A DNA stretch of 64,000 nt from Limnothrix sp. BL-A-16 (GCA_041937175.2 CP166615.1:3712001-3776000); one strand, 5' to 3'. Positions 1 through 64,000 are shown, counted from the first letter of the stretch. Notes: generated from the letters alone by a model not told the origin. A program made the numbers and translations.

Positions 1-718
1 CTTCGCGGCCGTAATCGGCTGGGAAGCGCACGGTGATCGACTTGCTCTCACCGGCATTCATGCCCACGATTCCATCGACAAAGCCGGGGATGAATTTCTT
101 CTGATCCAAGTCCACTTGAAAATCCGTCGCTTCCAGGCCGGAGAGATCTTCTGGATCGGTTTTGCCTTCTTCGGGGGTGAGGGTTCCTTTGTAGTCAATC
201 ACCACGGCATCACCCAACTGGGCCGGGCGACCTTCCACGGGAATCAAATCGGCAGAGGATTCCTGTTGCTGTTCCAGGATCCGATCGACCCGGCTGGGGT
301 CGGGATCAACGCGCTCGGCCTGAACGGTCAAACCGCTGTAGGGGGGCAACTCAACGTCGGGAACCACATCCAGCTTGACCACAAAGGTCAGGGTTTGGCC
401 CGGCTCAAACTTCGAGAACAGTTCCTCTTCGGAGGAGGTGATTTGGGCCTGGCCGGCGGGTTCAATTTTTTCTTGCTTGATGGCGGCCTTCACGCCCGCT
501 TCCACCAACTCATCCAGACTGGCGGCCTTGAGGGCGGCGGGGCCAATTTGCTGAATCAACACGGCGCGGGGCACTTTGCCCTTGCGGAACCCAGGAAGTT
601 TGACGGCTTTGGCGTACTTACTGAGGGTGTCTTCGTAGACCTTGGCCGACAGTTCAGCGGGCACTTCGATCGTGAGGCTAACCTGACTGGCGGACAGTTT
701 TTCCTGGGTGACTTTCAT
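1..718 (-). CDS. tig: Trigger factor, 5' part (runs off window start)
   Basis: The minus strand from ATG 718 reads MKVTQEKLSASQVSLTIEVPAE...VKLPGFRKGK, including the GFRxGK ribosome-binding signature. Not in the supplied ORF track because it is truncated. Confidence 0.93.
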   Translation of the reverse strand, partial: MKVTQEKLSASQVSLTIEVPAELSAKVYEDTLSKYAKAVKLPGFRKGKVPRAVLIQQIGPAALKAASLDELVEAGVKAAIKQEKIEPAGQAQITSSEEELFSKFEPGQTLTFVVKLDVVPDVELPPYSGLTVQAERVDPDPSRVDRILEQQQESSADLIPVEGRPAQLGDAVVIDYKGTLTPEEGKTDPEDLSGLEATDFQVDLDQKKFIPGFVDGIVGMNAGESKSITVRFPADYGRE

Positions 719-978
719 GGATGATCCAACAACTGACAAACAACTGACAAAACGAAACGGACTCAACGAAACTTGCAACACAAGCTGGCGATCGCCAGAC
801 CTATAACCGAGCGACGTGCGGCGCTGGCATAGTGCTGCGGCATCGTGCTGAAGCGAGGTGCGACGTTGACGGGCAAGCTACGCCAGATGAACCGCAATAG
901 ACTATCCTAGCTGAAATGCGCCCCTCTGCATGGGCGATCGAGTTGGCTAGTTTTTGGCGTTCCTGGGGAGAGAAGACC

Positions 979-2010
979 TTGGCTGGATATCGCGTCGCCA
1001 TTTTGGGCGCTACGGGCGCTGTGGGTACGGAGCTGCTGCAATTGCTCGAAGAACGGCAGTTCCCGATCGCAGAACTGAAGTTGCTGGCTTCGGCGCGATC
1101 GGCCGGCCAGACCTGCACCTTTGGCGGCGAAACCCTGGCCGTGGAAGCCACCACCGCCGAAGCCTTCAAGGGCGTGGATATTGTGCTGGCCTCGGCCGGA
1201 GGTAGTACCTCCAAGGCTTGGATTGACACGATCGTGGCCGCGGGAGCCGTGACGATCGACAATTCCAGTGCCTTCCGGATGCGGCCCGACGTGCCCTTGG
1301 TCGTGCCCGAGGTGAACCCCGAGGCGGCGGCCAACCACGAAGGGATCATCGCCAACCCCAACTGCACAACGATTTTGATGGCGGTGGCCACTTGGCCCCT
1401 GCATTTGGTGCAACCGATCCAGCGGATCGTGGCTGCCACCTATCAATCGGCCAGCGGCGCGGGCGCTCGGGCCATGGAAGAGGTGAAGGTGCAGTCGCGG
1501 GCGATTTTGGATGGGGGCGAGCCGGTGGCGGAAATTTTGCCCTATCCCTTGGCCTTTAACCTGTTCCCGCACAATTCGCCCCTGGGCCCCAATGGCTACT
1601 GCGAAGAGGAAATGAAAATGGTGAACGAAACCCGCAAGATCTTCGGCACCGAAGCCCTGCGGGTGACGGCCACTTGCGTGCGCGTGCCGGTGTTGCGGGC
1701 CCACTCGGAGGCGCTGAATTTGGAATTTACGGAGCCATTCCCGGTCGATCGCGTCCGCGAGATCCTGAAGTCGGCCCCCGGCGTGACCCTGCTGGAAGAT
1801 TGGGAGCGCAACTACTTCCCGATGCCGATCGATGCCAGCGGCAAAGATGACGTGTTGGTGGGGCGGATTCGCCAAGATATTTCCAACCCCCACGCGATCG
1901 ACCTCTGGCTCTGTGGCGACCAAATTCGCAAGGGTGCGGCCCTGAATGCGGTGCAAATTGCGGAATTGCTCGTGGAAAAAGGCTGGGTGAAGCGCAAATC
2001 CGCCCGCTAG
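979..2010 (+). CDS. asd: Aspartate-semialdehyde dehydrogenase
   Basis: GATGAVG, IDNSSAFRM, NPNCTT (catalytic Cys), QSASGAG and DQIRKGAALN motifs. TTG 979 after GGAG is preferred over the ORF start at 916. Confidence 0.96.
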   Translation: MAGYRVAILGATGAVGTELLQLLEERQFPIAELKLLASARSAGQTCTFGGETLAVEATTAEAFKGVDIVLASAGGSTSKAWIDTIVAAGAVTIDNSSAFRMRPDVPLVVPEVNPEAAANHEGIIANPNCTTILMAVATWPLHLVQPIQRIVAATYQSASGAGARAMEEVKVQSRAILDGGEPVAEILPYPLAFNLFPHNSPLGPNGYCEEEMKMVNETRKIFGTEALRVTATCVRVPVLRAHSEALNLEFTEPFPVDRVREILKSAPGVTLLEDWERNYFPMPIDASGKDDVLVGRIRQDISNPHAIDLWLCGDQIRKGAALNAVQIAELLVEKGWVKRKSAR

Positions 2011-2051
2011 AGCGGCCAACCGTCGGGTGCAAACCAGGGAACCGGTATAGA

Positions 2052-2071
2052 CAAGGGGCTTCAGCCCCTTG
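2052..2071. repeat. REP-like palindrome copy (CAAGGGGCTTCAGCCCCTTG)
   Basis: One-mismatch copy of the dispersed 20-bp palindrome, about 40 bp after the asd stop. Confidence 0.9.
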
Positions 2072-2217
2072 CCCCCTCACGGTGCGATCGCGGTTGGGGT
2101 GTGATCGGTTTTCTGGGCGATCGCGCCTTGGCCACCGCGCTAAGATGATCCCGGCTGCGCCCCATTCGATGAAGGCTGAATCGGCCAACTCCCAAGCTGT
2201 TTCTGGTTTCCAGTGCT

Positions 2218-2499
2218 ATGTTCACGATCGAAGTTGCTCTCAAGAGTTCGCCCGCCACGTTTTCGGTGCAGCGCAAGAATGCGGAAGATGCGGAAGCGCT
2301 CTATGCGGAAATTTTGGGTTTTGTGCAATCGGGTCAGGCCCAATGGCTTGATTTGACCTGTGAAAAAATGGTGGGCAAGAAAATTTCCATCCTGACCAGC
2401 GAAGTGGTGGCTGTGCAAATCAGCGATAAGTCTGGCGCAGCCCAAGCGGGCGGCCGGACAGCCGGTTTCTTGGCCGCCGCCACGGGCGCAACCAACTAG
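2218..2499 (+). CDS. UPF0367-like conserved cyanobacterial protein
   Basis: SVQRKxxEDAEALY...LDLTCEK pattern recalled for this family. Confidence 0.75.
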   Translation: MFTIEVALKSSPATFSVQRKNAEDAEALYAEILGFVQSGQAQWLDLTCEKMVGKKISILTSEVVAVQISDKSGAAQAGGRTAGFLAAATGATN

Positions 2500-2535
2500 G
2501 TCTGGCGTGACCGATCCAATCGCCACTCAACCAGA

Positions 2536-2555
2536 CAAGGGGCTTAAGCCCCTTG
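2536..2555. repeat. REP-like palindrome CAAGGGGCTTAAGCCCCTTG
   Basis: Perfect 20-bp palindrome downstream of the 2218-2499 gene. Confidence 0.92.
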
Positions 2556-2675
2556 CTCATCAACAAGTTTGAGCACCATCATGCTGGTTCGCTGGGTTGA
2601 GGTTGCCCTGTGATTGGGTCGGTCTTTCGCACGGTTCAACATCTCTATCGCGCACTGTTAAGGACGATCGCCCCC

Positions 2676-3389
2676 ATGCAAGGCCAGCCCAAACCGGATG
2701 AGCGGGGATTGTTCCCAAACGATCGGGTAACGGAACCGGCGATCGCGGTGCGGCAAGTCTCGTTCCAGTGGGCAACCGATAAACCCGTTCTCAAAAACTG
2801 TTCCCTGAGTGTGCCCGCCGGGGAGTTTTGGATGCTGCTGGGAACCAATGGCAGCGGCAAATCAACCCTGATGCAGCTCTTGGCGGGGTTGAACCAACCG
2901 AGCGCCGGCCAGGTATTGTTGCGGCGGCCTGTGGGGTTTGTGTTTCAAAATCCCGATCGCCAATTGGTGATGCCCACGGTGGGGTCAGATGTGGCCTTTG
3001 GGTTGGCCGAAGAGAATCTCTCGGCGATCGAAACACGCGATCGAATCCGTAGCGCCCTGGCGGAACTCAATATTTTGGACTTGGAACGCCGCCCGATCTA
3101 TGCCCTCAGCGGCGGCCAAAAGCAACGGGTAGCCATTGCCGGAGCGATCGCCACCCGTTGCGAAGTCTTGTTGCTCGATGAACCCACCGCCCTGCTCGAC
3201 CCCGACAGTCAATTGGACTTGGTGCGCTGTGTGCGGCAGTTGGTGGACGATCGGGGAATTACGGCCCTTTGGGTCACCCATCGCCTCGAAGAACTGGACT
3301 ATTGCGATGGGGCCTTTTTGCTGGAAAACGGACGGGTTGTGGCCGCCGGCAAACCAGCGGCCATGCGCGATCGACTCCTGACCCCGTGA
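2676..3389 (+). CDS. ECF/CbiO-type ABC ATPase
   Basis: Walker A GTNGSGKST, Q-loop VFQNPD, signature LSGGQKQR, Walker B LLLDEPT. Start uncertain. Confidence 0.88.
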   Translation: MQGQPKPDERGLFPNDRVTEPAIAVRQVSFQWATDKPVLKNCSLSVPAGEFWMLLGTNGSGKSTLMQLLAGLNQPSAGQVLLRRPVGFVFQNPDRQLVMPTVGSDVAFGLAEENLSAIETRDRIRSALAELNILDLERRPIYALSGGQKQRVAIAGAIATRCEVLLLDEPTALLDPDSQLDLVRCVRQLVDDRGITALWVTHRLEELDYCDGAFLLENGRVVAAGKPAAMRDRLLTP

Positions 3390-3400
3390 TCGCTCAGGGA

Positions 3401-5863
3401 CTATTGCACGGTTTCCGTTTCAATGTCCGCGATCGCCAGCAACGTCTTCAAGACCGAATCCGGGTTCAAGCTGATGGAGTCAATCCCCTCCTGCACCAGG
3501 AATTGGGCAAATTCCGGGTAGTCACTGGGTGCTTGACCACAAATCCCAATCTTGCGGCCGTTGGCCTTGGCGGTCTTAATTGCCATGCTCACCATCCGTT
3601 TCACCGCCGTGCAGCGTTCATCGAACAGGTGCGCCACCAACGCGGAATCGCGATCGAGACCCAATGTGAGTTGCGTCAGGTCATTGGAGCCGATCGAGAA
3701 CCCATCAAACACCTCGCTGAAGGCATCCCCAGCGATCACGTTGCTCGGCAGCTCGCACATCACATAGATCTGCAAGCCGTTTTCGCCCCGTTTCAGGCTG
3801 TTTTCCGCCATCACCTCCAACACCCGCATCCCTTCTTCTGGGGTGCGGCAGAACGGAATCATCGGAATCACATTGGTTAAGCCCATGTCGTCGCGGACGC
3901 GCTTCAGGGCCTGGCATTCCAACGCAAAAGCAGCCCGGAATTTCGGATCGTAGTAGCGAGATGCGCCGCGCCAGCCGATCATCGGGTTTTCTTCGATCGG
4001 CTCGAATTGCCGCCCGCCCAGCAGGTTGGCATATTCATTAGTCTTGAAATCCGACATCCGCACAATCACCGGCTTGGGATAGAAGGCCGCCGCGATCGTG
4101 CCCACCCCTTGGGCCAGCTTCTCCACGTAGTATTGCGGACGATTGGTCCTATACAGGTGCGTCAACTCGCCCACCTGCTTACGCACCGACTTATCCTCCA
4201 GCTTGTCGTACTGGATCAACGCCATCGGATGGACTTGGATGTGGTTGGCAATAATGAACTCCAACCGCGCCAAACCCACCCCATCGCAGGGCAACGAGGC
4301 CAGGCTGAACGCCTCTTCCGGATTGCCCACATTCATCAAGATCTGGGTCTTGGGTCGGGGCAAATTATCCAGGCGGGTTTCTTTAATCTCAAAGGGCACT
4401 TCTCCGGCGTAGACCTTGCCTTCGTCCCCTTCACAACAGGACACCGTGAGCATTTGGCCCGTTTCCACGGCGCTGGTGGCGTTGCCGGCCCCGACGATCG
4501 CCGGGATACCCATTTCGCGGGCAATGATCGCCGCGTGACAGGTGCGGCCGCCTTGGTTGGTGACGATCGCGCTGGCCTTCTTCATAATCGGTTCCCAGTC
4601 CGGATCCGTGCGGTTGGTGACCAGCACTTCACCCGCCTCGAATTCGTCAATGCGATGCACGTCCAAAATCACCCGTGCTCGACCGCGGCCCACCTTTTCA
4701 CCGACGCTGCGACCGGTAATCACCACCGGTGGCCGTTGTTCCGGCGGCAGCGTAATTACATAGTTTTGCAGCACATTGCCGCTGCGTTGGGACTGCACCG
4801 TTTCTGGGCGGGCTTGCACAATAAACAAATCGCCCGTTTGCCCATCCTTGGCCCACTCAATGTCCATCGGAGTCGGCAGGCCGCGCACTTCGGAATAGTG
4901 ATCCTCAATGATCACCGCCCAGCGGGCCAGTTGCACAATGTCATCGTCCCCGATCGCATAGCGGTTGCGATCGGCCAAGGCCACCGGCACATTCTTGGTG
5001 GGTTTGGTGCTGCCCGGCGCATAGATCATCTTGATCTCTTTCGTGCCCAGCCGCTTACTCAGAATGGGCCGCTTGCCCTGGGCCAAGGTGGGCTTAAAGA
5101 CCACGTACTCATCGGGGTTCACCGCCCCTTGCACCACGTTTTCGCCCAAACCATAGGCCGCCGTCACCAGCACCACATCCCGGAAGCCGGTTTCCGTGTC
5201 CAGGGTGAAAATCACGCCCGAACTGTCCATGTCGGAGCGCACCATCTTCTGCACCCCCACGGACAGGGCCACCTCAAAGTGGTCAAAGCCCTTAATTTGA
5301 CGGTAGGAAATGGCGCGATCGGTGAAAATCGACGCAAAACAGCGCTTACAGGCTTCCAACACCGCCGCCATGCCATGGACGTTCAGATAGGTTTCCTGTT
5401 GCCCCGCAAAGCTGGCATCGGGCAAATCTTCCGCCGTGGCGCTCGATCGCACCGCCACATCCACATCCGCCCCGTATTGCGAACAGAGCGCCTGGTAAGC
5501 CCGGGTAATTTCCTCTTGCAAATTCATCGGAAATTCCGCGTGCAAAATCAAATTCCGCGCCTTTTGACCACACCGCCGCAAACTTTCGCCATTATCCACA
5601 TCTAAGGTGGCAAAAATGTCCCGCAGCTTGGCTTCTAACCCCGATTCTTGAATAAACGATCGGTAGGCAAATGCCGTGGTGGCAAATCCGTTCGGAACAC
5701 GCACGCCCTTCGCGGTCAACTGACGAATCATTTCCCCCAAAGAAGCATTCTTACCGCCGACCAAGGGCAAATCGGCAATGCCCACTTGATCGAACCAAAG
5801 CACTAACGCCCGATCGCGATCGGCCGCAGGGCGGGCATGAGGCACTGACGTGGCATGTGTCAT
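3401..5863 (-). CDS. ppsA: Phosphoenolpyruvate synthase
   Basis: GGKNASLGEM, VAVRSSATAED, phospho-His GGRTCHAAI, FSIGSNDLTQ and GICGQAPSD motifs. Confidence 0.97.
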   Translation of the reverse strand: MTHATSVPHARPAADRDRALVLWFDQVGIADLPLVGGKNASLGEMIRQLTAKGVRVPNGFATTAFAYRSFIQESGLEAKLRDIFATLDVDNGESLRRCGQKARNLILHAEFPMNLQEEITRAYQALCSQYGADVDVAVRSSATAEDLPDASFAGQQETYLNVHGMAAVLEACKRCFASIFTDRAISYRQIKGFDHFEVALSVGVQKMVRSDMDSSGVIFTLDTETGFRDVVLVTAAYGLGENVVQGAVNPDEYVVFKPTLAQGKRPILSKRLGTKEIKMIYAPGSTKPTKNVPVALADRNRYAIGDDDIVQLARWAVIIEDHYSEVRGLPTPMDIEWAKDGQTGDLFIVQARPETVQSQRSGNVLQNYVITLPPEQRPPVVITGRSVGEKVGRGRARVILDVHRIDEFEAGEVLVTNRTDPDWEPIMKKASAIVTNQGGRTCHAAIIAREMGIPAIVGAGNATSAVETGQMLTVSCCEGDEGKVYAGEVPFEIKETRLDNLPRPKTQILMNVGNPEEAFSLASLPCDGVGLARLEFIIANHIQVHPMALIQYDKLEDKSVRKQVGELTHLYRTNRPQYYVEKLAQGVGTIAAAFYPKPVIVRMSDFKTNEYANLLGGRQFEPIEENPMIGWRGASRYYDPKFRAAFALECQALKRVRDDMGLTNVIPMIPFCRTPEEGMRVLEVMAENSLKRGENGLQIYVMCELPSNVIAGDAFSEVFDGFSIGSNDLTQLTLGLDRDSALVAHLFDERCTAVKRMVSMAIKTAKANGRKIGICGQAPSDYPEFAQFLVQEGIDSISLNPDSVLKTLLAIADIETETVQ

Positions 5864-7283
5864 AACCGAAGACCTCAGAACAACCTTGAACAACCTTCAA
5901 GAACGGAATCTGTAATCGGCAATTTGTAATCGGCAATTATTGTCAGGAATCTTTTTCTTGATCCCACCTTTAGCCAACAACGATCGGAGGCAGTGGTTGC
6001 CATCCAACCCTGGCTAAAAGTCAGTTAATTTACCCTCTGACCGTTCACAGAGCCAGCCCAATAACACTCATCCTTCAGCAGCATTGCAGCAAAAAATCCG
6101 CATCACCGCCTATCGAAATTCACGGTTTAAGGCAAGTTAATGATCAAAACCCGACCTTAACAGTCAGATGATGCAAAACGATGGCACTCCGTCGAAATCA
6201 ATCTTTTGCAGTCAATCTTGGTCAAGTCCATGCAACGATAATGGTGATCTCAGACCTTAACAGTTCGTAATTTTGAATGAAATGAGGGAATTGACCAAAA
6301 TTTGAGGAGCCGCCACAGGGATCCATCGGATGACTCGATCGAAATGATCGTGTTAAGAGAGTTTGTGAACCCATTGACAAAATAGTCCGATCATTTGCCA
6401 AGGATTTTGGAATTTGCTGAACTTGACCTTGACGGGAGGAGGTACTTCAATCGTTCCTCAAAGGACATGATTTAGGCAAGGTCATTTCCAAGTTGATTCT
6501 TGGAATCCGAAAGTAAAGAATTCAATCTGATTTGACGATTGAGGGCAATCTAAAGGAAAATAAAAATATCCAAAACGTCTTTGAGTCCTTGAGAACTCCC
6601 TGAGAAAGTTTGAAGTTTCCTGACTTTTAGTTCAGAGACTTTAAGTTTCCATGCCTGCTGATTGGATTTCTATCGATTTTTAACCGCTGAAATCCCTTAA
6701 CTCAGCGGTGATTTAAATCAAATCAGTCAGTTCTTGGGTTGCTGCTTCTGGTCAGCCTTCGCTGTGGACACCATCAGCTCCCAATTCCCAAAACCATGCA
6801 CAGGAGCTGTGTTATCGCAATTTTTGGCTTGGGATGACGTAATTCAGTGCGTATGATGAGTAGATGGTTATCTTATCCAATCGTCATGGTGGTAATAGCA
6901 ACCACTGCCGACGATGGATTAAGCGTGGGCGATCGTGCCTTGAACGATCGGGCGTTAACGATGATGGGTCTACGGCCAGGTCACGGACGGTTTTACGGCT
7001 AGTACACCGCTGACTCACTAGTTGCCCCGATGGCTCAGGCCCGCGAGGTGCAACCGGTGGGAATGACCGGTGATCGGGCTGACTTGGAACAGGCCCAAGG
7101 GGCGATCGCCCTGCGCATCTGACACTGCTCACCATTGGGCAGTCACAGCACCCAGTCAACGTCTAGACCGGCGATCTCAAAACTCTCATTCATTATCTCA
7201 ATTCCTCATGTTTGAGGATCCACAAAGGGTGGAACTGGGAGGGGGAAATCAATCATTCCCAGTGTGTTTTAGGAGGCACAACC

Positions 7284-7676
7284 ATGGGTAAACAACAGGG
7301 GTTGATGACGGCTGAGCAAACCTGCACCGATAGTGCTTGCCCAATCCAGGTGGTTTTGGAGGCGATCGGCCATAAGTGGTCGATCCTGATTTTGCGGCTG
7401 CTGCGCGATCAACCACGGCGGCCCAGTGAGCTGATGATGCTGTTACCCGGCATTAGCAGCAAAACCCTCACCCAACGGCTGCGGGGTTTGGAGCGCCATG
7501 GCTTAATTGTGCGGCGGGTTTATCCCGAGGTGCCGCCCCACGTGGAATATGCGTTGACGGCCAAGGGGCAGGAGGTGGAACCGGTGATGCAGGCGATGGC
7601 GCAGTTGGGTTTGAAATGGGTCGATAGCAACGATCCCTGTGGTTGCCACCCCAACGCTAAGTTGACGGTCGTTTAG
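7284..7676 (+). CDS. HxlR-family winged-helix regulator
   Basis: CPI..LE.IG.KWSILI, ISSKTLTQRLR.LE, VPPHVEYALT. AGGAGG at 7271 supports ATG 7284. Confidence 0.9.
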   Translation: MGKQQGLMTAEQTCTDSACPIQVVLEAIGHKWSILILRLLRDQPRRPSELMMLLPGISSKTLTQRLRGLERHGLIVRRVYPEVPPHVEYALTAKGQEVEPVMQAMAQLGLKWVDSNDPCGCHPNAKLTVV

Positions 7677-7940
7677 GGTCGATCGAACGGGGATTCTGCT
7701 GGCCCGGTGTTGGGCCGGGTTGGAACTGGACTGGGACTGCCTCCAACGAGGCTTGTCCCGGACTGGGGCTGTTTGGAAACTAAAGTTCGGGATAAGCTGA
7801 AACCTGGTATTCCCGGTTGAAACGCCCCCAGTGGGGTTCATCAACCATCAACGGGAATCCTGGCTTAGCCCGAACAACCATTAACGCAGGCCCCGCAACA
7901 GCCGGCCCCACAGGACGGAGCTTGAGACCCGTTTTTGCTG

Positions 7941-9278
7941 ATGAGTGACAAGAGCCTATGCCCCCCGGTGTTGCATGAGCCGGCCAGTTCGTCCTTGGGG
8001 CTGGAGGCAACCCTGGCGGATTTACCCAGCTATGACTGCGTGGTGGATGTGACGGTTTCGGGGTTTGCGCTGGCGAGCTGGCTGGCCCGTTATCCCCGGG
8101 TTCCCGGGGCGATCGTCATGGATCGCGGCCGACTGGAGGGGGTGATTACCCGCCAGCAATTATTGGAGTTTGCCATTCGGCCCTCGGGGGCAACCATCCT
8201 GGAGCAACCGTTGCAGGCCCTGTGGGGCTATTTGGAGCGGGATTGCCTAACTTTGCCGGTGGAGTTACCGATCGTCCAGGCCATGAAACGGGCCGTGAGC
8301 CGCACGATCGGGCTGTTGACGGATCCGATCGTGGTGCAATGCGCCGAAGGCCCTCGGCTGCTAGACACACGCGCTTTGATTGTGGCGGATTGGCAAATTC
8401 GCGGCATTGAAACCCAGGCTCGCTATGAGCGAATGCAGCTCCAGGCGATTCAAAACGACAAGTTAGCCAGCCTGGGGCGGTTGGTGGATGGGGTGGCGCA
8501 CCAAATTCTGGATCCGGTGGGGTTCATTTGGGGCAACCTGAGCCATCTGGGATCCTATGGGGAGCAGTTGGTGCAGTTGGTGGATGCCTACCGAGATTGG
8601 GCGGAGCAGTCTAAGCAACCCATCCCCTGGACGATCACCAACTTGGAAGAGTCGGTGGATTTTGACTTTTTGCGGGATGATTTGCCACTGTTGCTCAGTA
8701 GTTTGCGCAATGGAGCGGAACGGCTGAAGGCGATTGTCAGCAGTTTGCAAAATTTCTGTCATCTCGATGATGTCTATCCGCATCCAACGGATTTGCACCA
8801 ACGGCTGAATAGTATTGTGCTGCTGCTGCAAAGTCGGTTATCGGTACAGATTGAGTTTGTGCGCAATTACGGTTCGTTGCCGCCGGTTTGTTGCTATAGC
8901 AGTCAGATCGATCGGGCGTTGATGGCGGTGTTGGTGAATGCGGTGGATGTGCTGTTGGAGCGGGGAACGCGGGCCCAACTCAAGGCAGTGACCCTGAGCG
9001 CGGCGGAACAGCCCTACATTGAAATCAACACTTGGGTGGAACAGGATGCGGCAGCCCATTCCTGGGCGGTTGTGTCGATCGCGGATAATGGCCCCGGTTT
9101 GACGGCCATTCAGCGCCAGCAAATTTTGGAAAATTTCCAGCTCGATCGCCACCGGGTCAAGGAAACGGGCCTGACGGCGACCCATCACATCATCACGTCG
9201 CGCCATGGGGGGCAGTTGGATTTGCTCGATCGCCCCAGCGGTGGTCTGGAAGTGGTGATTCGGTTGCCTCTGGCCTAG
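7941..9278 (+). CDS. Sensor histidine kinase with CBS-like N-terminus and atypical boxes
   Basis: H-box GVAHQILDP, N-box LVNAVD, G1 ADNGPGL; G2 is degenerate (KETGL). Confidence 0.8.
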   Translation: MSDKSLCPPVLHEPASSSLGLEATLADLPSYDCVVDVTVSGFALASWLARYPRVPGAIVMDRGRLEGVITRQQLLEFAIRPSGATILEQPLQALWGYLERDCLTLPVELPIVQAMKRAVSRTIGLLTDPIVVQCAEGPRLLDTRALIVADWQIRGIETQARYERMQLQAIQNDKLASLGRLVDGVAHQILDPVGFIWGNLSHLGSYGEQLVQLVDAYRDWAEQSKQPIPWTITNLEESVDFDFLRDDLPLLLSSLRNGAERLKAIVSSLQNFCHLDDVYPHPTDLHQRLNSIVLLLQSRLSVQIEFVRNYGSLPPVCCYSSQIDRALMAVLVNAVDVLLERGTRAQLKAVTLSAAEQPYIEINTWVEQDAAAHSWAVVSIADNGPGLTAIQRQQILENFQLDRHRVKETGLTATHHIITSRHGGQLDLLDRPSGGLEVVIRLPLA

Positions 9279-9399
9279 GGAGCGGCGGTGGCCATGGGCC
9301 GCAACTGCGCCAATTGTCCCCATTCAGGCTGTTTAGGCTTGGATCCTTGGCTTAACATGGAAGCAACTCAATCAAAGGGTGATTGCTGCCCTGTGCGGT

Positions 9400-11325
9400 A
9401 TGGTTTGCTGCTTAAATCCGCACTGTCATCAACCGATGAATCGGGATGATGCCCAATTTTGCCAATCCTGCGGGGCAGCCTTGGTGGCACAGTTGCGCAA
9501 TCGCTATCAACCGGTGCGGCCGGTGGGGCAAGGGGGGTTTGGCCGCAGTTATTTGGCCATTGACCTCGATCGACTCCAGCAACCTTGCATCATCAAACAG
9601 TTTTCGCCCCAAGGCGGCAACCCGATTCACTCGATCGCCGGGGGTTCCATTAGTCGCGGTTTGTTGGCCACGGACTCCCTCACCGGCACGATCGCCCAAG
9701 ACAGCAGCTACGACAAATACGAGCAGCTCTTTGCCGAAGAGGCCCAACGGTTAGCGGAATTGGGCGAGCATCCGCAAATTCCCGCCCTCTATGCCTATTT
9801 TGCGGAAGGGGGCCGGCTTTATCTGGTGCAGCAGTTCATTGCGGGGGACACGTTGGCCCAGCGGGTGGCCCGCGTGGGCCCCTGGAGTGAGGCGGCCGTG
9901 CGATCGCTGCTGTTGGATTTGCTGCCGGTGTTGCAGTTTGTCCATGGCCGCAATGTAATTCATCGGGACATTAAGCCAGACAACATTGTGCTGCCGGAAT
10001 CGGGTGAAAAGCCGGTATTGATTGACTTTGGCGTGGCCAAGCAACTGACGGGTGAAACGGTGACCCGAGGAGGAACCCGGGTGGGCACGGAGGGCTACGC
10101 GCCCTTGGAACAACTGCGGAGTGGCCATGCCTACCCAGCGAGCGATCTTTACAGCCTGGCGGCTACGAGTTTGTTTGCGCTCACGGGCCATGCACCGGAG
10201 GAGTTGTTTGATCCGCTGGCGGGTCGGTGGGTATGGAGCGATCGCCTGCAAGAACAGGGGCGATCGATCGAACCCCAACTGGGCCAAGTGATCGATCGAC
10301 TGCTGAGCGATCGCGTCAGTGAGCGTTACCCCAGCGCCGAAGCCGTGATTGCCGCCCTGGGCGAAGGCGATGCATCCCCCTCAGCCGCGCCCAGCCCCTC
10401 GGTCACCCTGGATCTCGGGCGCTATAAGTGGCGGCCCACCGTCACAATCGCGGCCCACAGCGATCGAATCTGTGCCCTGGCCTTTAGTCCCAATGGGCAA
10501 TGGCTGGCCAGCGCCGGGGGCGATCGCCAAATTCGCCTTTGGCAATGGGCCACGAGCAACCTGCAGGCCGCCTGGGATGGCCATGATGGACGAATTACGG
10601 CCCTGCTGTTTAGTCCCGATGGGGAAAGTCTCATTTCTGCCAGCAGCGATCGCACCGTGCGGATTTGGCCCATCACCGGCGGCCCCGCTCACCATTGCCT
10701 CAAGCATCACCAAGATTGGGTCAGCGCGATCGCCCTCTCGCCCGATGGTCAAACCCTGGCCAGCAGCGGCGATGATGGGCGCTTGGTGCTGTGGAACTGG
10801 CGCAGCGGCGAACTGCTCCACAGTTGGCGTGCCCACAGCCGACCGATTCCGGCCCTGGCCTGGAGCCACGATGGCCAGGTGCTAATTGGGGGATGCAGCG
10901 ATGGGCTAATTGGCTTTTGGGATGCCCGATCGGGCGATCGGCTCCACAGTTTGCAACAACACTTGGGTCGAATTTGCGCCCTGCAAGTCACCTCCGACGG
11001 CCAATGGCTGATCAGCGCTGGTGAAGACAAAACCATCAAGCTCTGGCCCCTGCAAGCCGGTCAACCCAGCAACGACAAACCCCAGCACATTTTCCGCGAC
11101 AGCACCGAAGCAGTCTTTGCCCTGGCCGTTGCGCCCCATACGGGCCTGCTGATTGCGGGTGGAGAAGATCGCAAGGTCTATTGCTGGAACCTGGCCAACC
11201 AGGAACTATTACAGGTGATGAAGGGCCATGATTGGTGGGTGAATGCGGTGGCGATCGCCCCCGATGGGTTGACCTTGGCCAGCGGCAGCGGCGATCAGAC
11301 GATCCAAATTTGGCAACCCACCTAA
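9400..11325 (+). CDS. Ser/Thr protein kinase with 4-Cys prefix and WD40 repeats
   Basis: CLNPHC..CQSCG prefix, GQGGFG, HRDIKPDN, DFG, GYAP.EQ, then about 7 GH..W repeats. Confidence 0.94.
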   Translation: MVCCLNPHCHQPMNRDDAQFCQSCGAALVAQLRNRYQPVRPVGQGGFGRSYLAIDLDRLQQPCIIKQFSPQGGNPIHSIAGGSISRGLLATDSLTGTIAQDSSYDKYEQLFAEEAQRLAELGEHPQIPALYAYFAEGGRLYLVQQFIAGDTLAQRVARVGPWSEAAVRSLLLDLLPVLQFVHGRNVIHRDIKPDNIVLPESGEKPVLIDFGVAKQLTGETVTRGGTRVGTEGYAPLEQLRSGHAYPASDLYSLAATSLFALTGHAPEELFDPLAGRWVWSDRLQEQGRSIEPQLGQVIDRLLSDRVSERYPSAEAVIAALGEGDASPSAAPSPSVTLDLGRYKWRPTVTIAAHSDRICALAFSPNGQWLASAGGDRQIRLWQWATSNLQAAWDGHDGRITALLFSPDGESLISASSDRTVRIWPITGGPAHHCLKHHQDWVSAIALSPDGQTLASSGDDGRLVLWNWRSGELLHSWRAHSRPIPALAWSHDGQVLIGGCSDGLIGFWDARSGDRLHSLQQHLGRICALQVTSDGQWLISAGEDKTIKLWPLQAGQPSNDKPQHIFRDSTEAVFALAVAPHTGLLIAGGEDRKVYCWNLANQELLQVMKGHDWWVNAVAIAPDGLTLASGSGDQTIQIWQPT

Positions 11326-11588
11326 GGCCAGCTCAAGGCCAAACTCAGTCCAACAACCGCCAGCCCGTTCAACAGGCGGTGATCTTGACCAATACCCAAG
11401 ATCCGGGGGGCAACTCCCCAATTCACCGATCATCTGCAAAACGGGACTTTCAGCAACTTCCGTTGCCAAACCCCTTAAACTAAGGGCTAGTTTGGCAGGC
11501 CCAGCCCGGGCCGTCGATCATCGTTATCGCCCCACCATGCCGTAACGCAATTTATTCCAAGCAAGACGACCGATGAGGAGGATCGAGC

Positions 11589-12998
11589 ATGGCCACTGAG
11601 CAAGAGCTGGACATGAATTCGGCTCAGGGGATTTCTCGGCGGGAACTCCGCGACCTCGTACGCGAACAATTGCGAGTCCTCTTGGAGCAAAACAACCTGA
11701 CCGGTGCCAAGGCACTGTTGGTTCCCGTCAAAGCCCCTGACATTGCCGAGGCGATCGAGGGTTTACCCGAAACCATGCAGGCCCTAGCCTTTCGGCTCTT
11801 GCCCAAGGACGATGCGGCGGAAGTTTATGAACACCTAGAATCCAACGTTCAACAACTGTTGATTGAAGACTTCAAACGCCAAGAAGTCTTGGATATTGTC
11901 GATAAAATGTCGCCGGACGATCGGGCCAAGCTCTTTGACGAATTGCCCGCCAAACTGGCGCGGCGGATTGTGGACCAACTGAGCCATGCGGAACGGGAAG
12001 CCACCGCCCTGCTGTTGGGTTACGAAGCCAGCACCGCCGGCCGGATCATGACCCCCAAATACATTTCCCTGAAAGAGGAAATGACCGTTGATGATGCCCT
12101 GGCTCGGATTCGCCGCCTCGCGGACACCACGGAGACTATCTATTACCTCTACGTGACCGATAACACCCGCTGCCTGACGGGCATTGTTTCCCTGCGGGAT
12201 ATCGTCACCTCCCATCCACAACAGTTGGTGAGCGAGCTGGTCACTCGGGATGTGGTCAGCGTCACCACCGATGAAGACCAAGAGGAAGTGGCCCGCATTA
12301 TCCAGCGCTACGACTTTTTGGCCGTGCCCGTGGTCGATCGGGAAAACCGTCTGGTGGGTATCGTCACCGTGGACGACGTGATCGACATTTTGGAAGAAGA
12401 AGCCACCAAAGACATCTACGCCTTGGGCGGTGTGCAAGCCGGTGATGATGACTATTTCCAAACCAACCTGGTGACCGTGGCCCAGCGGCGGGTGGTTTGG
12501 TTGTTGGTGTTGTTGGTCACCAATGCGGTCACCGGGGCCATTATTCGCGGCCAAGACGACATCCTGAAACAGGTGGTGTCCTTGGCTTCCTTCATCCCGC
12601 TGCTGATTGGGACGGGCGGGAACGTGGGAGCCCAGTCCTCCACCGTGGTGATTCGGGGACTGAACATTGACCAGATTCGATCGGGGCCCCTGCGGGTGAT
12701 TCGCCGGGAAGCCGTAGCCGGGGCCCTGCTGGGCATGATGCTCGGAACAATGGTTTGCGTGGGGGCTTTGCTGTTTCAATATCCGCCCGCCGTCGCCATT
12801 TCCGTGGGCGTGAGCCTGATGGCCATTTCCACCTTGGCGGCCACGGCGGGATCGGTCTTGCCCTTTTTGTTCCAGAGCGTGGGCTTTGACCCGGCCCTGA
12901 TGTCAGCCCCCTTCATCACCACAGCGGTGGACATGCTGGGGGTTTTGACCTATTTCACCGTGGCGCGGTTCATGTTGGCCCGCTTCCACGGGGGCTGA
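11589..12998 (+). CDS. mgtE: Magnesium transporter MgtE
   Basis: AGRIMT, CBS pair, GGNVGAQ, DPALMSAPFITT.VD. Confidence 0.96.
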   Translation: MATEQELDMNSAQGISRRELRDLVREQLRVLLEQNNLTGAKALLVPVKAPDIAEAIEGLPETMQALAFRLLPKDDAAEVYEHLESNVQQLLIEDFKRQEVLDIVDKMSPDDRAKLFDELPAKLARRIVDQLSHAEREATALLLGYEASTAGRIMTPKYISLKEEMTVDDALARIRRLADTTETIYYLYVTDNTRCLTGIVSLRDIVTSHPQQLVSELVTRDVVSVTTDEDQEEVARIIQRYDFLAVPVVDRENRLVGIVTVDDVIDILEEEATKDIYALGGVQAGDDDYFQTNLVTVAQRRVVWLLVLLVTNAVTGAIIRGQDDILKQVVSLASFIPLLIGTGGNVGAQSSTVVIRGLNIDQIRSGPLRVIRREAVAGALLGMMLGTMVCVGALLFQYPPAVAISVGVSLMAISTLAATAGSVLPFLFQSVGFDPALMSAPFITTAVDMLGVLTYFTVARFMLARFHGG

Positions 12999-13005
12999 AG
13001 CGTAA

Positions 13006-14178
13006 CTAGCGACTCATCACTTGCTCCAGGGCCTTCAACAGGGTCAGCACCGTTTCGGGCCGACTGTTAAAGCCCATCAGCCCCACTCGCCAGACCTTGC
13101 CGGCCAATTCGCCCAAGCCGCCGCCAATTTCGATGTTGTAATCCTCCAGCAGGCGACGGCCTACGGCCTTGGCATCCACCCCCTCGGGTACACAAACGGT
13201 GGTCAACGACGGTAGGCGAATCTCTTCGGCCACCTGGCATTTCAGCCCCATGGCCGCCAGCCCATCCCACAGCAGCCGCGCATTATCGGTATGGCGTTGC
13301 CAGCGAGCTTCGAGGCCCTCTTCGGCCACCAGGCGCAGGGCTTCCCGCAGGGCGTAGTTCATGTTGATCGGGGCGGTATGGTGGTAGGTGCGATCGCTCC
13401 CCCAATATTTGCCCACCAGCGCCATGTCGAGATACCAGTTAGCCACGGGGGTTTTGCGGGCCCGCAGCTTGGCCAAGGCCCGATCGCCCAGGGTGAAGGG
13501 CGAAATTCCCGGCGGACAGCTCAAGCACTTTTGACTACCGCTGTAGGCCGCATCCACGCCCCAAACATCCAAAAACAGCGGCACACCGCCCAAGCTGGTG
13601 ACCGTATCCACCAACAACAGGCAGTCAAATTCCCGGCAGAGATCGCTCACGCCTTCGAGGGGTTGCCGGGCCCCGGTGGAGGTTTCCGCATGAACTAACC
13701 CGAGGATTGCCGGCCGGTGGGTTTCCAAGGCCGATCGCAGCTCCGACAACGAGAATGCCTCGCCCCAGGGTCGGTGAATTTGCCGCACTTCCGCACCGTA
13801 GCGGCTGGCCATGTCGCTCATCCGATGGCCAAAGTAGCCATTCACCCCCACCAACACCACGTCTCCCGGTTCCACCAAATTGGCGAGGGTGGCTTCCATG
13901 GCGGCGCTGCCCGTGCCACTGACCGGAATCGTGAGGGCGTTGTCCGTTTGCCAGGCGTAGCGCAGCAGCTCTTGCACCTCGTTCATCAGCTCAATGAAAC
14001 GCGGGTCAAGGTGGCCCACTTGCCGCATCCCGATCGCCTGGAGCACCCGGGGGTGAGCATTCGAGGGGCCAGGCCCCAACAGCAGACGCGGCGGCACGTT
14101 CAGTTGGCTGGTTTGCAGACGGTGGCGATCGCTAACGGTGGGCGCGGAGGCGGTGGGGTTGGGGACTGCGGCAATCAT
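13006..14178 (-). CDS. Alanine-glyoxylate/serine-pyruvate aminotransferase (class V)
   Basis: LLLGPGPS, VHAETSTG, VDTVTSLGG, PLP-Lys SGSQKCL, YHHTAP. Confidence 0.93.
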   Translation of the reverse strand: MIAAVPNPTASAPTVSDRHRLQTSQLNVPPRLLLGPGPSNAHPRVLQAIGMRQVGHLDPRFIELMNEVQELLRYAWQTDNALTIPVSGTGSAAMEATLANLVEPGDVVLVGVNGYFGHRMSDMASRYGAEVRQIHRPWGEAFSLSELRSALETHRPAILGLVHAETSTGARQPLEGVSDLCREFDCLLLVDTVTSLGGVPLFLDVWGVDAAYSGSQKCLSCPPGISPFTLGDRALAKLRARKTPVANWYLDMALVGKYWGSDRTYHHTAPINMNYALREALRLVAEEGLEARWQRHTDNARLLWDGLAAMGLKCQVAEEIRLPSLTTVCVPEGVDAKAVGRRLLEDYNIEIGGGLGELAGKVWRVGLMGFNSRPETVLTLLKALEQVMSR

Positions 14179-14269
14179 AAGGCTCTAAAAAACAGGTCTT
14201 TTATGATTGACCCATGATAAAAGCTGGCCGATCGCCCAACGATGAAGCCTGATTAAGATTTTTTGGCCC

Positions 14270-15094
14270 CTAGCTTGAGCGCAAACTCAGCCGCTGCAAC
14301 TCGTGATCGACCAACAGCCACAACTGACGATTGCGGGGGTCGGTGTTGAGGGCTTTTTTCAAATAGGTTTCGGCACGGCTGCCCTGGCCTCGGTTAATGA
14401 GTTCCCGGCCCCAACGGTGATAGGCGATCGCCAGCCACTGTTTCACCTCTTCATCCCGATCGAGCCGTTGGGCCAACCCCTCCGCCAGGGCGATCGCGCT
14501 GGGGAATCGGCCCCCCTGGAACAGCTCCTGTAATCGGCGGAACGCATTTTCCTTTAACTCTTGCTCAAAGGGCGACAGGGACGGATTCACCTGCACCTGA
14601 GGCTGAGTGACCGATCGCGCGGTCGATCGTGCGGTTGATTGGTAGCGATTAGACTGAGCCGCTGGGTTAGTTGCTGGATTAGACGCTGGGTCAGGCGCTT
14701 GATTGGTTGCTGGGCGAGTTGCTGAGTTAGGCGCTGAGTTAGTCGCTGAGTTAGGCGCTGGGGCAGGTTCCCGAGGCGGCGGCGGGGATGCGGCCGGTGG
14801 GGGTGGGGACTGGGGCGATCGGGCCGCGGGCGGCGGCGGGGACGGCGCAGCAACCGTAGCCGACGACGACCCAGACCAAGGAACCGTTGCACTGGGCCGC
14901 CCCGATCGCTCCATCAGGGCCCGGTAGGCCTGGGCCAAGGTCGCAAAGGTTTCTGCCGAAGCCGATCGATGGCCCGAATCGGGATGGTAGCGCCGGGCCA
15001 GCCGCCGATAGGCCCGCTTGATATCTGTCACCGGCGCACCCGGCGGCAGTTCCAGCAGTCGATAGCAGTCCCGCACCGTCAAGGCCATAGCCAC
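14270..15094 (-). CDS. DnaJ-domain protein with Pro-rich linker and TPR-like C-terminus
   Basis: J-domain IKRAYRRLARRYHPD; C-terminal AETYLKKALNTDP. Confidence 0.88.
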   Translation of the reverse strand: MAMALTVRDCYRLLELPPGAPVTDIKRAYRRLARRYHPDSGHRSASAETFATLAQAYRALMERSGRPSATVPWSGSSSATVAAPSPPPPAARSPQSPPPPAASPPPPREPAPAPNSATNSAPNSATRPATNQAPDPASNPATNPAAQSNRYQSTARSTARSVTQPQVQVNPSLSPFEQELKENAFRRLQELFQGGRFPSAIALAEGLAQRLDRDEEVKQWLAIAYHRWGRELINRGQGSRAETYLKKALNTDPRNRQLWLLVDHELQRLSLRSS

Positions 15095-15273
15095 CTCAGT
15101 TCCTCACCCAAAATCCTGGCGAGCACCCCAAACCCTTTTAAAAATAACCGATCGAACCCCGTTGCCACGATTCAACCCAATTACGGGTCAAAGATGAGGG
15201 GCGATCGACTCGCTCTCGAATCGATCGCCCCGTGGCAAACCCTGCCGTGATCGGGCAAGGGGCAGAGATCAAA

Positions 15274-15293
15274 CAAGGGGCTTAAGCCCCTTG
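15274..15293. repeat. REP-like palindrome with GTAG-A tail (minus strand)
   Basis: CAAGGGGCTTAAGCCCCTTG followed by TCTAC, about 30 bp after the clpP stop. Confidence 0.92.
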
Positions 15294-15321
15294 TCTACCG
15301 TGGTCGAAGTAACGACCGGCC

Positions 15322-15918
15322 CTAGTCCCGCGACTCAATCACCCGATCGATCAAGCCGTAGTCCTTCGACTCTTCCGCCGACAGCCAATAATCCCGCTCC
15401 GTATCCTTCTTCACCTTCTCCAGGCTTTGGCCCGTCCGCAGCGCCAGGATTTCATCCAACTGGCTGCGGGTTTTCAGAATTTCCTTGGCCTCAATGTCAA
15501 TATCCGTGGCTTGGCCGCGGAAACCGCCCATACTCGGCTGGTGAATCATGATCCGGGCATGGGGCAGCGCCAACCGCTTGCCCTTGGCCCCGGCCGCCAG
15601 CAGGAAGGCCCCCATCGAGGCCGCCAAGCCCACGCACACCGTCACCACGTCGGATTTGATGTGCTGCATCGTGTCATAAATCGCCATCCCCGCCGTTACC
15701 GAACCACCCGGCGAGTTGATGTACAGCACAATGTCCTTGCTGTTGTCTTCCGAGTCGAGATAGAGCATCACCGCCACGATTTCGTTGGCGATTTCGTCGT
15801 CCACCTCTTTACCCAAAAAGATGATCCGCTCCTGGTACAGGCGGTTATAGATGCTGATCCACTGGGTGTATTGGCTACCCGGCAGACGATAGGGAACTTG
15901 GGGAATGCCAATCGGCAT
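15322..15918 (-). CDS. clpP: ATP-dependent Clp protease proteolytic subunit (ClpP3 type)
   Basis: MPIGIP N-terminus, YINSPGG, AASMGA (Ser), IMIHQP (His), TERD (Asp). Confidence 0.95.
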
Positions 15919-15998
15919 AGGATCGAGACTCCTTCTTCAAATGGCTGACTAGTGGGTGGTTGGATGGATTGGGAGCGTCATCAGGGCGATCGGGCAAC

Positions 15999-16643
15999 CT
16001 AGCCCAACCCCACCGAATTCACCACCGGCTTAGGCAGCCCCTCCGATGATTCTAGGATCGTGTCAATGATCCCGTATTCCTTCGCTTCAGCCGGAGTCAT
16101 GTAGAACCGGCGATTCATGTCTTTGGTGAGCTTGTCAGTGGTTTGCCCGGTGCATTCCGACAAAATATCCAGCATCACCCGCTTGTTGCGCAGCACCTCT
16201 TCCGCCTGGATTTGAATGTCCGTGGCCTGACCGCGCGCGCCGCCTTGGGGTTGTTGCAGCACAATCTTGGAGTTGGGCAAACTGGCCCGACAGCCCTTCG
16301 TGCCCGCCGCGAGCAACATGGCCGATGTGCCCGCCGCCAAGCCCAGGCAAATGGTGTGTACCGGCGGCTTGATGTAGCGCATCGTGTCACAGATGGCAAA
16401 GGCATCCGTCTCGAAGCCCAAGTTGCCGAAGGAGTTGATGTAGATCCGAATCGGCTTTTCGGGGTCGTCGTATTGCAAATACAACAGCTCGGCAATAATC
16501 AGCTCGGTGACGGCAGGTACGAGGGGCATTCCCAAGTAAACGATCCGCTCCTTGAGCAACAGGGAGGGAAGGTCTGGCGGGGGAGTCCGGTACGCGGTAT
16601 CGCCGTAGTAGGGCGCTTGAACGGCCTCGATCTTGGGAGTCAT
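15999..16643 (-). CDS. clpR: ClpR, non-catalytic Clp subunit
   Basis: RTPPPDLPSLLLKERIVYLG. Catalytic Ser and His are replaced (AAGTSA, IVLQQP), and the gene lies directly upstream of clpP. Confidence 0.9.
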   Translation of the reverse strand: MTPKIEAVQAPYYGDTAYRTPPPDLPSLLLKERIVYLGMPLVPAVTELIIAELLYLQYDDPEKPIRIYINSFGNLGFETDAFAICDTMRYIKPPVHTICLGLAAGTSAMLLAAGTKGCRASLPNSKIVLQQPQGGARGQATDIQIQAEEVLRNKRVMLDILSECTGQTTDKLTKDMNRRFYMTPAEAKEYGIIDTILESSEGLPKPVVNSVGLG

Positions 16644-16804
16644 CGGCAGATTCAGAAAATTCAGGGCGCTGCTGCGCAAACAGCAGTCATACTTCCAAAA
16701 TACTAACGCGCAACGCTGACGGCCGGTTGAGTCTAGGCTTGGCGGTTCTCTGGGCAATGGGGGACGGTTGGGCGATCGGTCAGCGCGATCGCCCCAAGGG
16801 GTGG

Positions 16805-17602
16805 TTAATCGATCGCCAAATCCAACACCACGGGCGTGTGGTCGCTGGGCTTTTCGAGTTTGCGCGGCTCAAGATCAATATCGCAATGGCGGGCAGCGGG
16901 AATCAAGGCTGGTGACAAATACAAATGGTCAATCCGCCAGCCGCGATTGCGTTGGAACCCCCCCGATCGATAGTCCCACCAACTGAAGCGATCGCTCTGA
17001 TCACAAAACAACCGAAAAGCATCCTGAAAACCCAAGTCAAAAACGCTATTTTTCAGGGCTGCTCGCTCATCGTCGGAGGACATAATATGGGTTTCGCGGT
17101 TTTTGGGATTATGAATATCGCGATCTTCATAGGCAATATTAAAATCACCGCAAACACAAATTTTGGAATGCTGGGTTAATAATTCCGTCAAGTAGGTTTT
17201 GAGTAACGCCAACCAACGCAATTTATAGGCATATTTTTCACTGCCAATTTCAGAACCATTGGGCACGTAGAGATCGACCAAAACCAAATCGCCCGATCGA
17301 ACTGCGATCACCCGTTTTTGATCATCTAAATCACCCACTAATTCCGAATCTAAAACCGCACCAAACCCAATCAAACATTGATCGATCGGTTGCCGACTAG
17401 CGATCGCCACGCCGTTGTAGCTCTTTTGTCCCGAAATTTCCAGGTGATAGCCCAAATCCGTAAAAGCCGATCGGGGAAAGTCGCTATCAATTACCTTGGT
17501 TTCCTGTAAACAAAGAAAATCCACAGGATTTGCTTGCAGCCAACCGGTGACATGATCGAGGCGCGATCGAACAGAATTAACGTTCCAAGTGGCGATTTTC
17601 AT
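16805..17602 (-). CDS. xth: Exodeoxyribonuclease III
   Basis: MKIATWNVNS, LQETK, YVPNG, GDFN, GWRIDH, SDHTP. Confidence 0.96.
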   Translation of the reverse strand: MKIATWNVNSVRSRLDHVTGWLQANPVDFLCLQETKVIDSDFPRSAFTDLGYHLEISGQKSYNGVAIASRQPIDQCLIGFGAVLDSELVGDLDDQKRVIAVRSGDLVLVDLYVPNGSEIGSEKYAYKLRWLALLKTYLTELLTQHSKICVCGDFNIAYEDRDIHNPKNRETHIMSSDDERAALKNSVFDLGFQDAFRLFCDQSDRFSWWDYRSGGFQRNRGWRIDHLYLSPALIPAARHCDIDLEPRKLEKPSDHTPVVLDLAID

Positions 17603-17633
17603 AGGGGCGATCAGGCTCTTAGCTGTAGCTGAA

Positions 17634-17818
17634 GGGGCAAGGGGCTTAAGCCCCTTGTCTACTATTTTGGGTTAATCCATCGGAGGATTCAGGATGTTAA
17701 TCGTAGTCACTGGGGCAAGGGGCTTAAGCCCCTTGTCTACTATTTTGGGGTTAACCGATCGGAGGATACAGGGTGTGAATCATGGTTACTGGAGCAAGGG
17801 GCTTAAGCCCCTTGTCTA
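17634..17818. repeat. Tandem ~78-bp repeat carrying three REP palindromes
   Basis: Palindromes at 17638, 17716 and 17795. The two intervening segments are homologous to each other. Confidence 0.92.
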
Positions 17819-18015
17819 TGCTTTTGAAATTCACTGGTCATGTTATTTATTCACCAGTGATTAGCCTCAAGATTTGATTGATGGTCTTGGCATTAACAAG
17901 GGATGAGAATCGGGTTTAAACCCTGATCTTGGCCCCAAAGCTTTCCCAGAATACCGCTACAGTCGGGCCCGCGCCCGTACAATAGACCCCGGACATGAAT
18001 TTTTTGTAGCATCCC

Positions 18016-20112
18016 ATGGCCGATCGTTTTGCCTATCCCACCAGCCGCACCGTTGACCAAGTGGACATCTACCACGGCGTTTCGGTGCCTGACCCCTACC
18101 GCTGGTTAGAAGATGCCAACGCGACCGAAACGGCCGATTGGATTGCCGCCCAAAACCAATTGACCTTTGATTATTTGGCGCAAATTCCGGCGCGATCGCC
18201 CATTTATGACCGGATGCTGCAACTTTGGGACTATGAAAAATTGAGCGTGCCTTGGAAGCGGGGCGATCGCTATTTTTATTACAAAAACGACGGTCTGCAA
18301 AATCAAAGCGTCTTGTATACGCTCGATCGCCTGGATGGGGAACCGCGCGTTTTGCTCGACCCGAATCAGCTTTCGGATGATGGCACAGTGGCCCTGTCAG
18401 GGATTGCCTTCACCCAGGATGGATCGTTGATGGCCTATGGCTTATCCACGGCGGGTTCCGATTGGCAAACTTGGCGAGTGCGACAGGTGGAAACCGGCGA
18501 AGATTTGCCCGATCGCCTGGATTGGGTGAAGTTTTCTGGCGCTTCCTGGACACCGGACAATCGCGGCTTTTTCTACAGTCGCTACGATGAACCCAGCGCA
18601 GAAAACCAGTTCCAAGATACGAACTATTTCCAGAAGCTTTACTATCACGAACTGGGAACCGAGCAAGCTGCCGATGTGTTGATTTATGAGCGACCCGATC
18701 AACCGGAATGGGGCTTTGGGGGCAGGGTCAGTGAGGATGGTTCCTATCTGTTGATTTCTGCTTGGAAGGGAACTGACGCAAAGAATTTGTTGTTTGTGAA
18801 AGATCTACGGCAACCGGATTCCCCCGTGCGGGAATTGGTAGACGATTGGGTCGGAGGGTTTGGATTTATTGATAACGATGGGGCGATCGGCTGGTTTGAA
18901 ACCAACTGGCAAGCGCCCATGGGTCGGGTGGTGGCGATCGACCTCGACGCAACCAGCACCGATTGGCAAGCCACGATCCAAGAAGTGATTCCCGAAGCAA
19001 CCGACAAGCTGGATGCGGTGTCCACCCTGAACGATGGGTTTGTGGTGGAATATTTGCAGGACGCGCGATCGACGGTGCAGTTTTTTAATTTGCAAGGGCA
19101 ATTCCAGTTTGAAATCGAGTTGCCGGGCATCGGTTCGATCGGGGGATTCCAGGGCAAACGGAGCGATCGGGAAACCTTCTATAGTTTCACCAGTTACACC
19201 ACCCCCACGCGCATTTATCGCTACGACTTTGCCAGCCAAACCAGTCAGCTTTTTCGAGAGCCAATGGTGGCGTTTAACCCGGACGATTACGAAACAAACC
19301 AGGTTTTCTATCGCAGCAAAGATGGTACGCAGATTCCGCTATTTATTAGCCATAAAAAGGGCTTAGATCTGACCGGCGATCACCCCACCATTCTCTATGG
19401 CTATGGTGGGTTCAATGTGTCCCTCACGCCTGTGTTTTCCGTATCCAATTTGGTGTGGATGGAAATGGGCGGCATCTACGCCGTTGCCAATCTGCGGGGT
19501 GGCGGAGAATATGGCGAAGCGTGGCATGAAGCGGGCACAAAACTACAAAAGCAAAATGTCTTTGATGACTTTATTGCTGCGGCGGAATGGCTGATTGCTA
19601 ATCAATATACTAAGCCTCAGCGGCTGGCGATTTCCGGTGGCAGTAATGGCGGTTTGTTGGTGGGGGCTTGCTTGATTCAGCGGCCCGATTTGTTTGGGGC
19701 AGCCCTGCCAGCGGTGGGGGTGATGGATATGCTGCGATTCCCGCAATTTACGATCGGTTGGGCCTGGTGTTCTGACTATGGATCGCCGGAAAACGAAGCG
19801 GAATTTCAGGCACTTTATGCCTATTCACCGCTGCATAATTTGCGATCGGGCACGGCTTATCCCGCCACTCTGGTTACTACCGGCGAACGGGACGATCGCG
19901 TGGTTCCCGCCCATAGTTTCAAGTTTACAGCGGCGTTACAAGCGGCCCAAAGTGGCGATGCACCGACCCTGATTCGGATTGAAACGAAAGCGGGTCATGG
20001 AGCCGGAAAACCCACCACCAAAATCGTGGAAGAAGCTAGCGATAAGTTGGCATTCTTGGTCAAAACTCTCGATTTTCAACCTCAGTTAGTCGCCCAGGTT
20101 GCTGAGGTCTAA
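18016..20112 (+). CDS. Prolyl oligopeptidase (S9A)
   Basis: VPDPYRWLED, LYGYGGF, GGSNGG nucleophile, DDRVVP, AGHGAGK. Confidence 0.95.
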   Translation: MADRFAYPTSRTVDQVDIYHGVSVPDPYRWLEDANATETADWIAAQNQLTFDYLAQIPARSPIYDRMLQLWDYEKLSVPWKRGDRYFYYKNDGLQNQSVLYTLDRLDGEPRVLLDPNQLSDDGTVALSGIAFTQDGSLMAYGLSTAGSDWQTWRVRQVETGEDLPDRLDWVKFSGASWTPDNRGFFYSRYDEPSAENQFQDTNYFQKLYYHELGTEQAADVLIYERPDQPEWGFGGRVSEDGSYLLISAWKGTDAKNLLFVKDLRQPDSPVRELVDDWVGGFGFIDNDGAIGWFETNWQAPMGRVVAIDLDATSTDWQATIQEVIPEATDKLDAVSTLNDGFVVEYLQDARSTVQFFNLQGQFQFEIELPGIGSIGGFQGKRSDRETFYSFTSYTTPTRIYRYDFASQTSQLFREPMVAFNPDDYETNQVFYRSKDGTQIPLFISHKKGLDLTGDHPTILYGYGGFNVSLTPVFSVSNLVWMEMGGIYAVANLRGGGEYGEAWHEAGTKLQKQNVFDDFIAAAEWLIANQYTKPQRLAISGGSNGGLLVGACLIQRPDLFGAALPAVGVMDMLRFPQFTIGWAWCSDYGSPENEAEFQALYAYSPLHNLRSGTAYPATLVTTGERDDRVVPAHSFKFTAALQAAQSGDAPTLIRIETKAGHGAGKPTTKIVEEASDKLAFLVKTLDFQPQLVAQVAEV

Positions 20113-21506
20113 TGATGGGTGGGATGCCAACGGTGCGAGCTACCATGCGACCGATCGAAGCGGTTCCCACGGGTGAATTGTGCATCGATTCGCTACCGGA
20201 TTTGCTGTTGCATCAATCCACCTGGGGCGAGCCAACCACGGCGGAATTTCAAATTGAGATTCGCCATGCGGATCATCTCCAGCAACCCATCAATCTAGAT
20301 CAAGCGATCGCCCAGTTCTCTGACCTCTCACCCCGAGGCGGCAAGCTGACAGTGATGGCGCGATTGCTGCGGTTTTCTCTGGTCATTCCCACCTACGAAG
20401 AAGCTGAGAATATTGAGGCCCTGGTTCGATCTCTCGTGGTGATTTTGGATCAGGCCTTGCCGAATGATTACGAAATCATTGTGGTGGATGACAACAGCAC
20501 CGATCGCACCTGGAAAATTACCCAGGAATTAACCGCCGAGTTTCCCCAATTGCGGGTGCTTTGTCGTCACTATGAACGGGGATTGGCCACCGCCGTGATT
20601 CGCGGTTGGCAAGTGGCTAAGGGCGAAATTTTGGGCGTGATTGATGGCGATGGCCAACACGATGAACAACTGTTGCCAGAGATGGTGGCGCAAATTTTGG
20701 CCGGAGCCGATTTGGTGGCCGCCAGTCGCAATGATCCCGGCGGCGGCATCAGCGATTGGAGCCTGTGGCGACGGCTCACCTCTCGGGGTGCGCAAATTTT
20801 GGGGTTAGCCTTGTTGCCCGACGTGGTGGGGCGTGTGTCCGATCCCTTGAGTGGCTATTTTGTCCTGAAACGCAGCGCGATCGCCCAGAAAACTCTGAAC
20901 CCCCTGGGCTATAAAATCCTGATTGAAGTGTTAGCCAAAGGCGATTTTGGACGTGTCAAAACCCTCCCCTACGAATTTCGCGAGCGGCAATCGGGCGAAA
21001 CCAAAGTTACTTGGTATCACGCGATCGACTATTTAGCTCACCTACTGCGGCTACGGCTCGATCGCTTCCCGGTTCAGCGCTTTATCCGGTTTGGCATTGT
21101 CGGCTTCAGTGGAGTAATCGTAGACATGGCGGTGCTCTACGCCCTCAGCGACCCTAGCACCTTGGGTTGGGGGCTTACTCGCAGCAAAATTATTGCGGCG
21201 GAAGTGGCAATTTTGAATAATTTTTGGTGGAACGATCGCTGGACATTTCGGGACTTATCCCAACGTCAAACCGGCTTTCGTCGTCGCCTCGAACGCTTCT
21301 TAAAATTCAACTTAATTTGCTTAATGGGTCTGATTCTGAATGTTCTAATTTTGAATCTCGTTTTTAATGTGATTTTTGCGGGTCAATACCGTTATTTAGC
21401 CAACTTGATTGCGATCGGTTTGGTCACCTTCTGGAACTTTTGGCTGAATACCAAACTCAGTTGGCGGGTCACCGATCGCGATCGCACCGAACTCCCCAAT
21501 CCCTAA
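20112..21506 (+). CDS. GT2 polyprenol-phosphate glycosyltransferase with GtrA domain
   Basis: VIPTYEE, VVDDNSTD, DGDGQH, SDPLSGYF, then a 4-TM GtrA region. Start uncertain. Confidence 0.88.
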   Translation: MMGGMPTVRATMRPIEAVPTGELCIDSLPDLLLHQSTWGEPTTAEFQIEIRHADHLQQPINLDQAIAQFSDLSPRGGKLTVMARLLRFSLVIPTYEEAENIEALVRSLVVILDQALPNDYEIIVVDDNSTDRTWKITQELTAEFPQLRVLCRHYERGLATAVIRGWQVAKGEILGVIDGDGQHDEQLLPEMVAQILAGADLVAASRNDPGGGISDWSLWRRLTSRGAQILGLALLPDVVGRVSDPLSGYFVLKRSAIAQKTLNPLGYKILIEVLAKGDFGRVKTLPYEFRERQSGETKVTWYHAIDYLAHLLRLRLDRFPVQRFIRFGIVGFSGVIVDMAVLYALSDPSTLGWGLTRSKIIAAEVAILNNFWWNDRWTFRDLSQRQTGFRRRLERFLKFNLICLMGLILNVLILNLVFNVIFAGQYRYLANLIAIGLVTFWNFWLNTKLSWRVTDRDRTELPNP

Positions 21507-21520
21507 ATTACCCAACCACT

Positions 21521-21600
21521 AGACAAGGGGCTTAAGCCCCTTGCCCCCCACGATCCGCTAACAGTAGATCCAGGGTTTTAGGCACAATGACGACAGGCCC
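21521..21600 (-). mobile_element. Half copy of the TA-flanked MITE family found at 63018, ending at the REP palindrome
   Basis: The reverse complement TAGGGCCTGTCGTCATTGTGCCTAAAACCCTGGATCTACTGTTAGCGGATCG... aligns with 63016-63094. The palindrome is at 21524-21543. Confidence 0.8.
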
Positions 21601-21632
21601 TAAGCTCCTTGCCCCATCCCCCCAAGCACCCC

Positions 21633-22295
21633 ATGAAGCCTCCTAAAAAACGTTGGATTGTGCTGCTGCTGTTCTTTTGCCTCGGGGCGATCGGGGCAAT
21701 GTTTTACAGCTTGGGCATGATTGATATCGAACGGCTACGCACCCAAATTGGGGGCACGGGTTGGCTCGCACCATTGGTGTATATGGTGGTCTATCTTGCC
21801 GTCACCATGCTGATGCTACCCTCAACGGCTTTAAACCTTTTGGGGGGCGCATTATTCGGCTCGATTTGGGGCACAATTTGGACGAGCTTGGCGGCTATTT
21901 TGGCGGCGATCGCTTCCTTTTATCTCAGTCGTTGGTTAGCTCGGCCCGCCTTTGAGCGTCGCCTCGCCGATCGCTGGCAAGAAATGGATCAAGAAATTCG
22001 CCGCCACGGCTTTGCCTATATGCTTGCCGTGCGTTTGCTGCCGATTTTGCCCTACGGTTTGGCGAACTACACCGCCGGTTTAACTTCCGTGCGATTTCGG
22101 GATTATTTGATCGCCACCATTGCGGGTACGGGCCCCGGCGTATTTTTATTTGTGCAATTGGGCAGCTCCGGCACTGAAGCCATTAGCCGAGGGCAATTTT
22201 TGCCCCTGAGTTTGACCCTCGGGGCGATCGGGCTGCTGATCATTGGGGCCACTTGGTATAACCATCGGTTGGCACGCTTGGCGGGGCGCGAATAA
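21633..22295 (+). CDS. TVP38/TMEM64 (DedA/VTT) membrane protein
   Basis: LP.TALNLLGGALFG, RLLPILPYGLANYTAG. Confidence 0.88.
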   Translation: MKPPKKRWIVLLLFFCLGAIGAMFYSLGMIDIERLRTQIGGTGWLAPLVYMVVYLAVTMLMLPSTALNLLGGALFGSIWGTIWTSLAAILAAIASFYLSRWLARPAFERRLADRWQEMDQEIRRHGFAYMLAVRLLPILPYGLANYTAGLTSVRFRDYLIATIAGTGPGVFLFVQLGSSGTEAISRGQFLPLSLTLGAIGLLIIGATWYNHRLARLAGRE

Positions 22296-22478
22296 TTCGG
22301 CTGGGGCCGATCGATCACCCCCAAGCGGTATCCTGAGGCAAATATCGGCGGGAATAGGCTGAAACCATCGCCTAGTCTAGGCTTGGCATTAACCGAGCCT
22401 TAATCTACATCGGGCGATCGCCCGTCTTGTGCCGCTGGCCCCTTGCCCATTTTGTCCCTGTTGCCCCGCACGGAACCT

Positions 22479-23609
22479 ATGCGAATTGCGCTGTTTACCG
22501 AAACCTTTTTGCCCAAAATTGATGGGATCGTGACCCGTCTGCGCCACACGATCGATCACCTGCAAAAAATGGGCGATGAGGTACTAATCGTCACGCCCGA
22601 TTTGGGTTTACAGGATTACAACGGCTCAAAAGTTTTCGGGGTTTCGGGGTTTCCGCTGCCGCAATATCCTGAGCTAAAAATCGCCCTGCCACGCCCGGCC
22701 ATTGGTCGCGAACTGGATCATTTTCGGCCCGATTTAATTCATGTGGTTAACCCGGCTGTCGTCGGTTTGGGCGGCATTTATTACGCCAAAACTCGTCAAT
22801 TGCCCCTCGTGGCTTCCTATCACACGCACCTACCCCAATACCTCCAACATTACGGATTGGGAATGCTAGAAGGTTTGCTCTGGGAATTGCTAAAAACCGC
22901 CCACAATCTAGCAGAAATTAACCTTTGCACCTCCACCGCCATGGTGCAGCAACTGAGCGACCATGGCATTGAGCGCACCGCCCTTTGGCAGCGGGGCGTA
23001 GACACGGACAGCTTCACGCCCGATCGCGCCACCGCCGAAATGCGCGACTTCCTCAGCCAAGGCCACCCAGACGCGCCCCTGTTGATTTACATCGGTCGCC
23101 TGTCCGCTGAAAAAGAGGTCGATCGGATCCGGCCCGTGCTCGAATCAATTCCCGGCGCGCGGCTTGCCCTCGTGGGTGACGGCCCCTACCGCGCCGAACT
23201 GGAGGAATTTTTTGCCGGAACTAACACCCACTTTGTCGGTTACCTACGCGGCCTGGAGCTGGCCGCCGCCTATGCCAGCGCCGATGCATTCATCTTCCCT
23301 TCGCGCACGGAAACCCTTGGTCTGGTGCTGTTGGAAGCGATGGCGGCCGGTTGTCCCGTGGTGGCGGCCAATGCGGGCGGCATCCCCGATATCGTCACCG
23401 ACGGCGTAAATGGCTTCCTCTTTGACCCCACCGATGAGCAAGGGGCCGTCACTGCCACCCAGCGCCTGTTTGCCGACCCCAGCCAGCGAGCTGATCTGCG
23501 ATCGGCCGCGCGGGCCGAGGCTGAACGCTGGGGCTGGGCCGCCGCCACCCGCCAACTGAAGGACTATTACTACGGAATCTTGAGCATGAGTCAGCGACAG
23601 GCGGCTTAG
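22479..23609 (+). CDS. sqdX: Sulfolipid synthase-like GT4 glycosyltransferase
   Basis: MRIALFTETFLPKIDGIV, SYHTHLP, PSRTETLGLVLLEAMA. Confidence 0.9.
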   Translation: MRIALFTETFLPKIDGIVTRLRHTIDHLQKMGDEVLIVTPDLGLQDYNGSKVFGVSGFPLPQYPELKIALPRPAIGRELDHFRPDLIHVVNPAVVGLGGIYYAKTRQLPLVASYHTHLPQYLQHYGLGMLEGLLWELLKTAHNLAEINLCTSTAMVQQLSDHGIERTALWQRGVDTDSFTPDRATAEMRDFLSQGHPDAPLLIYIGRLSAEKEVDRIRPVLESIPGARLALVGDGPYRAELEEFFAGTNTHFVGYLRGLELAAAYASADAFIFPSRTETLGLVLLEAMAAGCPVVAANAGGIPDIVTDGVNGFLFDPTDEQGAVTATQRLFADPSQRADLRSAARAEAERWGWAAATRQLKDYYYGILSMSQRQAA

Positions 23610-23715
23610 GCTGAAATGGCATCCCCTAGCCGGACGATTGCCCCCACTGGCTGACTGAGCACTGTTGCATAACCTTTGAATTACCGTCCTAACGCAGCGT
23701 CCTAACCTCTCAACC

Positions 23716-24615
<900 letters not shown>

Positions 24616-24676
24616 CGCAGCACCCACCGAGCAAAAGATCCTGATCGATCGGCTGAATGGGTTAATCCACGGCTTG

Positions 24677-25579
24677 TTAGTAATGGGCCTGGCCATCCGG
24701 GCCGATCGCCCCCGTCCAAACCACCGCCCGAGTGTTGGCCTGGGACAAATCCGCATCAATCAACACCGCCCCCCGCAGCACAGCACTGCTGAAATTCGTC
24801 CATTGCAAGCGAGCCTGAAACAAATTGGCATCGCTCAAATCCGCTTGGCGCAACGTTGACCAACTGAGATTGGTTTCCCGCAAATTGCCCTTCAGCAGTT
24901 TGGCCGCCGTGAAATCCGCCCCGATCGCCTTGGCTCGCCGCAGGTCGCAACTGGACAAATCCGCCGCCAAAAACACCGTGCTACTGGCATAAACCTCCAG
25001 CAACATCGCCCCCACCAACACCGAATCTGAAAAATTGGCCTTGGTCAAATTGGCCCGCGTCAGGTTCGCCTTGGTCAAATTGGCTTCCGTGAGCTTGGCG
25101 TGGTGCAACGTGGCCTCTCGCATGTTGGCCCCTTCCAGGTTGGCCTGATGCAAATCCGCTTCACTGAGATTGGACTCTATCAACACCGCTTCCCGCAAAT
25201 TCGCACCGACCAACTTGGTGGCCCGCATGGAGCAACCGGACAAATTGGCCCGATCGCCCAAATCCACGCCGCTCAAATCCGCCCCAATGCAGTTCGCATT
25301 CACCAAATTGGCTCCCCGCAATGACGCATCCCGCAACTTCACCTCGCGGAGATTAATCCCACGCCATTGCACATGATTCGCCTCCACGCTCAGTAAACGC
25401 GCTTCCCGCAGGTTTCCCTCTTCCAAATTGGAGCCAGACAACTTAGCCCCTGATAAATCCGCCCCTTGGAGCGAAATACCGGGCAACAGGGCCCCACTGA
25501 GATCCGCCGATGACAAATCAACGCGGTCAAAATCTCGCTCTCCGGCTGCGTAGCGTTCGAGCAATTCGCTAACTTCCAT
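24677..25579 (-). CDS. Pentapeptide-repeat protein
   Basis: ELLERYAAGERDF N-cap followed by A(D/N)Lxx repeats. Confidence 0.93.
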   Translation of the reverse strand: MEVSELLERYAAGERDFDRVDLSSADLSGALLPGISLQGADLSGAKLSGSNLEEGNLREARLLSVEANHVQWRGINLREVKLRDASLRGANLVNANCIGADLSGVDLGDRANLSGCSMRATKLVGANLREAVLIESNLSEADLHQANLEGANMREATLHHAKLTEANLTKANLTRANLTKANFSDSVLVGAMLLEVYASSTVFLAADLSSCDLRRAKAIGADFTAAKLLKGNLRETNLSWSTLRQADLSDANLFQARLQWTNFSSAVLRGAVLIDADLSQANTRAVVWTGAIGPDGQAHY

Positions 25580-26004
25580 GGGGGAGCCTCATCACGGACT
25601 TCAATGCTGCTGTTGGGGGGATATGAACAATCCACATTTCAATCGTCCTCAAAATCCCCCGAAGGACTGGGGCAGAGATTTCAACACCAGCTCAGCAATT
25701 CAGCAGTTCTAGCAATTTCACAGAGCCATTCAAAACCAATTCACACCCCGGCTCTTCGGCCCCAGCGACTGGGCCAATCAAGGACAGGGCCAACCAGCGA
25801 CATGGCGAAATGACTAGGCGATCGGGATTTTGTTTGGGCTGCGATCGTAACCATGCTGATTTTACACCTCGGCTCAGGGTCGCTCCTGACAGGACGGGGC
25901 TTGCACCCCCGACGGCCGCCAACGATATGGCCAGTCCCACCCGATTACATCGCCCATCTTCAGCTTTTTGTCCCGGTGAATCTACCCACAGCCCAGAACG
26001 ATCA

Positions 26005-26018
26005 GTATCGCTAGATAC
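26005..26018. promoter_or_regulatory. NtcA-binding box upstream of amt1
   Basis: GTA-TCGCTAGA-TAC is an exact GTA-N8-TAC match about 370 bp before amt1, a known NtcA target in cyanobacteria. Confidence 0.75.
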
Positions 26019-26389
26019 AGAACGATACTCGACAAAATTGATGCAATTGCCTGTGTTTAAAGCAAGTCCACGTCGATCGACAATTGCTGCATCAAGAGAC
26101 TGTCTTGGATTGCAGTCTAGCTTTCATTGAGTCCCTGTCAAACCCTGGGGCAAACCACTCCCAAAGGCGATGCATCTGCAAAAGGCGGCCAGTCCGATCG
26201 GGTCAGCCTGTGGAGCAAATGAAGCCAACTTCGCCGCGATGGAGCAGGAAGCTTCCTGATTCCCCCATTCGTGAGCGAATCGCAGCAATTGTTAGAGAAG
26301 GAGTGATGGTCTTAGTTTTAACCAGTCAGCAACCGCCCTGTCTCTGAACCATCCATATCAACATCAACCCCTATAGGAACCGTTAGTCT

Positions 26390-27934
26390 ATGGCTAGGCT
26401 CAAGTTCTCGGGTCGCCGTAAGGGGCATTCGCGCTCCCTTAACGAGGGCACCGATCGATCCATTGACCAGATCCTGAATGCCGGGCGATCGTTCTTTCAC
26501 GACGTATTCGGTCGCCGCACTTCCCTCGGTTGGTTAGCCTGTATTCCTCTGGCCGCCGTGATTGTGGCCACCTGGAACCTGGCTGCCCATGCCGCCGAAC
26601 CCATCAAACCGGAGGACGTTCAGGGCCTGCTGAACATGACCTGGGTTCTAGTGGGAGCCATCCTCGTGATCTTCATGAACGCGGGCTTCTGCATGTTGGA
26701 AACGGGCTTCTGTCGTCAGAAGAACGCCGTTAACGTTCTGACCAAGAACCTGATTGTATTTGCCCTGGCTACCTTGGCCTTCTGGGCTTTGGGCTATGGT
26801 TTCATGTTTGCCCAAGGCAATAACGTGATTGGCACGACGGGCTTCTTCCTGTCGGGAACGCCCGAAACCTACGGCATTGAAGCAACGGGGCTGCCGGTCT
26901 CGCTGCACTTCCTCTTCCAAGTTGCCTTTGCGGGCACTGCCGCCACGATCGTGTCCGGTGCGGTGGCTGAGCGGGTGAAGTTCGTGGACTTCTTGATCTT
27001 TAGCTTGCTGCTGGTTGGGGTGTCCTACGCCATCACGGGCCGTTGGATTTGGAGCGGCACGGGCGGTTGGCTGTTCAACATGGGCTTCCGCGACTTCGCT
27101 GGGTCAACGGCGGTACACTCCGTCGGTGGTTGGGCAGCGCTGATGGGTGCTTCGATTCTGGGGCCCCGGATGGGCAAATATGACAACGGCCAACCCCGCG
27201 CCATCCCTGGCCACAATATGAGCATTGCCACCCTGGGCTGCTTGATTCTGTGGGTTTGCTGGTTTGGGTTTAACGGCGCTTCCACCCTGGCCGTGAATGC
27301 GGCCGTGCCTTACATTGCCGTGACCACGAACTTGGCTGCAGCAGCGGGTGGCGTAACCGCCACGTTCACGTCCTGGTGGCTGTCGGGCAAGCCGGATCTG
27401 TCGATGGTGATCAACGGCATCCTGGCTGGCTTGGTGGGCATCACGGCGGGTTGCAACGTGGTTGACTACCCCGGTTCTGTGTTGATTGGTGGCATTGCCG
27501 GGATTCTGGTGGTGCTGTCGGTGGGCTTCTTTGACTCGGTGCTGAAGGTGGATGACCCGGTGGGTGCAACCTCGGTGCACTTGGTCTGCGGTGTTTGGGG
27601 CACGCTGGCGGTCGGTCTGTTCAGCATTGGTAAGGATGCAACGGGTGCGGATGCGGCTGGTTTGGGCCTGTTCTATGGTGGTGGTTTGACCCAGTTGGGC
27701 ATCCAGTTCTTGGGCGTTGCCATTGCTGGTGGGGTGACGGTGCTGCTGTCTACCATCTTCTGGTACGTGCTGAATGCGTTTGGTGGCATCCGTGTTTCGC
27801 CGGAGGAAGAGGCAATCGGTCTCGATATTGGCGAGCACGGCATGGAGGCCTACAGCGGCTTTGTGAAGGACAACACCTCGATCGGCCCCACGGGTACGGC
27901 GGCGATGGGTGTTTCGGATCAAACCGCATCCTAG
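26390..27934 (+). CDS. amt1: Ammonium transporter Amt1
   Basis: [51 protein letters not shown]. Confidence 0.95.
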
Positions 27935-28044
27935 GAAAAAGCCTCGGTACTGGGCCTGGGTCGGGTAACGATGATTTTCATGGTTTTCACGACTTTGGCC
28001 ACTTGCTGAGTCAGGATGCGACTGATTACCACAGGTGTTCAATG

Positions 28045-28092
28045 ACACAGGAGGGGGCGATCGCCCTCTTTTGTGTTTAGGGATGTTTTTTT
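28045..28092 (+). terminator. Probable intrinsic terminator of amt1
   Basis: ACACAGGAGGGG-GCGATCGC-CCTCTTTTGTGT hairpin centred on a HIP1 site, followed by a T-run. Confidence 0.55.
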
Positions 28093-28132
28093 TGCGGCCA
28101 AAGTTCGCTAGAGTTCTTAGTGAATTGGTCTT

Positions 28133-29404
28133 TTGGCGATGGATGCAAGGCCAACGGAGCCGGTTAGGGCCGGTTGGCTTGCACCAAGGCAGGGTCACCA
28201 CAACGTTTCAGGGCAAATCGTGTTTTCTCGATCGCGTGCTCGACGAACAGGAATTTTTGGCCGCTCGATTGGCTGGTCACGCCGATCGAGTGGTTTCTCA
28301 CCGTCTAAGCCCCGCGCTCCTTGGTGGGTCAAATGGTCTCTGTGGGGCAATGGATTATTAGCCGTGGCCTTTTTGGTGGTTGTCACGGGTCTAGACCGTG
28401 CGGCGGCCAAGGCCATTGCCCAAGCGATTGACCAGATTCAGCAAACCCAAGAGTCTTTGGAGCGATCGCCCACCAGGGCTGTGGCGGCAACGGTTACCAC
28501 TCCGAAGCGATCGCCCGTCGCGGCCACCAGTTATGAAGGATGGGTGGCTCGGCGGCGGCAGGAGGCCAATGCGATGGCCCTGCGACGGCCCGCCCGGTTA
28601 GCGGTGTTGGTGGGCGATTCCTTAACCCTGGCCTTTCCGTCCCGTCTGTTGCCGGCGGGAACCACTTGGCTGAATCAAGGCATCTCTGGGGATACGACCC
28701 GGTTGTTGTTGCAGCGCTTGGATGGGTTGGCACGCCTGCAACCGGAGGTGATTTTTGTGGCGATCGGGATTAATGACCTGATGCAAGGGGTCAGTGATGA
28801 CACGATCGTGGAAAATCACCGGGCCATTACCCAGGAATTGCGCCGGGCCCATCCGAATTCGCGGATTGTGTTGCAAAGCCTGTTGCCCCATCGCGGGGCT
28901 AGCTCCACTTGGGAAGGCCGGGCCCGCCTGCAACAGGCCACACTCGATCGAATCAAGCGCATTAACCGCCGGTTGAACCAGGTAGCCCGGGATGAGCGGG
29001 TGGGCTTCTTGGATTTGTTTCCGATGTTCATCGATCCGCAGGGCAATCTACACCCAGATCTCACCACCGACGGTCTGCACTTGAGCGATCGGGGCTATTT
29101 GGTTTGGCGGGCGGCCCTGGATTCTTTCTTGCAACTGTCGCGATCGGGCGCGGCGGGGTTAACCGTCACACCGCGACCCGCCGAAGAAAACCGGGCCGGG
29201 GCCCAGCGATTGACCGATTCCGACAACCGGAACGTGGCAACTCCGAGCGATCGCCCTTCCCCCACGCCCAAGGCCTCACCGGCCGATCGCAAACCGTCCA
29301 GCAGTAGCGCTGCGCCCGCCAATCGTCCGGCTGAGTCGCCCGATCGGGCCCGCAACACCAACCGGCGCGAAGCACCCGCCACCACCGACGACCAGCGCCC
29401 CTAA
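28133..29404 (+). CDS. SGNH/GDSL hydrolase with N-terminal TM segment and disordered tail
   Basis: LVGDSL, NQGISGD, GIND and DGLH blocks. Start uncertain. Confidence 0.88.
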   Translation: MAMDARPTEPVRAGWLAPRQGHHNVSGQIVFSRSRARRTGIFGRSIGWSRRSSGFSPSKPRAPWWVKWSLWGNGLLAVAFLVVVTGLDRAAAKAIAQAIDQIQQTQESLERSPTRAVAATVTTPKRSPVAATSYEGWVARRRQEANAMALRRPARLAVLVGDSLTLAFPSRLLPAGTTWLNQGISGDTTRLLLQRLDGLARLQPEVIFVAIGINDLMQGVSDDTIVENHRAITQELRRAHPNSRIVLQSLLPHRGASSTWEGRARLQQATLDRIKRINRRLNQVARDERVGFLDLFPMFIDPQGNLHPDLTTDGLHLSDRGYLVWRAALDSFLQLSRSGAAGLTVTPRPAEENRAGAQRLTDSDNRNVATPSDRPSPTPKASPADRKPSSSSAAPANRPAESPDRARNTNRREAPATTDDQRP

Positions 29405-29483
29405 GGCCGTAAGATATTCACCAACTCACCAGCCAGACGGGCAACGACCAGGCCACGGGTAACCAGGCCATGCACAGAACGCC

Positions 29484-30209
29484 ATGCACAAATTGATTAA
29501 AGGCTTGCGGCAGTTTCAGCAAGATTACTTCGCTTCCCATCAAAAGCTGTTTGAAGAGCTGGCCCATGGGCAAAAACCGCGTGTACTCTTCATCTCTTGT
29601 TCTGACTCCCGCGTTGACCCGGAACTGATTACCCAATCGGATCCTGGCGAAATTTTCGTGATCCGCAATGCCGGCAACATCGTTCCCCCCTATGGCGCGG
29701 CCAACGGCGGTGAAGGAGCCACGATCGAATATGCGATCGAAGCCTTGGGGGTGAGTGAAATTGTTGTTTGCGGCCATTCCCACTGCGGGGCCATGAAAGG
29801 CCTGCTCAAGATCAAAGAGCTGGAAGACAAAATGCCCCTGGTCAGCCGCTGGCTAGAACATGCGGAAGCAACACGCCAGGTGGTTTTGCAAAACTACAGC
29901 CCCTGTAGTGGTGAAGATTTGCTGGAAATTACGGTGGCCGAAAACGTGCTCACCCAAATTGACAACCTGCGCACCTACCCCTGTGTGCGAGCCAAGCTGA
30001 ACCAGGGTAGCTTGCGGCTCCATGCTTGGGTTTATGAAATCGAAACGGGTCGAATCTATGCCTACGACCCCCAAACCCAGGAATATGTGGAGCCGGAAAG
30101 GGCCTGGAACCGGCCCACGCCGGCCCTGACCTTACCTCAGCGCCAAGCCCAAGCCTGTGCCTGGTTGCCGCCGGAGCAGTCGGAGCGAATTTATCGCGGC
30201 GCACGCTAG
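29484..30209 (+). CDS. ccaA: Beta-carbonic anhydrase, CcaA/IcfA type
   Basis: CSDSR and GHSHCG Zn ligands; the C-terminal WLPPEQSERIYRG resembles the carboxysome-targeting tail of CcaA. Confidence 0.88.
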   Translation: MHKLIKGLRQFQQDYFASHQKLFEELAHGQKPRVLFISCSDSRVDPELITQSDPGEIFVIRNAGNIVPPYGAANGGEGATIEYAIEALGVSEIVVCGHSHCGAMKGLLKIKELEDKMPLVSRWLEHAEATRQVVLQNYSPCSGEDLLEITVAENVLTQIDNLRTYPCVRAKLNQGSLRLHAWVYEIETGRIYAYDPQTQEYVEPERAWNRPTPALTLPQRQAQACAWLPPEQSERIYRGAR

Positions 30210-30249
30210 GGCCCGCTGTCCAATCGCCTGAAACCCTGATTGCACAGTA

Positions 30250-30392
30250 AGGACTTACGCAGGATTTGCTAAGACCCTCACCCCTAGCCCCTCTCCCAAA
30301 AAGGGCGAGGGAAGAAGAATGCTGACTCCCCTTCTACCGTTCTGGGAGAAGGGGTTGGGGGATGAGGGCAATTGAGGTTTTGCGTAAGCCCT
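30250..30392. mobile_element. MITE with AGGACTTACGCA/TGCGTAAGCCCT ends and a nested REP-like inverted pair
   Basis: Terminal inverted repeat (TIR) matches 11/12. ACAGT(A) is duplicated on both flanks (30244, 30394). Internal CCCTCACCCCTAGCCCCTCTCCCA...TGGGAGAAGGGGTTGGGGGATGAGGG at 30275-30368. Confidence 0.8.
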
Positions 30393-30415
30393 AACAGTAA
30401 TGGGATCGCAAGGGA

Positions 30416-30435
30416 CAAGGGGCTTAAGCCCCTTG
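30416..30435. repeat. REP-like palindrome
   Basis: Perfect copy between the convergent ccaA and Amt-cyclase genes. Confidence 0.92.
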
Positions 30436-30487
30436 TTACGGCTGTTGGGGCTAGGAAACGATCGAACAGTTGGGAATCGATCGGCTG

Positions 30488-33400
30488 CTAATCCGTGGTG
30501 GGCAGGGCCGCATGAACCGATCGCTCCAAATAGATTTGAGCCACCCGATCGCCCGGAAATTGCCGCAAACATTCCTCAAAACAAACGGCCGCCGACTTGA
30601 ACTCTTGACGGTGATAGAGCCAAGTGCCTTCCTCAAAATGGGCCATGGTGGAAAGTTTTTGGTCGCGGATGGGTGACGGATCGCCATCGATCGCCTCAAA
30701 CACCGCCACGGGCCGGGATTTGCCTGTCACCTGTAATCGATCGATGAACCGCAGGTGATAGCGCGTTGGATCCTCCATCTGGGCGATCGTGTGGTGGGAA
30801 ATCAGGACGCTGCTTTGGTAGCGCTTAGTCAGGGTTTCCAACCGGGCCGCCAAGTTAACCGCGTCACTGATGGCAGTCCCATCCATCCGATTTTTGCCGC
30901 CCACCGTTCCCAATCGCATTTGGCCGGTGTTGATGCCAATGCCAATTTCGATCGGCACTTCACCCGCCTGTTGTCGTTCGCGGTTAAAGACTTCCAAATT
31001 TCGCCGCATTTCGATCGCGGAGGCCACCGCATCATCGGCCGATTCCGGAAACAGCGCCATCACCGCATCGCCAATGAATTTGTCAATGAAACCGCCATTT
31101 TGCTGAATTGCCGGTTCCATGTGGGCCAAATAGCGGTTAATGAACCGGAAACTCTCGGCCGGTAACAGGTTTTCCGTGATCGTGGTGAACGATCGAATGT
31201 CCGAAAACAAAACCGACATCTGCCGTTCCACTTGGTCGCCCAGCTCCACCTCCAAAATGCTCTGTTTGTTCAGCAGACGCAGGAACTCGTGGGGCACAAA
31301 CCGCCCATAGGCAATGTTGATGTGGGACAGTTGCAAATGGGTTTTCAGACGGGCCAGCAACTCCTTCTTGGAAACAGGTTTTGTGAGGTAGTCATTGGCT
31401 CCGGAGTCGAGACCTTGCACCAAGTCTTCCACCTGGTTTTTGGCCGTGAGCATCAAAATCGGCAGCTTGTGGGCGGGATAGCGCGATCGCAACTGCTGGG
31501 TCAGCTCATAGCCGGTCATTTTCGGCATCATCACATCCACCAACACCACATCGGGCTGAAACCCTTGCTCCAAAACGGCCAGAGCAGCGGGGCCGTTGTC
31601 GGCGGTCACGATTTCATACTCCTCCTGGGACAGGAAATTTTCCAGCACCTGAAGATTCACCGGCTCATCGTCCACCATCAGGATTTTGAACCGTTGATTG
31701 GGTTGGGCGCGGGCGGCGCTGGCCTTGGCCAAAAGCTGTTCCGTGTCCCGCTGGCTGAGGGCTTCCAGGAGTCGATCGCCCTCCACGGTGGCCGGAGCCA
31801 AGGTGATCGGTTCCGGCTCGATCGGGGCTTCGGGGGCTGGCTTGGAATTGGCCGTGGCGGGCTTGCGCAACATCATGGGCGATCGCCGGAAGCTGGGCAT
31901 TTCGTAGGTGAGGGCTGGCGCTTCCAGGGCCACCGGCAAGGTCAGCGTAAAGATGGATCCCACTTCGGGCCGGGACTCCACCCAGATTTTGCCCCCATGC
32001 AATTCCACCAGTTGCCGCACAATGGCCAACCCCAACCCCGTGCCGCCATATTCCCGAGCTGTGGAACGATCGGCCTGTTCAAAGGATTCAAAAATACGTT
32101 CGATCGCCGCTGCGGGAATGCCAATGCCCGTATCACTGACGGAAATGGCCAGCCACTTTTGGTCAGCCGTTTCCGAAGGCGACTCGAAAGATTGCTCCCG
32201 ATCAAGCTGCTCAGATTCTGCCGGATCCAGTCCGGGGCGATCGAACAGAGCACCCTGCCCGATCGCGCTTGAGGGCATCACCCCCCCCGTTAATTGATCC
32301 AATGGTTGATCCAATGGTTGACCCAATTGCTGATCCCCCAATTGAGGATCGACAGGATGCGACTGACTCAACAGTTCCGCATCCGGCTGCCAACGGCGAG
32401 CATGAACAATCACCTCGCCGCTTTGGGTGAACTTCAGCGCATTGCTAACCAGGTTGTGCAAAATCTGTTGCAGCCGGTTGAAATCCGCCAACACGGGCGG
32501 CAGGGCCAAATCAATAGCATTCACCAGCGCCAAGCCCTTACGTTCCGCTTGGTCGTAGTGCAGTTGCAACACCTGTTCCACCACCACGGCCAGGGTGCAA
32601 GGGCGCAGGGCCAGGTCGATCGTTTGGTGTTGCAGCTTGGAAAAGTCCAGCAGATCGTTCACCAAATTGGCCAACCGATGGCCGCTGGCGGCGATCGTGT
32701 CCAGGTTTGACCGTTCCCGATCGCTCAATCCTCCCCGATCGTCATCCAGCATCGCCTCCGCCAAGCCAATGATGCCATTGAGGGGCGTGCGCAGTTCATG
32801 GGACGTGTTTGCCAGCAAATCATCCTTCAGGCGGTTCAGGCGCTGGAGTTCCTGGTTGGCGGTTTCCAACTCCGCCGTCCGCTGCTGCACCTGGGCTTCC
32901 AGGCTCGCATTCAGGGACTCCAGCGCCTGGGACTTTTCCTGCAAGGCATCCATCACCTGGTTGTAGCGCTCGGCAATGTAGCCCACCTCCATGAACGGAT
33001 CCACCGGCACTCGCAAATGCAAATCTCCCTGGCGAGCGTGGCGATCCATCACCTCAAATAGGTCATAGACCTCCGTTTTCACCTGGTGCTCCGCCACGTT
33101 CAGTCCCATCTGTTCTTCCGCGAGGGAAACCCGCAGGGGATGCAGGCGATCGACCCAACGCAGCAACCCGTAGGACAGCCCAAAGGCCCAAAGGACACAA
33201 ACCCCAATGCCCAACAGTTGCACGGCAATTTGTTGGGGGCGCTCCAAACCACCCGGCAGTTGGCTCAAATCCCCAAATAGCCCCACACAAAGCGTGCCCC
33301 AGGCTCCGGCTCCCGCATGGATGGGCACGGCTCCCACCGCGTCATCGATTTGGCGGCGATCGAGCCACCATTCCACCGCCAACGCCACGGCGGCCCCCGT

Positions 33401-34309
33401 GAACCCCACCACCAGGGCGATCGGGGTCGTAATCACATTGCAGCAGGCCGTCACGGCCACCATGCCCGCCAGGGAACTGTTGATTAGGCATTCCACATCC
33501 GGCCGGTGGCGATAGTACCAACCCAGGGCCCCGCCGCCCAGCATCCCCGCCACGCCCCCAATCACCGTATGCACCAACACCGCTGGGACATGTTCATTAA
33601 GGGCCAGGGTGCTGCCGCCATTGAACCCCAACCAGCCCAGCCACAGCATCATGGCCCCAAGCATCGAAAAGGGCAAATTTGACCCGCTGATTTTGTGCTG
33701 CCGGGTGGCTTCGTCATAGCGCCCCCAGCGCGGCCCCACCACCAACAGCGTGGCCAGGGCAATCCAGCCCCCCACGCTATGCACCACTGTGGAACCCGCA
33801 AAGTCATAGAACCCGAGCGATCGCAACCAACCCACCCCCTGGCCGGCGGGACTTGCGCCCACAATTTCCATGCCCTTCCAAGCCCAATGGCCAAACAGGG
33901 GATAGATCAATCCCGAGCACAGGAAACAAACGATTAGATAAGACGAAAACCGCATTCGTTCCGCCACCGCACCGGAAATAATGGTGGTGGAAGTGCCACA
34001 AAACATTAATTGAAAAATTAAAAAAGCGGCCAGTTGAGGCTGCGATTCCACCGATAGGGCAAAGTAGTCATGGCCTATCCAACCCCACCAAGAGGGGCCA
34101 AACATCACCCCAAATCCAAACAACCAGTAGAGCAGTGCAGAAATGCCAAAATCTGATAGGTTTTTGGCCGCCACATTAATGCTGTTTTTCGATCGGGTCA
34201 TGCCCGATTCCAAACACATAAAACCAGGCTGCATCAGAAACACGAGTCCTGAGCACCCTAGCAACCAAGCCACATCGCGCATATTCAGCCAATTGAGATG
34301 AGCAGCCAC
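30488..34309 (-). CDS. Amt-HAMP-HisKA/HATPase-REC-adenylate cyclase fusion with TPR-like tail
   Basis: Amt motifs FLMQPGF, SGAVAER, DFAGSTVVH, WLGFNGGS, DDAVGAVPIH. HAMP GDLHLRVP...EVGYIAERYNQ. Kinase SHELRTPLNG, NALKFT, DTGIGI, GTGLGL. Receiver VDD..D..MP..K. Cyclase FSDIRSFT, KFIGD, TAISDAVNLAARLE. Confidence 0.93.
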   Translation of the reverse strand: MAAHLNWLNMRDVAWLLGCSGLVFLMQPGFMCLESGMTRSKNSINVAAKNLSDFGISALLYWLFGFGVMFGPSWWGWIGHDYFALSVESQPQLAAFLIFQLMFCGTSTTIISGAVAERMRFSSYLIVCFLCSGLIYPLFGHWAWKGMEIVGASPAGQGVGWLRSLGFYDFAGSTVVHSVGGWIALATLLVVGPRWGRYDEATRQHKISGSNLPFSMLGAMMLWLGWLGFNGGSTLALNEHVPAVLVHTVIGGVAGMLGGGALGWYYRHRPDVECLINSSLAGMVAVTACCNVITTPIALVVGFTGAAVALAVEWWLDRRQIDDAVGAVPIHAGAGAWGTLCVGLFGDLSQLPGGLERPQQIAVQLLGIGVCVLWAFGLSYGLLRWVDRLHPLRVSLAEEQMGLNVAEHQVKTEVYDLFEVMDRHARQGDLHLRVPVDPFMEVGYIAERYNQVMDALQEKSQALESLNASLEAQVQQRTAELETANQELQRLNRLKDDLLANTSHELRTPLNGIIGLAEAMLDDDRGGLSDRERSNLDTIAASGHRLANLVNDLLDFSKLQHQTIDLALRPCTLAVVVEQVLQLHYDQAERKGLALVNAIDLALPPVLADFNRLQQILHNLVSNALKFTQSGEVIVHARRWQPDAELLSQSHPVDPQLGDQQLGQPLDQPLDQLTGGVMPSSAIGQGALFDRPGLDPAESEQLDREQSFESPSETADQKWLAISVSDTGIGIPAAAIERIFESFEQADRSTAREYGGTGLGLAIVRQLVELHGGKIWVESRPEVGSIFTLTLPVALEAPALTYEMPSFRRSPMMLRKPATANSKPAPEAPIEPEPITLAPATVEGDRLLEALSQRDTEQLLAKASAARAQPNQRFKILMVDDEPVNLQVLENFLSQEEYEIVTADNGPAALAVLEQGFQPDVVLVDVMMPKMTGYELTQQLRSRYPAHKLPILMLTAKNQVEDLVQGLDSGANDYLTKPVSKKELLARLKTHLQLSHINIAYGRFVPHEFLRLLNKQSILEVELGDQVERQMSVLFSDIRSFTTITENLLPAESFRFINRYLAHMEPAIQQNGGFIDKFIGDAVMALFPESADDAVASAIEMRRNLEVFNRERQQAGEVPIEIGIGINTGQMRLGTVGGKNRMDGTAISDAVNLAARLETLTKRYQSSVLISHHTIAQMEDPTRYHLRFIDRLQVTGKSRPVAVFEAIDGDPSPIRDQKLSTMAHFEEGTWLYHRQEFKSAAVCFEECLRQFPGDRVAQIYLERSVHAALPTTD

Positions 34310-34679
34310 AGGATCCCTACTCCAACATGGGGAGCATTTACCATCCGTTGCATCTTTTCTTCAGTAATTTTTAGCAACTGCTTCAGTCTAATCAGAAGTC
34401 TCCAATGAGGGTCAAATTGGATTTGCCCGATCGACCCCAGCAGGTAACCCAAAGGCATGGATTCATCTCAGTCTGTATCAGGTTTTATTGCTTTTGCTGA
34501 TCTTCTCATCGCCCAGGGAACTACGGAATCAATTATTTATTTTAGGTATTAATTAACACCTGAAATTAAGTACTGCTGCGAGCCGCTTCAATCATCTGAT
34601 CCATGCTCTTTTGGGCTGGTCTTGAACCGGCTACCGTCGGGATTTGCCCATGGGTTTACAAAATTGCTGTTGACCTGGA

Positions 34680-34846
34680 ATGCAGTTGCTGGAATTGTTG
34701 GATGCGGGTTGGCCAAAACCGTTGCTGATTTTGGGTTTCCCGGTGGGATTTGTAGGGGCGGCAGAGTCCAAGGCGGGATTGGCGGCCGACTCCCGGGGCG
34801 TAACGTTTATCACGCTGCATGGACGATGGGGCGGCAGTGCGATCGC
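34680..34846 (+). pseudogene. cobH: Internal/C-terminal fragment of precorrin-8X methylmutase
   Basis: LLELLDAGWPKP.LILGFPVGFVGAAESK...GRWGGSAIA; the N-terminus is missing. Confidence 0.8.
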
Positions 34847-35161
34847 GCGGCAGCAGCCATGGCTCAAGTGCCCCTGACCTATCACCAAGATGTGCTGACC
34901 ATTTTGCCGGCCCCCCTCGATCGCTCTATCCTGCCCGATCGCCTGGCCCAGACCGATGCGGCGGTGATTATCAAACTGGGGCGGCATTTCGAGAAGGTGC
35001 GATCGGTGCTCAATGAATTGGGGCTGACGGGGCGATCGCTCTACATCGAACGGGCAACGCTACCGGAACAACAAATCCGGGCGATCGACCAGGTAAACCC
35101 GGCCGCCGTGCCCTACTGGTCGCCGATTTTGATTCCCAGCCGCAGCCACCCGGGAGCCTAA
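34847..35161 (+). pseudogene. cobI: C-terminal fragment of precorrin-2 C20-methyltransferase
   Basis: PLTYHQDVLTILPAPL...AAVIIKLGRHFEKVR...YIERATL...VPYWS. The SAM-binding N-terminus is missing and the frame differs from the cobH fragment. Confidence 0.78.
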
Positions 35162-35206
35162 GGGCTAGCCTCAAATCTCCCAATTCCTTGCTCTGTTGGA
35201 AGGGGG

Positions 35207-35226
35207 CAAGGGGCTTAAGCCCCTTG
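35207..35226. repeat. REP-like palindrome
   Basis: Perfect copy between the cobI remnant and the lpdA stop. Confidence 0.92.
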
Positions 35227-35271
35227 TCTGTGGTCATTGTCGCCCCCTTCGGATCTCAGGCGAAACGAGTC

Positions 35272-36726
35272 CTAGACCTCAGCCAGTTCCCGCTCGGCCC
35301 GTTTGTAGGCTTCGTCGATCACTTCCGAGAGGGTCGGGTGAGCATGTACCACAAAGGCCAGATCCTTCACGGAACTGCGCTGGGCGATCGCCGTGGCCAC
35401 CTCTTGGATCAAGTCCGAAGCATGGATGCCAAACACATGCGCGCCCAACACTTCGCCCGTGTCCTTGCGGAAAATCACCTTGGCCAGGCCGTCGCCTTCG
35501 CCCTCCGCGATCGCCTTGGAGTTGCCCTTGAAATAGGTGCGGGTCGTGCCGATGCTGAAGCCTTCCGCTTCGCCCAGTTCCTTGGCTTGGGGTTCCGTCA
35601 AACCGACGAAGCTGATTTCGGGGTGGGTGAAGGCAGCGGCGGGAATGCTGCGGTAGTCCACTTCCCGATCGCGCCCGCAAATGTTTTCCACCACCACCAC
35701 GCCCTGGGCCGAAGCCGCGTGGGCCAGCATCATTTGCCCCGTTGCATCCCCGATCGCCCACAAATGCGGCACGGGTTCGCCATCCTTCAGCACCTGCATC
35801 TTGCCGTTGACGGGAATGAAGCCGGGGCGGTTGGTTTCCACGCCCACATTCTCCAAACCGATATTCGCCGTGGCGGGGCGGCGACCCGTGGCCACCAAGC
35901 AAGCATCGACTTCCAGCACGTCCACCACTTCCTTGGTTTTCGCGTCGGTCAGCTCGATCGTCACGGGCGCGCCGGGCGTAATCTTGGTAGCAAACACGCC
36001 CGTATAGGTTTCGATGTCGCGCTGATCGATCAGCGTCCGCTTGGCCACCTTGGCGATATCCGGATCAAAGCCCGGCATCAGTTGATCGAGCGCTTCGATC
36101 ATCGTCACTTCCGCACCCAAAGCGGTGTACACATCGGAAAATTCCAAACCGATGTAGCCGCTGCCGATGATCGCCACCCATTGGGGCACGGATTCCAGCC
36201 GCACCGCTTCATCGCTGGTAAAGACCGTTTTGCCATCCAGCTCGATCCCCGGTGGCACAAAGGGCACCGACCCGGTGGAAATCAACACGTTGCGGGCGCT
36301 GATCGTTTTGGTGATCGTGCGGTTGCCGTCGGCGGTGTTCACTTCCACCTTTTGGGGAGCCAGCAGTTTGCCCCAGCCTTGGATGATGTCTACGCCAATC
36401 CGCTTCAGGCTGTTGGTCAGGTCGCCTTGGATTTTGCCCACCAGGTTGGTGGCGTGGTCGGCGATCGCCTGGCGATCGAACTGCACGCCGCCCACTTGAA
36501 TTCCCATGGCCTTCAGGTGCGCCGCATTGCGGAGATCGCGCACCCGGCCGGAAGCCGCCAGCAGAGCCTTGGAGGGAATGCAACCCCGATTAACGCAGGT
36601 GCCGCCCATTTCGGCCGCTTCCACGATCGCGGTTTTCAGGCCGCAGGCGACGGCGTGCAGGGCTGCGCCATGGCCGCCAACTCCGGCTCCGAGGATCAAT
36701 AGGTCGTAGTCGAATGCTTGAGTCAC
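35272..36726 (-). CDS. lpdA: Dihydrolipoamide dehydrogenase
   Basis: [36 protein letters not shown] 36726 follows AGGAGG. Confidence 0.96.
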
Positions 36727-36851
36727 GCCCGCCTCCTGGGTTTGGATTGCTCTCAGAGTCCCCATTGTCCGGCGAAAGGGGCGATCGGGCAATTGCCACC
36801 CGGCCACCTCGGCTAGCTCAGGGCCTTAGCATCCAATCGGTTGCTCGATCG

Positions 36852-37376
36852 CTAGACAGTGGGATCCCGCTTCACAAAGGGCACGAGGTGCATCATAAAA
36901 TCCCGCTTCCCGATCGCAGCACCAGCCATCCGCAAAATGCCATAGGTTGTGGTGAGGTGAAAGTAGAAATTGGGCATCAAAAAATCATCCACATAGGCTA
37001 ATCCTGGTAACTCCAGCGAGAGGCCTTCTCCTAGGTCAATGCGATGAATTTCTGAGAGTTTGGCATCTCCGGCGTTGATATTGCTGAGTGATTCTTGGGT
37101 GGAGGTGATGTAATCCCGAGCAGTTTCCAGAGTGGTCACTTCGGGATTCAAGTTGCTAGCGGGTTGGTCAGCGCACCAAAGGGCAAAGTTACGCGGTTGA
37201 TTACAGGTAAAGGCGATTTGTGTACCAAAGGGCAGCATGTCGGGCGCAAGCCGAAGCTGAAAGAGGGCCGCCCGATCGGTTGCAAAGTGAGAATCGGCAA
37301 TGTCTAGTAAATGGCTTAAGGTTTCTAGGCGAGATTCAAAAATCGCCTGAAATCGCTTAATTTTGATGTTTTCCAT
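36852..37376 (-). CDS. DUF1993-like helical protein
   Basis: RLAPDMLPF..Q, PNFYFH.TT.YGILR..G..IGKRDF. Confidence 0.8.
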   Translation of the reverse strand: MENIKIKRFQAIFESRLETLSHLLDIADSHFATDRAALFQLRLAPDMLPFGTQIAFTCNQPRNFALWCADQPASNLNPEVTTLETARDYITSTQESLSNINAGDAKLSEIHRIDLGEGLSLELPGLAYVDDFLMPNFYFHLTTTYGILRMAGAAIGKRDFMMHLVPFVKRDPTV

Positions 37377-37607
37377 GGTATTTGAAGCAATAGAGCAAAA
37401 GACCACAAACCTAAGCAGCCACAGATCAGGTGTTCTTTCAAAACCATATTAACTATAAATTTCAGTTTCTATCGTGGCAGTAATAGCCCGCAGGATCCAA
37501 GTTGCCCATCCACAACCCATAACCCAAGCGATGCGATCTCATTCAGGGAAAAGTAATGATTGCTTTTGAAATGAATAGCACCTCTCCTAGAGAGCAATGA
37601 GCATTAC

Positions 37608-38096
37608 TTACTCTGCTATTGACTCTCGATCGTCTCGGATCGTTTTTAGCCTAAGGTGATTTTCTACTGTTTTCAGCATTGTCATCACCATTTTCGCTTT
37701 TTTGATTGAATATCGTAATCCTTGAATGACCTCTTGCAGATAGTCTTCGCTCTGAATCATCTTACTTTGACTATGAGATGCAATTGAAATCCCTTCCATG
37801 TATTGGTAACCCAAGTGGATATAAATTCCTGGTTTAAAAGTTACTAATCGTGGATCTTGCTTGCCCTGTATAAGGGTGTACTCTTGCTTGAGTTCCAAGT
37901 ATTTTTTCCACGCTGATTCTAAAGCTTGGATATGAGATTCAACTTCAGAAGCATCAATGCGGATAGTATGAACTTTATATCTTAAATCAGGGCCAGCAAA
38001 AGCATAATTGATATGCCAGCCATCAGGATTTACAACTAATTGCCCCATACAAGGCAGAGTCTCAGAATATTCAAACTTTCCCATATTTTGCATCAT
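37608..38096 (-). CDS. Hypothetical protein (AT-rich)
   Basis: About 160-aa ORF with no motif I recognise and atypical composition. Confidence 0.6.
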   Translation of the reverse strand: MMQNMGKFEYSETLPCMGQLVVNPDGWHINYAFAGPDLRYKVHTIRIDASEVESHIQALESAWKKYLELKQEYTLIQGKQDPRLVTFKPGIYIHLGYQYMEGISIASHSQSKMIQSEDYLQEVIQGLRYSIKKAKMVMTMLKTVENHLRLKTIRDDRESIAE

Positions 38097-38137
38097 GTGA
38101 AATAGACCTATTAATTTCGTAGCAGATGTTTGTACAA

Positions 38138-38221
38138 GTAGGTTGGGTTGAGGCACGAAACCCAACACCACTAACCTTGATGGTGATCGCGTTGGGTTTC
38201 GCAAGGCTCAACCCAACCTAC
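38138..38221. repeat. REPIN (inverted pair of GTAG-type REPs)
   Basis: GTAGGTTGGGTTGAG..CGAAACCCAAC [spacer] GTTGGGTTTCG..CTCAACCCAACCTAC. Confidence 0.88.
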
Positions 38222-38363
38222 TAGCTCTACGGGATACTCAGGGGATGATCAAAGTGTAAGGTTTATGCCTATGTAAATGACACAGCTAAATCAGAGAATT
38301 AAAGTTGCAGCTATGCAACGCCTGGTTTATGATCTCGCAAGAGGGGAGGGAAACGAAAAATTC

Positions 38364-38873
38364 AGTAATGCCTTTGAAGTAATGATGAGTTATCAAGCGA
38401 TCGACTATGGGAAATTGTGGTGATCAATCAACTGCTAGCTCGTTGCTTCGTGATGGGAAAAAGACAGAGTTCGCCAAACCAAACGACAGATCCGCTAACG
38501 CAATGCATGACTTAATGATTGCCATGTAATTTATCAATCTGGTTTCTTGGTCCGCAGAGTACGACCACCTGCAACCGCCACATAAGATTCAATCCAGGAT
38601 TCGGAAACCTGCGCGACCCGCGCAATGGCTGCCTGGGAGAGGCGCTCTAGGAGCAGACGATCAATGAGCGCAATCTGCTCGGGTGTGACGCGTTTCTGAG
38701 TGGGGTGCTCAATGAACTGTCGGCCACAGGCTTTGCATTTGAAGCGTTGCTTGCCGTTGTGGATGCGACCATTTTTGACCGTGTGGCTGGATTGGCATTG
38801 AGGGCAAGCAGGCATGAACTGGAGTTATAGATTACTGCTGCCAGGCTAACATCATTACTCCACAGGCACTACC
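38364..38873 (-). mobile_element. Internally deleted IS1-family element
   Basis: TIRs GGTAGTGCCTGTGGAGTAATGATG / AGTAATGCCTTTGAAGTAATGATG (20/24). InsA-like CPQCQS..KNG...QRFKCKACGRQF at 38534-38815. Decayed transposase C-terminus LR*RICRLVWRTLSFS near 38460-38505. Confidence 0.85.
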
Positions 38874-39213
38874 AAAAAACTAATCAAAATATCCTGGCTT
38901 TGTTCAGAACCGAATATTTTTTAAAGGCGTAATCGGTTTTAGGATTAATACAGAGCATCGGTTTTCCAGACAGCACTAGCGTCGCGATCGCTAGCAAAGT
39001 TAATGCCATGGTAACGATTTTTGGGCGATCGCTGATCTAGCAAGACATCAGACCTATTAAGTGTGTATGAATTACTCCTAGCCCATGGCTCATGCAATCG
39101 CCCGTTGCGCCGCTTGAAGTTGACCCCATGTTTAATGACTAGAACATCGATCGGCGATCGATTAGGACAGCCCGATCGCCGATCAATGCTTCTAGGTGAG
39201 TGGCTGTTCTACC

Positions 39214-39807
39214 CTAGCTGCCGCGATGGCGCTGGGCGATCATGGCAATCCGCTGACCGTACTTTTCCGCCGTCAGTCGATCGCCCGGGTGAACGATCGC
39301 TTCACCACCATTGGGATTCAGATCGCTTTGACCCATCACGCCCAAAAACGACCCGAGACGGTTGATACCATCATCCTTCCCCGCATACTGGCTGGGCATT
39401 TCGGCCGCCCCCACCCAAATCATGCCGTGCTGGGCCGCATTAATCGCCATGTATAGCAGCGTGCCCTGCTTATCACCACTGGGGGAAGCCGAGTGGGTGA
39501 ACCCGCCAGCGATCTTGTCCTTCCACTGTTGGGCAAACCAAGCTGAGCTGGCCGCATCCACAAACGCCTTGAACTGGGCCGCCACGCCGCCCATATAAGT
39601 GGGCGACCCAAACACGATCGCATCCGATCGGGTCAAAGCATCCAGCATCTCCGGATCTTTCCAACGGCCCTCGGTAATTTGCGCCCCCGTAATCCGCAGC
39701 AACTCGGCCGTCACACCGTCCACTTGGCTAGCTCCCCGCGCCACGGCCTCCGCCATCAGATGGGTGTGCCCGGATCCCGAAAAGTAGACCACTGAGATCG
39801 TCGTCAT
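39214..39807 (-). CDS. WrbA-like flavodoxin-family NAD(P)H:quinone oxidoreductase
   Basis: YFSGSGHT, FGSPTYMG, WKDKIAGGFT, SGDK. Confidence 0.9.
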   Translation of the reverse strand: MTTISVVYFSGSGHTHLMAEAVARGASQVDGVTAELLRITGAQITEGRWKDPEMLDALTRSDAIVFGSPTYMGGVAAQFKAFVDAASSAWFAQQWKDKIAGGFTHSASPSGDKQGTLLYMAINAAQHGMIWVGAAEMPSQYAGKDDGINRLGSFLGVMGQSDLNPNGGEAIVHPGDRLTAEKYGQRIAMIAQRHRGS

Positions 39808-39950
39808 AAAAACCTCAATACGGACTGGAAACGAGCGGCCTCGGCCCGTAATGCTGATCCTAGAAGTCGCTACCCACTAAAGTAAAGTAGGAACCTAAAA
39901 GTAACTAGCTTCCTTTTTGCGCCCAAAATTGAGTCTGGAAGTGCCTGCCC

Positions 39951-40337
39951 ATGCCTCGCCCCTCCAAAGAAGTGAAGCGCTGCCCCGTCAGCTTTTTGAT
40001 GGATATCTTGTCCGGCCCCTGGACGCTCTACCTGCTGTGGGTGGTAGCCACGGAGGGCCCGATCCGCTTTGGAGCTTTGAAGCGACAAGTGGAGGGCATT
40101 TCCACCAAAGTGCTCACGGAGCGGCTGCGGCTGCTGGAGCGTGAGGGGCTAATTTATCGTCACTACGAAGCGACCGTGCCGCCCCAAGTTACCTATGGCC
40201 TGACCGATCGGGGTTCGGAACTGGTGCAGGTGTTGGATCTGCTCGGTGACTTGGCCCAGCGCTGGTATGGTGATGGCGCGATCAGCCCGCTGAACCCCAA
40301 CTCCGAGACCGGCGCAATTGTCGTTGACTATCCCTAG
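39951..40337 (+). CDS. HxlR-family regulator divergent from the flavodoxin gene
   Basis: CPV..LM.ILSGPW, RFGALKR, ISTKVLTERLR.LE, VPPQVTYGLT. Confidence 0.9.
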   Translation: MPRPSKEVKRCPVSFLMDILSGPWTLYLLWVVATEGPIRFGALKRQVEGISTKVLTERLRLLEREGLIYRHYEATVPPQVTYGLTDRGSELVQVLDLLGDLAQRWYGDGAISPLNPNSETGAIVVDYP

Positions 40338-40471
40338 GAATCGATCGCTCGACTGCCCCGGTTAGCGATCGCGCAAGTTGGGTACAACAGGCGATGATTT
40401 TACCAAGTTTGTAAAGCCCTATAATTTCAGAAACAGGCATGAGTTATTCATTTCTAATCTAATTTTGATCC

Positions 40472-42175
40472 ATGGCTCGGATTAATCTGCTAGATACTCG
40501 AACTGCAACTTTCGGGGATTTAATGGGCAATGGGAAGATTTACCGAGTTCCAATTTTTCAGCGCGATTATTCTTGGACTGAAGAAAACTGGGAAGATCTT
40601 TGGCAAGACATTCTAGGGTTATATGACGATCCCTCAGCCAGCCACTACATGGGGGCGATCGTTCTGCAAACTTCCAGTACCTCTGACCAAGAATTCACCA
40701 TTATTGATGGTCAACAAAGAATTGCAACGATCAGTATCATTGTGATCGCTGTGATTGAAAAGATCCAAGTCCTAGTTAAACAAAATCAGCAAGCGATAGC
40801 TAATCACGAACGACAAGAAATTTTGAGACAAACTTATCTAGGTAATCGAGATCCTATTTCTCTTCACTATTCGAGTAAACTTTTTTTAAATGAAAATAAT
40901 AATGATTTTTACCAGAGTAATTTAATTAATTTAAGAGAGCCTTGGAATCTTCGCTCAGTCTCTCAATCCAACCAATTACTTTGGAAAGCTTTTCAGTATT
41001 TTTCAAGCCAATTGACACAGCTAAAGGGTATTGTCTATAGCGGTGAAAATTTGGCAGAATTTCTGACTAAAATCATTGTTCAAAGACTTTTGTTTATTCA
41101 AATCAACGTCCAAGATGAATTAAACGCCTACACTGTATTTGAGACTCTAAATGCTAGAGGCATAGAACTGAGTTCTACAGATTTACTCAAAAATTATTTA
41201 TTCTCCCTTTTTCGAGGCCCAGATGACTTGAATGAAGGCCAGCGGCGCTGGCGCGTGATTGCCAATACAGTGCAGATGGAAAATATTCCTGAGTTTCTGC
41301 GCTACTATCTCAGTCTCCAGCGACCCTGGGTTAAACGTGAACGCCTCTTTAAAGCAGTTCGAGAATCAGTTCAGGATTCTCAACAAGCCTTTGACCTACT
41401 AGATCAGCTTGAACGCTATAGCAGCCTATTTGTTGCTCTTGGCAATGCTCAGGATGATTTTTGGCGCGAAACGCCTGCGAATCGTACCTACATTCGAGAA
41501 TTAGAGCTGTTCCGGGTGAAGCAAGCTTACCCGATTCTTTTTGCGGCTCATAGTCAGTTTTCTGATGCGGACTTCACGCGATTATTGAAGCTGATTAGTG
41601 TGTTGTCATTTCGATATACGGTGGTTTGTGGGTTGAATCCCAGTGAACTAGAAAAGCTATATAACCAAGTGGCGATCGCGATTCAAAGCTCAGAAATTAC
41701 AACTCCTAAACAAGTCTTTGAACAATTGCGATCAGTTTATGTTTCGGATGAGAAATTTTCACAAGATTTTGAGCTGCTAACGGTTTCTACTCGGGGACAA
41801 CAGAAAAAGTTGGCTCGTTATATGCTGTGGAAACTCGAAAATGATGCAGCGAATCAAGAGATTATTGAAGAGAGTTTTTCGATCGAGCATATTTTGCCCG
41901 AATCACCGGATCAGGATTGGCAAGACAATTTCACCGATGCTCAAATGATTGACATGGTGTACCGACTGGGCAATTTAACCCCTTTGGAACCCAATCTCAA
42001 TCGCCAAATTGGCAATCAGCCTTATGTGGTTAAACGGGAAACTTATGCCACTAGTGGTTATCAATTGACGCAAGGGATTGTGGCTGAAGAATGGACTCCG
42101 AATGCGCTGGCTAATCGACAAAAACAACTGGCCAAGCGAGCGGTGCATATCTGGCGATCGGACTTTGCGACCTAG
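40472..42175 (+). CDS. DUF262-DUF1524 (GmrSD-like) nuclease
   Basis: FQRDYSW, IIDGQQR, FETLNARG; HNH-like SIEHILP...LGNLTPL...N. Confidence 0.88.
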   Translation: MARINLLDTRTATFGDLMGNGKIYRVPIFQRDYSWTEENWEDLWQDILGLYDDPSASHYMGAIVLQTSSTSDQEFTIIDGQQRIATISIIVIAVIEKIQVLVKQNQQAIANHERQEILRQTYLGNRDPISLHYSSKLFLNENNNDFYQSNLINLREPWNLRSVSQSNQLLWKAFQYFSSQLTQLKGIVYSGENLAEFLTKIIVQRLLFIQINVQDELNAYTVFETLNARGIELSSTDLLKNYLFSLFRGPDDLNEGQRRWRVIANTVQMENIPEFLRYYLSLQRPWVKRERLFKAVRESVQDSQQAFDLLDQLERYSSLFVALGNAQDDFWRETPANRTYIRELELFRVKQAYPILFAAHSQFSDADFTRLLKLISVLSFRYTVVCGLNPSELEKLYNQVAIAIQSSEITTPKQVFEQLRSVYVSDEKFSQDFELLTVSTRGQQKKLARYMLWKLENDAANQEIIEESFSIEHILPESPDQDWQDNFTDAQMIDMVYRLGNLTPLEPNLNRQIGNQPYVVKRETYATSGYQLTQGIVAEEWTPNALANRQKQLAKRAVHIWRSDFAT

Positions 42176-42198
42176 CATGGCCCATTGAGCAACAGGTT

Positions 42199-42873
42199 CT
42201 AGGACTCGATCGCCTGGAATTGTTCCATCAGCCAACGGATTGTGTCTGCGTCGTCGTTGCGATCGGTGCGTTCCAGAGCTTCCGCGACGATCGCCATTGA
42301 CAGCCCCGGCAAAACTTGGGATTCCTCGATCGCCCGGCTGCCCCGATCGGCGATCGCAAAGGCAATCACCTGGCGCTCATTGGCGTTGATCACCCAATAT
42401 TCCCGCACGCCCAACTGTTCATAGAGCAAGCGTTTGGGGCCGAGATCGTCGTTGAAGCTGCTGGCTCCCACTTCCACCACCAAGTCCGGCGGCCCAAACC
42501 GATCAAGGTCGATCGGCTCATTGCCCTTGGGTGGCCACTCAGGGCGATCGCCCACATAGACCGACAAATCGGGCTGGCATTCTTGAACGCCGGTTTTCCG
42601 CAAGCTCACATTCAAGTAGCGAACCACTCGCATCTGCCGTACCAGGGCATAGAACGCCACAATATCGGTGGGCGGCAGGTTCTGGCGAGCATGGTCATGG
42701 CCTAAAGGTGTCATCTCAAAGCGCATCCGGCCGTTGTAGTAGTAGCTGCGGCGATCGGGTGGGGCGGCAGGGTCGTTGGCGATCGCGAGGAATTCGTCCC
42801 AGGTGGCGGGCAACCATTGATCCAGCGGCGGATCTGTAATGGTGGCTGGTGGTGGCGTTGTGGCAAGGGTCAT
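42199..42873 (-). CDS. Uma2/DUF820 family endonuclease-fold protein
   Basis: QPDLSVY, PPDLVVEV, K..LYE.LGVREYWV. Confidence 0.9.
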   Translation of the reverse strand: MTLATTPPPATITDPPLDQWLPATWDEFLAIANDPAAPPDRRSYYYNGRMRFEMTPLGHDHARQNLPPTDIVAFYALVRQMRVVRYLNVSLRKTGVQECQPDLSVYVGDRPEWPPKGNEPIDLDRFGPPDLVVEVGASSFNDDLGPKRLLYEQLGVREYWVINANERQVIAFAIADRGSRAIEESQVLPGLSMAIVAEALERTDRNDDADTIRWLMEQFQAIES

Positions 42874-43063
42874 GGGAGCGTCCCCCAGCGATCGGGCGGT
42901 GACTGTTTCCAGTGTAGCGAGACGGTTTGATCGCAACCGGTCAACAGGGCTAATCAGCAGTTGATGACCATTGGTTGATGACCATTGATGGCTATTTGGC
43001 CCCAATCGGCTAAACTACGGTTAGTCGATCGGAAAACCGGCTTATTAAGCCATCAGATTAGCC

Positions 43064-43648
43064 ATGACCGCTGTTGCTTCCCTCCATCATCCTCTTCTGT
43101 CCAAAGGAACCCGCCTGTTTTTGCGGCGATCGCCCTTGCCCCTCGCGTCCGATCGCCTGTGGCAAATCGAATCCGGCGTGGTGCGCACCTTGGCTTGGTT
43201 AGATGACGAATCCTTGGTCACTTTGGGACTGTGGGGGCCCGGCGACTGGGTGGGCGCGCCCCTCTCCAACGTGGCTCACCATCACGCTGAGTGCCTGACG
43301 GATGTGAAGGTGCGGTCTGTGCCGATCGGCCAATGGGCCCCCAACCCTTTAGACCTGTTACGCCGCAGCCAACGCACCGAGGAACTGCTAGCCATCCGCA
43401 GCTATCGGCGCGTTGAAATGATGCTTCTGAAACTGTTGGATTGGCTGGGGCAACATTTCGGCCGCAACACCCAAAATGGTCGCGAGATTGACTTGCGACT
43501 GACCCATCAGGATTTTGCTGACCTCCTGGGAGCCACCCGAGTCACCATCACCCGCGCCTTTGGGCAGTTGGAACGCCAAGGATTAGTCACCCGATCGCTC
43601 CATCGAATTGTGTTATGCCCCGATCGAACATGGCACTACGAAATCTAG
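43064..43648 (+). CDS. Crp/Fnr-family regulator, CysR-like
   Basis: LWQIESGVVRTL...LGLWGPGD; HTH LTHQDFADLLGATRVTITR. Confidence 0.82.
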   Translation: MTAVASLHHPLLSKGTRLFLRRSPLPLASDRLWQIESGVVRTLAWLDDESLVTLGLWGPGDWVGAPLSNVAHHHAECLTDVKVRSVPIGQWAPNPLDLLRRSQRTEELLAIRSYRRVEMMLLKLLDWLGQHFGRNTQNGREIDLRLTHQDFADLLGATRVTITRAFGQLERQGLVTRSLHRIVLCPDRTWHYEI

Positions 43649-43788
43649 TTCCCCATCGATCGCGCAATAGCACCCAGAGGCAACCGGCAAATCATGATTG
43701 GTGGGAGACCTAGGGATTGATGACCAATTTCTGGCCATGATTCCCAGCCATGATTCATTGCAAGTTTTGGGGAAGTGAGTTGGAAAAA

Positions 43789-44727
43789 TTAAGCTGAATC
43801 TCGAAATCCCAGCCGATTACTGACTAAGTAATAGGGCCGCTGTTTTACTTCGTCATAGATTCGACCAATATATTCTCCTAGAATTCCCAAAAAAACCAAT
43901 TGAATACCGCCCATAAAAAAGGTTGTGGTCAAACCATAGGCCCAATCTAAAAAACTGTGACCCAACACAAATTTGAAATAGAGACCAATCAAACCCAAAG
44001 CAAAGGCAATCAGGGCGCAAAACAAACCCACATAGACCGTGATTCGCAGGGGAATGACGGAAAATGAAAAGATGCCATCAAAGGCTAATTTAAACAATTT
44101 GCTGATAGTAACCCGAGGTTCGCCACTGAAGCGGGGCCCCCGTTCTACAACAACTCCCGTTTGCCGAAACCCGGCATAGGCCCGCAGTCCGCTGAGATAG
44201 CGATTACGCTCGGGCATGGATCGCAGAGCCGCCGCCACTTTGCGATCCATGAGCGAGAAAATTCCAGCATCAAGGGGCAAGGTTAACCCGGATAGATAAT
44301 TTAAGAGGCGATAAAACAATCGAAAGGCAATGCGTTTGAGGATAAATTCTTTGCGTTTGCGACGAATGGCATAAACCACATCATAGCCCGCTTGCCACTG
44401 TTCCACGAAAGATAAAATGGCACTGGGCGAATCTTGTAAATCACCATCCATCAAAATCACCGCATCTCCTTGGGCGTGATCAATTCCGGCGGCGAGGGCG
44501 CATTGATGACCAAAATTTCGAGAGAGCTGCAAGAGGCGAACTTCAGAATCGCGATCGATCAAATCCTGCACAATCTTGGCGGACTGATCAACACTACCGT
44601 CATCTACAAAAATAATTTCGGCGGGATCTGCTAATTGATCAAGGGTGGCGCGGAGTTGTTGCCATAATTCCAAAATTGTTGCTGCTTCATTAAAAATTGG
44701 AATCACAATCGAGTAGCGAGGTTTCAC
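43789..44727 (-). CDS. GT2 polyisoprenyl-phosphate glycosyltransferase (GtrB/ArnC-like)
   Basis: VIPIFNE, VDDGS, SRNFGHQ, DGDLQD, 2 TM segments, GEYIGRIY.EVK.RP. Confidence 0.9.
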   Translation of the reverse strand: MKPRYSIVIPIFNEAATILELWQQLRATLDQLADPAEIIFVDDGSVDQSAKIVQDLIDRDSEVRLLQLSRNFGHQCALAAGIDHAQGDAVILMDGDLQDSPSAILSFVEQWQAGYDVVYAIRRKRKEFILKRIAFRLFYRLLNYLSGLTLPLDAGIFSLMDRKVAAALRSMPERNRYLSGLRAYAGFRQTGVVVERGPRFSGEPRVTISKLFKLAFDGIFSFSVIPLRITVYVGLFCALIAFALGLIGLYFKFVLGHSFLDWAYGLTTTFFMGGIQLVFLGILGEYIGRIYDEVKQRPYYLVSNRLGFRDSA

Positions 44728-44763
44728 GGTGTTTACCCTGTCGAACCGCTAGAGAGTATCTGA

Positions 44764-44894
44764 GAGGATGTCTGAAAAGCCAAAATTGCTACTCTGTACG
44801 CCCCAGAGATTGATGTAGACAAGATGCTCAAGCCCCTTGTTCCTATGACAATTAATCTTCAGCCCGTGTTGAAAGATAATTCTCAGACATCCTC
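44764..44894. mobile_element. 131-bp MITE (GAGGATGTCTGA TIR, TGA target duplication)
   Basis: tga[GAGGATGTCTGA...TCAGACATCCTC]tga; contains a degenerate REP at 44820-44839. Confidence 0.9.
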
Positions 44895-45044
44895 TGAGAA
44901 TTATCTTGGGAAATGTGTTCTTATTGATAACTTTGAAATTGATAATTTTGACAAGGATGGATTTTAAAGACAAAAGTGCCTTCTTTTGGAAAAGGCTGGG
45001 CGATCGGGCGGTAGCGTGGTTCTGCGGGGCGATTGGATTGGGAT

Positions 45045-45998
45045 TTAACTGGATTTTGAGGGGCGATCGAACCCGATGATTTCTGACAGGGTGTAGAGAG
45101 GGCGGCCTTTGACTTCTTCATAAATGCGCCCCACATATTCCCCCAAAATGCCAATGCTGACGAGCTGGACGGCTCCGAGGAAGAAGATGGCGATCGCGAT
45201 CGCGGCAAAGCCTGTGACGGGGGATTGAGGTTGGGAAATGCGCCAGTAGAACACCATGGCGGCCATGACCAGGGCGATCGCGGCGGAGAGCAACCCCAGG
45301 TAAACCGACAGCCGCAGGGGCGCTTTGGAGAAGGACATTAACCCATCGATCGCCAGCCGCAGCGACTTGCGGAAGGTATATTTCACCTCTCCGGCAAAGC
45401 GTGGATCCCGGTGAAAGTGCACGGCGATTTGTCGAAAACCCACCCACGATCGGAGGCCGCGGATATAGCGATTGCGTTCGGGCATGGCGTTGAGCAAGTC
45501 CACCACGGCGCGATCGAGCAGACAAAAATCCCCCGTGTCGGTGGGAATTTCAATATCGGCCAGTTGTTTGAGTAATCGATAGAACCCATAGGCGGTAAAC
45601 CGTTTGAACCAGGTTTCTTTCTGGCGGGAAACCCGCTGGGCATAGACCACTTGATAGCCCGATCGCCATTGTTCGAGCATTTCAAAAATCAGTTCCGGGG
45701 GGTCTTGCAAGTCCGCATCCAGAATCACCACCACTTGGCCTCGGCAGAAGTTTAAACCGGCTGTGACGGCGATTTGGTGGCCGAAATTGCGGGCTAAGGA
45801 GAGATAGCAAACCCGAGAATCTTGGGCTTGCAGCTCGCGGATCATGGCCAGGGATCGATCGCGGCTGCCGTCATTAATTAACACCAGCTCAAAGGGCCCA
45901 TCCAATTGCTCGCCCACGGCCACCACGCGCCGATATAACTCTGCGATCGTTTCCTCTTCGTTGAAAATGGGCACAATCAGCGAGTAGCGGGGGGGCAT
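45045..45998 (-). CDS. GT2 polyisoprenyl-phosphate glycosyltransferase (paralog of 43789-44727)
   Basis: [43 protein letters not shown]. Confidence 0.92.
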
Positions 45999-46146
45999 GG
46001 TTGTAGCAGCGGCGACAGGTTGGCTATCAGAATAAATCTTCAGCAGTCTAGCCAAATGATGAAATGAACTGAGGATAAGATTTTAGATACCATCTTCTCA
46101 GTCAACCCTTAGTTAAATTAACTTCCGCAAGTGTGAGGCAAGACAA

Positions 46147-46569
46147 ATGAGTCACTTGAAATCAACAAAATTCATATCACTTGTTGCTTGCATCGGTGCT
46201 GCACTGCTGCCCATCATGGTCGGCTGTACACCATCCACTAGTGATCAGAGTTCAGCACCTTCACTAAGTCCAACGGTTTCACCTACCGTTACTTCAAGTC
46301 CGCAAGCGTCACCAAGTCCAACAAATCCCCAGTTGACAGCAGAGCTATACGCCCAAATCGTCCCTGGGATGACTTTGGAGCAGGTTACCAATCTATTGGG
46401 TCGTCACATCAACGAAGTAGACAACACTAATGATTTTGGCTCTGGCCCAGTGCGAACCGTTAGCCGTACTTGGGGTAACCCGCTGGAGAAGTCGATCACA
46501 ATTACATTCCAGACCAAACCAAAGATGACGGATTTACGAGTCACTACGAAGTTGGCATCTGGGCTGTAA
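46147..46569 (+). CDS. Putative lipoprotein (SmpA/OmlA/DUF3862-like)
   Basis: Lipobox IMVGC, Ser/Pro/Thr linker, YAQIVPGMTLEQVTNLLG. Confidence 0.7.
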   Translation: MSHLKSTKFISLVACIGAALLPIMVGCTPSTSDQSSAPSLSPTVSPTVTSSPQASPSPTNPQLTAELYAQIVPGMTLEQVTNLLGRHINEVDNTNDFGSGPVRTVSRTWGNPLEKSITITFQTKPKMTDLRVTTKLASGL

Positions 46570-46654
46570 TTACTGAATCGGGTGCAACTAAGGTGCAAAA
46601 CCCAACAGCAGTACTTTAATTGGTTCTGTTGGGTTTTGCGAAACTCCACTCCAC

Positions 46655-47896
46655 TTACCCAAGTCCTGGTAGCCAACCCAAGCCCAGCCCGATAATTGCC
46701 CCGCAGGCCAACACCTGCCAAGCCGCCAACCGCCACCGCAACAGGCTCACGATTCCTAAAATTAAGAGCGCCCCGGTGGCCGCCGACAGCCAAGCCAACC
46801 CCCGATCGATTTGGAGAGCCGCCTGCACCAAAGGCAGGGTAACCGCCAAAATTGCCCCAAGCACGGCGGGTGTGATCCCCTGTAAGAAGGCGCGTACCCA
46901 AGGATTATGGCGCGATCGCCGCAACAGAGGTGCAGCCAACCCCACAAAGCCAAAGGAGGGCAAAAAAACCGCGACGGTGGCGGTTAGGGCCCCAAGAACA
47001 CCGGCCACTTTGTAGCCCACAAAGGCGACGGTGAGCAGGACGGGGCCGGGGGTGACCTGCCCGATCGCCACGCCATGCAAGAACTCGGGACGGGTCAACC
47101 AGCCCAACCGCTGCACCACTTCCAACTCCAGCAAGGGCACGATCGTTAGCCCACCGCCAAAGACCAGGGTTCCCGCCCGCAAGAACGTGCTGATCAGTTC
47201 GGGGCCGTAGGTGTGGATGCGTTCCCAACCCCAAAAGCTGGCAACGGTCAGGGACTCCGGCGGCAAGGTGGCAACAAAGGTGGGCAGCAGAATGCCCCAA
47301 GGGCCGATCGCCCCCAAGGCGGAGCGGCGCGGCCCAAACAGCACCAACCCGGCTAGCCCCGCCAAGACAAAGGCCCACAAGACTCCCCAGGTGCTGAACC
47401 GCAGCAGCCCAAAAGCTCCAAGGGCGATCGCCCAACGGATCCAAGGGCGATCGCCTCCCAGCAAGACCTTGCGCCCCAATTTCCAACAAAAGGTCAAGAC
47501 AATGGCCACCACAGCCGGGGAAATGCCCAAAAACAAGGCCGAAACAGCCGGTAATGCCCCATAGCGAAAGTAGGCCCAAGCCAAAGCCACCACCATCACC
47601 CAAGCGGGGGCAATGAAGCAGAGGCCCGCCAACAGGGCCCCGAGCCAACCGGCGCGGCAATAGCCGATGTAGATGCCAAGTTGGGTGGAGGCGGGGCCGG
47701 GCAACATTTCGCAAACAGCAATGCCTTCGGTGAATTCTTCCGCCGTCAGCCAACCTCGCTGCACCACCACGGCTTCGTTCATGAGCGCCATGTGCGCCTG
47801 AGGGCCGCCGAACCCGGTCACGCCCAAGGTGAGAAAGAGGTGGGCCAGTTCCCGCAGTCGATCGGGCAAGGAAGGGGTGGGCGATGCAGCAGTCAT
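46655..47896 (-). CDS. chrA: Chromate ion transporter (CHR family)
   Basis: Duplicated FGG and PGP motifs (GFGGPQA/LPGPAS; VFGGG/TPGPV). Confidence 0.92.
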   Translation of the reverse strand: MTAASPTPSLPDRLRELAHLFLTLGVTGFGGPQAHMALMNEAVVVQRGWLTAEEFTEGIAVCEMLPGPASTQLGIYIGYCRAGWLGALLAGLCFIAPAWVMVVALAWAYFRYGALPAVSALFLGISPAVVAIVLTFCWKLGRKVLLGGDRPWIRWAIALGAFGLLRFSTWGVLWAFVLAGLAGLVLFGPRRSALGAIGPWGILLPTFVATLPPESLTVASFWGWERIHTYGPELISTFLRAGTLVFGGGLTIVPLLELEVVQRLGWLTRPEFLHGVAIGQVTPGPVLLTVAFVGYKVAGVLGALTATVAVFLPSFGFVGLAAPLLRRSRHNPWVRAFLQGITPAVLGAILAVTLPLVQAALQIDRGLAWLSAATGALLILGIVSLLRWRLAAWQVLACGAIIGLGLGWLPGLG

Positions 47897-48154
47897 GGGC
47901 CAAGCAAACTCCATCAAAACCATCACATCCCAGCAGCCTAACGGACAGGGCGATCGAACCTAGGTATTCTGGCCAACATTGCCCTTGATGAGCACTCGGG
48001 CAGTTTGAGCAGTCAGGGATCGTAGGCTAAATGGGTTGATTGGGCGCAATGGCACTGCAAAATCACGCGGCAACGTTTCAGTTCGATCGGGTCAATCAAC
48101 GGATGATTACAAACAGTTAATTGCAATTGCAAACGAATGATTTCCATTGGCTCA

Positions 48155-48300
48155 GAGGATGTCTGAGAAGTATCTTTCAATATGGGCTGAAGATTAATTG
48201 TCGTAGAAGGGGCTTAAGCCCCTTGTCTACGCTTAAGCCCCTTGTCTACATCGATCTCTGGGGCGTACAGAGTAGCAATTTTGGCTTTTCAGACATCCTC
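48155..48300. mobile_element. 146-bp MITE, inverted copy of 44764-44894 (TCA target duplication)
   Basis: tca[GAGGATGTCTGA...TCAGACATCCTC]tca; REP at 48206 plus a 19-bp tandem duplication GCTTAAGCCCCTTGTCTAC. Confidence 0.9.
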
Positions 48301-48336
48301 TCAGGCGGTGGTGTTGGCAAGCTGGAGACTTTGACC

Positions 48337-49257
48337 ATGACCCTTTCCCCGATCGGCGATCGCTTTTACACGGCTGATGTGTTTACAACCCAAGCCTTTG
48401 GCGGCAATCCCCTGGCGGTGTTCCCGCAGGCCAGCGGCCTGAGCGATCAACGAATGCAGGCGATCGCCCGGGAGCTGAACCTGTCGGAAACGGTGTTTGT
48501 TTTGCCACCGGAAACTCCCCAGGGCACTCGACGGCTGCGCATTTTTACGCCAGGGGGCGAAATTCCCTTTGCGGGCCATCCCACGGTGGGCACGGGCTAT
48601 GTTTTGGCGAAAATTGGCGAAATTAGCCTCACGGGTGATGACACCCGTTTGATTTTTGAGGAAGGGGTGGGGCCCGTGCCCGTGACGGTGCGATCGCGGG
48701 CGGGACAACCGATCGCCAGTGAGTTAACCGTGGCCCAATTGCCGGTAGTGGAACCCTGGCAGGGCGATCGCGCGGCCATGGCTCGGGCGATCGGGCTAAC
48801 GGCGGCGGATTTGACCGTGCCGGGCTGGGAACCGGCCACGGCTTCCTGTGGCTTGCCCTTCACGGTGATTCCCCTGCGCGACTTGGCGGCCCTGAACCGG
48901 GCCCGGTTGCAAATCGGCCCCTGGGAAGAAACCTTTGCGTCCACAGCAGCCCCCCAGTTGTATTTGGTGACGGGGTTAACGGGCGATCGCTCCCTGACGG
49001 TGCGGATGTTTGCTCCGGCCTTGGGCATTGCGGAGGATCCCGCCACCGGCTCGGCGGCAGCGGCCTTGGGGGGCTACTTGGTTCAGGGGCGATCGTTCCC
49101 TGACGGCGAACCGTCTTGGACCATTGCCCAGGGAGCCGCGATTCAGCGGCCCAGCGAATTAACCGTGACGGTGCGAATCGCCCAAGGGGAGGTCACCGAG
49201 GTGCGCGTGGGGGGCAGCTCAGTGCTGATTTCGGAAGGGGTAATGTATCGCGCCTAA
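48337..49257 (+). CDS. PhzF-family isomerase/epimerase
   Basis: [35 protein letters not shown]. Confidence 0.92.
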
Positions 49258-49296
49258 TTCTGGCTGGCTTAATCTTGGCTGCCTAGTCCTGGCTGC

Positions 49297-49860
49297 CTAG
49301 TCCTGGCTGGGCAGATAACCCAGGCGATCGAGCGCGGCCAACACCTGTGCCGTGCAATCTGCTATGGAGTCCCGATCGGTGCGGCATTCCACCTCCGGTT
49401 GCTCCGGCGCTTCGTAGGGATCATCAATGCCCGTGAAGCCTCGGATCAAGCCCGCCCGCGCCTTGGCATAGAGGCCCTTCACGTCCCGCGATTCGCAAAC
49501 CGCCAGGGGGGCGTTGACATAAACTTCCACAAACTGCCCAATCATCGATCGCACCTCTTGGCGAATGGCGCGATAGGGCGAGATGGCGGAAGCGACCACA
49601 AACACCCCATTCCGCGTCAGCAGATGAGCTACAAAGCCAATGCGCCGGATATTTTCATCGCGATCTTCTTTGCTGAACCCCAGACCCTTGCTCAAGTGTT
49701 GCCGCACCAGGTCACCATCCAGAATTTCCACTCGCTGCCCCTGGGCCTTGAGGGCCTCGGCCACGGCCTGCCCGATCGTGGTTTTGCCCGCACCGCTCAA
49801 CCCCGTTAACCAAATGGTTGCGCCAATCGTCGAAGTTGGGCTTGCCGTTGAAGATTCCAT
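49297..49860 (-). CDS. cysC: Adenylyl-sulfate kinase
   Basis: WLTGLSGAGKTT, LDGD, RDVKGLY, FTGIDDPYE. Confidence 0.96.
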   Translation of the reverse strand: MESSTASPTSTIGATIWLTGLSGAGKTTIGQAVAEALKAQGQRVEILDGDLVRQHLSKGLGFSKEDRDENIRRIGFVAHLLTRNGVFVVASAISPYRAIRQEVRSMIGQFVEVYVNAPLAVCESRDVKGLYAKARAGLIRGFTGIDDPYEAPEQPEVECRTDRDSIADCTAQVLAALDRLGYLPSQD

Positions 49861-50039
49861 ACCAAACTGCTTTAAAAATGCGTCTCAAAATGAAACTTGA
49901 GGCCAACAAAATCCCTAGAAGACGGGCAAGGCAATACCGCACCGCTGATCCCCAGCTCCCAGCTCAGCAACCGCCTAGCTAGGCCCCCTGGGGCGGATCC
50001 ACACAGCCACACAGCAGCGGCCCACCCCGATCGGGAAGC

Positions 50040-50327
50040 TCAATCAGCCGTGGACGAATCTTGCGAATTGGTGGCTCCTTCCTTGTCTGTTGGCTTCAGG
50101 TCGGGCACAAAGTCGGGCCGGTCTCTGCCTTCCCAGCCCGCCGGACGCTTGGAGTTATACCAGGCGATCGACCCGATCGACACCGCCGCAATGAACCCCA
50201 CAACATAAACCGCCACAAACGCCCAAGGAAAACCCTGGCTCACACCGGGCAGTGCCAGCAACTGGGAGGTCACCAACGAGCCAAACAACGTCGGCAAGGA
50301 ATGGCCAAACAACAGGGCGGTGTCCAT
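50040..50327 (-). CDS. psb35: Psb35-like photosystem II assembly protein
   Basis: VYVVGFIAAVSIGSIAWYNSKRP.GWE...RPDFVP single-TM signature, recognised from memory. Confidence 0.72.
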   Translation of the reverse strand: MDTALLFGHSLPTLFGSLVTSQLLALPGVSQGFPWAFVAVYVVGFIAAVSIGSIAWYNSKRPAGWEGRDRPDFVPDLKPTDKEGATNSQDSSTAD

Positions 50328-50331
50328 AAGG

Positions 50332-50349
50332 ATTACAAAAAGTTACAAA
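50332..50349. promoter_or_regulatory. HLR1-like (RpaB) direct repeat
   Basis: ATTACAAA-AA-GTTACAAA, one mismatch to (G/T)TTACA(T/A)(T/A)-N2-(G/T)TTACA(T/A)(T/A), just upstream of the psb35-like gene. Confidence 0.55.
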
Positions 50350-50373
50350 CCACTATCCAAACACAACAATACC

Positions 50374-52809
50374 CTAAGGGCTACCACCGCCGTCGCTGGT
50401 GGTGGGGGGTGCGACGGGTGGTGGGGGTGCAACCGGTGGCGGCGGCGGGGCAACCGGGGGTGGGGGTGCAACGGGCGGCGGCGGCGGGGCAACGGGTGCG
50501 GAACGAACCGGGGCCGCCGGTTCCGAAGATCCAGAGCGGGCTGGGGCCGTCGCTGGACTTGGGGCACTGGAACGCGGGGAACGGCGCTCACCCTCGCCAC
50601 GGCTCTCTTCGCCACGTCCCGATCGCGCTTCACCGCTCCGGGGTTGAGGGGAACGCTCCGATGAACTGCCGCTCCGGGGTTCTTCTTCGCGCTCCTCCCG
50701 TTGACGACGCTTCAGATCTTCTTCGGAAGTGGCTTGGCCTTCCCGAGAACCGCGATCGGCCCGTTTCTTGGGTCGGAAGCGACGGCCAGACAGGTTCGGC
50801 AGCTTGTCAAAGGTTTCCACCTTGAACCCCTTCACGGCCTCTTTCATGAAGTCGTGCCAAGTGGCGGCCGCCGCCGCACTGGCTCCATAGGTGGGTTGGT
50901 TATTGTCATTTCCCAACCAAACACCAGTCACCAATTGCGGAATGAAACCAATGAACCAAAGATCCCGCGCCTTATCCGATGTGCCGGTTTTACCCGCCAC
51001 CGGGCGACCTTCCAGGGCTGCGGGGGCCCCAGTCCCGTCATTCACCACCTGCTGCAACATCCAGTTGATGATCGCCGCATCGTTGGTATTCAAGGCCACG
51101 ACTGGGTTCGTTTTGTTTTCATAGATCACCTGACCTCGGCGATCGCGAATCCGCCGAATGCCGTAGGTGGGGAAATGTTTACCCTTGGCGGCCAATGTGC
51201 CATAGGCCGCCGTCAGCTCCAGCAAATTCACCTCCGAAGCCCCCAGGGCCAAGGAGTAGGTGGGCTTGAGTTCTGACTGAATGCCCATCTTGCGGGCCAG
51301 GTCAATCACGTTTTCCCGTCCCACATCCAGCATCACCTTCAGGGCAATGATGTTCACCGATTTGGTCAGGGCCGCAGTGGCCGACTGCCAACCGGAGAAC
51401 TTACCGCTAAAGTTTTTGGGTTCGTATCCCCCAATGCGATAGGGTTCGTCCGCATAACCCGCATAGGGCGACATCCCCGCTTGGATGGCGGCGCTGTAGA
51501 CGAAGGTTTTGAAGGTGGAGCCGGGCTGCCGTTTGGCTTGGGTGACGCGGTTGAATTGGTTGGCGGTGAAATTGGTGTCTCCGCTGCCTACCATGGCCCG
51601 AATTTCTCCGGTGCGCGGGTCGATCGCCACCAAAGCCCCTTGGGAAAATCGTTGATATCGACCGCGTTTTTGAACAGCCTCTTGCACCGCGCGGGTTGCA
51701 ACTGTTTGCCAGTCGGGGCGGAGGGTGGTTTCAACGGTCAGGCCGCCGCGCTCAATCACTTCCGGGGGCAGGTGTTTGGGCAGCTCTTGCAGGATATAGG
51801 ACGTGAAGTGTGGGGCCGTGACGATCAGGCGGCGCGGAATTTTTTGGTTGAGGGCAATTGGCTCGTTTTGGGCTGCGTCCGCTTCGGCCGCACTCAGGAA
51901 ACCGGCCACCACCATTCGATCGAGCACGATATTTCGGCGCTCTTGGGTAATTTCCGGGTTGACCAGGGGCGAAAAATAGCTCGGAGCGGGAGCCAAACAG
52001 GCCAGGGTTGCCATTTCCGCCAGGGTGAGGCGATCGAGGCTTTTGCCAAAATAAACCCAAGCGGCATCGGAAACCCCATAGGCTCCTGAACCGAGATAGA
52101 CCAAATTGAGGTAGCTTTCGGCGATCTGGTCTTTGGTGAGCGATCGCTCCATTTTGGCCGCCAACAGCGCTTCCCGTAGTTTGCGGGTGGCGCTGCGCTC
52201 TTGGTTCAGGAAAACAATCCGTGCTAGCTGTTGGGTGATGGTGCTGCCACCTTCCACCACCTCTCCCGCGAGCAGGTTGGTCCAGGAAGCGCGCAAAATC
52301 CCGATCGCATCAACCCCGTCATGCTCATAAAACCGCCGATCTTCAGCGGCCATAAATGCCTGGAGCAGCTTTTTGGGAATTCGCTTTAGGGGCGTTTTTT
52401 CCCGGGTTGCGGGCCCCTGTTGCTGCAAAATCGTGCCATCGGCAGCAATAATCGTGACCGTGCCATCTCGGGAAAACGTGAAGACATCCTGGGCAGAAGG
52501 CAGGGTATCTTCAAAGGCTTTGACGGAACGCCAGCCGGCCCAGCCGAGGGCAGTGCTGCCACCTAAAAAACTGATCCCAATCAGGATTCCCCAATATTTA
52601 CCAAAGGAGCGGGGACGGCCATCGGAGGGGTGGCGGGTCGATCGGGAGGGCCAACGCAGCCACCGGGGCCAGGGGAAGGCTGCCCGTTGTGGTGTGGCAA
52701 CCGTTGGTGGCAGCGTTGGCAATGGATCAGCCGGAGTCGCTGTCGATCCCTCACCACCCTGGCTAGGGGCTGGTGGTAAATCTGTAAATCCCGAATCTGA
52801 TTGACTCAC
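50374..52809 (-). CDS. Class A penicillin-binding protein (PBP1A family)
   Basis: EDRRFYEH, GGSTITQQL, RKLRE; transpeptidase STFK, SVN, KTG; Pro-rich tail. Confidence 0.94.
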   Translation of the reverse strand: MSQSDSGFTDLPPAPSQGGEGSTATPADPLPTLPPTVATPQRAAFPWPRWLRWPSRSTRHPSDGRPRSFGKYWGILIGISFLGGSTALGWAGWRSVKAFEDTLPSAQDVFTFSRDGTVTIIAADGTILQQQGPATREKTPLKRIPKKLLQAFMAAEDRRFYEHDGVDAIGILRASWTNLLAGEVVEGGSTITQQLARIVFLNQERSATRKLREALLAAKMERSLTKDQIAESYLNLVYLGSGAYGVSDAAWVYFGKSLDRLTLAEMATLACLAPAPSYFSPLVNPEITQERRNIVLDRMVVAGFLSAAEADAAQNEPIALNQKIPRRLIVTAPHFTSYILQELPKHLPPEVIERGGLTVETTLRPDWQTVATRAVQEAVQKRGRYQRFSQGALVAIDPRTGEIRAMVGSGDTNFTANQFNRVTQAKRQPGSTFKTFVYSAAIQAGMSPYAGYADEPYRIGGYEPKNFSGKFSGWQSATAALTKSVNIIALKVMLDVGRENVIDLARKMGIQSELKPTYSLALGASEVNLLELTAAYGTLAAKGKHFPTYGIRRIRDRRGQVIYENKTNPVVALNTNDAAIINWMLQQVVNDGTGAPAALEGRPVAGKTGTSDKARDLWFIGFIPQLVTGVWLGNDNNQPTYGASAAAAATWHDFMKEAVKGFKVETFDKLPNLSGRRFRPKKRADRGSREGQATSEEDLKRRQREEREEEPRSGSSSERSPQPRSGEARSGRGEESRGEGERRSPRSSAPSPATAPARSGSSEPAAPVRSAPVAPPPPPVAPPPPVAPPPPPVAPPPPVAPPTTSDGGGSP

Positions 52810-53316
52810 AGCTTTTCCTCGTTGCTGGCCCGTCGGTGCAGGAGGAGAGAATGCGGCCCGCCGGTTGGCAAATAACTTAACATGACCCCAACGAAGTCTG
52901 AGGAAAAAAGTCGCTCAATGACTGATGAAGTCTAACTTTGGGCTGATTTAGAGCGTAAAAGTCGTTGGGTAATATTTGCCTCTGTTGCTTGCCTCTGTAT
53001 AAATTGCAAAATCTGCATCGTGCCAATGAAGGTTTGGATTCGGGGCGATCGCCTGGAACGGTCTTTGGCAAATCGAAGCAATTGTCTAGAACAGCGTCAT
53101 GCTGACCAGTTGAAAGCGAATTCAATGCAAATCCAGTGCAAATCCAGTGCAAATCCAAAGTAAATCCAAAGCCAAGAGGGCGAATACACGGGTAGTCTAG
53201 GGGCTGAAATGTTGATGAGAGAACGAGTTGAGGCGATGCAAGGCCGATTTGATCGAGATGGTCGTGGCTTTAAGCTAGATTACTGACCAAAACTCATGAA
53301 GTTGATTGATTGCTCT

Positions 53317-53775
53317 ATGAGCCTTCCCTCCCACGTCACCGACTTAAGCAATCAAGATTATCTAGTTTTGGGCTTGGCCACTTGCTTTCTCAAGGAAGAG
53401 GGTGAGTTGCAGTCGGTCAGCCTCATTGAGCCGATTCCTTCAGCAGCCCTAGAAACGATTTTGCAAGGCATTCCCACCTCTTATCAGTGGGCGATCGCCC
53501 TGCCGATCGAAGCGGCCTTGGCTGCCAGTGCGGCGGGACAATTGCCGGAAGGGTTCCCGCCCGAGTCCCATTGGTGCGCTGATTTTGAACCCCGGGCGAT
53601 CGCGGCGGCTCGCACCTACCGCAGCCGACCCAGCGCCCAACAACACATCCCGATCGGGCAACGGCGGACGGATTTAAATCACTCGGTCGATCGCAAGCGT
53701 GTTTTGAACGCCAACAGCATGGTTCGCCCCGAAGACAACGTGAAGCAACATGCTTACACCCATCAGGTGCTCTAG
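53317..53775 (+). CDS. Conserved hypothetical protein
   Basis: Coding-like ORF (DYLVLGLATCF...EPIPSA...AAARTY...DNVKQH). Start 53296 or 53317. Confidence 0.75.
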   Translation: MSLPSHVTDLSNQDYLVLGLATCFLKEEGELQSVSLIEPIPSAALETILQGIPTSYQWAIALPIEAALAASAAGQLPEGFPPESHWCADFEPRAIAAARTYRSRPSAQQHIPIGQRRTDLNHSVDRKRVLNANSMVRPEDNVKQHAYTHQVL

Positions 53776-53838
53776 CGCTTGGGTTCAGCCCGCAAAATCA
53801 GGGAATTCAGAACCGCCAAGTTGGAAATCCCCACCCCC

Positions 53839-56397
53839 CTAGGGATGGGCGTGAGCTTGCTGAAAATCCATCCGCAGCCGCTGCACTGTGGAAGTGCCAA
53901 TATACAAATCACACCACCGAGCCATTTCCCACAACACATGACCGATCGCTTCCTGGGACTCGTAGGCATGGTCTTCGTAGGGCAGCAGCACCAGCCGCGC
54001 CGTTCCCCCTAAGCCGCGCATTGCGTCATACATCCGCTCGCTTTGAATGGGGTAAGTACCGGGATTGGAATCCCGCTGCCCATGAATCAGCAACAGCGGT
54101 TCATTAATGCGATCGGCAAAGGTGAAAGGAGACAGGCGGGTATAGGTTTCTTGGGCTTGCCAGTAGGTGCGTTGTTCGCCCTGAAACCCAAAAGGGGTGA
54201 GGGTGCGGTTATAGGCTCCGCTACGGGCAATCCCGGCCTTGAAGAGATTGGTGTGAGCCAATAAATTCACTACAGTGAAAGCTCCATAGGAATGGCCCCC
54301 CACTAACAACCGTTTGGGGTCGGCAATGCCGCGATCGACCACATAATTCACCGCTGCTTCAGCCCCCGCGATCAGTTGCTCAATGTAGGTGTCATTGGGT
54401 TCTGCGCCGTTTTCACCCACGATCGGGAGGCTAGGATCGAGCAATACCCCATAGCCCAAGGCCAACAAAAACAGGGGTGAATCGGCTTCGGGACGACTGA
54501 AGACGTTGGCGGAGGTGGTGACTTGGCCGGCGGTATTTCGATCGGCATATTCTTCGGGATAAACCCAAAACACCATGGGCAACGGCCCATCCCGATCGCG
54601 TTGGTAACCGGGAGGCAAATAAAGCGTGGCCGAGAGGGGAACGCCATCGGCCCGTTGGTAATAGACAATTTCTTGCTGAATATCAGCCAAGGCGGGAATG
54701 GGATCTGTAAATTGGGTCAGGGGCTGGGCTGGACTTTCGGAGTTGGCTAAGTTGCGCAAAAAGTAGTTGGGAGCCTGGCGCTGGGATTGCCGTTGGGTGA
54801 GCAGTTGTCCCTGACTGAGCAGGTCGATCGGGTACTCATAGTAAGGATCAGTGGCTTGCCAAAGCCGCTCCGTTTGACCGGTCACCAAGTTCCAGCGGTC
54901 TAGGAAAGGATAGCTCCCCTGAGGCGATGCCCCCTGACCCACGAGGTAAAGGGATTGTTGATCGGTCGCCAGCCGCAACACTTCGAGGCCATAGGGCCCT
55001 TGAGCCATCAAAGGGTCGCCGGGGTCACGGTATCGATCCTGATAGTTACGATCACCTCGCAAAATCGGGGCCACGTCGGGGCGATCGGGAGCCACTTGCC
55101 ACAGCCGCACCCGCCGCTCATCGAACCAAATTTCTTCGATCAGGGCCAGGTTACCATTGCCCCACCAGGCATATCGAAACCGAAATGAGGATTGCCAAAG
55201 CCGTTGGGGTGGCTGATCCAAATCCGTGGCTTCTTGGACGTAGAGCGCATCCCGATCGGTTGCGGCTTGCCCCGGATTGCCCCCGTCCAAGGCCTCAACC
55301 CAATAGAGCGTGGCGGGGCGATCGGTACGCCACCCAAACAACCGTTTACCCGGTCGCACAGCATCAAACCCCAGCGGCAAGTTATCCGCCAAGGGCAAGC
55401 GGGTCAGAATCTGAGATCGCCCTTGGTTGAGGTGGTGTAAGGCAATGCGACGGGGAAAACGCTCGATCGGTACCTTATAGGAAAAAGGCGTTTCCACTAC
55501 TTCGACCAAGAGATGTTGACCGTTGGGCGACGGTGTAACGTGGTCGTACAAATCCGGGGGAAGCAGTAATGAGCGACGACCTTGTAAATCAATCCGCTCG
55601 ATCGTGGCGCTGAGGTAATACTTCAGTAGAGCCTCATCATGGGGGCTACTGAGCAGATTGGTGTAAGTGCGATTGGGCGATCGTTGTCCATCATGATCCT
55701 CAATGATCGGCCCCTCAGGTAGCACTGGCATGGGTGGAGGCGCACCCCGATCGGTAGGAATGACCTTACAAACCAAGCCCCCTGTCCCCGGCAACCAATC
55801 GCAGGGCGGCCCATAGGCTCCATTGAGAATTGGCCCCGTCAGTATTCTGGAGCTAGCCGTTTCTAGATCAATGACCCACAACTCCAGTCCGCGATCGGTC
55901 GTTTGCGTTAGGGCCAGCGATCCGCCATCCCGTGACCAGCGCAGGTTGCTGAGGCGACTGTTGGCCGGCAAAGATACCGTCTGTCGTTGTCGTGTCTTTA
56001 GCTCAGTGATACTGATGCCACGATAGTAATTACCCAGTGAGGGGCCATTCGTTTGGGGATTAATGCGCAAACCAGCCAAGGGCAAAGCCGGAGCAGCCAG
56101 ATCGGCAAGGGCTACCATCCCCACCGGCAATAGCTCGATCGCGTAGCGACGGTTAGGCGAAACCATCACGATCGGCGTAACCGGTGCTTTCAGCATTTGA
56201 TCGATCGGTGGCGGTGCGGGCTGCCAACGGGCGGCCCCGGTCACCGACGGTAACTTCACCGATGGTTGTGCAAAAACCGATGATTCAGCCCATCCCCAAC
56301 CCATGACCGTAGCCAAACATCCCAGGACTGACCACCAGCGCGATCGATATCTGCTCGATCGGTCTCCATCCACCACAGGTCTCACACTCCTGATCAA
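53839..56397 (-). CDS. S9 peptidase (glutamyl-endopeptidase-like), probably exported
   Basis: GGHSYGAF nucleophile, ARSGAYNRTLTPFGFQ, D.N.GT, E.H; hydrophobic N-terminus. Start uncertain. Confidence 0.88.
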   Translation of the reverse strand: MIRSVRPVVDGDRSSRYRSRWWSVLGCLATVMGWGWAESSVFAQPSVKLPSVTGAARWQPAPPPIDQMLKAPVTPIVMVSPNRRYAIELLPVGMVALADLAAPALPLAGLRINPQTNGPSLGNYYRGISITELKTRQRQTVSLPANSRLSNLRWSRDGGSLALTQTTDRGLELWVIDLETASSRILTGPILNGAYGPPCDWLPGTGGLVCKVIPTDRGAPPPMPVLPEGPIIEDHDGQRSPNRTYTNLLSSPHDEALLKYYLSATIERIDLQGRRSLLLPPDLYDHVTPSPNGQHLLVEVVETPFSYKVPIERFPRRIALHHLNQGRSQILTRLPLADNLPLGFDAVRPGKRLFGWRTDRPATLYWVEALDGGNPGQAATDRDALYVQEATDLDQPPQRLWQSSFRFRYAWWGNGNLALIEEIWFDERRVRLWQVAPDRPDVAPILRGDRNYQDRYRDPGDPLMAQGPYGLEVLRLATDQQSLYLVGQGASPQGSYPFLDRWNLVTGQTERLWQATDPYYEYPIDLLSQGQLLTQRQSQRQAPNYFLRNLANSESPAQPLTQFTDPIPALADIQQEIVYYQRADGVPLSATLYLPPGYQRDRDGPLPMVFWVYPEEYADRNTAGQVTTSANVFSRPEADSPLFLLALGYGVLLDPSLPIVGENGAEPNDTYIEQLIAGAEAAVNYVVDRGIADPKRLLVGGHSYGAFTVVNLLAHTNLFKAGIARSGAYNRTLTPFGFQGEQRTYWQAQETYTRLSPFTFADRINEPLLLIHGQRDSNPGTYPIQSERMYDAMRGLGGTARLVLLPYEDHAYESQEAIGHVLWEMARWCDLYIGTSTVQRLRMDFQQAHAHP

Positions 56398-56975
56398 TCA
56401 AGAACCGCAACACATCCAGACCCACCAGTCGCATCAATCACGACTGCATTCTTATTTGTCCCTTAAAAATCAAGACTCCAACCAATAAACTCCACGCTGA
56501 CTTCCCAGTCAGATTATGCTCAACACAAGCAAGATCTCAACTCAATTAACAAACACAAGACGATCCCATTTTTATGGTCAAGAGTCCTCTTAAAGGCATT
56601 AATTTTGGCTTGAGTTTAATGACTTTAAGAGCCTAATTAACCCATCTTAGTCCTGATTACAGATCCTTTATAACTGATCCCACTCCAGCCTTTCGAGGCA
56701 TTGGGACGCAATCAAAAGCATCATTTTTTACATAGACAAATGAGGATTTTTTTAATCAGAGACTGACATTTCGCCACAACCTAGCCCTAATCAGCCATTG
56801 ATTAATATCCCAAATTTGAAATAGTAATGACTTACGGAAAGTACCGCGTCAAAAATATAGCTAGCTTGACTAAATTTGCAAATATTTCAGAACCCTGATC
56901 AATTTCTAATATTTTCCCCAACGACTGCTCCCTACCTTCTGACACAGTTTAAGCGGGCGATCACCCCTAAATCCC

Positions 56976-57015
56976 CAAAGAGAAACTCCCCAAACCCGGA
57001 ATCCGAGCTGGGGAG
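56976..57015 (-). terminator. Intrinsic terminator of the RTX-repeat gene
   Basis: Minus strand CTCCCCAGCTCGG-ATT-CCGGGTTTGGGGAG followed by TTTCTCTTT. Confidence 0.7.
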
Positions 57016-57061
57016 AAAAGGCAGAGTCGAAACCCTGCCTTGAGAGTCAATCTGTCAAACC

Positions 57062-59218
57062 TTAGAAGATCACGATATCGCGACCGTAGGTCAGGTCGGT
57101 GACAGCAGCACCGCTCTTGAGCACTTGCGCGAACGGAATCGGCAGCACACTGCTGTTGACATTCGTACCGCTGTTGCTGAAGGCAATACCGGAAACAGGG
57201 GTCTGAGGCAGGATGAAGTACTGAACCGTACCAATCAGAGTACCGCCAGTCAGTGCAGCGGCAGCATCTGCGTAGGACGAGATCAAGCCATTGGTACCGG
57301 CACCAGCATTGACGGCAGTCAATGTACCGAAAGCAGGTACTGGGGTCGAGCTGTAGATGAACTGGCTACCGAATGTACCTGCTGTGTTCGTCGTTGCCGT
57401 TGCCGCACGACCGTACAGGATACCCGTGTCGCGAGCATAGATCAACAACTCAGGCTTGTTGACGATGTTGGTGACGTTAGTACCCGACACAGAAGCGACG
57501 GAGAGGAACGCGCCCGGAGCGTTGGCACTCGGGAAGTTGGTTCCGGAGGTGAACAAGCGTCCTTCCAAACGAATTTGGTCAACACCCGAATCAAAGTCGG
57601 TGATGGTGTCGAAACCGCTTAGGGCATAACCAAAGCCAGTCAGCGGTACAGCTGCACCACCAGTGGTTTGCTGAGAACCAAAGGCAGGCGTAACAACAGT
57701 GCCCACACCACCCGTGGTGCCGTAGCTGACAGTCAGGGAAGCACCGTAGGTCGGAGATACGAATGTGCCACCGGCAGCGATTGTACCGGCACCGAAGCTA
57801 AAGGTCGCAGCCGTACCGCCAGCAGCACCGCCCGTGAACTGACCGTGGGCAGGGTTCGGGAAGGTGGTGAAGTAACGGACTTCTTGAAGGACGGCCGGAG
57901 TTGTACCCGCGCCGATTGTGCCAGTTACGTTCAACGTGGTGCTGTTGAAGGTGACCGAAGCCACGTCGCTGACCTGAACGCCCTTGAACAGGAATACGTC
58001 AGCGCCTGCACCACCAGTCAGGATATCAGCGTTGCCCAGGCCTTCCAGGGTGTCGTTACCAGCGCCACCGGTCAGGGTGTCGCGGTTCGGAGTACCGGTC
58101 AGGTACAAACCAGTGCTGCCAGCAATGATCGTGAAGGGAGCCGTGCCCGAGAGGATCGTGTCGCCTTCGCCGGGGTTGAAGCCGGAGATCGCACCACCTG
58201 CCAACACGTTGAAGGTGTCGCGACCAGCGCCACCTACTAGGGTGACGTTCGACCCTTGGGAAACCAGCGAGTCATCGCCAACACCACCTTGGATCGTGTT
58301 CGCACCAGCGCCAACCAGGGTGTCACCCAGGCTACCGGCGATCAACACGTTACCCGAACCCGTGATGGTGGGCAGGATTTGCAGGAAGTTCTTGCCGCCG
58401 CCACCGGAAGCGGTTGAGAAGGCAGCACCACCGTCAAAGGTGATCGTATCGTCGCCTTCGCCACCAGCCAGGGTGTTGTTAGCACCGGTGTTGCGGAGGA
58501 TATCGTTACCCAGATCGCCGGAGATGAAGGCACCCGAGCCGCTAGCGGTCAGCACGTCAGCACCCGAGCCGCCGTATACGGAGTCAGCGGCACCAGCCGT
58601 GATCGTATCGTTGCCTTGGTTACCGAACAGCAGGGTACGACCACCACCGGTGATCGCATCATCGCCGTCGCCACCGTAAACCGTGGTTGCACCAGCAACG
58701 CCAGAACCGCTGAGGACGATGCTGTCATTACCGCGATCGCCGTACAGCAGACCACCAACGGTCGAAGTCAGGGTGTCGTTGCCTTGACCGCCGTACAGGG
58801 TATCAGCCCGGTTGCCGGCTACCAATGCATCGTTGCCTTGGTTACCAAACAAAGCCGAAGGACCAACGGAGTTGGCAACCAGCGAATCATCGCCTTCGCC
58901 ACCGTACATGGTGTCGCCACCACCAGCGGTCGAACCGCCGATGATGCCGGTGGAGGTAGACTCACCCACGATCGTGTCGTTGCCGCGATCGCCGTACAGC
59001 AGCGAGCCGCCGCGGCTGCGGATGATGTCGTTGCCTTGACCACCGTAGATGGTGTCAGCGCCACCTTGGCTGATTAGCGAGTCAGCGCCTTGGTTACCAA
59101 AAATTGAGTTACGGCCGGCGGTGCTACTGACGAGAGAGTCAGCATCCCCCAGACCGATCAGGGTATCTACGCCAGACCCAATCAAAAAGTTGGGTAGGTT
59201 GTTGCCGAACTGAGTCAC
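57062..59218 (-). CDS. RTX/Ca-binding glycine-rich surface protein
   Basis: Many GGxGxD-type nonapeptides, no signal peptide, C-terminal DIVIF. Confidence 0.88.
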   Translation of the reverse strand: MTQFGNNLPNFLIGSGVDTLIGLGDADSLVSSTAGRNSIFGNQGADSLISQGGADTIYGGQGNDIIRSRGGSLLYGDRGNDTIVGESTSTGIIGGSTAGGGDTMYGGEGDDSLVANSVGPSALFGNQGNDALVAGNRADTLYGGQGNDTLTSTVGGLLYGDRGNDSIVLSGSGVAGATTVYGGDGDDAITGGGRTLLFGNQGNDTITAGAADSVYGGSGADVLTASGSGAFISGDLGNDILRNTGANNTLAGGEGDDTITFDGGAAFSTASGGGGKNFLQILPTITGSGNVLIAGSLGDTLVGAGANTIQGGVGDDSLVSQGSNVTLVGGAGRDTFNVLAGGAISGFNPGEGDTILSGTAPFTIIAGSTGLYLTGTPNRDTLTGGAGNDTLEGLGNADILTGGAGADVFLFKGVQVSDVASVTFNSTTLNVTGTIGAGTTPAVLQEVRYFTTFPNPAHGQFTGGAAGGTAATFSFGAGTIAAGGTFVSPTYGASLTVSYGTTGGVGTVVTPAFGSQQTTGGAAVPLTGFGYALSGFDTITDFDSGVDQIRLEGRLFTSGTNFPSANAPGAFLSVASVSGTNVTNIVNKPELLIYARDTGILYGRAATATTNTAGTFGSQFIYSSTPVPAFGTLTAVNAGAGTNGLISSYADAAAALTGGTLIGTVQYFILPQTPVSGIAFSNSGTNVNSSVLPIPFAQVLKSGAAVTDLTYGRDIVIF

Positions 59219-59531
59219 TTATTCCACTCCTCTGAAATTTGCTGTAGCTGTATGTCTGTGCTTGTACCAAACGATCGACAATTCAGCGTTGCATCCAGTG
59301 ACAGGCAGCTTATGAGCTTTCTGTTGATCTGAGACTGCCAAAAAGACTCGTACAGCCAGCGCAAGTTTACCTTAGGTTGACTGATACTGTCTAGCTGAAG
59401 CCCTTGACGACTAGGCTCTCCAATGGGTTCCCCAAGATTCACGGGAAAATTAGGAGAGGTGGCGGAGATCGTGGCTCAGGTTATGGGGCATTGTACAGGG
59501 GTGGGACGATTTTAATGAAGTTCGGGTCAGC

Positions 59532-61631
59532 ATGGGCGTTAATCAACGGTTGCTCATTCACGATCGCCCCCGTTTGGTGACCCGCTTGGCCGAGTTGCCT
59601 CGGGAGCCGGGGGTTTATTTCATGAAGGATGATCGCGATCGCATCCTTTATATAGGCAAGTCGAAAAGCCTCCGATCGCGGGTTCGCTCTTACTTCCGGC
59701 CGTTTCAGGGCCAGTCCAATAAGCCGATCGGGGAGCAACTGCACAGTCCGCGCCTGGAGCTGATGGTGCGGCAGGTGGCGGAGATTGAATTCATCGTTAC
59801 CGATACGGAATCGGAAGCCCTGGCCCTGGAGGCCAACCTGATTCGGCAGCATCAACCCCACTTCAACACGCTGCTGAAGGATGACAAGAAATATCCCTAT
59901 CTCTGCATTACTTGGTCGGAGGATTATCCTCGGCTGTTTATTACCCGCAAACGCAAGCTGAGCCAGCCCGGCGATCGCTACTACGGTCCCTACACCGATG
60001 CGCGGGCCTTGCGGGAAACTGTGCGGCTGGTGAAGCGTTTGTTTCCCTTGCGGCAACGGCCCAAGCCCTTGTTTCGAGATCGCCCCTGCTTGAACTACGA
60101 CATTGGCCGTTGTCCCGGCGTTTGTCAGGGTTTGATTACACCAGCGGACTACCGTCAAACGGTGCAGAAGGTGGCGATGGTGTTTCAGGGGCGATCGGGC
60201 GAGTTGATGGAGCAACTCCAGCAGCAGATGATTGCCGCAGCGGCGGAACTGAATTTTGAGCTGGCGGCTCAGTTGCGCGATCGATTGCGAGGCTTGGAGC
60301 AGTTGGGGGCCGATCGCAAGGTGGAGCTACCCAACGATCGGGTTTCTCGCGATGCGATCGCCCTGGCCACCAGCGATCGCCATGCTTGCATTCAACTATT
60401 CCAAATTCGAGCTGGACGACTGGTGGGCCGGTTGGGCTTTGTGGCGGAAATTCCCCAACCGATGATCGCAACCTCCACAGAATCCGAAGAATCTGAACGC
60501 CGATCGCCCGTTATGGTTGAAGCTGCTGTCGAAGGTACAACCGAAACCGAGTCCGCCATTTCGCCAGTTATGGCCCCAGCCATTGCCCCCGCCGTTTTGG
60601 GGCGGATTTTGCAACAGGCCCTCGAAGAGCACTACAGCACCGTGGAATCCGTTGAAATTCCGGCGGAGATTTTGGTGCAGTACGAATTGCCTGACGGGCC
60701 TTGGCTAGCGGACTGGCTGAGTGAGCGTCGGGGCCGCAAGGTGGCGATCGAGACCCCTCAACGGCAACTGAAAGCAGACTTGATTGCTTTGGTGGCCCGC
60801 AATGCGGACTATGAGCTAGCCCGCACCCAACGCAGCAGCGATCGCAACCAAGCCGCTCTCCAGGATCTGGCGGATCTCTTGGACTTGCCCGATCTGCCCC
60901 GTTGGATTGAGTGTTACGACATTTCCCACATCCAAGGATCCGATGCGGTGGCCTCGCGGGTGGTGTTTGTGGATGGCTTGCCCGCCAAGCAACATTACCG
61001 TCATTACAAAATTCGGAATCCCGAGATTGGCCCTGGGCACTCCGACGACTTCGCCAGCTTGGCGGAAACCATTCGGCGGCGATTCCGCGATTACCAACCC
61101 CGTAGCGCCCCCAATGCGGCTCTGAGCGTTTTGGGTGGACGTGAGCGCCAAACCCAAGATTGGCCAGATCTGGTCGTGATTGATGGGGGCAAGGGGCAAC
61201 TGTCGGCGGTGGTTGCCGTGTTGCGGGATCTGGATTTGCTGGATGAGCTGCGGGTGGTGAGCCTGGCCAAAAAACGCGAGGAAATCTTTTTGCCTGAGGA
61301 ATCCCAGCCCCTCCGCACGGATCCAGAGCAGGCCGGTGTGCAGTTGGTGCGCCGTTTGCGGGACGAGGCTCACCGGTTTGCGGTTAGTTTCCATCGCCAA
61401 AAACGCACGGAGCGAATGCGGCGATCGCGCCTCGAAGAGATTCCCGGCTTAGGACACCATCGCCAAAAGCAACTTTTAGCCCACTTCCGCTCGATCGACT
61501 ACATCCGCGAGGCTACACCCGCCCAGTTACAGGAAGTCCCTGGCGTTGGCCCCCATTTGGCCCAACAAATTTATGAATACTTTCATCCGACTGATTTGAC
61601 CGGCACTGATTTGACCGACACGGTTTCGTGA
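59532..61631 (+). CDS. uvrC: Excinuclease ABC subunit C
   Basis: [19 protein letters not shown], Cys cluster, [23 protein letters not shown], HhH. Confidence 0.96.
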
Positions 61632-62053
61632 TTGCCGCCTTTAGACGATCGGCCAGCGACGGGCGCAACCTGACTCAGGGGGCCCCGCTGGGGTTCATCA
61701 ACAGGAAAACGAGTCGATCGCAACGTTTCAGCACTTTGACTCCCTGAGCCAACAGCCCGCCCGAGGATCAGCGGCTGGAACCATCACCGCCCGCCCCAGG
61801 TCGTAATCTCCGAACCTTTTCCCAGGCGTGCCGGGCCGCTCTCTTGACAGAATAGCCTTGGTAACGGGCAACGATCGGGGGTGCGCCCCATTTGGTAGTC
61901 CAGTTAGCCCCGTGTAACTTGCGATCGCGATTACCCTATTAGGGCGATCGCCGCCGCACCTCCACTCTCCTCCAATCAGCAGAATAGACCCGTGGCTCGA
62001 AACACGGGGCCGGCCCCGAGCCGGTTGTTAATGCTCGCTCTCTAGGAAGGTTT

Positions 62054-62437
62054 ATGGTGCCCATGATGTACAGCCCTCATGTACTCGAACTCCAAGGTCG
62101 CTGCGATACCCACAGCAGCGCCAATCTGCGTCAACAATTTGAGCAACTGGCCCAGGAAGTTAGCGCTACGGAAACTTCTGCCCCGGTTTGGTTGCTGGAT
62201 TTATCTCAGGTGAGTTCAATCGACAGTTCCGGTCTTTCGGCGTTCATTGCTGGTTTCAAGCTGGCTCGACAGCAGGGCGGAGCGCTGCTCTTCTGTGCGC
62301 CCTCGGATCCGGTGCGGATGGTGTTTGAAATTGCTCAGCTCGATCGGGTGTTTCCCATCTACGAATCGCAGGCGGCGGCATTGGCCGCTTGGGAACAACA
62401 GACCCTGGAGCCGACTTTTAATCCCCTGGCGGCCTAG
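62054..62437 (+). CDS. STAS-domain anti-sigma-factor antagonist
   Basis: LDLSQVSSIDSSGL motif, VRMVFEIAQLD. Confidence 0.88.
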   Translation: MVPMMYSPHVLELQGRCDTHSSANLRQQFEQLAQEVSATETSAPVWLLDLSQVSSIDSSGLSAFIAGFKLARQQGGALLFCAPSDPVRMVFEIAQLDRVFPIYESQAAALAAWEQQTLEPTFNPLAA

Positions 62438-62476
62438 TGGAAACCGCTTGGGTTGGAATCCTGCCTGTTAGATGCC

Positions 62477-63001
62477 ATGGAAGCAGTGTTTAAGGGGTTT
62501 CGGATTCAGGATTGGCAACCTCGCGATCGGGCGGCCGCCGCAACTGTGATCCGTACTGTGCTGACGGAGTATGGTTTGCCCTGGGAACCAACAGGGGCCG
62601 ATCGAGATGTCCTGGCCGTGGAGGATTGTTATCTCGCGACCGGGGGAGAATTTTGGGTGATCTACCAAGGGTCGCAACTCGTAGGCACTGGAGCCTACTA
62701 CCCGATCGACCGAGGCGATCGCGCGGTTGAGATCCGAAAAATGTATCTGCTTCCACTGGCCCGCGGCCAGGGTTTGGGACGCTGGCTGTTGCAACAACTG
62801 GAGCAAGCTGCGGCCAGGCATGGCTTTCAGACTGCTTGGTTGGAAACCGCCAGCGTCCTTGCAACGGCCGTGCAATTGTATGAAACCAGCGGCTATCAAT
62901 TAACCCAAGGGGTTGAAACGCCCCGGTGCGATCGTCTCTACTGCAAATCGATCGCCTATGGGTCAATTGCCGCTAATCAACCCATTTCCAAAAATTCATA
63001 A
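62477..63001 (+). CDS. GNAT N-acetyltransferase
   Basis: EIRKMYL...RGQGLG, LET...A..LYE..GY. Confidence 0.9.
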   Translation: MEAVFKGFRIQDWQPRDRAAAATVIRTVLTEYGLPWEPTGADRDVLAVEDCYLATGGEFWVIYQGSQLVGTGAYYPIDRGDRAVEIRKMYLLPLARGQGLGRWLLQQLEQAAARHGFQTAWLETASVLATAVQLYETSGYQLTQGVETPRCDRLYCKSIAYGSIAANQPISKNS

Positions 63002-63017
63002 ATTAATTTGCAGCTTA

Positions 63018-63159
63018 GGGTCTGTCGTCATTTCGCCCAAAACCCTAGATCTGCCGTTAGCGGATTGTGTGAGACAAGGGGCTTGAGCATCTTGTTACGA
63101 CGACTGGGGCACGGAAGATCAACCGTTTCAGCATCACCTCGAAAAATGACGACACCCCC
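63018..63159. mobile_element. 142-bp MITE with TA flanks, carrying a degenerate REP
   Basis: ta[GGGTCTGTCGTCATTT...AAATGACGACACCCCC]ta (14/16 TIR); REP variant at 63075-63094. Confidence 0.85.
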
Positions 63160-63377
63160 TAGAGCCGGTGGTATGGTTATCGTTGGCTCCAATAGGCTTG
63201 GTTCACTCAGCATAATTAACCTGATCGATCTAACCCGATCAATCAGGTTGGGGATTAATGATTCACGACGGATGAATCACGGACGCTGAATTATGATTCA
63301 CACCTCGATTGTGAATACCCCAAACCATTGCCCAGGAGTCGATTCAACTAACTCAATCCCTTCAAACTAAATTTCCT

Positions 63378-64000
63378 ATGCTCGCCCTCGACACCCTGCT
63401 GCAAGAGTTGAGCGTCCTCGCCAGTAGCTACAACAGCTTGGGTACCCGGCTTTCTCTGGCAGCCGGTGAGTTAACCAATTTGGGTACACCACCCAGTGCC
63501 GGACTGCTCCAGGAAGCCGCCCGCTATCAACAAACCTTTGAAACCCTGCGCGATCGGGCGATCGCCCTGGCCAAGGAAGCGGGTTTAACAGGGGGAGCCA
63601 TTCCGGCCAACTTGGTTTCTGTGCGGGAACTGGAAGACTTTATTCGCTCCTTGATGCCCATTGGATCGCCGGAAGCGGTTCAACAACAGGCGCTGGCTAT
63701 GCTCGATCGCCTGCTGTCCATTCGCTACAGCGGCAGCAGCGATGCCCAAGGGGCCCTCGAAGATTGCCAAACTCAAGCGCGGCAGGTGCGCGGCCTGGTG
63801 GCCACCGCTGTGCCCACCAACTTGCCCCAAGTGGCCATCTCCCTGGTGAAGGGCAATCATCCCCTTTGCGCCCTCTTGACCCTGTTGGAAGAGGCCGATC
63901 GCCTAGATGACGATCGCTGGGTGCAACTGGAAGACACCGTGGCCCGTTCCTTTGGTCGATCGCTGGCCGTGGCCGCGTCCCGAGGCAAGCTGCAAGTGGG
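63378..64000 (+). CDS. Hypothetical helical protein (runs off window end)
   Basis: Open frame from ATG 63378, MLALDTLLQELSVL...FGRSLAVAASRGKLQV, with no stop before the edge. Not in the ORF track. Confidence 0.75.
   Translation, partial: MLALDTLLQELSVLASSYNSLGTRLSLAAGELTNLGTPPSAGLLQEAARYQQTFETLRDRAIALAKEAGLTGGAIPANLVSVRELEDFIRSLMPIGSPEAVQQQALAMLDRLLSIRYSGSSDAQGALEDCQTQARQVRGLVATAVPTNLPQVAISLVKGNHPLCALLTLLEEADRLDDDRWVQLEDTVARSFGRSLAVAASRGKLQV

Follow-up and report, generated by a model that had tools for sequence, protein, structure and literature searches.

Gene and domain organization of the locus

Within the 64,000-nucleotide stretch of Limnothrix sp. BL-A-16 DNA that was analyzed (the window), window:30488-34309(-) is a single open frame of 1273 codons that starts at a GTG (34309) and is here designated P0001 (Table 1). 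The original prediction of a one-polypeptide multidomain protein with this start is borne out by the open frame and by Pfam matches above the curated cut-offs, namely Ammonium_transp (14-410, E 6.5e-113), HisKA (495-561), HATPase_c (best stretch 717-794), Response_reg (876-988) and Guanylate_cyc (1029-1199); in addition, the NCBIfam model TIGR00836 (amt) scores 396.8 bits (cut-off, 343.3). The sequence features of a hybrid histidine kinase are present, including the H box, the N, G1, F and G2 boxes and the acidic pocket, Asp, Thr and Lys of the receiver. H177, H331, H504, D925, D1037, K1077, D1081, T1145, N1152 and R1156, as well as the motifs DFAG (169), HWAW (141) and WLGFNGGS (226) and the signaling helix LEAQVQQRTAEL (470), lie exactly where they had been placed, and the fusion architecture as originally described is confirmed.

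Table 1. Coordinates of P0001, its modules and associated features in the window
Feature	Position	Strand	Basis or remarks
Whole gene P0001: Amt(AmR)-HAMP-S-helix-HisKA-HATPase-REC-class IIIb cyclase-TPR-like tail	30488..34309	-	1273 aa; orthologues, bridging contigs
Amt module, aa 14-410	33080..34270	-	Pfam, Sd-Amt1 alignment, orthologue alignment
HAMP-like segment, aa 411-462	32924..33079	-	Sd-Amt1 alignment, fixed length, model helices
Signaling helix, aa 463-494	32828..32923	-	Continuous with HisKA helix; median length 32 in orthologues
HisKA/DHp domain, aa 495-561	32627..32827	-	Phospho-acceptor H504 within SHELRTP
HATPase domain, aa 562-794	31928..32626	-	N623, D726-G730, G756/G758
Disordered insert in HATPase, aa 641-716	32162-32389	-	Lineage-specific
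Kinase-receiver linker, aa 795-872	31694..31927	-	Disordered, non-conserved
Receiver domain, aa 873-990	31340..31693	-	D880, D881, D925, T955, Y974, K977
Receiver-to-cyclase link, aa 991-1028	31226..31339	-	YGRFVP at end of extended helix 981-1001
Class III cyclase core, aa 1029-1205	30695..31225	-	D1037, D1081, K1077, T1145, N1152, R1156
TPR-like tail, aa 1206-1273, and stop codon	30488..30694	-	Four helices in model
Stand-alone amt1-type transporter P0122	26390..27934	+	Sole other Amt of the genome; outside the fusion
NtcA-like box, one mismatch	34546..34559	-	250 nt upstream of gene; weak, putative

The connecting segments were refined with structural models; the AlphaFold2 model of residues 1-1200 (pLDDT 65.5, pTM 0.44, cyclase poorly folded) was used solely for the secondary structure of residues 1-1000. 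The HAMP-like segment, originally placed at about 414-455, yields no Pfam HAMP match at E<=0.1 in P0001. It aligns gap-free, up to residue 450, to the stretch of Sd-Amt1 modeled as HAMP in PMC11152129, is predicted to form a helix (413-427), a loop and a single long helix (441-521), with moderate confidence for the helix-loop-helix, and is 52 residues long in all aligned orthologues. The HATPase insert of about 76 residues is disordered in the model, the orthologue median at this position being 4 residues, and contigs of two other runs show a 12-nt in-frame deletion in this region, at 32294. The kinase-receiver linker (about 75 residues, 797-870) is likewise disordered (pLDDT <50), with a mean identity of 0.09 and a length range of 25-111 among orthologues; the receiver-to-cyclase link has a median length of 38 and an identity of 0.64. 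In a receiver-cyclase-tail model (pLDDT 91.7), the last receiver helix continues into a YGRF motif resembling the cyclase transducer element, given as -FGRY- in PMC5995499. As for the predicted TPR-like tail, the Pfam cut-off is missed (TPR_2, 21.5 bits vs 27, E 2.3e-4), and four helices are modeled at 1212-1268.

The possibility that separate genes were joined by misassembly or chance, raised along with the original prediction as what would undo it, can be dismissed, its probability being negligible. The same architecture is found in 50 of the 120 homologues listed, the gene is one open frame in four other genomes (G002, G003, G004 and G005), and contigs of other runs bridge the domain junctions (32079-34700, 31277-32131 and 31058-31942); the opposing evidence consists of one metagenome-assembled locus (L060), in which the gene is split into two frames, and one low-depth contig with a 1-nt deletion at 31684.

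The Amt module as a putative ammonium receptor

The Amt module is predicted to be a helical membrane module and retains the pore elements W144/S233, F103/F229 and H177/H331. The twin His is also found in ordinary Amt transporters; hence the N1/N2 and switch residues are stronger evidence for a sensor. The N1/N2 residues Q27, F30, E34, K49, N50, D53, F54, T109, S112 and Y124 are present, as is the exit-narrowing N277, and all 17 mapped pore and N1/N2 positions of Sd-Amt1 are identical in P0001, with the Glu29/Lys44/Tyr119 switch corresponding to E34, K49 and Y124, and Asn269 to N277 (residue roles from PMC11152129). The published signature of ammonium receptors (AmRs), QX6EX15NX2D[F/T]X54-60TX2[S/T], is matched strictly at 27-112; among the query and its homologues, 45 of 121 match it strictly and 117 of 121 in a relaxed form that allows any residue after the Asp and a spacer of up to 62. 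Furthermore, a cytoplasmic transducer is fused C-terminally, as befits the AmR class. The module thus appears to belong to this class, as the original prediction of an ammonium sensor supposed, and by analogy with Sd-Amt1 and Ks-Amt5 it would bind rather than transport ammonium. Sd-Amt1, with its HAMP segment, is a closer model than Ks-Amt5, the kinase-linked sensor cited originally. The AmR signature alone is not sufficient to prove a receptor role because some cluster-2 proteins do transport (PMC11152129), and AtAMT1;1, according to the accessible part of PMC13745463, shares the pocket Q/N/D/S/Y and yet is a transporter without the switch.

The kinase-receiver-cyclase cassette

The cyclase domain contains the two metal-binding Asp residues, the substrate Lys, the Asp-to-Thr polymorphism and the catalytic Asn and Arg of class IIIb adenylate cyclases, the K1077/T1145 pair being of the adenylate-specific type. 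The Thr criterion comes from PMC2613629, according to which inorganic carbon elicits a response in every prokaryotic class IIIb cyclase that was examined; on the subclass alone, P0001 would be expected to synthesize cAMP and to be stimulated by CO2/bicarbonate.

The part downstream of the receptor is a cassette found commonly in cyanobacteria, behind dCache, CHASE and PAS sensors as well: residues 870-1273 are mostly 52-64% identical to cassette proteins, and only 7 of the best 120 matches contain an Amt domain. These uncharacterized relatives share the kinase, receiver, class IIIb cyclase and TPR-like tail with P0001 but carry a dCache-HAMP, CHASE (extracellular) or PAS sensor in place of the Amt receptor; no characterized member came to light in the searches made for the fusion. 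Because the kinase-receiver-cyclase part is such a shuffled cassette, P0001 is less singular than had been implied. The cassette is distinct from CyaC, which had been cited earlier as known to couple such domains to a cyclase. Orthology with CyaC was rejected: Pfam finds no N-terminal receiver or GAF domain in P0001, and the genome has a separate, distant CyaC-type gene (C1:4385041-4388637; 34% identity over receiver-cyclase, very long branch). The genome encodes 13 class III cyclases and has 11 matches to the cNMP-binding domain.

Conservation, distribution and alternative wirings

In an alignment of 51 rows (the query and the 50 homologues with both Amt and cyclase), E34, K49, N50, D53, T109, Y124, H177, H331, D1081 and N1152 are invariant, H504, D925, T955, K977, D1037, K1077, T1145 and R1156 are kept in 50 rows, the N and G boxes of the kinase in 50-51, and N277 in 43. 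In the degenerate member P0112, the His, the receiver Asp/Thr/Lys and the cyclase Asp/Lys/Arg are all lost together, as expected if the relay and the cyclase behave as one functional chain. The fusion gene is rare, with 3 of 250 sampled cyanobacterial genomes positive at a strict threshold, an underestimate given that the window's own gene scored below it, and it is absent from a 99% complete genome of the same genus.

Sister proteins bear other outputs in place of the cyclase, and the AmR clade reaches a cyclase by three further wirings. In 4 of 75 long loci, a receptor of this clade is PAS-linked to a different cyclase type (29% identity); separate REC-cyclase genes lie directly downstream of Amt-kinase genes at two loci (L045 and L020); and at a third (L006), an Amt-PP2C gene is followed by one for a PAS-cyclase. 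The gene-neighbor links thus amount to 3 of 61 loci vs about 0.2-0.3 expected by chance, an estimate that ignores the clustering of signaling genes. A single origin of all cyclase-bearing AmRs was rejected by the AU test (p 1.3e-5); since this result partly reflects the nesting of cyclase-less forms among them, separate origin is argued from the different cyclase type.

Neighboring amt1, upstream NtcA-like box and gene context

P0122 lacks the N1/N2 signature and serves as an internal control. P0001 itself is neither stand-alone nor devoid of N1/N2 ligands, unlike assimilatory Amt proteins (amt1/AmtB), and the assimilatory role would fall to P0122. The NtcA box has the consensus GTA-N8-TAC; it is exact upstream of P0122 and upstream of the orthologue in one same-genus genome (G002). 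This orthologue is the only one of 12 whose upstream region has the exact box, and NtcA control of the fusion gene beyond the genus is unsupported. A conserved operon was likewise rejected, amt1 adjoining the fusion gene only in G000, G002 and G003, that is, in 2 of 15 other loci examined; a carbonic anhydrase gene is a neighbor in G002 only. No terminator-like site was found in 30100-30600, and no nifH above the cut-off in this genome, which offers no link to nitrogen fixation. Contigs of RNA runs X14 and X16 cover 30/30 and 29/30 bins, intergenic ones included, with DNA carry-over possible; those of run X17 cover 15/30 bins and little of the fusion gene.

Comparison with characterized systems

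The best PDB match is Sd-Amt1 of Shewanella denitrificans (PDB 8qj3/8qj4/8qpf; PMC11152129), with E 1.6e-115 over residues 14-460, the HAMP segment included; both genomes also have a separate assimilatory Amt. In Sd-Amt1 (644 aa), HAMP leads directly to a GGDEF diguanylate cyclase producing c-di-GMP, whereas in P0001 (1273 aa) the output is a class III adenylate cyclase, with a histidine kinase and a receiver lying between it and HAMP. Sd-Amt1 prepared from cells in rich medium was found locked ON. Ks-Amt5 from Ca. Kuenenia stuttgartiensis (PDB 6eu6; PMC5764959; E 4.2e-83, Amt part) joins an N1/N2 Amt to an ammonium-dependent histidine kinase but lacks HAMP, receiver and cyclase, and its partner response regulator was not identified; P0001, by contrast, has a phosphate acceptor and an output enzyme within its own chain. 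The P0001 cyclase fold matches that of CyaC (Arthrospira (Spirulina) platensis/Anabaena PCC 7120; 1wc0, TM 0.80 by target length, 30% identity), a soluble protein with an N-terminal receiver and two GAF domains; P0001 may work like CyaC without being CyaC. Dictyostelium ACR, in the accessible part of PMC3009899, likewise combines a membrane domain, a kinase region, receivers and a class III cyclase in one chain, but the membrane domain is of another kind than Amt, the phospho-His is missing, and its kinase and receivers are described there as not critical for cyclase control.

In line with the original statement, no characterized protein combining all these domains turned up in text searches of the literature; domain organizations are drawn in Fig. 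7B of PMC11152129.

Proposed mechanism and alternatives

We propose, with a probability of about 0.62, that ammonium sets His504-to-Asp925 phosphorylation, which would in turn set cAMP output; external ammonium would then probably be converted directly to a cAMP signal within one protein. By analogy with Sd-Amt1 and Ks-Amt5, NH4+ would travel past Trp/Ser, the Phe pair and the twin His to bind in the N1/N2 pocket; following the Sd-Amt1 model, the E34/K49/Y124 switch would move the Amt C-terminus and alter how two of the three HAMP segments pair, a change that the predicted continuous helix 441-521 could relay to HisKA. H504 would then autophosphorylate and pass its phosphate to D925, the flexible linker allowing the receiver to reach the kinase; because of this flexibility, phosphorylation rather than a rigid lever is the likely link. 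By analogy with S. platensis CyaC, the phosphorylated receiver may act through helix 981-1001 and YGRF on the cyclase dimer and change cAMP synthesis, and ammonium uptake would be left to P0122. Most likely, though by no means decisively, ammonium raises cAMP, given that it activates both known AmRs and that receiver phosphorylation activates CyaC. The route from ammonium through autophosphorylation and receiver to cAMP, as first predicted, is consistent with the sensor signature and with the internal relay (residues kept in 50-51 of 51 rows, helix running into YGRF), but conservation of the cassette is not specific to ammonium, the same cassette standing behind many other sensors. Moreover, as one of 13 class III cyclases in the genome, P0001 may have a small whole-cell effect. 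A nitrogen route independent of PII/NtcA, which was also predicted originally, is a hypothesis, and an NtcA-like box with one mismatch lies 250 nt upstream of the gene.

Several alternatives differ in where they break this chain. The ammonium-set kinase could hand its phosphate mainly to another protein, a response regulator or an Hpt, with the cyclase set by CO2/bicarbonate or other partners and weakly tied to D925, as might be suspected from the class IIIb Thr with its inorganic carbon response (PMC2613629), from the 15 of 75 long loci that score as Amt-HAMP-HK-REC without a cyclase by the profiles of this analysis, and from sisters with other modules. However, no response-regulator or Hpt gene occurs among the 20 neighboring ORFs (window 18016-44727), the receiver-cyclase link is of fixed length and conserved like the domains, and P0112 lost relay and cyclase residues together; such branching is unlikely. 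A scaffold role, in which HisKA merely dimerizes the cyclase and ammonium, if it acts, does so through HAMP/HisKA pairing without phosphotransfer, has a precedent in ACR (in the accessible part of PMC3009899) and in the proposal that HAMP pairing alone activates the dimeric cyclase of Sd-Amt1. Yet the His that ACR lost persists here, 50-51 of 51 rows retaining it along with the N/G boxes, Asp, Thr and Lys, and a disordered kinase-receiver linker of 25-111 residues would be a poor mechanical lever, which makes this alternative very improbable.

At the input end, the Amt module might conduct ammonium usefully, with signaling that reports flux, or the cue might be pH, NH3 or the like: the transport pore is complete, pocket residues recur in the transporter AtAMT1;1 (accessible part of PMC13745463), and transport by Sd-Amt1 is not excludable from structure alone (PMC11152129). 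We regard this as quite unlikely, as the E34 switch, K49, Y124 and N277 match Sd-Amt1, whose currents are binding-dominated, and the genome also encodes a stand-alone amt1, whose NtcA box is exact.

An extension of the preferred ammonium-to-phosphorelay reading is tentative and, taken as a whole, doubtful. Conceivably, ammonium gates the relay and CO2/bicarbonate tunes the cyclase, so that cAMP would signal the C/N ratio sooner than 2-oxoglutarate/PII/NtcA do and at a step upstream of them; the ammonium-to-cAMP link would have been built repeatedly (this fusion, split kinase plus REC-cyclase, PP2C-linked cluster, PAS fusion to another cyclase type), and the trimer-dimer mismatch together with the long linker could pair cyclases between trimers, clustering the receptors.

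Implications

An ammonium receptor, an internal relay and a cAMP cyclase in one chain would be a wiring without a counterpart in the literature searched, although it should not surprise greatly: published work had foreseen AmRs fused to various outputs, the cassette is a common one and few genomes carry the gene. Output domains are invisible in the structures of both characterized AmRs, and the coupling of a trimeric receptor to a dimeric output is a puzzle. With input, relay and enzyme in one chain and a cAMP read-out scorable in an E. coli cya mutant, P0001 is a convenient test object, and it could become a genetically encoded ammonium reporter. In the accessible part of a review (PMC8042125), cyanobacterial nitrogen sensing is presented as a reading of metabolites that reflect internal status, 2-oxoglutarate above all, and cAMP as a carbon signal; nitrogen-dependent cAMP changes are reported for Anabaena in the accessible part of PMC4284465. 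If the proposed function is correct, a direct ammonium-to-cAMP receptor would add an outward-looking nitrogen input tied to the cAMP network.

A receptor-type Amt module and a cyclase in one chain

The fusion gene lies in a genome of one 4.54-Mb and one 16-kb contig, and its G+C content (0.57-0.60) is ordinary for the window. The original prediction of a single polypeptide combining Amt, kinase, receiver and cyclase is borne out by one frame with five Pfam domains, and every residue and motif that it named is present at its proposed position. A homologue search with residues 1-620 as query recovered Amt, HisKA, HATPase and cyclase together in 50 of the 120 homologues listed, with a receiver additionally annotated in 49 of these 50; named carriers include Symploca, Spirulina, Lusitaniella and Leptolyngbya, and the named relatives among the matches listed are cyanobacteria. 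Thus, the fusion is real: the chance that misassembly or a fortuitous join of separate genes produced it is negligible given this shared architecture, the single open frame in each of four genomes of the family (G002-G005) and the contigs of other sequencing runs that bridge domain boundaries (32079-34700 and 31058-31942 in run X2; 31277-32131 in X14). Among the seven other genomes of the family compared (G001-G007), the gene runs into a contig end in G006, went undetected in G007 (72% complete) and is missing from G001 (99% complete), where the two flanking genes abut and a single Amt is encoded. Contigs of two runs carry a 12-nt in-frame deletion within the ATPase-domain insert, and the locus is present in lake-water metagenomes of six studies, one of which may be its source.

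Features of the fusion protein, its surroundings and the split receptor-cyclase loci
Feature	Position	Strand	Basis or content
Fusion gene	window 30488-34309	-	uninterrupted frame, 1273 codons
Amt	aa 14-410	-	Pfam, above cut-off
HisKA	aa 495-561	-	Pfam, above cut-off
HATPase	between HisKA and receiver	-	Pfam, above cut-off
Disordered insert within ATPase domain	aa 641-716	-	lineage-specific (orthologue alignment, AlphaFold2)
Disordered linker	aa 797-870	-	lineage-specific (orthologue alignment, AlphaFold2)
Receiver	aa 876-988	-	Pfam, above cut-off
Class III cyclase	aa 1029-1199	-	Pfam, above cut-off
Separate Amt	window 26390-27934		
Beta-class carbonic anhydrase gene	window 29484-30209	+	convergent with fusion gene
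Palindromic intergenic repeat	window 30405-30460		
Restriction gene and neighbours	window 40472-44727		restriction gene in a low-G+C stretch (0.44)
L045		same strand	Amt-kinase, small receiver, REC-cyclase (flank scan)
L020 (Jaaginema)		same strand	Amt-kinase-REC, REC-kinase-like gene, REC-PAS-cyclase (flank scan)
L006		same strand	Amt-PP2C, two small genes, PAS-cyclase (flank scan)

The Amt module as a predicted ammonium receptor

The best solved relative of the Amt module is Sd-Amt1 (E 1.6e-115, residues 14-460), followed by Ks-Amt5 (4.2e-83) and Af-Amt1 (7.8e-54). In pairwise alignment with Sd-Amt1, all 17 positions checked are identical (residue roles from PMC11152129), including the N1/N2 ligands Q27, E34, N50, D53, T109 and S112, the switch pair K49/Y124, and N277. 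A strict N1/N2 signature matches at residues 27-112 and has no match in the only other Amt of the genome, which lies 2.5 kb off and is 38% identical; Sd-Amt1 and Sd-Amt2 show the same division of labour as the fusion protein and this separate Amt. By sequence, the module is of the receptor type, and the protein has all the sequence hallmarks of the AmR class of ammonium receptors, with an output chain of a kind unstudied so far. A caution is that AtAMT1;1 has several of the same pocket residues yet transports, without the switch (PMC13745463). That the fusion protein is a transceptor, or binds a ligand other than ammonium, is an unlikely reading.

An apparently intact relay

The conservation alignment sets the query beside the 50 four-domain homologues (51 rows). 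Its invariant positions include N623, the G boxes, D881, D1081 and N1152, and H504, D880, D925, T955, K977, D1037, K1077, T1145 and R1156 are each conserved in 50 rows. The exceptions come nearly all from P0112 of Spirulina sp. SIO3F2 (1112 aa), which retains Amt-HAMP and has jointly lost the phospho-His, the receiver Asp/Thr/Lys and the cyclase Asp/Lys/Arg, possibly as a pseudo-enzyme or decaying copy. P0079 (2037 aa), with Asp in place of the class IIIb Thr1145, combines Amt and dCache-HAMP with kinase-receiver-cyclase in one chain, that is, two sensors on one cassette. The fusion cyclase itself carries the Lys/Thr pair that marks class IIIb (PMC2613629).

AlphaFold2 predicts a single helix (441-521) from the HAMP-like segment into HisKA. 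In its confident model of 871-1273 (pLDDT 91.7), the last receiver helix (981-1001) ends at YGRFVP, and the cyclase core and then four tail helices come after it; the cyclase transducer element opens with a conserved -FGRY- (PMC5995499). A fold search with this model returned class III cyclases, the CyaC catalytic domain among them, and the receiver-cyclase-tail unit is not spanned in full by any listed chain, the best TM by query length being 0.49. From alignment and models, the relay looks intact and coupled.

Two mobile modules

At least 5484 relatives of the receiver-cyclase-tail unit score E<=1e-30 (8000 candidates scored), and only 7 of the best 120 bear an Amt, the rest mostly having dCache-HAMP, CHASE, sCache or PAS sensors. 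On a tree built from 51 cassettes, six changes are needed to account for the 21 Amt-bearing rows, at least two of them forced by starred branches; the genome encodes 13 class III cyclases, one being a separate CyaC-type gene on a very long branch of this tree. From the receptor side, a motif search across species genomes found at least 80 loci with flanks (among them 61 cyanobacterial and 15 of Thermodesulfobacteriota), where the same receptor is joined to PP2C, GGDEF-EAL, kinases with or without receivers, or AAA_35 (Pfam, 56 of 75 long products listed). Our own profiles assign the fusion-type architecture to 10 of these 75, all cyanobacterial, and PAS-linked cyclase fusions to four. All 16 kinase-receiver-cyclase rows of the Amt-HAMP tree (69 modules) belong to a single starred clade with 38 members, which also includes cyclase-less forms; this is compatible with a single origin followed by output swaps. 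By these comparisons, the fusion protein joins two mobile modules. An even sample of 250 genomes from the phylum contains three with an Amt-bearing match at E<=1e-255, which is an undercount.

AAA_35 replaces the cyclase after Amt-kinase-receiver in L014, L043, P0042 and relatives, which form one clade, and P0009 and relatives place two tandem hybrid kinases behind the receptor (Amt-kinase-receiver-PAS-kinase-receiver). Symploca sp. SIO3C6 (L055:5514-12450) has tandem cassettes with different sensors: the gene immediately upstream of its Amt-kinase-receiver-cyclase gene encodes CHASE-kinase-receiver-cyclase. L004, L062 and other Thermodesulfobacteriota loci join the same receptor clade to PAS-GGDEF-EAL, with two tandem copies in L004. 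The receptor-cyclase genes at L060:5519-9203 and L019:5464-9110 are split over two open frames in assembled genomes, which may reflect assembly error or a broken gene.

Receptor and cyclase are also wired in other ways. The Okeania-type PAS fusion lies outside the clade of 38, and its cyclase is of another type (KIKTIGD/YDLWGD), 29% identical. Three of 61 long loci with a cyclase-less product (table) have an intact cyclase gene of the same type at most 2 kb downstream on the same strand, versus about 0.17-0.3 expected (P 0.0008-0.004, a rough estimate that ignores clustering of signalling genes); at 12 of 13 PP2C loci, the flanking DNA examined contains no cyclase. Gene content and order thus indicate that a predicted ammonium-to-cAMP coupling recurs.

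Genomic setting

Scored against the NtcA consensus, the NtcA-like box upstream of the fusion gene has one mismatch; of 12 orthologues, G002 alone has an exact copy. An exact box precedes the separate amt1 in each of the three same-genus genomes compared. No nifH above cut-off was found in the genome. The carbonic anhydrase gene probably has no functional link to the fusion gene because the two adjoin only within the genus. The short palindromic repeat between them occurs in about 110 copies genome-wide (blastn), shows several inverted repeats and is covered at high depth by metagenome contigs; run X16 includes one contig in which different sequence replaces 30245-30488. Window 40472-44727 holds a GmrSD-type restriction gene, itself in a low-G+C stretch, as well as a Uma2 endonuclease-like gene and a Crp-type HTH gene.

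Proposed mechanism

We propose, with a probability of roughly 0.6, that ammonium sets His504-to-Asp925 phosphorylation, which in turn sets cAMP output. What this model builds on is a single chain with the full set of residues, the conservation of those residues and a predicted geometry. Ammonium would bind N1/N2, the HAMP segments would re-pair, His504 would autophosphorylate and pass its phosphate to Asp925, and the receiver would control the cyclase dimer via the transducer element. The helix register is able to invert the direction of the effect. By analogy, activation is likelier because Ks-Amt5 becomes more phosphorylated with ammonium at low concentration (PMC5764959), ammonium stimulates the cyclase of Sd-Amt1 (PMC11152129), and receiver phosphorylation activates CyaC (PMC3009899). 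We attach a small probability to a branched output, and a scaffold role of the kind known from ACR appears improbable. The proposed phosphorelay would plausibly form a signal path independent of PII/NtcA.

The original prediction knew of no characterised protein joining all these domains, and none emerged from the literature searched. Full-text searches returned no paper on the Amt-kinase-receiver-cyclase combination; these covered neither figures nor subscription literature, Tremblay and Hallenbeck 2009 above all, and the architecture may already have been drawn somewhere. Neither 'adenyl' nor 'cyanobact' occurs in the text and readable supplements of PMC11152129, 'cyclase' is absent from the accessible part of a 2023 review of prokaryotic Amts, and the Arthrospira NIES-39 genome paper contains neither 'ammonium' nor 'amt'. 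The architecture is built from known parts and was foreseen in general terms; it is rare, coherent, by all indications repeatedly wired to cAMP, and easily tested.
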